Below the pieces are notes generated by a model. That model was not told where the DNA came from. It did not search any database and worked only from the letters and a program-made list of their open reading frames with translations. Both the position numbers and the translations under genes were made by a program. A stretch of 49,176 nucleotides of DNA, from the NCBI GenBank assembly GCA_963748825.1, contig CAVVKN010000024.1, positions 1 to 49,176 of the forward strand, written 5' to 3'. This document shows positions 1 through 49,176 of the stretch, piece by piece. The stretch's first letter is position 1; the number at the start of each line of letters is the position of its first letter. The stretch comes from Methanotrichaceae archaeon (GTDB lineage Archaea > Halobacteriota > Methanosarcinia > Methanotrichales > Methanotrichaceae).

Positions 1-283
1 CCTTGCTTTCCATTAGAGAAGGGTGCACGCCCAGGAATTCTATCCTTTCTTCTGCTCTGCCGTCCATGGGTCCCAGGTCCACGATCATTATGCGGTCTTC
101 GTCATGTTTGATGATCTCTGTAAGTGCCGCAATAAGCTCTACTTTTCCTTTGTCGGTGAGATTGCACCTAAAGACGGAGTAATGTATTGGATCTCCGAAA
201 CCTTTCATGGTTTTGTGCACCTGATGCAGGCGCTTTGGGTCCATTATGTCGTAGCTGACTACGTAGCATTTCAGTTCGCCCAT
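1..283 (-). CDS. cas2: CRISPR-associated endoribonuclease Cas2 (3' end runs off the window)
   Basis: Not in the ORF track. Manual translation gives MGELKCYVVSYDIMDPKRLHQVHKTMKGFGDPIHYSVFRCNLT..., with the Cas2 Y-x-x-x-Y-D-I and (Q/H)YSVF motifs; directly downstream of cas1. Confidence 0.93.
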   Translation of the reverse strand, partial: MGELKCYVVSYDIMDPKRLHQVHKTMKGFGDPIHYSVFRCNLTDKGKVELIAALTEIIKHDEDRIMIVDLGPMDGRAEERIEFLGVHPSLMESK

Positions 284-298
284 TCCTCGTCACACTCG

Positions 299-2016
299 TT
301 ACCTGGTGCAGAAGGGAGGATAATCCCCGATCTCGCCGGAGATGGCTCGCGCCAGGAGGCGGGCCTGCACTTCCAGCACTCTTCGGTAGCTGACTTTGTA
401 GCCGAAGATGGGATGGATGATCTCCGTCTCCATGCGGCGTTCGTAGCCTGCCACTACGGCCTTCTTTCCGTTGGAGGTCAGGGAGACACCGGCATGAGTC
501 TTGATGAAGTCTTTCTTGGAAATCTCCTCATTGTTAAACAGGTTTATGGCCACGGAATCGGCAATGAGGGGGCGGAACTCTTCCATCATATCCAGGGCCA
601 GAGCGGGCCTGCCGTATCTGGGTCGGTGATAAAATCCAAGATAAGGATCAAAGCCCACCGCGAGGAGAGTGACAAACAGGTCTTTGACCAGAATGCCGTA
701 GAGGTAGGATAGAACTGCATTCACAGGATCTTTCGGTGGTCTGCGGTTTCGATCCGTAAATGAGAAGTCCTTGCCGCCTTCTTTCAACAGGTTGGCAAAC
801 CGGGAAAAATAGCATTCCGCTGCCGCTCCTTCAATGCCCAGCAGGCTCTGGCTGCTTGATGCCGCTTGCGCCTCTGCGGCCAGTTTTGCCATCAGGTCCA
901 GGGAGCTTGTGCTGCGCTCGGGATCGTTTCGGCGCATGAGCGTCCGGCAGTTTTTGATCTTGCCGGCTACGGCCTTTCGAGCCAGAAGTATCGATCTTTT
1001 CGGGTCCATGGCACACTGGAACTGATGTATCCTCAGCTCAACGTTTTTATGGGTCGTTCCCAGGCAGATCCCCTGGAACCAGCCTCCGTGTGTGAAGTGG
1101 ATAACGGGCACTCCTCTTTGCATCAGCTCGACCATAGCCGGGGTGGTTATCTCCACGCCTCCGTAGAGCGAGAGCTGAGAGATCTCTCTTAGCTTGGGCT
1201 CACTGACCTTGCCTTCCCGTGACCAGATTTCCAGGCGTTCTTCTTTCTTCCTAACGGTATTGCCATGACCGACTACGTAAACGGGTATGGCGTCATCCCG
1301 AGAGGGAAGCAGCCTTCTGATTCGGCCTGACGTAGCCTCTTTCTCATCCTCATTCGTTCCCTCTGCTTCCTGCTCGCTTCTGCATCAGCAGCTTCCATCT
1401 CTTTGAGGAGGGTGATCTCATCGGGCAGGCAGATGCCGGCCAAAGAGCAGCGGATGCACTTGGGGCTGTGCTGCAAGGGAGGCGGCATCTCTCCCAGATC
1501 CGCCGCGATCCGGAGCGCAGCGATGAGTTCCATGGTTCTGCTCACCAGGGCGTCATCAAAAGGAATGGGCACTCTCTTCTTCGATTTAACAAAGTAGGCG
1601 ATTCCCTCATCGCAGACAAAGCCGTTTTCCCTCAGCACCAGTCCCTGGGCACAGAGCTGAACTCTCTCCGGCTCGTAGGCACCTTCCGGGATATCAGGCG
1701 CTTCTCCTCGTTTGTAGTCCACTGGAGTGACATGGCCGCCTTCGCCCTCCAGAAGGTCGATTCTGCAGGTGATGCCTGCTCCGGAAAGGTAAACCGATCG
1801 AGCATGAAATGTTTCGAACTCCTCGGAGGCTTTGTCAGAGCCGGCATCCACGCGCCTGTGCTGGAATCTGCCATCCACCGTATCTGCGCTGTCCAAGAAT
1901 TCTCCCTGCACCCATTCGATATAGCAGAGGCGAGGGCAGTAGGCAAACTCGTTGAGCATACGGGCGGGAATCAGCTCAGGCAAATCTCTGTTGGGCTCTT
2001 CGGCTTTAGGAATCAC
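299..2016 (-). CDS. cas1: Cas4-Cas1 fusion (type I-G), with one apparent frameshift in the linker at about 1370-1378
   Basis: 1273..2016 is Cas4 (YCPR, GRFQH, RIDL, PVDYKRG, QLCAQ, CxxCSLxxxC). An alternative frame reads EQEAEGTNEDEKEATSGRIRRLLPSRDDAIPVYVVGHG and continues in frame into Cas1 299..1156 (GIEGAAA, RNRRPPKDPVNAVLSYLY, GFYH, LALDMMEEFRP). Confidence 0.92.
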
Positions 2017-2068
2017 ATACTCACCGTAGTAGTAATAGTAGTCATTATTGATAAAGATATTTATTTTC

Positions 2069-2104
2069 TATGACATTAAATTATTAAGTGCGCACCATGT
2101 CATA
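2069..2104. promoter_or_regulatory. Inverted repeat TATGACAT-N20-ATGTCATA in the AT-rich promoter region of cas4-cas1-cas2
   Basis: Perfect 8-bp arms at 2069-2076 and 2097-2104, next to a TATATA tract about 90 nt upstream of the cas4 start. Confidence 0.4.
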
Positions 2105-2305
2105 TATATTATTTTCAGTTTTATGATATAACTATAGACATCCCAGAGGCGAAATAATCTAAAAGGATCGTTTTATTCCAGGCTATTGCCAGCGACAGGT
2201 AATATATCTCCAAGCGAGAGGTAGAACAAGCACCACAAAGAAAGCTCCTGACATCTTGAGGAGGCTTCTGCAAAAACAAATTATAAAAATTAGAAACGGG
2301 ATAAA

Positions 2306-2437
2306 TCACTCAATGCCGCGTTTGGTGCAATACTCATCAAGTGATATATACAGCTCCTTTTCTCTTTGGAGCTTCTTGTATTGCTCATCAGCATAGGCCG
2401 CCAGTACATCCTCTTTTTGAACTTCAACGGTTGCCAT
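2306..2437 (-). CDS. Putative small antitoxin, 43 aa (MATVEVQKEDVLAAYADEQYKKLQREKELYISLDEYCTKRGIE)
   Basis: Below the ORF-track cutoff. AGAGGA RBS then ATG at 2437; starts 28 nt after the RelE-like stop; C-terminal ISLDE...RGI resembles the tails of archaeal RelE-partner antitoxins. Confidence 0.65.
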   Translation of the reverse strand: MATVEVQKEDVLAAYADEQYKKLQREKELYISLDEYCTKRGIE

Positions 2438-2465
2438 TGATCCTCTTTATATCCTCGATTGGTTA

Positions 2466-2747
2466 TTAATTTTTCCTATAGGCCGAATCTCTCTTCTTTG
2501 GAAAGAGATCCGTAACAAATATCGTCTGCTCTTCCACAAAGTACATGGCTCTGAATTCTCCCATCCTCAGCCGGTACATAGGCGGCCTGCCACTGCCGGC
2601 AACGATGTCAATGTCACAGGCAGTTCGCGGCTTGAAGGGGTCTCTCTCCAGCTCCTTAAGATGCTTCTTGATATTCCGGGCCCGCTTATCATCGAGTCCA
2701 TCGAGGTACTTCCCGGCATCTGGAGACAGCATGACTATATACGGCAT
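2466..2747 (-). CDS. RelE/ParE-family type II toxin (93 aa)
   Basis: MPYIVMLSPDAGKYLDGLD...IKKHLKELERDPF...MYRLRMGEFRAMYFV...RDSAY, a typical RelE pattern; GGAGG RBS 3 nt before ATG 2747. Confidence 0.88.
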   Translation of the reverse strand: MPYIVMLSPDAGKYLDGLDDKRARNIKKHLKELERDPFKPRTACDIDIVAGSGRPPMYRLRMGEFRAMYFVEEQTIFVTDLFPKKRDSAYRKN

Positions 2748-2809
2748 TATCCTCCATTCTCCCTTATTCTTCAGCTTCTTGATGTTTTCGGTAATCGTGG
2801 CCTCTGAGT

Positions 2810-5800
2810 GCCTCAATGAGGTCATGATTTTTTAGCCGTGGAAATCACCCCGACCTTCGAGAACTATCTGGATCTGATAGATCAGCTTCAATGGGGCCAC
2901 GACTTTTCAGCCGTGGAAATTACATATCAGGCCGGGACTCCCTCACCGGAACAGAATTGCTTCAATGGGGCCACGACTTTTCAGCCGTGGAAATCGCGTC
3001 ATATCACTCGATTCCTGTTCTGGGCTCTGGCGGCTTCAATGGGGCCACGACTTTTCAGCCGTGGAAATTCTGGACTCTGCGATAATGCCACGGATAGCTC
3101 TGGTCAGTGCTTCAATGGGGCCACGACTTTTCAGCCGTGGAAATAGTACAGAATTTGGGCAACTCCGATCTGTGCCAGAACGTGCTTCAATGGGGCCACG
3201 ACTTTTCAGCCGTGGAAATCTTGACGTACATTGATCTTGCTGCCCAGATCGCCGTGAGCTTCAATGGGGCCACGACTTTTCAGCCGTGGAAATAAGTCAT
3301 AGAATGGACATCTGCGCGCTCTGCATAGACCTGCTTCAATGGGGCCACGACTTTTCAGCCGTGGAAATGTTGATAGTCGTTGGAAGTGCTGAAATCGTAG
3401 ATGCTGAGCTTCAATGGGGCCACGACTTTTCAGCCGTGGAAATTCAGAACTCAGCAGTCCGAGGCTGGCCAGTCCGAGTATCCGCTTCAATGGGGCCACG
3501 ACTTTTCAGCCGTGGAAATACTCCCAGAGGCAGTCAATGAAGCCTGCCCATATGCGCTTCAATGGGGCCACGACTTTTCAGCCGTGGAAATGTATGAGCA
3601 ACTCATGATGTCCATCTAGCTGCAGGCTATGCTTCAATGGGGCCACGACTTTTCAGCCGTGGAAATCCGACGATGACGCGAATCTGCAGACACCTGACGT
3701 TAGTGCTTCAATGGGGCCACGACTTTTCAGCCGTGGAAATATCATGACAGATCGGCCGATGCATTCCGGAGATTGCGGCTTCAATGGGGCCACGACTTTT
3801 CAGCCGTGGAAATTTAATGTCAGATATGCAGCGCGACTGCCTGAGGTATCTGCTTCAATGGGGCCACGACTTTTCAGCCGTGGAAATATCAGGCGTGTGA
3901 GCTTGGCGGACTGGCAGAAGCTGCGCTTCAATGGGGCCACGACTTTTCAGCCGTGGAAATATGCAGCCGATGATCCGTGCACGGCATTGATAGCTCATCG
4001 CTTCAATGGGGCCACGACTTTTCAGCCGTGGAAATTGCAGCCGATGCTCCGATGCCGATGCAACTCGATACTGCTTCAATGGGGCCACGACTTTTCAGCC
4101 GTGGAAATGCCAGTGCCGATGATCCTGCGCCAGACATATCTCGACGATGCTTCAATGGGGCCACGACTTTTCAGCCGTGGAAATATCGAACGGCATGATC
4201 CGACATCAGCGAGCTGAATCAGCTTCAATGGGGCCACGACTTTTCAGCCGTGGAAATCATGCATCGACGAGTATCATGATCGCAGATCTAGTATGCGCTT
4301 CAATGGGGCCACGACTTTTCAGCCGTGGAAATGTCAGATCAGGTAGCTCCGAGCGACGCCTGATCGATATCGCTTCAATGGGGCCACGACTTTTCAGCCG
4401 TGGAAATCGATGCATGATCAATGCATGCACAGCGGTGTCAGGCTATCTGCTTCAATGGGGCCACGACTTTTCAGCCGTGGAAATTCAGAGTGCATGATCG
4501 ATGCACTGAAGCGCATGACTCGGCTTCAATGGGGCCACGACTTTTCAGCCGTGGAAATATTGCGGTCAGCGCTCGGCATCAGCACTTGCCAGTCGTCGCT
4601 TCAATGGGGCCACGACTTTTCAGCCGTGGAAATTATAATCGCTACAGGTCGTAGTCTGCGATCGGTATCAGCGCTTCAATGGGGCCACGACTTTTCAGCC
4701 GTGGAAATTCGAGCATCTGGACATGCGCATGGTCGGCCGATGCATTGGCTTCAATGGGGCCACGACTTTTCAGCCGTGGAAATTTAGAATGGTCAGCATC
4801 GCGAATATGTACGCCTAGCAATCGCTTCAATGGGGCCACGACTTTTCAGCCGTGGAAATCGTACGAGATATCGCAGTCGGTAATCTGGCCAAGCAGTGCT
4901 TCAATGGGGCCACGACTTTTCAGCCGTGGAAATTCTGAGCTGCATCTGTCCGATCCACTGCGGCAATCTCGGGCTTCAATGGGGCCACGACTTTTCAGCC
5001 GTGGAAATTAGACAGCTCGAATGATGCATGCAGTAGCCGTGCAGATAGCTTCAATGGGGCCACGACTTTTCAGCCGTGGAAATCGATCAAGCTCATGATC
5101 TGGCGATACGGAGCTTCAATGGGGCCACGACTTTTCAGCCGTGGAAATCCTGGCATGCAGGAAGCTCCGATGCGCTTCAATGGGGCCACGACTTTTCAGC
5201 CGTGGAAATATCTGATGTGCCTAGCAGGCATTACGATCGTCAGTCACTGCTTCAATGGGGCCACGACTTTTCAGCCGTGGAAATATGATGGTCGCAGCTG
5301 CGACACTTGAATGAGCATCCATGGCTTCAATGGGGCCACGACTTTTCAGCCGTGGAAATGTATCGATGCGAATGACGATACCAGGTCAGCAAGCTCGGCT
5401 TCAATGGGGCCACGACTTTTCAGCCGTGGAAATGATGGACTGCTCAGAGCGACTGCCAGCTCTGATGCTATGCTTCAATGGGGCCACGACTTTTCAGCCG
5501 TGGAAATGTCACATGCTCAGTAGCGGTCGCAGTCGCAGCTAGACAGCTTCAATGGGGCCACGACTTTTCAGCCGTGGAAATTCAGACCTATGAGCAGGCC
5601 GCGATCAGATGCATGCTTCAATGGGGCCACGACTTTTCAGCCGTGGAAATATCATGATCACTGCATGCGACATCGCATGCGATGATGCAGCTTCAATGGG
5701 GCCACGACTTTTCAGCCGTGGAAATTACAGATGCGCGCATGATCAATGGATGCTAGTCATGGCTGCTTCAATGGGGCCACGACTTTTCAGCCGTGGAAAT

Positions 5801-5876
5801 ACTGATCACGCAGATATGCCGTAGCATGGACTTGCAGTATGCTTCAATGGGGCCACGACTTTTCAGCCGTGGAAAT
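2810..5876 (-). CRISPR. CRISPR array: 42 repeats of 36 bp (41 identical plus 1 degenerate terminal copy) and 41 spacers, mostly 36-41 nt
   Basis: + strand repeat GCTTCAATGGGGCCACGACTTTTCAGCCGTGGAAAT. Minus-strand ATTTCCACGGCTGAAAAGTCGTGGCCCCATTGAAGC has a CCACGGCT-GAAA-AGTCGTGG hairpin and an ATTGAAGC 3' end. The degenerate copy at 2810-2845 (6 substitutions) marks the trailer end. Confidence 0.99.
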
Positions 5877-6080
5877 GGCGGCCATTTTTCGCCCTCTGTA
5901 GATATCGAAAAATTGGCCGTTTTCGAGAGGTTCCTCAACTCTCGTGGAGTTTTTTGCAAAGTGCGTCTGTCTTCACGGGAGTTTTCGCTGTTTGGAGGCG
6001 TTTCGAGCGCACCCCGGTCCTCCCGGAACCACATAACCTCTCGAAAAGACCTCTCGCTATTATTATCTTTCGCTTAAATT
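5877..6080 (-). promoter_or_regulatory. CRISPR leader with inverted and direct TTTCGAG motifs and a TATA-like element
   Basis: Adjacent to the last perfect repeat, opposite the degenerate end. TTTTCGAGAGGTT (5920-5932) and AACCTCTCGAAAA (6035-6047) form a perfect inverted pair; TTTCGAGCG at 6001; minus-strand TTTAAG near 6073-6078. Confidence 0.8.
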
Positions 6081-6312
6081 GCAGGAGTCTTCGGCCCCAT
6101 GGAGTGAGGGGACACTTTGCTGCAAAAAAGAATCGCGCTTTGCAGGAGACCATCCGACCCCGGCCCGGCGGCTTTCCCGCAGGCTCACGCGCGCGCGGGC
6201 CCGATCGCCTGGGCAGGCAAGAGGGCCAAGTTAGTCTTGCTGCGGTAATCAAAGCGGCTCTACTGTTAGAAAATGTTACACTGTGGGGCAAAAGAAGTTG
6301 ATTAAACAGCCA

Positions 6313-6526
6313 TCAAGCCGTACCGGCTACAAGGCTGCGTTTCTGCGGGAGGGGAATGTCTCTGCCGATTTCCTTTGCTGTTTCCAGCCAGAGCTGCATG
6401 GCAATTTTGACCTCATTTAGTGCTCGCTCTTCGTTTTCTCCAAAGGCAGAGCAGCCAGGCAGTCTCTGGGACTGTGGCGATAAAACCCTCATCCTCTTCG
6501 CTGTAAGAGATCTCAATTGCGTACAT
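6313..6526 (-). CDS. hicB: HicB-family antitoxin (short, RNase H-like fold only), one apparent +1 frameshift at about 6465
   Basis: Joined frames give MYAIEISYSEEDEGFIATVPE/LPGCSAFGENEERALNEVKIAMQLWLETAKEIGRDIPLP, the classic HicB signature; GGAGG RBS. Confidence 0.88.
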
Positions 6527-6640
6527 CAATCCTCCATTGACGGTCAATGTTTCAGAATGCAGCTTTATAAACTGTTTGACCTGATAGCCGATATTTGCCC
6601 ATTCCAACCTTCATTCTGATAAGTTCAGAGATCTCCCTAT
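6527..6640 (-). pseudogene. hicA: Remnant of the C-terminus of a HicA toxin
   Basis: Broken frames read EISELI...YQVKQFIKL, matching the HicA C-terminal helix, directly upstream of hicB. No N-terminal half or G-S-H motif is recognisable. Confidence 0.55.
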
Positions 6641-6789
6641 TCAAGATCAGCTTGCGCTAACTGCAGGCATCTTACTGTCTGGCTGCAGTATCCCGCGGGC
6701 CACGCGCGGGCCGGCGCGGGCAGGCCGGAGGGCCCCGGACGGTGGGGGCGCTCCAGCGGGCTGCCGGGCGAGGACGGCGATGGGGGCGG

Positions 6790-9400
<2,611 letters not shown>

Positions 9401-11628
9401 TCATTCCTGGACGACTCTCGGCCTCAGAACACTGCTTGCTAAATGCTCGATCTGACTCTCACCAATGGAAAATAGCAGTGCTGCTGCAATTCTTTTCATT
9501 AAATTAGATGAAATATTAGTGCTAATCTTAGCCGCAGGGAGATTGCTCCCTCTCAGACGCCTCTCTGCTAACTGCAGCGAACCAAAACCATCACCAATGG
9601 CGGCTCTCCTGTGTATTTGCGGCACAAGTGGGACCGTCGCATCGCATACAGGTCCGCCTGCAAAGCAGAGCTTGAGAAGCGCATAGCTGGCAGATGGGAA
9701 TATGGTATCCGATTCGAATTGCCTTTTTATAAAATTCCTGGATACAGAAGGCCAGTCTACTAAAATCAAACCCCAGAGAAGATCCATCATTCGGTTTAAA
9801 TTGACTCGATCTTCAATAAGTGCTGCAATATCCCCAAGATCTGCTTTAATTTTAGCATCATCGGGATAGCTATTTGCTCCGGAGCGAACCGCCATCATGA
9901 TTCGGCGTGAAATTATATCGTTCATTACGGAGATGGGATCTCCTTCAGACCAGACGACATCTCTTCCCAACGTCTCATCAAATGAGTTAGCATTCCAGTG
10001 ATTGATCGGCTCCATTTGAGAGCGCAGCCACATGGTAAACTCGCGTCCCTCCTGGTCTTTGTAACGGCCAAAGGTAGAAGCAAGACTTGCCGCCAGGAAA
10101 AATTCAGGGGATTGATCATTTGCCATTGTCAGCCAATTTTTTGAAAGAGGACTTACCGGCTTAACGAAAGCCTCTTTTGCCCAGCGAGAACTTCGGACGA
10201 TGGCTTTTTCGCACTCTCCGAGGGCGATCAATACATCCTGCACCCGCCATGCTTGAACCTGATCATTGCTGCTCTCTTTGCAGAGGGCCAAAATGGACGA
10301 TTCAAGAACGTGCAGAGCGCGTCCAACAGATGCAGGCGCTTTCTCTGATCGAGCTTTGTCGTGGAATGAATCGAGCCAGCTATCCACATCGTTCAATAGC
10401 TCCACCTGGATCTGGCGGCTCACCATGATCCGCTCAAGGGGGACTGAGAAGAAGTTTTTGCCATTTCTTTCCAGAAATCCATATCTTTGGAACGATTTTA
10501 ATCCCCGATCAACTCCAAGAGAGGCAACTGCTCTGGCAAAATCTACTCCATTTCTGGCCGGCCTGGTTCCCACCTGAGCACGCCCTTCACTCATGAGGGC
10601 TCTTGAGTTCAGATAATCCCGTGGGCTTCTCCCAGAGGGGCATCCAGATCTCTGCTCTTGCGCTTTTCTCATCGCTCTCAGAAGCGCTGCCGTATCCTAC
10701 ACCCGAGGGGCGAACGCTGAACGGATAGCTCAGAACGCCTGGCATATTTGCTTGCAGCCGCTTGACTGTGGCAGACGCGAAAAATAATGCGCCCTCAATC
10801 ATGAGTATGTAATCCCAGGGATTTACCGGCGAGTCCGAGACAAATCCCGGTGCAGAATTGGGACCGCCTACAGCACCCGGATAAAATTGGCCGATAGAAA
10901 TTCCGTTGACCAAGCCATCAGAGTTTTCAGCAAACAGCGCCCCGTCAAGCCATGCCCTCGATTGTGCTTTCGAATTTCCATCACTAAATTCGAAGATATC
11001 TTTGAGCCGTTGCATGAAATTGCTGCTGAAATCCAAATTTCCATCGTTTCCACCTGTTCCCAGGAGCGGAGGAAATCTTGGCATTCTCAGTTGTCAAAAT
11101 CACGGATGCATCAAGCCAGTCTATTGCTGAATCAGGAAGACTGTTTCGCACTGCCTGGATAAGCTCCTCTTTTTCCTCTTTGGAGGGAGCTTCTTCCAGT
11201 CCCATCTTTTTGACCAGGTTCTTGGTGATCTGGAGAGACTTGCGATAAGCTGAAAGTCTCGTCTGCAGTTGATTCTAAAATGTCCTGAACAGCTTTTGTT
11301 GCCGCGGTCTGCTGAGTCCTGCGCCCCGTCTTCTTTTTTTTCCCTGTCAGTGGGTCCTTTTCCTTGAGCTTCTCTTCCTGAAAGTAAAATCCGCTGCCTC
11401 CATTCCACGGAGCCACGATCGGCGTCGGACTGTATTTCTCCAAAAAGAATGTCCTCAGAGATTCGCTATCCATTGTAGTTTTGAGCCGGAAAGAATCGCC
11501 TATCCAGTATCCTTTGGCACCCGGATCAACCTGCTCGGCTACAATCCTGAAGATCCCCAACGCCTTCAGATAGTGGGCGAGCGGCACAGGTGCACAGCCT
11601 TTGAGATTCAGGTCGTTTGATTCAGCGC

Positions 11629-11632
<4 letters not shown>
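9401..11632 (-). CDS. csx17: Type I-G large subunit Cas8g (Csx17/Cas8u1), 3 apparent frameshifts (about 11260, 11080, 10597)
   Basis: LKGCAPVPLAHYLKALG, YSPTPIVAPWNGGSGF, PLLGTGGNDGNLDFSSNFMQ, GQFYPG, VNPWDYILMIEGAL, EIWMPLW, LGVDRG..FQRYGFLERNG. Confidence 0.9.
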
Positions 11633-14209
<2,577 letters not shown>

Positions 14210-14461
14210 ATGCCTGGCCTCCGCCTGGGAGCTTTGCGCGGCAGCTCTTCGCCCCTGCAAAGTCAGAAGCAAAAGTACATCATCGGAGATAAATGTATTC
14301 TGAGCGGGACGAAACTAATCCATTATTTGTGTTCTTTGCGTGAAAACCGTAAATCCACTGGTTAGCCTGATGGTAGATCCATGCAGCAAAAAAAATTGGC
14401 TCTTCGCTATTTCCAGTTGCTAACCTCAGGTTACTATGTATTTCCAGTTGTTAGTTAGTCG

Positions 14462-14578
14462 CTCTGTGCGTACTCTGTGAACTCTGTGTCTCTGTGGTGG
14501 AAACGTCGTTAGCCGCTGGTTATAACCAAGTGGTTACGAACTACCACCACAGAGGCACAGAGCGCACGGAGATCAGAG
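14462..14578. repeat. Long imperfect inverted repeat (REP/MITE-like) built from CTCTGTG / CACAGAG units
   Basis: CTCTGTGTCTCTGTGGTGG (14482-14500) pairs with CCACCACAGAGGCACAGAG (14544-14562) with one mismatch; central TGGTTATAACCA palindrome; extra CTCTGTG copies further out. Confidence 0.7.
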
Positions 14579-14615
14579 AAAAGGAATGAGAATGGTGAAA
14601 TAATTCGGTCTCTGC

Positions 14616-15107
14616 TCAGTCTTTCCCAAGGCCATCCAGCGCCTCTTTCAGCTTCCCGTAAGTCGCTTGCAGCGCCTCCGATATCACCCTGGTATCAGAG
14701 AGCACGGGCATGAAATTGGTGTCGCCATTCCAGCGGGGCACGATATGCAGGTGAATATGATCGGCTATGCCGGCACCGCCTACCAGGCCCATGTTGATGC
14801 CCAGATTAAAGCCGTCCGGGTGCATGGTCTTCCTCAGCAGCTCCACGCACAGATCGGCAAGCTGCATCATCTCCTGCTGCTCTTCTGGAGCCCAGCCGGA
14901 GAGGGTGGCCGTGTGCCGGTAGGGAACGACCATCATATGGCCATTGTTGTAGGGAAATGCATTCAGGATGATGAAGTGATACTTGCCGCGGTAAAGAATG
15001 TAGTTGTCTTCGTCCTTCTTTTCTGCGGGCTTATCGCAGAATATGCAGCCCTTCGGCTTCGTGCTCAAAATGTAATCGATTCTCCAGGGGGCCCATAAAT
15101 TTTCCAT
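14616..15107 (-). CDS. HIT-family hydrolase (Ap4A hydrolase/phosphorylase-like)
   Basis: LWAPWR, CIFC, NAFPYNNGH, HIHLHIVPRW histidine triad. Confidence 0.93.
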   Translation of the reverse strand: MENLWAPWRIDYILSTKPKGCIFCDKPAEKKDEDNYILYRGKYHFIILNAFPYNNGHMMVVPYRHTATLSGWAPEEQQEMMQLADLCVELLRKTMHPDGFNLGINMGLVGGAGIADHIHLHIVPRWNGDTNFMPVLSDTRVISEALQATYGKLKEALDGLGKD

Positions 15108-15108
15108 G

Positions 15109-15723
15109 TTATTTCTCCTCTCTTTGCCAGACGAGCTTTCTTCCCTGCACTTTGGGCCTGCCTTCTATAAACATCTTTATCGCCTTGGGGTAGGCTTTGT
15201 ACTCAGCCCTCTGAATCCTGGCCTTGAGGCTATCGTGGGTATCGTTCTCCAAAACGGGCACCGGCCTCTGGTAGACAATGGGGCCGTGGTCTACATCCTC
15301 ATCCACGATATGAACGGTCGTTCCCGTCCATTTTACTCCGTACGCCAGAGCCTGAGAGAAGGCATCCATGCCCCTAAATGAGGGCAGAAGAGCGGGATGA
15401 ATATTCAGGATCCTGTCCTTGTAATGGCGAACGAATAGGGATGATAAAATCCTCATGTAGCCGGTGAGAACTACCAACTCTGCGCCCTCCGCCTCCAGAT
15501 GGGCGATGAGCAATTGATCGTACTCCTCCCGGCGCAGGTTGCAGGGATCAACATAATGGCAGGGAACGCAAAACTCCTTTGCGATCTTGAGCGCTCCTGC
15601 ATCCGGCTGATCGGTGAGAACAATTCTAACACGAGCGGGCAGCCGACCGCTACGCTCTTCTTGCAGAATGTAGCGCAGATTCTCTCCCCGACCCGAGGAT
15701 ATGACGCCTAAAGAGGTTGTCAA
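15109..15723 (-). CDS. purN: Phosphoribosylglycinamide formyltransferase
   Basis: SSGRGENL, LTGYMRIL, LNIHPALLPSFRG, GTTVHIVDEDVDHGPI. TTG start at 15723 is more likely than GTG at 15735. Confidence 0.95.
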   Translation of the reverse strand: MTTSLGVISSGRGENLRYILQEERSGRLPARVRIVLTDQPDAGALKIAKEFCVPCHYVDPCNLRREEYDQLLIAHLEAEGAELVVLTGYMRILSSLFVRHYKDRILNIHPALLPSFRGMDAFSQALAYGVKWTGTTVHIVDEDVDHGPIVYQRPVPVLENDTHDSLKARIQRAEYKAYPKAIKMFIEGRPKVQGRKLVWQREEK

Positions 15724-15731
15724 ATAAAATC

Positions 15732-16001
15732 TCACTTGCCAAGCGTGATCTCAATTGCCGAGACATTGGTCTCTCCCCGTTCGGTGTTGAGGATCTCCGT
15801 GGAGATAGAGATGCCTTTCACATTGACATCCGGCAGAAAGCGAGACCTTGAAACCTCCGCCACATCCACCGCCCTGGAGATCGCCCGGCCCCTGGCCATG
15901 ATCTTGACATCCTCTGCGCCGCTGTTGAACTGTGTAACCACTGCCAGCACGTAGTTCATCACAGGCTTATTGCCGACGAACACGACATCATCTTCAGCCA
16001 T
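15732..16001 (-). CDS. albA: DNA/RNA-binding protein Alba
   Basis: [35 protein letters not shown]. Confidence 0.96.
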
Positions 16002-16069
16002 TGGGCTCTCACCTTGGAATTAAATTAAAGCTAACGTTCATATCCTACATAAAGTTGCTGATGATGAAT

Positions 16070-16642
16070 TCAAAGGTATCTGCCCCGCGCCTTGATCTCC
16101 TTGACCCTCTGCAAGACTGCCTCTGCCTGAGGATAGGTCCGAGTGTATCCGGCCACAAAGGCCTCCATCAATTCATGGGGCTGGTCGTGCGTGCTCTCCA
16201 GGGTCTGAAAGTATACATGCACATCCACTCCCTGCGCTTCCACAGCTCTTTCGTAAAATGACAGGCCGAAGTCGATGAGACAGATCTTGCCTCGTGTTAG
16301 TATCATATTGGAGGTGGTCAGGTCCCCATGCACAATTCCGCCCTGGTGCAGCCTTCCCACCGTCTCCCCCACCATCTCGGAGAGCTCCCGGTTGATGATA
16401 TCCTTGAGCTTCTCGCCCACTATCATCTCCATTCTGAGCTCAAATCGAGAAACATCGCAGATGATGGGCGTGAGAACCCCATGCCTGCGGGCTTCGGACG
16501 TGATCCTTGCTTCTCGCAGGGTTCTATCCTGCCGAATACGCTCATCGAGCGCCGGCTGCCGGTAGCTCTTGGCATGCCGCTCCTTCTTTACGACACCATT
16601 TTCAAGAGTGATGACTGCTTCTGCGCCTCTGCCTATCTCCAT
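16070..16642 (-). CDS. bud32: Stand-alone Bud32 kinase (KEOPS complex)
   Basis: GAEAVI, KERHAKSYR, REARI, HGDLTTSNMI, IDFGL, C-terminal RGRY. Confidence 0.93.
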   Translation of the reverse strand: MEIGRGAEAVITLENGVVKKERHAKSYRQPALDERIRQDRTLREARITSEARRHGVLTPIICDVSRFELRMEMIVGEKLKDIINRELSEMVGETVGRLHQGGIVHGDLTTSNMILTRGKICLIDFGLSFYERAVEAQGVDVHVYFQTLESTHDQPHELMEAFVAGYTRTYPQAEAVLQRVKEIKARGRYL

Positions 16643-17670
16643 AAATCCTCTTTTCGTTTCCAGGCCTTGACCAGGCCGATGCAGCCCGTGATCATCATGT
16701 CCCCGCCGGGAGATGCGGCAACGGCGCCCTTCAAGGCTCCGCTGGAGAGAAACGTCTGCCGGCGAGGTCCAGTGACGAGAGTGGCCCCAATCTTTTCGGG
16801 AACACTATCGATATAGGCCCCATGGCCTCCATCCTCGAAGACCTCGCTGCTTTTTAATGTTCCGTTGCACAGCTTTTCCGTAAACTCTCGCAGCTTTTCC
16901 GGGGAAAGCTCCGAGGTGTGGTGCTCGAAGATGCCTGTGATCCGGTCCCCGGCTAGCAGGGCGGCCACCGTATGGCCGTTTCCGAAATTGATGATAAGCG
17001 CGGGCGAATCGTCCGGCAAATCGAGAGCTGCCCCAAAGATCGCCGCCGGGCCGGTGTCCATGAGAAGTGGCTTGATTCCCGCCTTTGCCAGGGCACCGTG
17101 GACGGCCAGCATCCTGGTCATGACTGCCGGAGGCTGCCGGTAGGCGAAAGCTTCCAGCCTCCCGCCGGATCTAATGGCTGCAGCCAGATGTTCAAATCGA
17201 ACCAAACGGTTTGATCGCCCTGGTGAAAAGCCATGATCCTGTACGGCAACCGCCATATTCCCGGGTAGAGCGATGTCGAAGATCTGAAAGGCACGGGCTA
17301 GCGCGGCAATGTCTATGTCCCCCGTCTCGACGACTTCTGCTGGGCCTGGCGCCTCCTCTTGAATCGCGACACCTAAGGCCGCCACGCGCTCAAGATTGTC
17401 ATTTATGGTTGCTGCCGCCGACGGCGTGGCGTAAACTTTGAGCCCCGCGGCCAGATGCCATCTTATGGCCGCAGTAGAGGCTCCGCCGCCCATGGTCGGC
17501 CCGCGCAGGAATACATCCCTGCCAGCCAGACGGGCCCGGTTTATTCTGTTTCCCACCAGCACGGTTTGACTGGGCAAAACCATCTTGGTTGAGCCTTCCA
17601 GGGATACGTCCTCGTCATAAAGCAGAATGTCCTGGGTGCCTGCCCCTACATCAATTGCTAAGAGCGACAT
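16633..17670 (-). CDS. DUF1786-family protein (ASKHA-like fold)
   Basis: LAIDVGAGTQDIL, MGGG, VAVQDHG, MDTGPAA, NFGNGHT, FEHHT, DGGHG, GDMMITGC. Confidence 0.85.
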   Translation of the reverse strand: MSLLAIDVGAGTQDILLYDEDVSLEGSTKMVLPSQTVLVGNRINRARLAGRDVFLRGPTMGGGASTAAIRWHLAAGLKVYATPSAAATINDNLERVAALGVAIQEEAPGPAEVVETGDIDIAALARAFQIFDIALPGNMAVAVQDHGFSPGRSNRLVRFEHLAAAIRSGGRLEAFAYRQPPAVMTRMLAVHGALAKAGIKPLLMDTGPAAIFGAALDLPDDSPALIINFGNGHTVAALLAGDRITGIFEHHTSELSPEKLREFTEKLCNGTLKSSEVFEDGGHGAYIDSVPEKIGATLVTGPRRQTFLSSGALKGAVAASPGGDMMITGCIGLVKAWKRKEDLWR

Positions 17671-17750
17671 AAATCTTCCTTCACCACCGATCGGGGATTC
17701 TATCTCATTTTCACGGGAAAAATTTTATCCTAATCCATAAAGCAAATAGC

Positions 17751-18224
17751 ATGATCATAGATGTAGTGGTCGCGAGCACATCCCGCTTTCAGAAGTTTGG
17801 GCCGGTGAGGAGCCCTGAGGATGCGGAGGATCTATCCGGCAAGGTGATCTTGGAGAAAATCAAAGCGGCAGGACATATTGCCCGCTATGCTCTTCTGCCG
17901 GACGGCTTTGTGCTGCGGGATGCAGTGGAAAAAAGCGATGCAGATGCCATTGTCATCTGTGGTGGCACCGGGCTTACTCATCTGGACTTAACCCTGGAAG
18001 CCATTGAGCCGCTCTTTGAAAAGACGCTTCCCGGCTTTGGTGAGATCTTTCGCTACAAAAGCCTGGATGAGGTGGGCACTCGCGCCATGCTCACAAGGGC
18101 TGCGGCGGGAGTTTATCATGGCAGGCCGGTCTTTTGTCTGCCCGGCTCGCCAGGCGCGGCGCGTCTGGGTATGGATCTCATCCTGGCAGAAATAGGGCAT
18201 ATTCTTGGGCATATACGGGAATAA
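17751..18224 (+). CDS. moaB: Molybdenum cofactor biosynthesis protein, MoaB/MogA family
   Basis: DLSG, GGTG, D.T.EA, LPGFGEIFR, TRA.AG, FCLPGSP. Confidence 0.92.
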   Translation: MIIDVVVASTSRFQKFGPVRSPEDAEDLSGKVILEKIKAAGHIARYALLPDGFVLRDAVEKSDADAIVICGGTGLTHLDLTLEAIEPLFEKTLPGFGEIFRYKSLDEVGTRAMLTRAAAGVYHGRPVFCLPGSPGAARLGMDLILAEIGHILGHIRE

Positions 18225-18331
18225 GAGGAAAAAATAATATTAATCATATTAATACCTATTGGGCCGCAGTAGCCTTTTATATCATTAGCACTCTGATAAG
18301 GTTATAGAGCTATCACGGAGAAGATTGGCCA

Positions 18332-18886
18332 ATGGAGACAGAGATTCCAGTGCGAGATATCATGACCCGGCCGGTGATTACAGCTGATGCCGGCCTGGAC
18401 ATTTTGAGCGCTGCCAAAAAGATGGGCTCGGCCAACGTGGGCTGTCTGATAATAGTATCCGGCGACAATCCCACCGGCATTCTGACGGAAAGGGATCTGG
18501 TAAAGAAGGTCTTAGCCCAGGGAATTGATCCCAGAAATTTAAAGGTGGCAGAGGTTATGAGCGCTCCAGTAGTTTCCATTGAACCTGATGCCAGCCTACG
18601 CGAAGCTGCAGCGTTGATGCTTCGCACTGGAGTAAAGCGGCTGCCAGTGATATTCAAAGGAAAGCTCGTGGGTATAATTACAGATACGGATCTTGTCTCT
18701 GGGTCCTCCCTCGGTTTGAATGAGATTTTAAGCGATCTATTGGAGATGCACCGAGAGAGCATTCATTTCGATCAGCCCCGGGGGGTGGTGAGTGGAATCT
18801 GTGAGGTTTGCAGCCAGCTCTCAGATACCCTGGAGAGCGTGAATGGAGAGTTGCTCTGCTGGAGCTGCAGGGACGGAAAAAGGTAA
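18332..18886 (+). CDS. CBS-pair protein with C-terminal zinc ribbon
   Basis: Two CBS motifs (GILTERD, GIITDTD) and C-terminal CEVC...CWSC. Confidence 0.88.
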   Translation: METEIPVRDIMTRPVITADAGLDILSAAKKMGSANVGCLIIVSGDNPTGILTERDLVKKVLAQGIDPRNLKVAEVMSAPVVSIEPDASLREAAALMLRTGVKRLPVIFKGKLVGIITDTDLVSGSSLGLNEILSDLLEMHRESIHFDQPRGVVSGICEVCSQLSDTLESVNGELLCWSCRDGKR

Positions 18887-18922
18887 GAAATATCATTATT
18901 GCTGGACAGCAGGGGAATAATA

Positions 18923-19699
18923 ATGTTAGTAGAAGATATTTTGTCCAGAGATCCTCTATACGTCGAGGAATCCACTTTTCTGACCAAAGCGCGTCAGATG
19001 ATTCGAGACAACCATGTGCGTGGACTGCCGGTTGTGAACAGTAAAGGCATAGTTCTAGGAATCGTAACCAACCAGGATATGCTGCGCGTGACCTCGACCA
19101 AGTCGAATGTGACTATAGCGGGCTATGTGGTGAAGGTCCCTATTGTGACGGGGCAGATGAATATTCTTGATGCCGCCAGGCTCATGCTCAAGGAAAAGAG
19201 AACTTTGCTTCCTGTGGTCGAGTCCGAGGAGATGCCTAAGCTATTGGGCGTTGTTAGCCTTTTGGACGTGTTTATGAATATCGATTTGGAGCTCGTGCCC
19301 AAGAAGCCGGTATCAGAGGTTATGACTAGCAAAGTTGTAACCACCCGCCCCGATGACCCTGTAACCAAGATCTGGGATCTGATGGTCGAGAAGGACTACA
19401 CAGGGCTTCCGGTGGTCAAAGACGACAAGCTCATAGGAATGATCACCCGATTTGATCTGCTGAAAGGCACAGCTCGGATCGGCAAGGAGAGTGAGAGAAG
19501 GCCGGCGGATTCAATGCAGATGCCTGTAGAGAAATTTATGAGCTCTCCGTTGTATAGCGTAAAGCCGGAAGATAGCGTGCGCAAAGCCATCGAGCTGATG
19601 CTCAAGCACGACGTGGGCCGAATATCCGTGGTGGACGAAGGAAAGCTCGTGGGAATTGTGGATAGAAACGATTTGATCAAAAGCTACCTTGGTGAGTGA
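18923..19699 (+). CDS. CBS-domain protein (4 CBS motifs)
   Basis: GLPVV..GIVT, LLPVV..GVVS, GLPVV..GMIT, GRISVV..GIVD. Confidence 0.9.
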   Translation: MLVEDILSRDPLYVEESTFLTKARQMIRDNHVRGLPVVNSKGIVLGIVTNQDMLRVTSTKSNVTIAGYVVKVPIVTGQMNILDAARLMLKEKRTLLPVVESEEMPKLLGVVSLLDVFMNIDLELVPKKPVSEVMTSKVVTTRPDDPVTKIWDLMVEKDYTGLPVVKDDKLIGMITRFDLLKGTARIGKESERRPADSMQMPVEKFMSSPLYSVKPEDSVRKAIELMLKHDVGRISVVDEGKLVGIVDRNDLIKSYLGE

Positions 19700-20679
19700 A
19701 GATGAGCAAAGGGCCAACAACGGGAAAAGAAGTAACAAGGATTCCGCAAAAGAACGATCGCATGCCTGTAGCCCCCGGCTCGGGAGATAGAGGACCTCTG
19801 CAATTCGACTCCCGGCACGCCAAGCGGGCGAGCGACGTAGTGGGTGTAGCCTCGCCGGACGTTGTAACCGTTCCGCCCACTACTACCATCATGAGCGCCA
19901 TAAAAACCATGACCTTCTATGGCTTCTCCCGGCTTCCCGTCGCTGATCCAGGCACAAAGAGGCTGATTGGCTTTGTGACCTCAGTGGACGTGGTGGACTT
20001 TCTGGGCGGGGGACTGCGGCACAATCTCTTGCGGGAAAAGTATGGCGGAAACATCTTCACCGCCATAAATGCCGATATCACAGAGATCATGAGCACCAAC
20101 CTCACCTACGCCAGTGACAAAGCCTCTTTAAATGACGTTTTGAAGCTGATGTACGAGAAGAACGTGGGCGGCCTTCCCATCTGCGATGAGGATATCCGCA
20201 TCAAGGCCATAATTACCGAAGAGGACTTTGTGCGCTTTTGCCGGGGCCTGGATACCGGCCTTACTGTGGAGGCCTTCATGAGCCCCCATGTGGTGACGGC
20301 ACCGGCGCAGACCACTATCGAGAAGATGACCAGGATGATCATCCAGAAGGGCTTCCGTCGCATGCCCGTCGTGCAGGATGGAGTTCTCATGGGCATGGTC
20401 ACAGCCTCGGATATCATGAAATATCTGGGTAGCGGAGATGCTTTTGAAAAGGTGGTTACTGGCGACATCGGAGAGGTAATGAATCAGCCCATCAAGAGCC
20501 TGATCAAGAGAAGCTTGCTTGCCACCGAGAAGAAAGCTGACCTGGGGCAGGCGGCCAGGAAGATGATGGACAACGAGATTGGATCTCTGCCTGTTATGGA
20601 CAAGGGATCCTTAGCCGGCATTCTGACGGAGAGGGACTACGTGAGGGCGTTAGCCGAGAACAGAGGAATTCTAGCATGA
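19696..20679 (+). CDS. CBS-domain protein (4 CBS motifs)
   Basis: SRLPV..GFVT, GGLPI..IITEED, RRMPVV..GMVT, GSLPVM..GILTERD; GTGA overlap with the upstream gene. Confidence 0.9.
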   Translation: MKMSKGPTTGKEVTRIPQKNDRMPVAPGSGDRGPLQFDSRHAKRASDVVGVASPDVVTVPPTTTIMSAIKTMTFYGFSRLPVADPGTKRLIGFVTSVDVVDFLGGGLRHNLLREKYGGNIFTAINADITEIMSTNLTYASDKASLNDVLKLMYEKNVGGLPICDEDIRIKAIITEEDFVRFCRGLDTGLTVEAFMSPHVVTAPAQTTIEKMTRMIIQKGFRRMPVVQDGVLMGMVTASDIMKYLGSGDAFEKVVTGDIGEVMNQPIKSLIKRSLLATEKKADLGQAARKMMDNEIGSLPVMDKGSLAGILTERDYVRALAENRGILA

Positions 20680-21537
20680 TAATAAAGAAAGTTAAAGATT
20701 ACATGAGCGCTCCCATTTACGTCATCGAGCGAAACGAGCCCATCCAAAGAGCCAGGAATCTGATGTTCAAATACGGCATTGGCAGATTGCCTGTAATGGA
20801 CGCCGGCTTGCTGGTGGGCATCGTTACCAAGTACGACATCACTAATAGGCTCAACCAGGCGGCTCCTGAGTGGCGCAGAAGGCCCATAGACAAGGTACCC
20901 ATTCAGGTGGTAATGACGGAGAAGCCCATCACCATATTCCCCGATGCCACCATGCCTCAGGCAGCAGAGCTTCTCATAGAAAACGGCATTTCCGGCCTGC
21001 CGGTGGAACGCGATGGAGAGATCGTGGGCATGATCACATCTCGGGACATAATGAAGTACTTCTCCGAGCAGGATCTCAAAGCGACCGTGGGCGACATGAT
21101 GAGCAAGAATGTTCTGCAGTGTGCACCGCCACCATACCATCGGCCACGTCCTGGAAGAGATGAATGTGCAAGGCCAGAGCCGCGCCCTGGTCTACGAGGA
21201 CGATACGAATCCGGTGGGCATTGTTACCCGCTCCGGTCTTACCTTCTCCGAGATCATGGGGCCGAAGGACGAGATGGAGACCAAGAACATCAAGATGACC
21301 AGAAAAGAGAGCACCGCCGGCAGAAAGCAGTATCGCTATGTAAAGCAGATGCCTTTTGTGGCGGAGGACATCATGACCTCGCCCATTTTTACTATCGGCT
21401 CGGAGATAAAAGCCGTGCAGGCGAGCCAGACCCTGGTGGAGAAGAACATCATTGGCATGCCAGTGATGGACAATAATGAAGTGGTGGGCTACTTCTCCGC
21501 CGATGAGATCATCACAGAGGTTGGGAGGTGGAAGTAA
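20676..21537 (+). CDS. CBS-domain protein, one apparent frameshift at about 21118
   Basis: The N-half (GRLPVM, SGLPVE) continues in the 21109..21537 frame (SVHRHHTIGHV...GMPVM..VGYFS). Confidence 0.85.
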
Positions 21538-22316
21538 TGCAGGTAAAGGACATCATGAGCGAGCCCGTTACCATCGACAAATCAGAGAGACTGGGCCATG
21601 CGTTGGATCTGATGGAGAAGCACGATCTGAGAAGGCTTCTTGTCACCAACAAGGACAAGATGGGCGGCATAATCACCATGAGACAGATTGCTCGCGTCCT
21701 GGGAACGCGAAAATCCCTGGGAATGCCTGCCTCCTCTCTGCATGTGGCATCTGCCACCATGGACTCCGTAATCAAGGTACTCCCTGATATGGATGTGCAG
21801 GATGCCATGGTCCTCTTGCAGAAGACCGGCGTTCTGGCGGCTATGGATGGCGAGAAGGTTCTTGGCTGGGTTCGGCCTAGAGAGATCATAGCGGCCGTAA
21901 ATGTAAGCGGTATGGCATCCGACGCCATGCGTTTTCCCCTCACCTCCAACCCCAATGACCGGCTGGTTCATGCTCGGCGCATGATGCTGGATAGAGGCGT
22001 AGGAAGGCTTCCTGTGGTGGAGGGTGGCCGGCTGGTGGGCATAATATCCGAAAGAGATGTGGCCAAGTCTCTACGTGCCTTCCGGGATCTGAACGATACT
22101 GCCAGCAAGCAATACACGCGCATCTACAACATCTTGGTCTCCGATGTGATGACTCATGATGTGAAGTACGTCTATGCCGATACTCCTCTGGATGAGGTCA
22201 AGAAGATCATTCTTACCGAGAACAGAGGCGGCCTGCCCGTTCTCAATCATAGAGAAGAGGTAGTGGGCATGATCACCAGGCGGTCCATCTTGGATTATCT
22301 GGTGAGGACCGGATGA
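21537..22316 (+). CDS. CBS-domain protein
   Basis: MQVKDIMS, GRLPVV..GIISERD, GGLPVL..GMITRR; TAATG stop/start overlap. Confidence 0.9.
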   Translation: MQVKDIMSEPVTIDKSERLGHALDLMEKHDLRRLLVTNKDKMGGIITMRQIARVLGTRKSLGMPASSLHVASATMDSVIKVLPDMDVQDAMVLLQKTGVLAAMDGEKVLGWVRPREIIAAVNVSGMASDAMRFPLTSNPNDRLVHARRMMLDRGVGRLPVVEGGRLVGIISERDVAKSLRAFRDLNDTASKQYTRIYNILVSDVMTHDVKYVYADTPLDEVKKIILTENRGGLPVLNHREEVVGMITRRSILDYLVRTG

Positions 22317-23434
22317 ATCTGGCAAGAGTTGCACAGAGACTGGGAATAACCAAAGATAGGCTGCAAGGCCTTCAAGAGACAATAATCAGAGAATCTGCCT
22401 GGCCCGAGCCTCGGTTGCTCCGGTTTGACAAAGAGACCTCGGGGATCGAGGCCGGGACAGTTGTTTTTGAAAACGGCGAAATCGTTTTTGGCTATCCTAA
22501 GATCCGCCGTCCCCTCATGCTTGCTGCGGCGATAGATAGGCATTTTTCCGATCTTGTGGCTGTTGAAGAGAAGATGAACGGCCATAATGTGCGCATCCTG
22601 TCTTTAAACGGAGACACGGTGGCCCTCACAAGAGGCGGTTTTATCTGTCCCTATTCCACAGAAGTGGCGCGCCGGATCGTGCCGGATGCCGTATTTGAAA
22701 AGCACCCTCTCCTGGTCTTGTGCGGAGAGATGGTGGGACCGGAAAACCCCTATGTAGCCAAGGACATATATCCTACGGACAGCATTGACTTCTATCTCTT
22801 TGATATAGCCGAAAAGAACTGCAGGAGAACTCTGGGCGTGCACAGGACGCATGAAATGGCAGATGAGTTAGGCCTGAAGGCCACGGCTTTATTGGGTGAG
22901 TTTCATAAAAAGAGCGCCGCAGAGAGGATCAAACAGATCGTTATCAAGCTTGGCCGTCAGGGGCGAGAGGGTGTGGTCATGAAAGACCCGGAAAATATTG
23001 TGGCACCGCTAAAGTACACCAGCTCCAGCACCAATTGCAGCGATCTGGCCGTGGCTTTTCGCTACTATAATGACTATGCTCAGGACTTCTTTGTCTCCCG
23101 GGCCGTGCGGGAGGGCTTTCAATCGGTAGAGTGGAACGAGTCGGAAGAGGAGAGAAAGGCGAGGGCCCTGTCTTTGGGGGAGAGCATTCTTTTGCCGCTG
23201 ATCGACACCATCGAGAGAGCGCAGCGGGGCGAGAATATCGTGCAAGAGGTACAGATCCGGGTGAAAAGCCTGCAGACGGCCAGGGAGTTTGAGTATCACC
23301 TGCGCAGAAGCGGAATTCGAGCTTTATTCGAGCCGCCGGAGCCGGATGACGACGGCTATCTGGTAAGAATCACAAAGCTTGTCATGAGCACAAACGATAA
23401 AACCCAGGCGCTCCTGGGTGGAGAAATGTGGTAG
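22313..23434 (+). CDS. ATP-dependent RNA ligase (Pab1020/Rnl3 family)
   Basis: GYPKIRR, motif I EEKMNGHNVR, TRGGFICPYST, GEMVGPENPY, FDI, REGVVMK, KYTSS. Confidence 0.9.
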   Translation: MNLARVAQRLGITKDRLQGLQETIIRESAWPEPRLLRFDKETSGIEAGTVVFENGEIVFGYPKIRRPLMLAAAIDRHFSDLVAVEEKMNGHNVRILSLNGDTVALTRGGFICPYSTEVARRIVPDAVFEKHPLLVLCGEMVGPENPYVAKDIYPTDSIDFYLFDIAEKNCRRTLGVHRTHEMADELGLKATALLGEFHKKSAAERIKQIVIKLGRQGREGVVMKDPENIVAPLKYTSSSTNCSDLAVAFRYYNDYAQDFFVSRAVREGFQSVEWNESEEERKARALSLGESILLPLIDTIERAQRGENIVQEVQIRVKSLQTAREFEYHLRRSGIRALFEPPEPDDDGYLVRITKLVMSTNDKTQALLGGEMW

Positions 23435-23447
23435 AAGGCCAAAGCTT

Positions 23448-24701
23448 ATGAGCGAAATTGCAGATATCGAGATGCAGGGCCATCTCATCGACTCGCAGAT
23501 CCTGACAAGGGTCTTGGACAAGATCATGGATATGGGCGGCGAGTTCGAGATTAAGAACTTTCAGATAGGCCAGAAGAAGAACGATAGCAGCTATGTGCAG
23601 ATAACCGTCACCGGCGAAGATGCGGCGCATTTGGACCGGGTCCTCTTAGAGCTGCATGCCCTGGGGGCGCGCCTCGTGGAGATGGAAGACGTTAAAACCG
23701 GCATTGCTCCCGGGGATATGGTCGTTCCCAGGGGCTTTTACTCCACAACCAATCATCCCACTTACGTGCGCTATCAAGGCTCCTGGGTGGAAGTGGAGCA
23801 CAACCACATGGACTGCCTCATCGTGCTGGAAGACGGTCGGGCCCTGTGCACGCCCATCGGTCATATCAAGAAGGGCGAACGCGTGGTCATTGGCACTTCC
23901 GGCGTCAAGGTTGTGCCGCCCGAGCGCCCCCGCGAGAAGACCTTCTTTGGCTTCATGTCCAATGAGGTCAGCTCGGAGCGGCCCAGCGGAGAGCTGGTGC
24001 GCCAGTTAGCAGGCGAGATCGTGCGCACCAAAAAGGCGGGCGGAAAGATTGCTGTGGTCTGCGGGCCTGCTGTGGTTCACACGGGCGCGGCTCCCTCGCT
24101 GGCCAGGCTCATCCGGGAAGGCTATGTGGATGTGCTTTTAGCAGGAAACGCTGTGGCCGTTCACGACATCGAGCGGCAGCTCTTCGGCACAAGTCTCGGC
24201 ATGAACTGCTCGGGAAATGCCATCTCTGGGGGGCACCGAAATCACCTCTACGCCATCAGCGAGATCATGGCCAGCGGCTCCATCAAGAATGCCATAGCGG
24301 AAGGAAAGCTCAAAGGGGGCATCATGTACGAGGCCACCATAAAAGGCATATCCTATATTCTGGCCGGCTCCATTCGCGATGACGGGCCGCTTCCCGAGGT
24401 CATTACGGATACGGCGAAGGCCAAGGATGCCATGGACAAAGCGCTGCGGGGCGTGGATATGACCATAATGCTGGGCACCATGCTGCACTCCATTGCTGTT
24501 GGCAACTTGCTTCCTTCCTTCGTCAAGACCATCTGCGTGGATATCAATCCCTCAACCGTGACAAAGCTCATGGATAGGGGTTCAGCCCAGGCCATCGGCC
24601 TCGTCACGGATATCGGCATATTCCTGCCCCAGCTCGCTGAGGAGATCGAGAAGCTGAAGAATGGGCAGGATGAGAAGCCGTGCGAGGATAGGAAAACTTA
24701 A
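23448..24701 (+). CDS. TIGR00300-family protein (LOR/SDH; ornithine cyclodeaminase like the ArgZ/AgrE C-terminal region)
   Basis: GHLIDS, FYSTTNHPT, MDC, FGFMSNEVSSERP, GPAVVHTG, GNAVAVHDIE, LAGSIRDDGPLP, MLHSIAVGN, KLMDRGS. Confidence 0.9.
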   Translation: MSEIADIEMQGHLIDSQILTRVLDKIMDMGGEFEIKNFQIGQKKNDSSYVQITVTGEDAAHLDRVLLELHALGARLVEMEDVKTGIAPGDMVVPRGFYSTTNHPTYVRYQGSWVEVEHNHMDCLIVLEDGRALCTPIGHIKKGERVVIGTSGVKVVPPERPREKTFFGFMSNEVSSERPSGELVRQLAGEIVRTKKAGGKIAVVCGPAVVHTGAAPSLARLIREGYVDVLLAGNAVAVHDIERQLFGTSLGMNCSGNAISGGHRNHLYAISEIMASGSIKNAIAEGKLKGGIMYEATIKGISYILAGSIRDDGPLPEVITDTAKAKDAMDKALRGVDMTIMLGTMLHSIAVGNLLPSFVKTICVDINPSTVTKLMDRGSAQAIGLVTDIGIFLPQLAEEIEKLKNGQDEKPCEDRKT

Positions 24702-24735
24702 ATTCACATGGGTCTGTGGTTTCCAGGCTTTGTGG

Positions 24736-24810
24736 GCCGCCGTGGCTTAGCCCGGTTAAAGCGGCTGATTCGTAATCAGCAGTTCATGGGTTCGAATCCC
24801 ATCGGCGGCT
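24736..24810 (+). tRNA. tRNA-Thr(CGT), CCA not encoded
   Basis: Acceptor stem GCCGCCG/CGGCGGC; anticodon arm GCTGA-TTCGTAA-TCAGC; T loop GGTTCGAATCC. Confidence 0.96.
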
Positions 24811-24829
24811 TTTATATTTTCGTATAAAT

Positions 24830-25489
24830 TCATTTCAGCTTCACATCAACCTCAGAGGGGCAGACGATGATCTGCACCGGCTCTATGATGATATTGGAGG
24901 TGGCCACAGCGCTTCCCCCTTGCATAGTGTTTATGGCGCTGACTGATATGTCATGAACATCTACGCTCAGATAATTTCCGGCATGATGTATATCACTATT
25001 ATCAAGTTCTCGGCCACCAATGCTATCTTCTTGCCACTCCATTTTGGCGACCTTATCTACGGATTTATCATTCCCTTTGCCACTCACACTTATATCCTGG
25101 GAGTTTACCAGTCCCTGATAGTCTGGATCCCCATTCTGGGAGTCCCTGTAAAGCAAATCCCTCTGTTTTAAGGAGTTTATTGCAGACAGATCACGCACAT
25201 CTGCCGTTGAATTGGAGCTATCCATCAATATCTCTTCCTTCTTGGAGGATGTCGAGATAGAACCGGAAAGATCGGGGCGCAAAGACAGAGTCTCTCGGCT
25301 AGACCAAGGAAAATAGATGGTATCCACGCCGACTTTGAGCATGCCCAAGTCAGAATGGTGATGCTCTTGTAATTTATTAAGTTGTTCCAGGCCATTTAAC
25401 TGCGGCTCAGCTAACGCTGGAGTCAAGAAGATGCAAATAAAGAGGATTCCCACTAACATCAGGCTAGTGGGTTTGGTCGATACCTTCAT
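24830..25489 (-). CDS. Hypothetical secreted protein
   Basis: Signal peptide ending TPALA; C-terminal beta-rich segment (VDVHDISVSAINT...SAVATSNIIIEPVQ); GAGGA RBS. Confidence 0.7.
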   Translation of the reverse strand: MKVSTKPTSLMLVGILFICIFLTPALAEPQLNGLEQLNKLQEHHHSDLGMLKVGVDTIYFPWSSRETLSLRPDLSGSISTSSKKEEILMDSSNSTADVRDLSAINSLKQRDLLYRDSQNGDPDYQGLVNSQDISVSGKGNDKSVDKVAKMEWQEDSIGGRELDNSDIHHAGNYLSVDVHDISVSAINTMQGGSAVATSNIIIEPVQIIVCPSEVDVKLK

Positions 25490-25517
25490 TTCAGTCCTCT
25501 CAGATCGGAGACGTTAA

Positions 25518-25983
25518 TTACTGCTGATTGGCTACGATCTTAACGTTGTTAGTGGCGGAAGCAAATCCGAAAGCCATGGCCTCCCTATTTCCCACATTGA
25601 TCTGATCGATATTCACCTTGATGCAGGAGTCCATACAACCATCAACAAGTTCCCCCGTATCCGGATCCTCTACCTGGCAAGGAGTGCATACACCGGAATC
25701 CTGATTCTTCTTGATCTCCAGGTTGTTCGTAGCACTGGCTACAGGAGTCTTCTGCCAAATGTTCCCAAATGCCAGTGCCTTATCATTTCCCACCGTCAGA
25801 GTATCCATGTTTGTATCCTGAGCCTTCCGGGAAATTGAAGGCCGATCCCTCCGTCTCAAATATTCCTCCATTTCCTTCTCGTCCAAGGATATCCACACCG
25901 CCGTTGCCAGCTATTCCCTGCGCCAGTACCGGAACTGAGAGCATGGCCATAGCCAATACCAATACAATGCCTATTTTTTTGAT
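25518..25983 (-). CDS. Hypothetical secreted protein; apparent frameshift at about 25825; start codon uncertain
   Basis: Upstream frame IKKIGIVLVLAMAMLSVPVLAQGIAGNGGVDILG... (signal peptide) joins the ORF-track frame AQDTNMDTLTVGNDKALAFG...ATNNVKIVANQQ. Confidence 0.6.
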
Positions 25984-26289
25984 AATCTCACCCCATACAT
26001 TCTTTAATATAGACGGATGTTAGCATTAATAGTATTTATATTTTTTGGTAAGACATACAAACAGAGGTATGACCAACAGTACATAAGCCTCCAAATATTA
26101 CCAAAATGTCATGGTTTATTGCAGCCAAAAATAAATAGATAGCACCTATTATCAGTATTACTATATATCTAAAACATATATTTAAATCAATAAGATATTA
26201 TGATTATAAAACCTGCAAATAAGTATATCTGCCGAGAGAATTTAGGCAGCGAAAAATACGCTTAAATTTAAATATTAATAGAGTATAAA

Positions 26290-27882
26290 TCAGGCATCGG
26301 AGAAGATCAGCTTGCGTACCTTCATGGTTGCCAGATCGACAATGGGCACAACCGCGGCCACAGGCTGGATATTCATCTTCTTCTGAAAATCAGTCTGAGA
26401 CTGCCAGGTTCCGCTATTGATCACAGCTACCCCCTTGTACCTGGCAATCCCTACGGTGTGGACGTGTCCACAATGCAATATGGCCGGTGGCCGAGAGATA
26501 ACATAATGGTCTTCATGCTCGGGCGCTATGGAGACGCGACCGCCGTAAATTGGTGCGAGATGCCGCCTTCTCAGCATCTCGATCATGGCCTTCTCCGGCG
26601 CGGCGTAAGAGATGCCGGGCAGGCGCAAGACCAGATCGTCAATGCTTCGACCATGGTAGATCAAGACCGATACCCCGCTTAAGGTCACCCAGGCGGGATT
26701 GCCCACAAAGAGCATGTCTTTTCGGAAATAACTCTGCACATCCTCAGGAAGAGAGGGCTGGGGCTCTGCCTGACGCACGATATCGTGATTGCCGGGAGCA
26801 ATGATCACTTTTATGCCCTTTCGTATGCCGTTGAGCCACTCTGCCGCGGCTTCGTACTGGGCATATATATCCATGATGGCCAGATCGTTCTGTTGGCCAG
26901 GATAGATGCCTATCCCGTCCACCAGATCTCCGGCAATCACTATGTACTGCACCTGAGAGGCGAGGCCGGAAGGATCGTCTACTTCACCATTCAGCCACTG
27001 CAAAAATCTCTGCCAGGCATCGGCCATGAAGTATTTGCTTCCCACATGCAGATCGGAGAGGAGCAGAGCACACCCGCTTCCATTCTCCAGAGGAGCTGTT
27101 TGATTGGGCATATCCGGCCAGAGCAGAGACTTGACAAAAAGCCTTCCATTGCCATCGGAAATGCCTGTGACGCCTATGACTTCGTCAGTTATAATGAGAC
27201 CAGACTGCTCGTAGACCTCAGCATCCTTTTGAATGACGGCAATTATCATGCCGGTAGGATCCTCCAGCTCGATTACACGATTGCCTTTGGCGGTGTTTTT
27301 AACATCCATGACCATGCCGATGAGAGACACCTCTCGACCGGTTGTGCTCTTGCCCAGGGATTCTATGGGCCGGGAGTTGAGCCGTCGAGAGAGAATCTCC
27401 CTGATTTTTGAGTATCTATCGCGAAAATAGTGCACGAAATCGTCGTAATCGCCTACACATGTAGACCGACCGGTTATGTCGCATTTCAGTTCGGCAGACG
27501 AATCCTGCAAGCATGAAAACGATGAGGAAGGCAGTGGAGACGGGAGGAGTGGAGACGGGAGGAGCGAAGGCGGGAGGAGCGAAGGCGGGGAAGGCGAGAG
27601 GGAAGGCAAGGATCGCGAGGAGGGCACATGCTTTGCGAAGGAAGAGCTTTTTGCAGCGGCAAAATCAAGATGACATGAAACCAGGGAGGTTCCAATTACT
27701 GCCACAGATCTATCCGTGCTGTTGATGATGCGCCGCAGCAGCTCCTCTTTGCTGCCGGGATAGCGGCAGATGATCTCCAGGGCCTCCGGCTCCAATTGAT
27801 AACCCTGCTCGGCAAACCTCTGCACTATCTCTCGGTCGGCCGTTTTGCTCTGGGGCTTGCGACGGGGTGATATCTGCTGCAT
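26290..27882 (-). CDS. polB: DNA polymerase D small (proofreading exonuclease) subunit DP1
   Basis: YFRDRY, OB fold LEDPTG, calcineurin-like SDLHVGS, AGDLVDGIGIYPGQ, PGNHD, YHGRS, RRHLAP, GHVH, NSGTWQ. Confidence 0.95.
   Translation of the reverse strand: MQQISPRRKPQSKTADREIVQRFAEQGYQLEPEALEIICRYPGSKEELLRRIINSTDRSVAVIGTSLVSCHLDFAAAKSSSFAKHVPSSRSLPSLSPSPPSLLPPSLLPSPLLPSPLPSSSFSCLQDSSAELKCDITGRSTCVGDYDDFVHYFRDRYSKIREILSRRLNSRPIESLGKSTTGREVSLIGMVMDVKNTAKGNRVIELEDPTGMIIAVIQKDAEVYEQSGLIITDEVIGVTGISDGNGRLFVKSLLWPDMPNQTAPLENGSGCALLLSDLHVGSKYFMADAWQRFLQWLNGEVDDPSGLASQVQYIVIAGDLVDGIGIYPGQQNDLAIMDIYAQYEAAAEWLNGIRKGIKVIIAPGNHDIVRQAEPQPSLPEDVQSYFRKDMLFVGNPAWVTLSGVSVLIYHGRSIDDLVLRLPGISYAAPEKAMIEMLRRRHLAPIYGGRVSIAPEHEDHYVISRPPAILHCGHVHTVGIARYKGVAVINSGTWQSQTDFQKKMNIQPVAAVVPIVDLATMKVRKLIFSDA
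27533..27592. repeat. 4 x 15-bp tandem repeat in the DP1 linker (Pro/Ser/Leu-rich)
   Basis: AGTGGAGACGGGAGG x2, AGCGAAGGCGGGAGG, AGCGAAGGCGGGGAA. Confidence 0.8.
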
Positions 27883-27920
27883 CGAAAGGAGTATAAGAGC
27901 CTACCAACTGATAAATCTGG

Positions 27921-28688
27921 TTGATGAAGATCGCAGAGTGGTTTGACAATTTGCCTCTTCCGGGCCTGGTCAAGGACATAATTTTCGTGGTTGTGGTAGT
28001 GGGTGGCATATCCCTGTTATCTCAACTGTTATTGGGCCTCTGGACGCCTATGGTTGCCGTGGAGTCGGGAAGCATGGTGCCCAACCTCAATATTGGAGAC
28101 ATTGTAGTAGTTCAGGGGGCATCGCGCACGGATGTGATTCCCTGGGATGAAGCTGAGAAGACCGGCTATAAAGCCTTCAACAACCCGGGAGATGTCATAC
28201 TCTACAGGCCCTATGGCAAGGCTAGCCTGAATCTGCTGGACCAGTTCAAAATGCTTCTTGGATTTGCTCCCGGCAAAGAGAAGGCCACGCCCATCATTCA
28301 CCGCGCCCTGCATTATGTGAAGGCAGGAGAGCCCATGTGGGAAGGCGGCCCTGCCGCACCCTTCTCCGGATATATCACTAAAGGAGACCACAATGAGGTG
28401 ATCGACCAGATGGCGGGTCAGATCTTCGGCACGGCCAATACATCCTATGTCGAGACTAACCGGGGCGAGATTATGGATGTAGGCAGTGATGTATACCTGG
28501 ATAAGAAGACGGGCCTGCTCATTTACAAGACCGCGAATGGTACCTTTGTGGGCGAAGGTATCAGCTTCCTGACGCCAGTAAAGGAGGAATGGGTCATTGG
28601 AGTGGCAAGGGCCAAGATCCCGCTAGTAGGCTACGTAAGGCTTCTGCCCAACATCATCTTCGATGAGATTAAGAAGCTCATCAGCTAG
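27921..28688 (+). CDS. Signal peptidase I, S26B/Sec11 type
   Basis: TM helix then VESGSMVPNLNIGD, GDVILY, PIIHRA, ITKGDHN, IPLVGY. Confidence 0.92.
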   Translation: MMKIAEWFDNLPLPGLVKDIIFVVVVVGGISLLSQLLLGLWTPMVAVESGSMVPNLNIGDIVVVQGASRTDVIPWDEAEKTGYKAFNNPGDVILYRPYGKASLNLLDQFKMLLGFAPGKEKATPIIHRALHYVKAGEPMWEGGPAAPFSGYITKGDHNEVIDQMAGQIFGTANTSYVETNRGEIMDVGSDVYLDKKTGLLIYKTANGTFVGEGISFLTPVKEEWVIGVARAKIPLVGYVRLLPNIIFDEIKKLIS

Positions 28689-29340
28689 GCTTTTTGGCCT
28701 GCATGGCAAAATGGTCATGGTGAAAGGGCAGAAGATCCATGACCTGCAAGAGATTCAGCCCTTGCATATTTTTCATCTCTGCCTGAAGAACTGCCTGCGG
28801 GCTGGCAGTAGCATCCACCGAACGCGTCTTGAGCATGAGAATGAGATCGCCGCCGGGCTTAAGGTAGCGAGCGCAGTTTCTGGAAGCAATCTCAGCCTGA
28901 TTTCGCTGAGCTACGTCCTGATAGACCAGGTCTACTGACTCGACAAGAAAAGCATACTCTTCGGGCATGGCTGCGTCAGCGAGGATGGGCACTATGTTTT
29001 TGCGCCTCTCGCAAAGCCGGACTAAATCGCGCATGGAGCGAGGCGAGAACTCCACAGCATAGACCAGTCCATCGCGAACGATATCACTGACGTGGCTGAC
29101 TGTGGTGCCCGTGGCTGCCCCCAGATAGAGGACCATAGCATCGCGTGCCAGTACGGGCCGCGTGCTGCGACCCTTGAGCAAGAGGGCGGCGAGCTTGGAG
29201 CGAAAGGGGTCCCAGAGCCGGTAGCCTTCCAGGATGCGTTCCCCATAAACGGGCACGAGGTCATCTGATCTGGTGGCCAGTCTCTTTTGCCCATCCACCT
29301 CTAAGATAAAGACTCCAGGTGAAATTTCCTCGGGAGGCAT
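28681..29340 (-). CDS. flpA: Fibrillarin-like rRNA/tRNA 2'-O-methyltransferase
   Basis: VYGE, WDPFRSKLAA, LYLGAATGTTVSHVSD, YAVEFS, NIVPILADA, YQDVAQ. Confidence 0.96.
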   Translation of the reverse strand: MPPEEISPGVFILEVDGQKRLATRSDDLVPVYGERILEGYRLWDPFRSKLAALLLKGRSTRPVLARDAMVLYLGAATGTTVSHVSDIVRDGLVYAVEFSPRSMRDLVRLCERRKNIVPILADAAMPEEYAFLVESVDLVYQDVAQRNQAEIASRNCARYLKPGGDLILMLKTRSVDATASPQAVLQAEMKNMQGLNLLQVMDLLPFHHDHFAMQAKKPS

Positions 29341-29354
29341 GGATATTTTGGCCT

Positions 29355-29777
29355 CTAGAGCTCTTTGCCCATGGAGGTCGTGGTGAGTTTGACGTGCTTT
29401 ACGCCCTTTAGAGACATCATCTTCTCGGCGGCCTTTCTCACATCCTGACCCTCGCCCCGCAGGACGATAACCTCCAGGCAGTTTTCGTGGTCCAAATGCA
29501 CATGCAGGCTGGACTGGATAATGCCTCCCGCTTCATGCTGAATCTCCGTCAGGTTCTCCGCCAGCCCGCGTTGACCATGAGAATACACAAGAGAGATTAC
29601 GCCCACCCTCTCGCCCTGCACATCGCTCATCCACTCGTAATGGACGATGTAGTTTCTGATGGCATCTCTGATGCCCTCCGAACGCGAGGAGTAGCCGCGG
29701 TGCAAGATTATCTCATCAAACCGGGAGAGCAGCTTCTCCGGCAGCGAAACGCCGATCCTCATTAATTCTTGGTCCAT
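29355..29777 (-). CDS. nikR: Nickel-responsive regulator NikR
   Basis: RIGVSLP ribbon-helix-helix, RGYSSRSEGIRDAIR, HVHLDHENCLEV. Confidence 0.95.
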   Translation of the reverse strand: MDQELMRIGVSLPEKLLSRFDEIILHRGYSSRSEGIRDAIRNYIVHYEWMSDVQGERVGVISLVYSHGQRGLAENLTEIQHEAGGIIQSSLHVHLDHENCLEVIVLRGEGQDVRKAAEKMMSLKGVKHVKLTTTSMGKEL

Positions 29778-29908
29778 ATATAATCGCGATCAATATGTCG
29801 GTGTTATTTAGTAATAAACTTAATGGAGAAAAATGTCAAGAACCAGGCAGTAACGGATCTGACGAACCAGAAAGGTTTTCCATAGGCACGTCAACAAACG
29901 ATAGTATT

Positions 29909-30469
29909 ATGTCAGATATCGCTATCATCGGCGAGAGGACCTTTCTCTATGAAAAGCTCTTTGCAGATTTAGGAGTAAGCTTTCAGTTTCTTTCGCCCGG
30001 CATTCTGGGCAGCCCCTTTTTGCCGAGATTTAAGATGATCATGATTCCCACGGGCTTTGCCAATCCGGAGTACTCCAAGACTCTGCCGGCACTGCGAAGG
30101 GTAAAGTCGAATATATCCGACTTTGTGAAGAATGGAGGCGTGCTGACCGTCTTCGGCCCGATGGTCCCCGAGCACGACTACGAATGGCTGCCCGTGCCGC
30201 TCCGCTATGTCTGCGAGCTATCCTCCCGGAGCGTTGCCGCCTCCGAACACGAGTGCTCCTGCTTGCTTTGCACCAGCACGCCGGAATGTGACGGCTACCT
30301 GATTCCAGGCGAGGGCTTTGAGACCGTTTTGAAGGACGAGAAAGACAGAGCCATCCTGGTCAGGGCAAGTTTTGGAGAAGGGCTGATCGTAGCCACCTCG
30401 GTGCATGAATTTCCTGCCGCCGAGTACATAAAGTGGGCCTTAAGCCAGGCGAGACCAGCCAAGCTTTGA
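29909..30469 (+). CDS. Conserved hypothetical protein (possible class I glutamine amidotransferase-like fold)
   Basis: IMIPTGF, FVKNGGVLTVFG, GEGLIVATSVHE; ATG 29909 more likely than 29795. Confidence 0.65.
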   Translation: MSDIAIIGERTFLYEKLFADLGVSFQFLSPGILGSPFLPRFKMIMIPTGFANPEYSKTLPALRRVKSNISDFVKNGGVLTVFGPMVPEHDYEWLPVPLRYVCELSSRSVAASEHECSCLLCTSTPECDGYLIPGEGFETVLKDEKDRAILVRASFGEGLIVATSVHEFPAAEYIKWALSQARPAKL

Positions 30470-30473
30470 GGAG

Positions 30474-30722
30474 ATGATAGTCATGCAAGAAGAAATGCCC
30501 ATGAATGAAGAGATGCCCATAAAAAAGAAGAGCTTGCTACGTGAAGAGATCGAGAGCTTGCTACGCGAGAAGGGAATTACGCTGGAAAAGCGGATAACGG
30601 TCATGAGCCTGGATACTGGAGAGTCCTATTACTTCAATGATTATCCAGAGGCCCTGCATTTTCTCAAAGAAAAAAAAGGCCGGTGGTATCTGACAACGCC
30701 TGGAATCAGATATCAAATATAG
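30474..30722 (+). CDS. Small hypothetical protein
   Basis: GAGGAG RBS; follows the upstream gene by 4 nt. Confidence 0.55.
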   Translation: MIVMQEEMPMNEEMPIKKKSLLREEIESLLREKGITLEKRITVMSLDTGESYYFNDYPEALHFLKEKKGRWYLTTPGIRYQI

Positions 30723-31582
30723 TACAATGCAATCTTCGATCGCCTCAAGATTAAGACAGGCCTGCTGGCGGAATTGGCCACATCATAAGCGGTGCTTCCG
30801 ATCCGTCCCTTCTTTATGGCCACTGCCCCCTGAGAGCTAATAGCAATAAGAGAGACATCCTGCATCTCTGCTTCATAGCGAATGGCCTCCACGGGATGTC
30901 CCACTACCACCTGGGCTTTGACATTCATCCCTTCCTTGCTTAGTTCCGAGAATAGCTCATTGATCTTCTCCCTGGCCAGGGCAACGTTGGCCTCAATCTC
31001 TTCCTCCGTCTCGCCTTTGGAGACTACATTGAGAAGCAAAAGCTCGCCAATTCCGGGCAAGCCCTTCAAGAAGGAGAGAGCAGCCTCGGCAGGTTGAGAG
31101 AAGTCGGTGGGAAAGAGCACCTTGGCAAAGATTTTTTCGCAATGCTCTTTTCGGTCGGCGCCCTCCAGATCCCTATAGCGCATGATCAAAAGGTGCGTAT
31201 TTCCATAACGCAGGACATTTCGGGAGGCACTTCCCAAAAGTACGCTCTTAATGAGACCCTTTCCCCGCGCCCCCATGGCCACGAGGGTGACCTTCTCATC
31301 CTCAGCCACCCTCTGGATGGCACTTGCCACCTCTCCCTCCAGAACAGTCACGGCCTTCACTTTGACGCTCACCCCAGGAACCTTAAAGGCGCTCTTCATC
31401 TCAGTAAGCCTCTTCTCAGCCACTTTGATCTCGGCCACAGGATCCCAAAATCTGGTAATAGCTGGCCGGGCCACAACGTTCAAGAGCATAACCTCTTCTA
31501 CTCCAGGAATTACGCCAACGCACTCGATGACCTTTTCCGCATTATTTGAAAAATCAGTGGGAATCAGGACCTTTTCGAACAT
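30713..31582 (-). CDS. Universal stress protein (two USP domains)
   Basis: KVLIPTDFS...MGARG..LLGSAS; second KVLFPTDFS...IGSTA..V.....RPVLI. Confidence 0.93.
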   Translation of the reverse strand: MFEKVLIPTDFSNNAEKVIECVGVIPGVEEVMLLNVVARPAITRFWDPVAEIKVAEKRLTEMKSAFKVPGVSVKVKAVTVLEGEVASAIQRVAEDEKVTLVAMGARGKGLIKSVLLGSASRNVLRYGNTHLLIMRYRDLEGADRKEHCEKIFAKVLFPTDFSQPAEAALSFLKGLPGIGELLLLNVVSKGETEEEIEANVALAREKINELFSELSKEGMNVKAQVVVGHPVEAIRYEAEMQDVSLIAISSQGAVAIKKGRIGSTAYDVANSASRPVLILRRSKIALYYI

Positions 31583-31669
31583 GAGAGATCACCAAAGGAT
31601 AATATATCATGCCCATAATATTTTAAACTATTCTACAGGGTTTCACTCAGGCACATAAGCAAATCAAAA

Positions 31670-32635
31670 TTAAAAAAGAGGGGTCCCAAAGGACTGCTCC
31701 TCTACTTCCATCAGCTCTCTCCAGGTCGACTTGCACTTGCAGTCCAAGCTCTGGAACGGCGCGACGTCCTGGGAGAGAGCGTGCGTCCGAATGGCCTCGG
31801 CTACGGCATCATCACACTCTCCGCAGTTATGCGGGCCGCGCCTGGTTCCAGCGCCTACGGGATCGCAGACGATGGGGCCCGGCACGCTTTTTAGCACCTC
31901 CAGGGCCGACCAGAGCCAGGGAGGCCGAAACTCGCCTCGCTCCCACATGCGCTCCACCACAGTATTGCGCTGCACATTGCAGAGGTTGAGAGATAGAATA
32001 TCCGCGTGGTCGCGGGCCGCCCGAGCAGAGGCTATGGCGTCTCTCATAGCCAGGCCTTCAGAAAGCAGGGGGGGCTTTAGCAGCAGGTAGGCCTTGACTC
32101 GCCCGCCCTGCCTGTGCACGGCTTCGGAGGCATCGGCAAAGTCCTGGAAGGTGAAGCCCTTGCGGATGGCGTTCTCCCGGATGAGGTCGCTCGCCGTCTC
32201 CAGACCAATGGCAAATTCGGTAGGCAGATGAGTGAGGCATATCTCAACCGTCTGGGGCGTTACATACTCGGGACGGGTCTCTATGACCAGCTTCTTGATT
32301 CCCAGTGCCTCTAGCCTTTTTAAGATCTCATCGCGAGCCTCCACCGGCATCTCGGCGCTGTCCAGGAAGCTGCCGCTGGTGTAGATCTTGACCATCGAGA
32401 CATCTGGAGAGGACCTCTCCATGGCGCATTCGAACTGGGCGATCAGGTCCTGAGCTGTGGCCGGCGCTCCCTCGCTGGCATAGCCGCACATGGTGCAGCG
32501 GTTCCAGCGACAGCCCACTGTGCGCAGGATCATGGTCAGGGATTCGGCTGGCCGACCGTTCTGGAGGTCCTGCGAGCGCCAGGTGGTAACGGGCCTTCTC
32601 AGATCCAGCACTCTTTCCACTCTTGCTCTTGCCAT
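31670..32635 (-). CDS. Archaeosine biosynthesis radical SAM protein RaSEA (TIGR01210)
   Basis: LRTVGCRWNRCTMCGY, KIYTSGSFLD, ETRPE, IGLET, KAYLLLKP, PPWLWS, RGPHNCGECD. Confidence 0.9.
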   Translation of the reverse strand: MARARVERVLDLRRPVTTWRSQDLQNGRPAESLTMILRTVGCRWNRCTMCGYASEGAPATAQDLIAQFECAMERSSPDVSMVKIYTSGSFLDSAEMPVEARDEILKRLEALGIKKLVIETRPEYVTPQTVEICLTHLPTEFAIGLETASDLIRENAIRKGFTFQDFADASEAVHRQGGRVKAYLLLKPPLLSEGLAMRDAIASARAARDHADILSLNLCNVQRNTVVERMWERGEFRPPWLWSALEVLKSVPGPIVCDPVGAGTRRGPHNCGECDDAVAEAIRTHALSQDVAPFQSLDCKCKSTWRELMEVEEQSFGTPLF

Positions 32636-32639
32636 TTTC

Positions 32640-33539
32640 TTATCCCAAATACTGCAGGGCGCTGATTCCTGCCGATGCGCCTGTGCCTACGGCAGTGGCC
32701 ACCTGCAGCCTTCCGCCTGTCAGGTCTCCGGCAGCGAAGACTCCCGGCAGGCTCGTCTCCTGATTGAGCCGGTTGACCTTTACGTAGCCGCCGGGCGTCA
32801 TCTCCAGGCCCAGCGCTGCTGCCAAATCGGTGTTGGGCTTCATGCCCATCTCCACGAAGACGCCGTCCGCCTTCAGGGAGCGTGGGGTGTTGCCTACCTT
32901 ATACTCCACGCTGGAGACGAACTGGTCTCCCAGGATCTCCGTGACCTCCGCTCCGAAGGAAGCGGTGTAGTTGGACAGCTTCTTGATACGGTCCAGATAA
33001 ACCGGCTCGGCCACCAGCTTCTCTCGCGAGGAGAGCAGATGCACCTTGTCGGCGATGTTGGCTAAGTAGAGAATAGCCCTGGCAGCGCCGTTGCCGTAGC
33101 CCACCACGGCCACCGCCTTGTTACGAAAGAGCGCCCCATCACAGTGCACGCAATAGGACACGCCCCGTGCCGTCAGCTCCTTCTCACCAGGAACGCCTAT
33201 GGCGCGGTGGCTGGCGCCCATGGCCAGAATGATGGCTTTGGCCTCGTACTGCCAGTTCTCCGTCTTGAGACGGAAGGAATCGCGCAGAGGCACGATCTTC
33301 TCCACCTGATCCGTCTGGTTTTCCGCCCCGAACTTCTGGGCCTGGGCCAGCATCCTCTCTGAGAGCTCTATGCCCTGAATGCCATCCGGAAAGCCGGGGT
33401 AGTTTTCATAGAGGCCGCCCATGGACTGCTGTGAGCTGTAGATATTGCCCAAAACCAGCGTCTTCTTTCCGCCTCTCGCGCAGTACATGGCAGCGGTCAG
33501 CCCAGCCGGGCCTGCTCCTACTATGACGACATCATGCAA
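32640..33539 (-). CDS. trxB: Thioredoxin-disulfide reductase
   Basis: GAGPAGLTAA, ENYPGF, GVSYCVHCDG (CxxC), TSLPGVFAAGD. Confidence 0.92.
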   Translation of the reverse strand: MHDVVIVGAGPAGLTAAMYCARGGKKTLVLGNIYSSQQSMGGLYENYPGFPDGIQGIELSERMLAQAQKFGAENQTDQVEKIVPLRDSFRLKTENWQYEAKAIILAMGASHRAIGVPGEKELTARGVSYCVHCDGALFRNKAVAVVGYGNGAARAILYLANIADKVHLLSSREKLVAEPVYLDRIKKLSNYTASFGAEVTEILGDQFVSSVEYKVGNTPRSLKADGVFVEMGMKPNTDLAAALGLEMTPGGYVKVNRLNQETSLPGVFAAGDLTGGRLQVATAVGTGASAGISALQYLG

Positions 33540-33679
33540 GCGAATATCACCATAAAGAAGCCCCCTTCAAGGTAGATAAAGGGTATGTAGCCCGAGAGGA
33601 CGGCGCGAGGCGAGGCTTTTTACCCGCAATGTTTTTAGACTAGAAGGTGATTGTAGGGGATGCTTCGTGAAACACGATA

Positions 33680-33751
33680 GCGCCGATAGTGTAGCGGTTA
33701 TCACTAGGCGTTGCCAACGCCTAAACTCGGGTTCGATTCCCGATCGGCGCA
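33680..33751 (+). tRNA. tRNA-Gly(GCC), CCA not encoded
   Basis: Acceptor stem GCGCCGA/TCGGCGC; anticodon arm AGGCG-TTGCCAA-CGCCT; GGTTCGATTCC. Confidence 0.96.
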
Positions 33752-34211
33752 TTTCGAAATTAAGTTGGTCAATAATATTTTTTTATTTCCGACTTTTTAA
33801 TAGATCTATATGTCTTAATATAAGCGAAATAGCGGCTTTGTCCCACTCAGCAAGCTAATGTGTATTACGTTAAAAACCAGATATGATGAAACTCATAATG
33901 CACGTTATATCAACGCGTTGATATGTCTAACGTCATAGTCGATAGAACTTCGATAGATGTGCCATAGAACTACTTTACCATGGTATAATATGTCCATCTC
34001 GGAGGTGTCCCTCGTCGTTGAAGTTTTTTGCTGTTCACCATTTTCTTAAGAAGCCTTCCAGCCTGAGGACTCGTTCGCCCGCATCACTCCATTACATGCC
34101 TCCCTTCTATACATCCATGGGCTCCCAAATACTCCAATATCAGCAAGTCGGGCGTGCAATGGAAGACCTTCCCTTGCACACCAGTTTTTTCCGCTTTAAC
34201 CTCCTACCAAA

Positions 34212-36011
34212 TCATGGGAACGTGGGGGTTCCCACACGGGGCATACTGGCCGAGCTGGGGAAGCTCACATCGCTGCCGCTCATATCGCTTCGGGAAGAGG
34301 AAGAGGGCCTCGATTCCGGTAGCTTGGTGCGTGTTAAATTATTGGCGTCACGAACATTCGGCATATCATTGGGAAGATCCGCGGGGACATTCTTCGAGAC
34401 GGTTTGCAGCGACATTTCTTGCCTTCCGCCGTTCTTGCGAGAGACGGCTAGAGAGGGCGAATCCGCTCCGCCGAAGGTTCCGGCAACGTCCATGGAAACG
34501 GCATCATCGGGCCGCAAGATTAGATCCAGGCTCTTGAATGTGGACGAGGCCCCGCTCGCCGGATCAAGGGTAGTCATCAGAAGCTGCAGCGTTCCCGGCT
34601 TGAGATTTCCCAGAGTACTCATGCGGAAATCCTTCAGTGCCGGATTCATGGAGATATTGATCCTGCCGGCCGGCTCGAGGTTCAGGCCAGTAAGGGTGAT
34701 TCTCTGATAATCGGTATCTATTGAGATTATGGGAGAGAATTGGCGGTTGGCGCCGATGCTGACATTGTATGCTTCGTCCTCCTGGAAAAGATCCATGACC
34801 TGCTGCTGGCCCTGCCTCAGGTCAGGAACTGAAGAGGCCAGGGCAAAGCCGGGGGCGATGATGGCCGTATCGGCCTGATTCTTTTGGCTGCCGTTGGCGG
34901 TGCTGTTGATTTCAATGGCCAGGTGAGACTCTTTAACCAAGGCCAGGGGAAGCAAGATGACGGGAGGATGAGTGCTGCTTATGCCTGCCAGACCGAACTT
35001 GAGACTTCTGATCTCAGCCCCTGGGATCTCATTTACCATCTGGCCCGAATCCAATAGACCCACCCTGCGCCCGCTCTCATCCGTAACCAGAGCGCTGGCC
35101 TTGCCGCTCTGCCAGATCTGAATATTTTTCAGGGAGGCATTACTGGCTGCAGGATCTTCATCTTTGCAGAAATCGCACTGCTGCTGCCCAAGGCGCGAGG
35201 AGAGGGAGACAATCTCCAGATTCTTGGTGCTGGCGTTGCCGGAATAGAGGCTGTTTGGCTCATCCGGACTGGCCGATGCCAGGTAGCGCCAGGAATTGTT
35301 GAGCGTATCCACCTCAATGAACCTGCTATCCTTGGGCCAGTTATTATCATATACCAGAATATGGGCCGTGCCGTTACCGCGATCCTCAACAGCATAAGGC
35401 GTAATAGCATGGCCGCCACTGCCATCGGGCAGATAGATGCCCATGACCCACCATTCTCCAGCACCAGATCCATTGCCAAAGGCCTCGGCTAGAGTATCCA
35501 GCACAGCCTGAGGGGACTCCAGCACCTTCTTCGATCCGCCGGGACTTGTGACCTGGGTGGTCCACCAATAGCCTATCTCGCGCTGCAACAAGACATCTTG
35601 GAGAGCGAGATCAATGGCACTGTTGCCTCCAAAAAGGCTGGGGCTTGTCTCGTTGTAATACATAAGGCTGGATAGGACAGCGATGCCTTCGCAGTGTCCG
35701 AATTTCATAGCGGAAACAGCCTGATTCATCCAGCGCTCGGCAGGATAAGTTAGTGTGCATTTGCCACCAGCGGTGCTGGCGCAAACTTTGTCTCCGAACA
35801 TGCGCTGCATCTCCGCCGCAGTCAGGTCGACAGTCACTGGATCCTCGCCATAGTTTTGAAAGCTGAATCCATCGATATTGGGACGAAAACCGCTATCGTC
35901 TATTTCCACCCCCCCCAGAGAGACGCTGCTGTTGTTCTCGGCCCCCATTGCACCAAACATAGTCGCATATAGAGATAATAATGCTATCACTGCAAGATAT
36001 TGCTGCCTCAT
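34212..36011 (-). CDS. Secreted protein with a putative papain-like Cys-His-Asp/Asn catalytic domain
   Basis: Signal peptide from ATG 36011 (MRQQYLAVIALLSLY...); FRPNIDGFSFQNY, GHCEG, GGHAITPY, ILVYDNNWP; beta-rich C-half and Ser/Pro tail. Confidence 0.7.
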   Translation of the reverse strand: MRQQYLAVIALLSLYATMFGAMGAENNSSVSLGGVEIDDSGFRPNIDGFSFQNYGEDPVTVDLTAAEMQRMFGDKVCASTAGGKCTLTYPAERWMNQAVSAMKFGHCEGIAVLSSLMYYNETSPSLFGGNSAIDLALQDVLLQREIGYWWTTQVTSPGGSKKVLESPQAVLDTLAEAFGNGSGAGEWWVMGIYLPDGSGGHAITPYAVEDRGNGTAHILVYDNNWPKDSRFIEVDTLNNSWRYLASASPDEPNSLYSGNASTKNLEIVSLSSRLGQQQCDFCKDEDPAASNASLKNIQIWQSGKASALVTDESGRRVGLLDSGQMVNEIPGAEIRSLKFGLAGISSTHPPVILLPLALVKESHLAIEINSTANGSQKNQADTAIIAPGFALASSVPDLRQGQQQVMDLFQEDEAYNVSIGANRQFSPIISIDTDYQRITLTGLNLEPAGRINISMNPALKDFRMSTLGNLKPGTLQLLMTTLDPASGASSTFKSLDLILRPDDAVSMDVAGTFGGADSPSLAVSRKNGGRQEMSLQTVSKNVPADLPNDMPNVRDANNLTRTKLPESRPSSSSRSDMSGSDVSFPSSASMPRVGTPTFP

Positions 36012-36195
36012 AGTTCCCCTTTCACATCGGATTAGAAATTGATTAGCAGTTTTTCCTTGAGACATATACATCTTTTGCCGCATTATGGGAGAGCTTCGAT
36101 GAACTTGGATCACAGAAGTCCGAAACGTTTCTCGGCTAACGCAAAATTTATATTTTAGGCGAGATGACATGAGGCAAAAAAGTATGGGTGTAGAA

Positions 36196-36717
36196 ATGAA
36201 GAGCTTCTTAGCAATGGCATCAGTGCTTCTGTTCGTACTCGCAGCTCAAGGCTTTGGTTTTGCCTTCGGGGCAGAACAGGCAACGACAAATGATTCGATC
36301 AATGGAACATTCGAGAATGCAACTCTTATTAATGGAACATTCGAGAATGCAACTCTTATTAATGGAACATTCGAGAATGTAACTCTTATCAATGGAACAT
36401 TCGAGAATGCAACTCTTATCAATGGAACATTCGAGAATGCAACTCTTATCAATGGAACATTCGAGAATGCAACTCTTATCAATGGGACATTCGAGAATGA
36501 AACTCTCATCAATGGAACATTCGAGAATGAAACTTTCATCAATGGGACATTCGAGAATGAAACTCTCATAAATGGGACATTCGAGAATGCAACTCTCATC
36601 AATGGAACATTCGAAAATGCAACTCTCATCAATGGAACACTTGAGAACGTAACATTAGCCCAGAGCGATTTGAATCCATTTGAAAATGCAAAGAACCGCA
36701 AGCCGAAATCCAGATAG
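36196..36717 (+). CDS. Secreted decapeptide-repeat protein (INGTFENATL x12)
   Basis: Signal peptide MKSFLAMASVLLFVLAAQGFGFAFG, 12 repeats, basic tail. Confidence 0.75.
   Translation: MKSFLAMASVLLFVLAAQGFGFAFGAEQATTNDSINGTFENATLINGTFENATLINGTFENVTLINGTFENATLINGTFENATLINGTFENATLINGTFENETLINGTFENETFINGTFENETLINGTFENATLINGTFENATLINGTLENVTLAQSDLNPFENAKNRKPKSR
36298..36657 (+). repeat. 12 x 30-bp coding tandem repeat
   Basis: Unit ATCAATGGAACATTCGAGAATGCAACTCTT with few, mostly synonymous or A/V/E, substitutions. Confidence 0.97.
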
Positions 36718-36800
36718 GCTTCGGTAAAAATTTTTTAGGATTACTTTTTTTGCTTCATCACTTCTTCGCGAACCTATCCGACGCTCATCCGATGATCAAC

Positions 36801-38339
36801 TTATCCAATGATCAGCCTGCCTAACGTCACCAGGAATAAGGCCATAAGCAGCCATCCTACAATGCCCTCCGCAATTCCCAGGTATTTATATCGCCCCCGC
36901 AGAGGAAGCCCTTTTGAATTAGCAGTGAAAGCAATTGTGCTGTAGAAGAGGGATGCTACCATGAGCTGGTGGCCGTGAATATTGTGAAAGCCTTCCACGC
37001 CCCTGCCAGCCCAATAAATAAAGGAGAAAATGAGAATTATTACCATTCCGCAGAAAAGCGCATAGTGAGGGCGCACTCCATAACCGCAGGTGAGCCAGGC
37101 CATCGTATCCAGGAACTTGGAAAAGCCGATCGGCTTACTAGCCTGATTTAGATAGCGATACTCATAGTAGCATTCATTGGCATCATTGCTCTGGCCGAGG
37201 TCCTTATAATTCTTGATCAACGAGAGGTAGGCCGCAGTATCAAAACTGAGGATATCCTTTATCTGACTCCAGCTCACTATCAGCCGGTTGATATCTGCTT
37301 TGGCCAGATACAAGCGAGACCCATTGCCGAAGGCTGAGCCATCTAACACCATGCGGGTAATCTTTGTGCTATTCATATTTAGATCGCCCTTAAAAGCAGC
37401 ATATGATATATCTGTGGGTGCCTGGAATTGTGCATTGTCGAAATTGGCATCACTGCAAAATACAGAGTCATTGAAGAATACCGGCCCATCGAAATTAGCA
37501 TTTGAGAAAATAGCCATGTCGTTGAAGTTAGCTTGAGAAAATATAGAATCTGCAATAAAGCGGGATCGAGCAAAATTGGCCTGTCCAGAAAATTGCGTAT
37601 GGAAAAAACCTACACCATTTGAATACTTTGTAGCATGAAAATCAGCATTTTCCTGCAGCCACGCATCGGAGAAGGTGCAATAAGAATTAAACAGACTACC
37701 GTAAAAATAGATGCCTCCAATAAAGCGTGTTAATTCGAAGTTGGCATAAGCACCATTGAATTCCGAGAAGGCAAACTGAGCATCTTTCATAAATGTGGCA
37801 TTATAAAAAGTTGCGAATTTATCAAACCAGACACTTTCAAAGTCGGCTACACCATTGAAATAGGCAAAATCAAAATTCCCGCTATCCGGGAAGCGAGACA
37901 TATTGAAGGTTGCCTCTCCCAGGAAGCGGGTTGCATTGAAATTTGCCGCGGTCAAGAATTTTGTTTCATTAAAAATGGCATTCCTTTGAAAAGTGGTATT
38001 CTCGAAATTCACATCTCCATAAAACGTTACTCCTTTGCAGTTTACATTATCCCTGAATACTGAATTTGTTACTCTTAGGGGATTTTTCTGATCTTTATCT
38101 AAAAATAAATCGCCTTTGATTATTACATGGTCATAGACGACGGGGCTATTATTTGCGTTTGCCATGACCTCTTGAGCTGATATCTCCTTTAGTTGAAAGG
38201 ATTCCGAAAATGGGAATGAATTATCCGAAGCTGCCCCGTTCGCCACTGCTGTTAGAATTATCACCAGCATCAGGCATATCCTCAGGATAGTTCCCCCCTC
38301 AAGCCCAAAGCAACCCTCAAAGTATCTAAATGTTTCCAT
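36801..38339 (-). CDS. Pentapeptide-repeat protein with a C-terminal two-TM ion-channel-like membrane domain
   Basis: Signal peptide; many A(D/N)F-x-x-x-x-F repeats; LTCGYGVRP, SLFYSTIAFT, AEGIVGWLLMALFLVTL. Confidence 0.8.
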   Translation of the reverse strand: METFRYFEGCFGLEGGTILRICLMLVIILTAVANGAASDNSFPFSESFQLKEISAQEVMANANNSPVVYDHVIIKGDLFLDKDQKNPLRVTNSVFRDNVNCKGVTFYGDVNFENTTFQRNAIFNETKFLTAANFNATRFLGEATFNMSRFPDSGNFDFAYFNGVADFESVWFDKFATFYNATFMKDAQFAFSEFNGAYANFELTRFIGGIYFYGSLFNSYCTFSDAWLQENADFHATKYSNGVGFFHTQFSGQANFARSRFIADSIFSQANFNDMAIFSNANFDGPVFFNDSVFCSDANFDNAQFQAPTDISYAAFKGDLNMNSTKITRMVLDGSAFGNGSRLYLAKADINRLIVSWSQIKDILSFDTAAYLSLIKNYKDLGQSNDANECYYEYRYLNQASKPIGFSKFLDTMAWLTCGYGVRPHYALFCGMVIILIFSFIYWAGRGVEGFHNIHGHQLMVASLFYSTIAFTANSKGLPLRGRYKYLGIAEGIVGWLLMALFLVTLGRLIIG

Positions 38340-38649
38340 ATTTTATAATTATATATTTTTCTCTGGTTTGGCCAACGCTACTTCAGCCCGATCCCATTTT
38401 ATTTATCGCTTTCTTCTCCTCGTCGAACACGATACTGTGCATACAATATAGCTCTATGCATCATTTCCATTTAATGCCGTAAAACCAAACTCATGACGCG
38501 GCCTTCTGGAAAAGGAGGAGCAGAAATATCGCGAAGAGGCTAATTGCAGGGGAATATACCTCCTCCATAATATTGCTGGCTGGATCGAAGATATTTGCAT
38601 GCGCAGTGTTTCTCTCATAGTTAGACTATAGCAACATGAATTTTTCAAA

Positions 38650-39879
38650 TCAAAGACCCAGTCGAGCTTGTTGGGGTACATTGACGCTGCCCAAAACCTT
38701 CAGCCGGTAATCCTGCTGCAGCGTAGCCTTGAGCTTGCCGGAGTAAACACTGAGCGTGATCTCTTTGGTCCGGCCATATCGACCCTTGCTGATCACAATC
38801 GTATGCAATATGCCTAGCATATCCAGCTCGGCGATGAGATCCGTTATCCTGCGATGGGTCAAAAAGTCGGTCTCAACCAGAGGACAGAGTTGTTTGTACA
38901 TGTTGTAAACGGCACTGGTCGTGATGTTTCTTGTTCCCTGTTCCTCTAATAGAACAATGCTGTAGAGCACCAGCTTGGACTGAGTGGGTAGAGTCTTGAT
39001 TACCTCTTCTACTCTGTCCTGCTCAATCTTTTCTCGAGCAGAACGTACATGATCCTCGGCTACAATAGCAGAGCGAGCTCTTTCGGCTAATTCTCCGGAT
39101 ATACGCAAGAGATCCAGAGCTTTGCGAGCGTCTCCATGCTCTTGGGCCGCAAAAGCTGCGCACAATGGTATGACGCCTTCTTGAAGAACACCTGGACTGA
39201 AGGAGAGCTTAGCTCTCTGTTCCAGGATGTCTCTAATCTGCTCGGCATCGTAAGGCGGAAATATGATTTCATCCTCACCTAGAGAACTTTTTATTCTTGG
39301 ATCTAGAAACTCTGTGAACTTGAGGTCATTGGATATGCCGATGATACTGACTTTGGAGCGAAGAAGATCGGAGTTTACACGTGAGAGGTTGTAGAGAACG
39401 TCGTCTCCCTTTCTCACCAGCTTATCTACTTCATCCAACATTATCACGACAACTTGTTTCTCTTCATCGACAGCATTTCTGAATTCTGCATAGACCTGAT
39501 CCGTGGGCCAACCGGTCATTGGGATTTCTTTGTCAAAGTGTCTCGCGAGATGAGCCAGAATTCTGTATTGAGTGTCTACTACCTCGCAGTTGATGTAGAT
39601 CACAGTACACTTCATATCTCCAAAACTTGCTTCCTCCAGTTCTTTTCCTACGTACTTGGCAACTGCCGTTTTACCGGTACCGGTTTTTCCATAGATGAGA
39701 ACATTGGAGGGGGTTTCTCCTCTTAATGCTGGAACTAAAACAGATGCCAGGCCGTTGATCTGCTCGTTTCTATGAGGCAATTGGCTTGGCGTATAAGTAG
39801 GGCGCAGGACATCTCTGGACTGAAATATGCCTCCTTGCGCTAATAAATCAGCAAATAACCCTTTTGAAATAGATATCAA
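38650..39879 (-). CDS. cdc6: Orc1/Cdc6 replication initiator
   Basis: LRPTYTP..LPHR, Walker A YGKTGTGKT, YINC, Walker B LDEVD, IGISND, FPPYDA, GDARKALDLLR, winged helix ELDMLG..GRYGRT. Confidence 0.97.
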   Translation of the reverse strand: MISISKGLFADLLAQGGIFQSRDVLRPTYTPSQLPHRNEQINGLASVLVPALRGETPSNVLIYGKTGTGKTAVAKYVGKELEEASFGDMKCTVIYINCEVVDTQYRILAHLARHFDKEIPMTGWPTDQVYAEFRNAVDEEKQVVVIMLDEVDKLVRKGDDVLYNLSRVNSDLLRSKVSIIGISNDLKFTEFLDPRIKSSLGEDEIIFPPYDAEQIRDILEQRAKLSFSPGVLQEGVIPLCAAFAAQEHGDARKALDLLRISGELAERARSAIVAEDHVRSAREKIEQDRVEEVIKTLPTQSKLVLYSIVLLEEQGTRNITTSAVYNMYKQLCPLVETDFLTHRRITDLIAELDMLGILHTIVISKGRYGRTKEITLSVYSGKLKATLQQDYRLKVLGSVNVPQQARLGL

Positions 39880-39939
39880 GATAATTCCCCTCGAACAAAT
39901 TTTCTAGGTCTTGGGGGATATTAAGAGTTATGGTAAACA

Positions 39940-40330
39940 CCCCTTTATTTCCAATGGAACTTTAACCCCCCACCCCCTGATTTCCAGTGGAAAACAAATA
40001 AAAACGGCGTGTTTCATCATGATTGATAATGAAATAAAAATGTCTTGTTGTAGGGTTTATTTTATTTGTATATAAACGTTTTTGTAGTAGAAGTAGTCCT
40101 TATTAACATTATTATTACAGATGATGTGCTTAGTTTTGTTCGCAAGAGAATTTTATAATCTAGATAGCTCTTTAATTAAGTTCCAACTGTTGTAAGGAAT
40201 TAGCAGTTTCACATCGCGAGAGTGGTTCCATTTTTCGTATCATGACGGACCTTAGATCTATAACATTAAGTTTCGAATTTATTTTATTATTTCATTATTT
40301 GGGAGGTCAACTTCAACCAATAGGCAAACT
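39940..40330. other. Probable replication origin: two ORB elements followed by an AT-rich unwinding element
   Basis: Minus-strand ORBs GTTCCATTGGAAATAAAGGGG (39940-39960) and GTTTTCCACTGGAAATCAGGGGG (39973-39995) lie directly upstream of cdc6; an AT-rich tract follows. Confidence 0.82.
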
Positions 40331-40733
40331 GGGCATAATTAGGAGACTAGAGACTCATCCATCAAGCTAGCATTCTTTTCTGTGCGTACGATATAAGTTG
40401 GCTTAGCAAACCGTGCTTCTTTGTGTGTTTGTACGAAAACTCCCTAAATGCTACAACTATTATCAGCAAATTTTGCAAATAACGGCCTAAAATTCAAAAG
40501 AAATCCACTAGATGATGGTCAAATAGGCAGGCAAAGCTATTTACTAATTACTAACTTGGTATGTGAGCCTGCAATGTTTAAAATTAAGTCTCAGTTCACG
40601 TAAACCGGTCAGCAAAAATCCGCTCACTTAAACTGGTTCGCGAGAGACCAGCTAACAGGAATCCATATGCTGAGATCGATTCGTATTAACCGGCTCGCAG
40701 TCAGCTAGCAAGTTAGCTGACGAAGGAATTGAG

Positions 40734-40755
40734 TCTCCAGTGGAAATCATACGGT
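40734..40755 (+). promoter_or_regulatory. ORB-like / mini-ORB element
   Basis: TCTCCAGTGGAAATCATACGGT: ORB core without a full G-string. Confidence 0.55.
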
Positions 40756-40918
40756 CTCTCTCAATCCTTGAGTTTTCTTGTCGTGATTGCTTTTTATCTC
40801 GGCAAATCCAGCGAAAAGTACCCGAAGAGCATAACGTGCGTTCTGGCGTTTTAGTTCGTATATGCTCTTCTTTTTGAGCCAAAAGACTACGTATAGCCGG
40901 TATATGGAAGCGGAAGCT

Positions 40919-41194
40919 TCAAGATACAGGTATGGTCTCAAGCTGGCTAGCAACATTCCAGATCAAAGTTCTGGTGTGAAGAGGAATATTGGGATCATTG
41001 CTTATCTCGTCAAGTATGGAGATGGCAGATGCGGCCTTGATTGCTTCGCTTGTGCTCTCGTTCATGAGGATAGATTTGACGTTCTCTGCAGAGCGCCTGA
41101 TGTTCCTCGGTACGGCATCATCGCTCATAATACGTTCTAGACCTTCAACGCATTGCTTAAGGACATTTTCAGCTGTCGTATAATCACCACCCAT
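40919..41194 (-). CDS. UPF0147-family protein
   Basis: [15 protein letters not shown]...[30 protein letters not shown]; start ATG 41194 or ACG 41179. Confidence 0.9.
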
Positions 41195-41294
41195 GTTTCT
41201 GGGAAAAAGGTTAATGACGAAATTCGTCTTAATCAGTTGAGAAGTGATGATATAGTCGTTGTATTTAAACGTATGTGGCACATAGTGATGAGAC

Positions 41295-41759
41295 ATGGAT
41301 GAGGATGAAGTTCTTAGCAAGATAACCAGGCTTCTGGAGCAGGGCTGCACTATGTTAGCCACACATCATGACTGTGGCGCACCGCTTTTTCGTTGCCAGG
41401 GTGAGGTCGTCTGCCCGGTCTGCTCTTTTGCCGATGAACCTAATTCGCCGGTAAGAGCGCTGCCTTCTGGCTTATCCGGAGCAGAACTGGACGAAAAATC
41501 AAATTTTGATCGCGCACATTTGCAGGAGAGAGGGGAAATTGATGATCAGCCTGCAGGTAGCAGGGTAAAACCTGCTCTCAAGTGTAAGCAGGATGATGAA
41601 GAATTGATGGCTGCAATAGGCAATCTGCGTGCTTCTCTCTTGCACAGGTTGCGAGAGCTCACAGCAGCCCTGGAAGATGAGCATGATCTGGATAAGTTGA
41701 AAAAGCAACTGGACTGCCTGGAAGGATTGCTGCGGGTGTTCCGATCCTTGCAAGGGTGA
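41295..41759 (+). CDS. UPF0148 / Sjogren's syndrome-scleroderma autoantigen 1 family zinc-ribbon protein
   Basis: [31 protein letters not shown] plus a C-terminal helical region. Confidence 0.85.
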
Positions 41760-41807
41760 TTTCTCATCTCTTCGTTTTATATCGGCCCAAATGACGGGAT
41801 TTCCGGA

Positions 41808-41828
41808 TCTCCACTGGAAATAAAGGGG
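41808..41828 (+). promoter_or_regulatory. Full ORB element, opposite orientation to the cdc6-proximal ORBs
   Basis: TCTCCACTGGAAATAAAGGGG, nearly identical to the reverse complement of 39940-39960. Confidence 0.75.
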
Positions 41829-41836
41829 TTGATTAA

Positions 41837-42673
41837 TTGATACTAAATTTTTTTAGTAAGTGTGGTATACCTTTAATTTTATTTCCTCTTATCCTGGCAT
41901 TGTTCTGCATGACGGGCTGCCTGGAGAAGGTTCCCGAGCTCTCTGTGACGCCTTCTACGATGCCACAGGCTCAACCGGCAAATCCGCGATTGCAGATGGA
42001 TTTTGATTCTGAATTAAGAAGCGACCTTCTTAGTGTGCGGGGCAATATTATGCTCCCCGGCAATAGCTCGCTTGCTTATCTCATGCTCAATGCCACCCTT
42101 TGGCAGGGAAAGAAAGAGCAATTTAACACCAAATACCTGCTGATGCAGATAGAGCCGAACCGGGATTACAGCTTTGAGATCACCAAGAATGTAAAAATTC
42201 CGGCTGGAGAATATGATTGCACTTTAGAGGCAAAGGGTCCCCACGGTGTTTTGGCTGAGGAGAGCAGGAAAGTCAGCCTTGCGAATCCCTGGCAAGAGTC
42301 GGTATTCGAGCAAGTACCATGGCCGGTGGAGCTGGATGAAAAAGTCTCCAGGCAAAAGGATGAGGAAGAGCGGGCCAAAGAGGAGAGCAATCTGCAAAGA
42401 GAGATCTCAAGTGATGCGACTGAAAAAAAGGTCCTTGCCGTGAAGGCCGGCAAGGAGAGTGGATCCACCAGTGCTGGAGGCTCTTTGCAGGCATCTTCGA
42501 ATATGCCTGAAGGTGTGAAAGTCGCGTTCATGGGCAGCATCACCTCGAAAAAGTATCATCTTTTGGACTGTCGCTACGCTCTCAAGATAAAGCCGGAGAA
42601 CCGCATCTACTTCCAGAGTGTAGAGGATGCAAAAAGGCAGGGCTATCTTCCCTGCAAGAGCTGCAGTCCTTAG
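41837..42673 (+). CDS. Putative lipoprotein with a C-terminal Ada-like metal-binding domain
   Basis: Lipobox-like FCMTGC; C-terminal GSITSKKYHLLDC...AKRQGYLPCKSCSP. Confidence 0.72.
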   Translation: MILNFFSKCGIPLILFPLILALFCMTGCLEKVPELSVTPSTMPQAQPANPRLQMDFDSELRSDLLSVRGNIMLPGNSSLAYLMLNATLWQGKKEQFNTKYLLMQIEPNRDYSFEITKNVKIPAGEYDCTLEAKGPHGVLAEESRKVSLANPWQESVFEQVPWPVELDEKVSRQKDEEERAKEESNLQREISSDATEKKVLAVKAGKESGSTSAGGSLQASSNMPEGVKVAFMGSITSKKYHLLDCRYALKIKPENRIYFQSVEDAKRQGYLPCKSCSP

Positions 42674-43242
42674 AATTCGCCTATGAAAACGCAGGACAGG
42701 CCGGGTGCCTGAGGCGGGCAGGCTGTATTGGCCAGTTCGATCCTCTCCTCCGGATAGCCGAGGTCGGTGAGAGAGGCCATCTTTCTATGTAAGCCCTGGG
42801 ATTCCAGATACCGGCAGAGGCTTTGCAGGTCGGTACCGTCATCCGTGAGCAGAAAGACGCATTTTCCCCGGCGCAGTTCAAAGGCTATGGCATCAGGGTC
42901 CAGGCTGCGGCCGTGAACCGTGATAGGAACTACTTTAAGCTGACTGATTTTTAAGCGGGCACAGGCCACCTGCAGGCTGGAGATCCCGGGGATTACCCTG
43001 CCTTTGAGATATCCCAGGCCGGAGAGCATGGGGTCACCCGTGCTTAAAACCACGGCGTCTTCCGCGAGATCGTGTAGCTTCTTGTAGTCTTCGATGACTC
43101 TGACTTTGCAGTCCGGATTTATGTGCTCTCTGACCAGATCGATGGCTCTATCAGATCCATAGATGAGCCTGGCCTGGGCTACGGCCTGTGCGGCCTGTGC
43201 TGTCAGCATCTGCGGGCCGGCGCCCACTCCTACTATGATCAT
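42670..43242 (-). CDS. cbiE: Cobalt-precorrin-7 C5-methyltransferase
   Basis: VGVGAGP, STGDPMLSGL, PGISSLQVACAR, LGYPEERI; last gene of the cbi operon. Confidence 0.88.
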   Translation of the reverse strand: MIIVGVGAGPQMLTAQAAQAVAQARLIYGSDRAIDLVREHINPDCKVRVIEDYKKLHDLAEDAVVLSTGDPMLSGLGYLKGRVIPGISSLQVACARLKISQLKVVPITVHGRSLDPDAIAFELRRGKCVFLLTDDGTDLQSLCRYLESQGLHRKMASLTDLGYPEERIELANTACPPQAPGLSCVFIGEF

Positions 43243-43386
43243 GATCTTGCCTGCATCGTAATTGCCTACGTCATAGATGTTTGTTTTTTTTGTTGTATCA
43301 GTTCGCCTGATTCTTATTGTGGCATCGTAACTCGTCGTAACTTATTTACTATCTGCTTAATTTACTCAATTTATTGCAATTCAACT

Positions 43387-44430
43387 TTATGGCACATCAG
43401 CGAGGGTGCTTCCATCTTTGCGCAGCAGAACGATGCGAGTTTCAGGCAGCTTCTTTTTTGCCATCTGCAAAGCTTTGGTGATGTTCCTGTGCTGCGGCTC
43501 TATCTCTACCATCTCGGCCACAGTGCCATAGCCTGTTTCATCCAGGATCTGGGGCCAGGCCCATTTAAGAATGAGGGCGGGCAGTCCGCAGAGGATGCTC
43601 TCCTGGCCTTTCTCAAATGCCAGAAGGTCGAGCTGACTTCCCATAAGCACTGCTTTATGATCGGGAAAGAGAACGCGGCAAAACTTTAGGCCCGTTCGGC
43701 CTGTGGTGACGAGCACCTTCTTGGCCTCTTTCAGCTCCAGGACTCGATCGCCGATGAAGTGATCATTCCAGGGTTCCACAAAGCCCGTCGAGCCCAGGAT
43801 GGAGATGCCGCCCAATATGCCCAGGCGGGGGTTGAGGGTCTCTTTAGCCAGCTCAACGCCTCGGGGAATTGACAGTTCTACCTCAGCTCCTGCCAGGCCA
43901 GTCTCCTGCAGCGCCTGCGAGATGGCTTTCATGATCTGCCCTCTTGCTGACGGACTAATGGCGGGCCTTCCCACCTCATCGCATAGCCCCCTGGCTAAAA
44001 TCCTGCCTATTCCTTTTCCTGCAACAAGAGTCGTCTCCTCTGACGCACTAGCCTGGGCCGTAATCTCCAGGCCTGCTGTGACATCGAATTTATGGTCGCC
44101 ACCATCTTTGACGGCTATGCAAAAGCCCTTTTTTGCCACGACGGGCAAGGAGACGGGGATGCCGGCCGGAGTTTCTATCTCAAGGTTATGGACCGTTCTT
44201 TTCAGAGAGAGGATAGCTCCCTTGCAAGCTCCCGCTGCTGTCGTCCCTGTGGTCAGGCCACGTCTGCAGAGGAGGCCGCTGGAGAGAATGACCCATCTGC
44301 CGCTCTGGATCTTTTGCAGTGCCTGTGGATCGGGGCAGAGCTGGATCCAGGAAGAGGGGATGACAAAGCCTGTGACGGGATCCTTTACGGAATCAACGGT
44401 GGTGTCAGTGTAAGGCTCGGGCATAGGCAT
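43387..44430 (-). CDS. cbiD: Cobalt-precorrin-5B C1-methyltransferase
   Basis: RRGLTTGTTAAGA, KDGGD..DVT, TLNPRLGILGGISILGSTGFVEPW. Confidence 0.94.
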   Translation of the reverse strand: MPMPEPYTDTTVDSVKDPVTGFVIPSSWIQLCPDPQALQKIQSGRWVILSSGLLCRRGLTTGTTAAGACKGAILSLKRTVHNLEIETPAGIPVSLPVVAKKGFCIAVKDGGDHKFDVTAGLEITAQASASEETTLVAGKGIGRILARGLCDEVGRPAISPSARGQIMKAISQALQETGLAGAEVELSIPRGVELAKETLNPRLGILGGISILGSTGFVEPWNDHFIGDRVLELKEAKKVLVTTGRTGLKFCRVLFPDHKAVLMGSQLDLLAFEKGQESILCGLPALILKWAWPQILDETGYGTVAEMVEIEPQHRNITKALQMAKKKLPETRIVLLRKDGSTLADVP

Positions 44431-45037
44431 TTATGATCTCGTTTATGGCTGCGACGGCGATGGGAGTTCCTCCGCGCGTGCCTGCCGTAGATATGGACGG
44501 CACATCGATCTCTCTCAGTCGTTCTTTGCTCTCCGCCGCATTGACGAAGCCCACAGCTGCGCCTATAACCAGTCGCGGCAAGACCTTTCCTGTCTCTATG
44601 AGGTCGCATAAAGTGAGCAGAGCGGATGGCGCATTTCCTATCACTATTATGGATCCTGATAGCTTCTCCTGCAAGGCCATGACCCCGGCCGAGGTGCGGG
44701 TAATACCTTCCGCCTCCGCCAGAGCATCGCCCTGGTCGATGAAGGTCTCGATGGGGCTATTATGTCCTTTCTTCAAGATTCCCGCTTGTACCATCTTTAT
44801 GTCCGTGAAGATGGGTGCTCCCTTCTCCAGGGCCTGCAGGCCTGCCTCGCCGGGCTGGCCATGAAATCTTAAAATATCGGCCACGCTGGGATCGCCGGTG
44901 GCAATGACACATCTCTGCTTGATCCTATCCTCGAAAGTGTCATCTCCAATCATCTCCGAGATGAGCCGTCGGCTCTTTCTGCTTATTTCCAGGGCCTCGG
45001 GCGTTGTAGCCCCAATATCTGTATAATCTTCCATCAT
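44405..45037 (-). CDS. cbiC: Cobalt-precorrin-8 methylmutase
   Basis: RCVIATGD, TDIKMV, TRTSAG, IGNAPSAL, VGFVNAAESKE, RGGTPIAVA. Confidence 0.94.
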   Translation of the reverse strand: MMEDYTDIGATTPEALEISRKSRRLISEMIGDDTFEDRIKQRCVIATGDPSVADILRFHGQPGEAGLQALEKGAPIFTDIKMVQAGILKKGHNSPIETFIDQGDALAEAEGITRTSAGVMALQEKLSGSIIVIGNAPSALLTLCDLIETGKVLPRLVIGAAVGFVNAAESKERLREIDVPSISTAGTRGGTPIAVAAINEIINAYARALH

Positions 45038-45058
45038 GGGAAATCAGCTCAAATAGCT

Positions 45059-46465
45059 CTAGTAGCAGTATTTGCTGTCATATCCTCGTTTGGTGATTAT
45101 CTTTCCCTCTAATATGCGGGAATTGGCGGAGGCGACGAGCATGGTGAAGCGAAAACCAGTCGGCTTTGCGGCCAGTAAATCCTCTGCCGTAAGGATCATG
45201 GTATTTTCTCCTTCTCGTGCCACGTCCTGGGCCAAAACAACGGGTCTCAGGGGATCGACCTCTTCCAGCAGAGAGGCAATTTCCTGCCCTTTTACATTGT
45301 AGGCCACCACCGCGAAGCCTGTTCCTGCCAGTGCAGAGAGGCGCGCAGGATCATGGGCCGAGGAGAGAAGGGCGAAGTCGCTAACCAGGGGCGCGCCCGC
45401 TCTTGCGGCGACTGAGGAAAAAGCGCTGACTCCTGGTGAGATGTGCATGGGGACATTTCCCGCTGCCTGATCCATGATTCTCCAGCCGGAGCTGAAGATG
45501 CTCGGGTCGCCGCCCGTGAGGATGGATGCCTTGCCTCCGGCTTCGGCAACTTGCACTGCATCCTTTAAGCGGGCTGCCATCCTCACCGGGCAGGGGCCGC
45601 TGTGGGTGACTTTCTGGGCCGAAGTGATATCACCAATTAATTGCAGGTATCTCTGTGCCCCGTAGATCTTCTGCGAGCTTTTTAAGATGCTCTGCGCTTC
45701 TTGCGTTAAATTTTCGGGATCGCCCGGGCCGATGCCCACCAGATTTATCGCGGCCGTTTGGCTTGTCAATCCCCGGAAGGTGCCCCGGCCAAGGATGATG
45801 ACCAGAGCAGTCATATTGATCCTCTCTCGCAGGCTCTCCTCTTCGATCAGCTTTTCTGAGCTGGTGTAAATGATCTCCTCTCCCTCGCGCCCGATGTTTT
45901 TTGCTACCAGAACATCCCTGTCCCCGCAAATATCTAAAGCGCGCAGGAGCTGCCAGTCGCGTCTCTTGCTTTTTGGATTGTAGAGAGCCACGGGCATCTG
46001 TGTCTCTGCGGACAGACGCAGGCGGCCTTCAATCTGCTGCCAGGGTGTGAGCAGATCACTGAGGCTGATCACGGCCACGCATTCGCGGAAGGTGAGGCCA
46101 GCGCGGCAGGATGCGGCGGTAAATGAGGTGACTCCGGGCACAATCTCGACTGTAGAAGGCTGCTTAGCCAGCTCCAGGCCAAGACCTGCCATGCCGTAGA
46201 CATTGGGGTCCCCACTGCTCACCAGGGCCACTGACCCTTGCTCAAGGAGATCGACTGCAGCCTTTACTCGATCCACTTCCTTTCCCATGCTGCTGGAGAA
46301 GACCTGCTTTCCTGGCAAGAGATCGCTGATCAGTTCCAGATAGGGCCTATAGCCGACCACGAAGTCTGCCGAGAGGATGGCGTTTGTGGCGGCGGCGGTG
46401 CGTAGCTGCGGCGAGCCGGGGCCGATGCCCACGATGGAAAGCTTATATCTACTCTCCGATGGCAA
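45059..46465 (-). CDS. cbiH: Cobalt-precorrin-3B C17-methyltransferase with two tandem tetrapyrrole methylase domains
   Basis: VGIGPG..VVGYRPY..SSGDPNVYGMAG..ISLSDLLTPW..YNPKSK; second domain VGIGPGD..GGDPSIF..PGVSAF; C-terminal TKRGY. Confidence 0.9.
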   Translation of the reverse strand: MPSESRYKLSIVGIGPGSPQLRTAAATNAILSADFVVGYRPYLELISDLLPGKQVFSSSMGKEVDRVKAAVDLLEQGSVALVSSGDPNVYGMAGLGLELAKQPSTVEIVPGVTSFTAASCRAGLTFRECVAVISLSDLLTPWQQIEGRLRLSAETQMPVALYNPKSKRRDWQLLRALDICGDRDVLVAKNIGREGEEIIYTSSEKLIEEESLRERINMTALVIILGRGTFRGLTSQTAAINLVGIGPGDPENLTQEAQSILKSSQKIYGAQRYLQLIGDITSAQKVTHSGPCPVRMAARLKDAVQVAEAGGKASILTGGDPSIFSSGWRIMDQAAGNVPMHISPGVSAFSSVAARAGAPLVSDFALLSSAHDPARLSALAGTGFAVVAYNVKGQEIASLLEEVDPLRPVVLAQDVAREGENTMILTAEDLLAAKPTGFRFTMLVASANSRILEGKIITKRGYDSKYCY

Positions 46466-47330
46466 CTGTTACCCTCCCGTAGGCTTTCTTGGGAAAAATG
46501 AGCTTTGTAGCCAGGGCCAGGACGGCCGGCTCGGCAACGCCGGAAAGACCCAGGTCACTGGCCCGGGAGGCTGTGCTCGGCTCTTGAGAATTGAGAGCTT
46601 CCCTGGAGAGGCAAATCATCTCCTTTCCCAGAATGCTGGCTGCCTGCAGCATACCCTCTTCCTCCCTCTTCAGCCAGGCTGTGGCCAGGATACCGATCTC
46701 CTCTCGCCTTCTGCCCGCTTCACTTAATGCCTCATCAATGGCCTGCAGCACCTCCGAGGCGCAGACGCCCTTTCTGGCTCCGATGCCAACAACCAGGCCC
46801 ATCGTTTTCAAGACGGCCACATCCTCATCCACTACTACAATCTTGGGCCCCTTCAGCCTTAAAACGGGAACGTCTTCTTTGAGAAAGGCAAGGTTGATGG
46901 CTTTGGAGGACTCTTTGTTGACGACCGTTGCGCGCAGCCGGGCCGTTACCTCTTCCAGGCAAGGCCGGCCGGAGGAGTCGGTGGCAGTGGTGATAGCTGC
47001 AAAAAGGCCCAGTTGAGACGCCAGGAAGCGGGCCAGCTCATTGGCTCCGTGATGGCCTCCCACAACCGGCACGGCGCAGGAAAGAGAGGAATCTACGGCC
47101 ACCACGGGCCGGTCTGTCCACTTATCCTTGAGGTGAGGGCAAAGGCTTCGTACAACGATTCCTACGGCCATGACCGCTACTACCAACTCATATCTCTCCA
47201 GCATCATCTCCATTTTGTCTTTCTCGTAAAGGATAATAGTAGGAGAATAGCTATCCTGCAAAGCTTGGGCTATTTTCTCTGCCTTCTCTTTATCTCTGGG
47301 AAAGACCAGGATTGCTACCGATCTCTGTAT
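46449..47330 (-). CDS. cbiG: Cobalt-precorrin-5A hydrolase; probable non-canonical ATA start at 47330 (first canonical start is TTG 47261)
   Basis: [56 protein letters not shown]. Confidence 0.92.
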
Positions 47331-48025
47331 AGGTGAGACCTCCGAAATCCGGTTCTTGTCACCACGCCGCCAACCAGGATGAGGGCGCTCTTGCTTATGC
47401 CTGCCGCCTCTACCTTTTCGGCGATATCAGCCAGGGTTCCCTGCAAAACCTTCTCATCCGGCCAGGAGGCATGATAGACCACAGCCACGGGAGTGTCGCC
47501 TGGACGGTCCAGGTTATCGACAATATCCCGGATTTTATCTATGCCCAGGAAGATGGCCATAGTTGTATTGTGGCGGCTCAAAGCAGCCAGCTCGTCCTTT
47601 TCCAGGGTGGTGCCGGCTGGCCTCGTCACAATCAAGGACTCTGAGACCCCTTTCAGTGTGAGCTGAGTTTTTAAGGCGGCAGCAGAGGCGAAGAGGGAGG
47701 AGACTCCGGGCACGACCTCCACTTCCACTCCCGCCTCCTCGAGCGGCTTCATCTGCTCGAGTATAGCGCCATAAAGCGACGGATCTCCGCTGTGCAGCCG
47801 CACCACCTTCTTACCGGTCCGCAGGGCAGCGATGATCCTGGCAGTGGTCGCCTCCAGAGAGACGCCGTTGCTGTCCATTGTCTCCGCTTTCAGTCCTTCC
47901 AGGAGGGCGGGATTGACCAGAGAGCCAGCATAAACCACCAGGTCTGCCTCCGAGAGGAGCCTCTTGCCTTTGACGGTGATGAGATCCGGGTCTCCTGGGC
48001 CTGCCCCCACAAAGTAAAGCTTCAT
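47315..48025 (-). CDS. cbiF: Cobalt-precorrin-4 C11-methyltransferase
   Basis: [48 protein letters not shown]. Confidence 0.95.
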
Positions 48026-48634
48026 CTCCGTCTCCGGGCTAAAAGGACGGAAAAATAGTCGCTTCTCTCCGGCATCTCATCTCTGATGATCCTCTCCTGG
48101 GGAGTGCAGAGCATTGTTCCCAGCATGAACTCGTCAAAGCCCCTGGCACGAAGCTCTTCCGCCAGCTTCCTGGGCCGGGTGGCCTTTATCCTGATGACCA
48201 TTTCCACAGGTGAGCCGTCCGAGACCTCAAAGGATCTCTCCAGGGGGGCAGAAAAGCGCGAGGCGAGAGCGGGGACGATGCCCACGCCGGGAATGGTCTG
48301 GATCTCAATCTCCGGGTGATTGCGCCGGATCAGCCTTTCCAGGTGGCTGAAGGTGGAGAAGGTGTTGACGTCCCCCATGCAGGCAAAGCCGGCGCAGGCC
48401 TGAGGCTGCCGCCTCCTTTGCTACGTTGTCGGCATTCTCCTCCCATATTTTCTCCAGTTCCTCTTTATCCTCGATCATGGGAAACTGCAAAATCTGGGGC
48501 CGGCAGTAGGGCCGAACTAACTCTGAGGCCATCTCTCCCGGCACAAAGACCGTTGTGCAGTTCTTCAGGGCTGCTGCTGCTTTTAGTGTCAAAAGCTGCG
48601 GGTCGCCCGGGCCAAGGCTGATGCCGATCAACAT
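48022..48634 (-). CDS. cbiL: Cobalt-factor II C20-methyltransferase, one apparent frameshift at about 48395
   Basis: [19 protein letters not shown].. joins [25 protein letters not shown]. Confidence 0.88.
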
Positions 48635-49140
48635 TTACCGATCACCATGAAGATGGGGTTTACCGGTTTCAGGGCTATGTCTCCCCCTAGATCGTAGCCC
48701 CTTGCGATATGAATCTGGATAAGCTCCTGAAATATTCCTGCCTCTTTCATCATCTGCGCCACGTGGGCGGCAATGCCCAGGCGCGCCAGGTCGGCCACAA
48801 TAACGCAGCCGGGAGCAGCCTTCTCTAAAAGCAGAGGCAAGAACTCATCGATGCCGCGCGTGCCGCCGATAAAACATCTGTCTATTCTGGGAAGGTCGGG
48901 CAAAACTGCGGCAGCCTCGCCTAAGAAAAATTGTCCATGGGAAACGGTCGCTTTGCACATCTGCACTGCTTCCTCTCGCCGGTCGATGCCGTAGATTCGG
49001 TCCGTGTAGCGAGAGGCGGCCAGGGATACGGCCCCCGAGCCGCAGCCGATGTCCAGGAAGACCTGGGCCTGCTCGATGTTCAGCTTTCCCATGGCGATGG
49101 AGATGTTCTCCTCTTGGGTCGCCGTGCCCGGAAGCTTCAT
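48628..49140 (-). CDS. cbiT: Cobalt-precorrin-6B C15-methyltransferase (decarboxylating)
   Basis: GTATQEE, FLDIGCGSGAVS, FIGGT, PVNPIF; first gene of the cbi operon. Confidence 0.9.
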   Translation of the reverse strand: MKLPGTATQEENISIAMGKLNIEQAQVFLDIGCGSGAVSLAASRYTDRIYGIDRREEAVQMCKATVSHGQFFLGEAAAVLPDLPRIDRCFIGGTRGIDEFLPLLLEKAAPGCVIVADLARLGIAAHVAQMMKEAGIFQELIQIHIARGYDLGGDIALKPVNPIFMVIGKC

Positions 49141-49176
49141 GGCTGCAAAGAAATGCATGCTGGCATAAAAGGTTAA

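Follow-up and report, generated by a model that had tools for sequence, protein, structure and literature searches.

The RelE-type toxin gene and the small gene behind it, which follow a type I-G CRISPR array at its old end in the stretch of DNA analysed here (49,176 nucleotides from a Methanotrichaceae archaeon, contig CAVVKN010000024.1; hereafter the window), are probably a mobile type II toxin–antitoxin (TA) cassette that has been truncated at its 5' side and lies in a permissive site, with no designed coupling to CRISPR. We propose that the cassette is a common one in Methanothrix and that the window copy came to sit between the old array end and cas4-cas1-cas2. The array tail would then be a place where cassettes can land and persist rather than evidence of a designed connection; candidate reasons for landing there are non-essential DNA, plentiful direct repeats for recombination and the setting of a defence island. 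The features of the region are as follows:

283..2, minus strand: cas2
1156..299, minus strand: cas1, N-terminus without a start codon
2016..1273, minus strand: cas4, in a frame that differs from that of cas1
2272..2289, minus strand: two T5 runs, a possible archaeal terminator, 17–34 nt past the antitoxin stop
2306..2437, minus strand: gene for a 43-aa acidic predicted antitoxin, without a DNA-binding domain
2466..2747, minus strand: relE-type toxin gene, 93 aa plus stop (MPYIVML...AYRKN)
2748..2809, minus strand: gap from the terminal repeat to the relE ATG, 62 nt
2757–2807, minus strand: C-terminal-helix remnant of an upstream regulator gene, '...SEATITENIKKLKNKGE'
2810..2845, minus strand: degenerate terminal (leader-distal) repeat, 6 of 36 positions altered, hairpin lost
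2846..2884, minus strand: last (oldest) spacer
2885..5876, minus strand: CRISPR array of 41 identical repeats (36 nt), each in reverse orientation
5877..6159, minus strand: CRISPR leader, homologous to sister-genome leaders adjoining csb2
6637..14272, minus strand: type I-G effector genes csb2, cas7g, cas8g1 and cas3g

The type I-G array comprises 42 repeats in total, 41 identical and one degenerate. The degenerate repeat (2810–2845) keeps the correct 75-nt register; its folding energy is −3.5 kcal/mol with no stem, compared with −12.5 kcal/mol for the consensus repeat. Four features of the sequence place the sense of the array on the minus strand: the repeat terminates in ATTGAAGC, which we take to be the 3'-handle motif; the degenerate repeat is at the low-coordinate end; the leader at 5877–6159 shares homology with those of two sister genomes, beside csb2 (DNA identity with the csb2-to-first-repeat stretch of 81% in G073 and 80% in G088); and the Rfam CRISPR-DR16 matches, which are weak (24 bits; gathering score 35), lie on that strand. 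An earlier note on this DNA had described a RelE-like gene just past the terminal repeat on the sense strand of the array, and the coordinates confirm this, with the gap corrected from 63 to 62 nt. The oldest spacer (2846–2884) had no match of at least 9 nt elsewhere within positions 1–8000 of the window, and its matches in the rest of the genome were at chance level only.

The assignment to type I-G, also made in the earlier note, agrees with NCBIfam matches to four effector families, Csb2, Csb1/Cas7g, Cas8g1/Csx17 and Cas3g. In the window cas8g1 is broken into three pieces and cas3g into four, and the match to Csb2 is restricted to profile positions 259–492; relatives carry single cas8g1 ORFs of 746–779 aa and intact effector genes. 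At least 10 single-base indels in the effector genes are unique to the window, and these frameshifts may be a local assembly error. A HicB-like gene is also frameshifted.

The toxin is contained in a listed ORF of 119 aa (2825..2466), and since orthologues start with MPF or MPY its real start would be the ATG at 2747, giving 93 aa. In Pfam it scored above the cut-off for Gp49 (PF05973; 25.1 bits, cut-off 23.9) and below that for ParE_toxin (PF05016; 20.8 bits, cut-off 23), the latter being matched by 30 of 32 aligned relatives at E ≤ 0.001. Its best sequence match in the PDB was 1wmi_A, aRelE of P. horikoshii (E 4e-4, residues 2–90). An AF2 model (pLDDT 83.7; elements E4–7, H9–17 and H20–33 plus four strands) recovered the RelE fold of a strand, two helices and an antiparallel sheet, and in Foldseek it returned 1wmi_A first (TM 0.78/0.82, 30% identity), with the top six matches all RelE toxins. 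R41, R59, R66, R86 and Y90 of the toxin align with R40, R58, R65, R85 and Y89 of aRelE, residues that reportedly matter according to the aRelE structure paper of 2005. Among the 32 relatives R59 and R66 do not vary, R41 and Y90 are almost invariant, and the toxin retains all family-invariant residues. Judged by its sequence and predicted fold, it is an archaeal RelE; we take this family to be ribosome-dependent mRNA endonucleases, and the activity is predicted here from family membership.

The 43-aa ORF begins 28 nt past the toxin stop, which confirms the toxin-first order given in the earlier note. That note had also remarked on the lack of an HTH or RHH domain in the partner, and this held: the 43-aa protein had no family match in Pfam, NCBIfam or PADLOC, Pfam HTH and RHH matches were absent from it, and a DNA-binding family was matched in none of 30 relatives. 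It has 36 homologues, none of them named, and in the Protein Atlas it fell in unnamed clusters, for which the nearest named families, DUF6290 and RelB3_C (score <0.8), are leads only. In 26 of 29 loci the next gene after the toxin is a homologous small ORF, and of 69 distinct toxins 67 have a small ORF directly behind them. Toxin-first order and a short, domain-less antitoxin are thus, from these comparisons, the norm of the family and not an adaptation to CRISPR. The dN/dS ratio against four orthologues was 0.05–0.12 for the toxin and for the 43-aa gene, the reading frames of both are intact, the antitoxin too keeps its family-invariant residues, and GGAGG/AGAGGA motifs precede both starts. 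From such conservation the 43-aa protein is a partner maintained under purifying selection.

Binding of this protein to the toxin is supported by a model of the complex, which scored 0.78 against 0.05 for the best control; the mark required of such models was attained by 58 of 80 solved complexes and by 2 of 110 mismatched pairs. Contact agreement between runs was at least 94%, the partner had a pLDDT of at least 79, and antitoxin residues 9–43 were all within the modelled toxin interface. Structures of RelE–RelB complexes are already known, and resemblance to them may account for part of this result. As modelled, the 43-aa protein would be the cognate antitoxin, with its short strand 29–33 placed along the first strand of the toxin (residues 4–9) and the toxin helices covered. 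The pair therefore has in silico what is expected of a canonical type II TA, an adjacent and conserved cognate antitoxin predicted to bind the toxin; an antitoxin with an autoregulating DNA-binding domain was not found.

In fuller relatives of the cassette a separate upstream gene probably supplies the regulation; its product is RHH-like at the N-terminus and weakly winged-helix-like at the C-terminus. This ORF is intact in L085 (157 aa) and L080, where the winged-helix matches are to MarR and HTH_24 with E values of 0.004–0.06, below cut-offs. About 17–26 codons of it are left in the window, where the remnant at 2757–2807 resembles the C-terminus of the upstream ORFs in L085, L080, L100, L093 and L019; on this likeness the window copy is 5'-truncated and has kept only the final codons of the regulator gene. 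The rest of the gap holds a GGAGG 3 nt ahead of the relE ATG. No octamer matching TTTATATA, which we assumed as the TATA-box consensus, at more than 5 of 8 positions was found within 150 nt ahead of the ATG, which agrees with the earlier note's statement that the gap has no TATA box, as a weak result from a scan that barely discriminates: most of the 62 family loci scanned likewise lack a 7/8 match. There are no T runs of 5 or more from the array to the end of the antitoxin gene. As evidence for a terminator the T5 runs past the pair are weak, the leader itself containing one T5 and one T6 run.

One explanation for these data is that the pair, once cut from its promoter and regulator, is a silent relic, unexpressed and decaying. 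The 5' truncation, the lack of a promoter-like octamer, the frameshifts in the neighbouring cas genes and in a HicB-like gene, and a copy at another array tail (G089:C69) that is already a pseudogene would all fit, but the relic reading has to contend with two intact frames that keep every family-invariant residue, with the motifs before both starts and with the lack of a terminator-like T run between the pair and the transcribed array, and we consider it quite unlikely. If the truncated mobile cassette that we favour is transcribed, the 3' tail of the pre-crRNA or a cryptic promoter would be the most likely source, since its own upstream part is gone; we regard the chances of this as roughly balanced. 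Read-through from the array is a plausible origin of the relE–antitoxin transcript, with indirect support from the 5' cut of the window copy and from the lack of T5 runs between the array and the antitoxin stop. Of the sampled words, 0.07 were present in the metatranscriptome run X1, and its contigs, 90–95% alike and none of them covering 2377–2871, match cas1, cas4 and repeats carrying different spacers of relatives.

The toxin family was surveyed across the Methanotrichaceae (105 genomes) and occupies 124 distinct places in 66 of them, kin genomes being non-independent samples. None of the nine closest orthologue loci had an array or cas match within 1.5 kb or within 3 kb; a search for related loci with the single protein recovered close orthologues only. 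Their settings vary (after aroC, next to parA, next to vapC and others) and their DNA homology with the window is limited to 2306–2757 (to 2794 for L019), which, like the direct duplications around cassette copies, points to mobility. The orthologous I-G locus of G073, the only such locus with a visible array end, has csb2, the leader, four repeats and a cas4 remnant, and no TA. Five of the 124 places, the window and four more distant copies, are no more than 200 nt from an array repeat, three of them on the sense strand of the array (the window, G003:C18 and G089:C69, the last being the pseudogene) and two on the opposite strand (G055:C9 and G089:C30). A further 'array', at L095, was rejected as CRISPR because it is a coding tandem repeat. 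Another paralogue is fixed inside an adaptation module, cas1-cas2-[relE-antitoxin]-cas2'-cas4, with nine copies in nine genomes. The number of array-tail copies expected is about 0.35 if places are uniform over the genome, taking the arrays of G000 only (about 6.7 kb), and about 2–3 if non-coding DNA alone is open to them, for an assumed non-coding fraction. The five array-tail copies and nine adaptation-module copies may therefore exceed chance, and some selected benefit of residing in CRISPR loci may exist.

The survey bears on the main proposal of the earlier note, a CRISPR-coupled addiction or abortive-infection module. As such the pair would by design give the I-G system a protein safeguard or an abortive-infection output, made on the tail of the pre-crRNA, with toxin output following array transcription and Csb2 processing. 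The strand and the 62-nt spacing, with no T5 run between, are consistent with it, as is the loss of the upstream regulator and promoter part; the terminal repeat, having lost its hairpin, may go uncut, in which case the mRNA would stay attached to the last crRNA unit. CRISPR-tied protein TA pairs have been published, as for Cas13a–HicAB (PMC13448076). As a counterpoint to the cassette view, the co-direction of the window copy with the array, the missing recognizable promoter and the intact genes fit a real dependence on array transcription. The family survey did yield two more same-strand array-tail copies, but the linkage is missing from all nine closest orthologues and from G073, two of the five array-tail copies are antisense to the array, and one same-strand copy has a dead toxin. 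The gene order and the missing antitoxin domain characterize the family as a whole, and the many frameshifts in the I-G effector genes, cas3g and cas8g1 among them, would, if real, leave nothing to safeguard. We therefore think a designed coupling very unlikely.

Another possibility is that CRISPR repeats, as recombination sites, take up and exchange TA cassettes, which then have a selected stabilizing role and shield the old array end or the adaptation genes from deletion, much as TA cassettes in chromosomal integrons are said to protect against deletion. In three genomes' loci (G003:C18, G055:C9 and G089:C30) the cassette is nested among trailer repeats, cassette copies elsewhere are flanked by direct duplications of 166–397 bp, the mark of a single-crossover insertion, and one paralogue is at the same adaptation-module spot in nine genomes. 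The excess over the non-coding background is, however, a rough estimate, and in the window no repeat remnant was found downstream of the cassette (2021–2310; best match 21 mismatches, shuffles 14–21); we hold such capture to be unlikely. Similarly improbable is a joint reading in which the pair, deprived of its own regulator and promoter, now comes solely from the 3' end of the pre-crRNA, with toxin and antitoxin supply tracking leader activity, and in which the CRISPR repeats of Methanothrix serve as integron-like attachment sites that capture and exchange, by recombination, RelE cassettes that guard old array ends and adaptation genes. A truncated cassette in a permissive site could still, as a side effect, penalize deletions that remove the array–cas4 junction.

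That TA modules cluster in defence islands and near CRISPR loci is already known, so the case mainly adds an example. It also documents a large, unannotated archaeal RelE family, toxin-first and with an antitoxin of 42–65 aa outside named families, whose cassette unit probably includes a separate upstream regulator. A single family recurring at array tails and in an adaptation operon, with direct repeats at its flanks in each case, makes the entry of cassettes into CRISPR loci a question that can be studied concretely. The truncated copy in the window offers a natural way to find out whether read-through from the pre-crRNA can sustain a protein TA pair, which would then be the protein equivalent of the RNA-based CreTA idea.

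In aRelE–aRelB the antitoxin gene comes first. This system, from Pyrococcus horikoshii (PDB 1WMI), is the best sequence and fold match to the toxin; compared with aRelB, the partner here is shorter (43 aa), unrelated in sequence to named families and downstream of its toxin. In PMC4803016 the DNA-binding fold of aRelB is listed as 'unknown', in which respect it resembles the domain-less partner. The same source describes systems with a separate regulator and an antitoxin that only neutralizes, paaR2-paaA2-parE2 of E. coli O157:H7 and omega-epsilon-zeta. Compared with such three-component ParE/RelE systems the order here is regulator, toxin, antitoxin, the role of the regulator is predicted with sub-threshold Pfam matches, and the window holds a remnant only in place of an intact regulator gene. 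CreTA, a CRISPR-repressed RNA TA (type VIII), is an addiction element in a type I CRISPR-Cas locus, beside degenerate repeats (PMC9458426). Its toxin is an RNA, and its crRNA-like antitoxin directs Cascade to the promoter of the toxin, whereas both partners here are proteins and the linkage is not conserved. A CreTA-like crRNA antitoxin was not found, the trailer spacer being without a match of at least 9 nt in window positions 1–8000. The Cas13a–HicAB 'CCTA' loci have TA genes beside or split by CRISPR arrays (PMC13448076) and Clostridioides difficile has type I TA pairs beside its arrays (PMC5961336); both linkages recur across strains with experimental support, whereas that of the window occurs in one genome among its orthologues. 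Genes between degenerate trailer repeats were also seen in L051, L100 and L041. Compared with gene-sized inserts in eroding array tails, the inserts described here come repeatedly from one TA family.

The RelE-like pair lies in a type I-G CRISPR-Cas locus that occupies the first 14 kb of the window on the minus strand, between the leader-distal, oldest end of the array and cas4. Along that strand the features are:

14272..6637, minus strand: cas3g, cas8g1/csx17, cas7g/csb1 and csb2, the effector genes, in that order
about 6540..6310, minus strand: frameshifted HicB-like ORF, between csb2 and the leader
6159..5877, minus strand: leader
5876..2885, minus strand: 41 identical 36-nt repeats
2845..2810, minus strand: degenerate terminal repeat, 6/36 positions changed
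62-nt gap, minus strand: from the terminal repeat to relE
2747..2466, minus strand: RelE-like gene (toxin, 93 aa)
2437..2306, minus strand: 43-aa gene (antitoxin, or partner)
AT-rich stretch: between the 43-aa gene and cas4, in minus-strand order
2016..2, minus strand: cas4, cas1 and cas2

Four lines of evidence point to the minus strand as the array's sense: the repeats end 3' in ATTGAAGC, which we take to be a handle motif that marks array sense; the degenerate repeat stands at the low-coordinate end; the leader has homologues in two sister genomes; and CRISPR-DR16 gave weak minus-strand matches under its gathering score. As the earlier note described, relE starts just past the terminal repeat on the array's own strand, with a gap of 62 rather than 63 nt. 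GC-rich islands near the leader (about 6150-6260 and 6700-6790) are like the GC-rich repeated elements of ~90-250 bp that flank some cassettes elsewhere (loci L146 and L147; genome G090). The window's own genome (G000) has another CRISPR locus (C12:111790-118905) with two same-repeat arrays of 9 and 43 units, ~3.4 kb apart.

The pair is a genuine RelE toxin-antitoxin (TA) cassette, and probably an active one. The toxin exceeds the Pfam cut-off for Gp49 and falls narrowly short of that for ParE_toxin, which 30 of 32 aligned toxin relatives match. RelE of the archaeon Pyrococcus horikoshii (aRelE) is its best solved relative, by sequence and by fold: residues 2-90 match 1wmi_A (E 4e-4), and Foldseek with the AF2 model (pLDDT 83.7) gave TM scores of 0.78/0.82 against it, the top six matches all being RelE toxins. 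Equivalents of aRelE R40, R58, R65, R85 and Y89, presumably the functionally important positions, are present in the toxin, and the aligned Arg/Tyr positions are largely conserved in the 32 relatives. Searches of Pfam, NCBIfam and PADLOC placed the 43-aa protein in no family; all 36 of its database relatives are unnamed, the longer ones being artefacts of start codons placed too far upstream. A homologous small ORF lies 3' of the toxin in 26 of the 29 loci first fetched, and a small ORF directly 3' of 67/69 distinct toxins, a count in which a few ORF calls may be wrong-frame. Against orthologues, dN/dS is 0.05-0.12 for both genes alike. Modelling of the complex supports binding of the 43-aa protein to the toxin. 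The pair scored 0.78 against 0.05 for the best control, a mark reached by 58/80 solved complexes and 2/110 mismatched pairs, although this may partly be likeness to known structures because RelE-RelB complexes are already solved. Contact agreement across runs was at least 94% and partner pLDDT at least 79, with antitoxin residues 29-33 paired with toxin residues 4-9.

Toxin-first order and a short partner with no DNA-binding domain, which the earlier note had singled out, were both confirmed, and they are family traits. In all relatives the toxin precedes an acidic partner of 42-65 aa; the partners end in a motif like EKxxYISLDEYxxxRGI, and 0/30 matched a DNA-binding Pfam family. Some loci have a third gene, whose end lies 5-11 nt 5' of relE. 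The one at L085 (3319-3792, minus strand) ends 5 nt before relE and encodes a 157-aa protein with an RHH-like N-terminus, a Lys/Pro-rich linker and a winged-helix-like C-terminus that gave weak, sub-threshold matches to MarR and HTH_24; it could be the regulator in a three-gene module, and L080 has a similar gene. The window retains only the last 17-26 codons of the third gene ('...SEATITENIKKLKNKGE', 2757-2807), fused in frame with relE and adjoining the terminal repeat; the cassette is therefore 5'-truncated, and it is parked at the array's old end. Similar stumps occur at L019, L093 and L100.

The earlier note had suggested that the pair may be expressed by read-through from the array, with no TATA box before relE. 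An octamer scan of the 150 nt upstream agreed on the latter point, finding no match above 5/8 to the TATA consensus; two close orthologues have TTTATATG 35 nt upstream of the ATG. It is conceivable that the pair is transcribed from a cryptic promoter, or is silent. No run of five or more T occurs on the minus strand from 2900 to the antitoxin stop and two T5 runs follow it, at 2289 and 2276, a pattern that carries little weight because T5 and T6 runs also occur within the leader. The terminal repeat is unfolded (-3.5 kcal/mol vs -12.5 for the consensus repeat), so a Cas6-type cut there would be unlikely. Since the upstream gene is gone, array read-through would be the simplest putative transcript source, and it is plausible. 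The single RNA run located gave no coverage of this stretch.

A designed role in CRISPR-coupled addiction or abortive infection, as the earlier note proposed, is unsupported, since the linkage is not conserved and the odd features are family-wide. The toxin family is present in 66/105 Methanotrichaceae genomes (126 rows, 124 distinct places, every one fetched with at least 1.5 kb per side where contigs allowed). The closest orthologues show 68-87% protein identity, and their DNA homology to the window ends at the cassette edges (2306-2757, or 2794 vs L019). They lie after chorismate synthase, beside parA, beside vapC and at other sites; 0/9 have an array within 1.5 kb, and 0/9 loci from the species collection have an array or cas match within 3 kb. 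The closest orthologue cassettes after chorismate synthase (L142 and L144; also L013, L015 and L021) stand between direct duplications (166-397 bp) of the 3' end of that gene, and look like single-crossover insertions of circular DNA. A search with cas8g1 DNA found orthologous I-G loci in five other genomes (78-93% identity). The G073 locus runs from csb2 through the leader, four repeats and 130 nt of AT-rich DNA to a cas4 remnant, with no TA pair, and the G040 locus has csb2, cas4, cas1, cas2 and the array, with no TA pair in the stretch retrieved, the contig ending inside the array; the G051 and G088 contigs stop short of the array tail. The four G073 repeats (L138, C59:53000-57923) are slightly degenerate and the cas4 remnant has 52 codons; adaptation genes appear to have been lost there. 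A leader-side insertion is suggested at locus L139 of G088 (C25), where a lone repeat copy (3 mismatches) and another leader-like stretch, at 2846-4193, lie ~1.3 kb upstream of the main array.

Array-tail copies make up 5 of the 124 places including the window, three co-directional with the array and two antisense, the related genomes being non-independent samples. The other four are more distant family members:

G003:C18, array's strand: 187 nt past the last degenerate repeat; cassette with HicB-like and MqsA-like genes, before another degenerate repeat
G055:C9, opposite strand: nested, with degenerate repeats on both sides
G089:C30, opposite strand: last perfect repeat on one side, a degenerate repeat on the other
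G089:C69, array's strand: 26 nt past the last repeat; toxin 5'-truncated and frameshifted

The nested G003 cassette includes an intact 69-aa homologue of the window's HicB-like ORF (L051 4514-4723; PF15919, E 5.9e-8), and gene-sized inserts between trailer repeats are seen in L041, L051 and L100. Another family copy, on G036:C28, lies about 1.07 kb from an array on the leader side. A separate 98-aa RelE paralogue with a 52-aa partner occupies one fixed spot in nine genomes including G000 (L042-L050), in the order cas1-cas2-(cas4 5' fragment)-relE-partner-cas2'-cas4 (G000:C12:123500-131800, L050), flanked by a 390-bp direct duplication of 94% identity. Enrichment of the family at array tails is possible: chance, estimated from G000's arrays alone (about 6.7 kb), would give 0.35 places if uniform over the genome, and perhaps 2-3 if only non-coding DNA can be occupied, with an assumed non-coding fraction. 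The value of the finding is modest, and lies in the antitoxin family, which is unannotated, and in the repeated appearance of this cassette family between direct repeats in CRISPR loci.

The effector genes are themselves interrupted in this sequence. Here cas8g1 is broken into three frames, compared with single ORFs of 746-779 aa in three relatives, and cas3g into four; csb2 is probably also split by single-base indels. Such indels also split cas4/cas1 (299-2016), the two genes lying in different frames, and a frameshift breaks the HicB-like gene. At least 10 single-base indels occur in the window alone, most of them insertions outside homopolymers, and its other long genes are intact. Either the I-G locus is decaying or the assembly of a strain-variable stretch is poor; should the decay be real, the TA pair has not safeguarded the effector genes.

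Type I TA pairs beside Clostridioides difficile arrays (PMC5961336) and a hicA-CRISPR-hicB arrangement with Cas13a (PMC13448076) have been described. The passages of one review (PMC12737573) that were searched yielded nothing on RelE genes placed downstream of arrays, and a limited literature collection no published description of a RelE pair at the tail of a pre-crRNA. A CreTA-like reading was rejected: the pair consists of two proteins, and no stretch of 9 nt or more near it matches the trailer spacer. The closest system is aRelE-aRelB, and the window pair is a RelE-family type II system; the fuller family copies, with a separate regulator, resemble the three-component ParE and omega-epsilon-zeta systems (PMC4803016).
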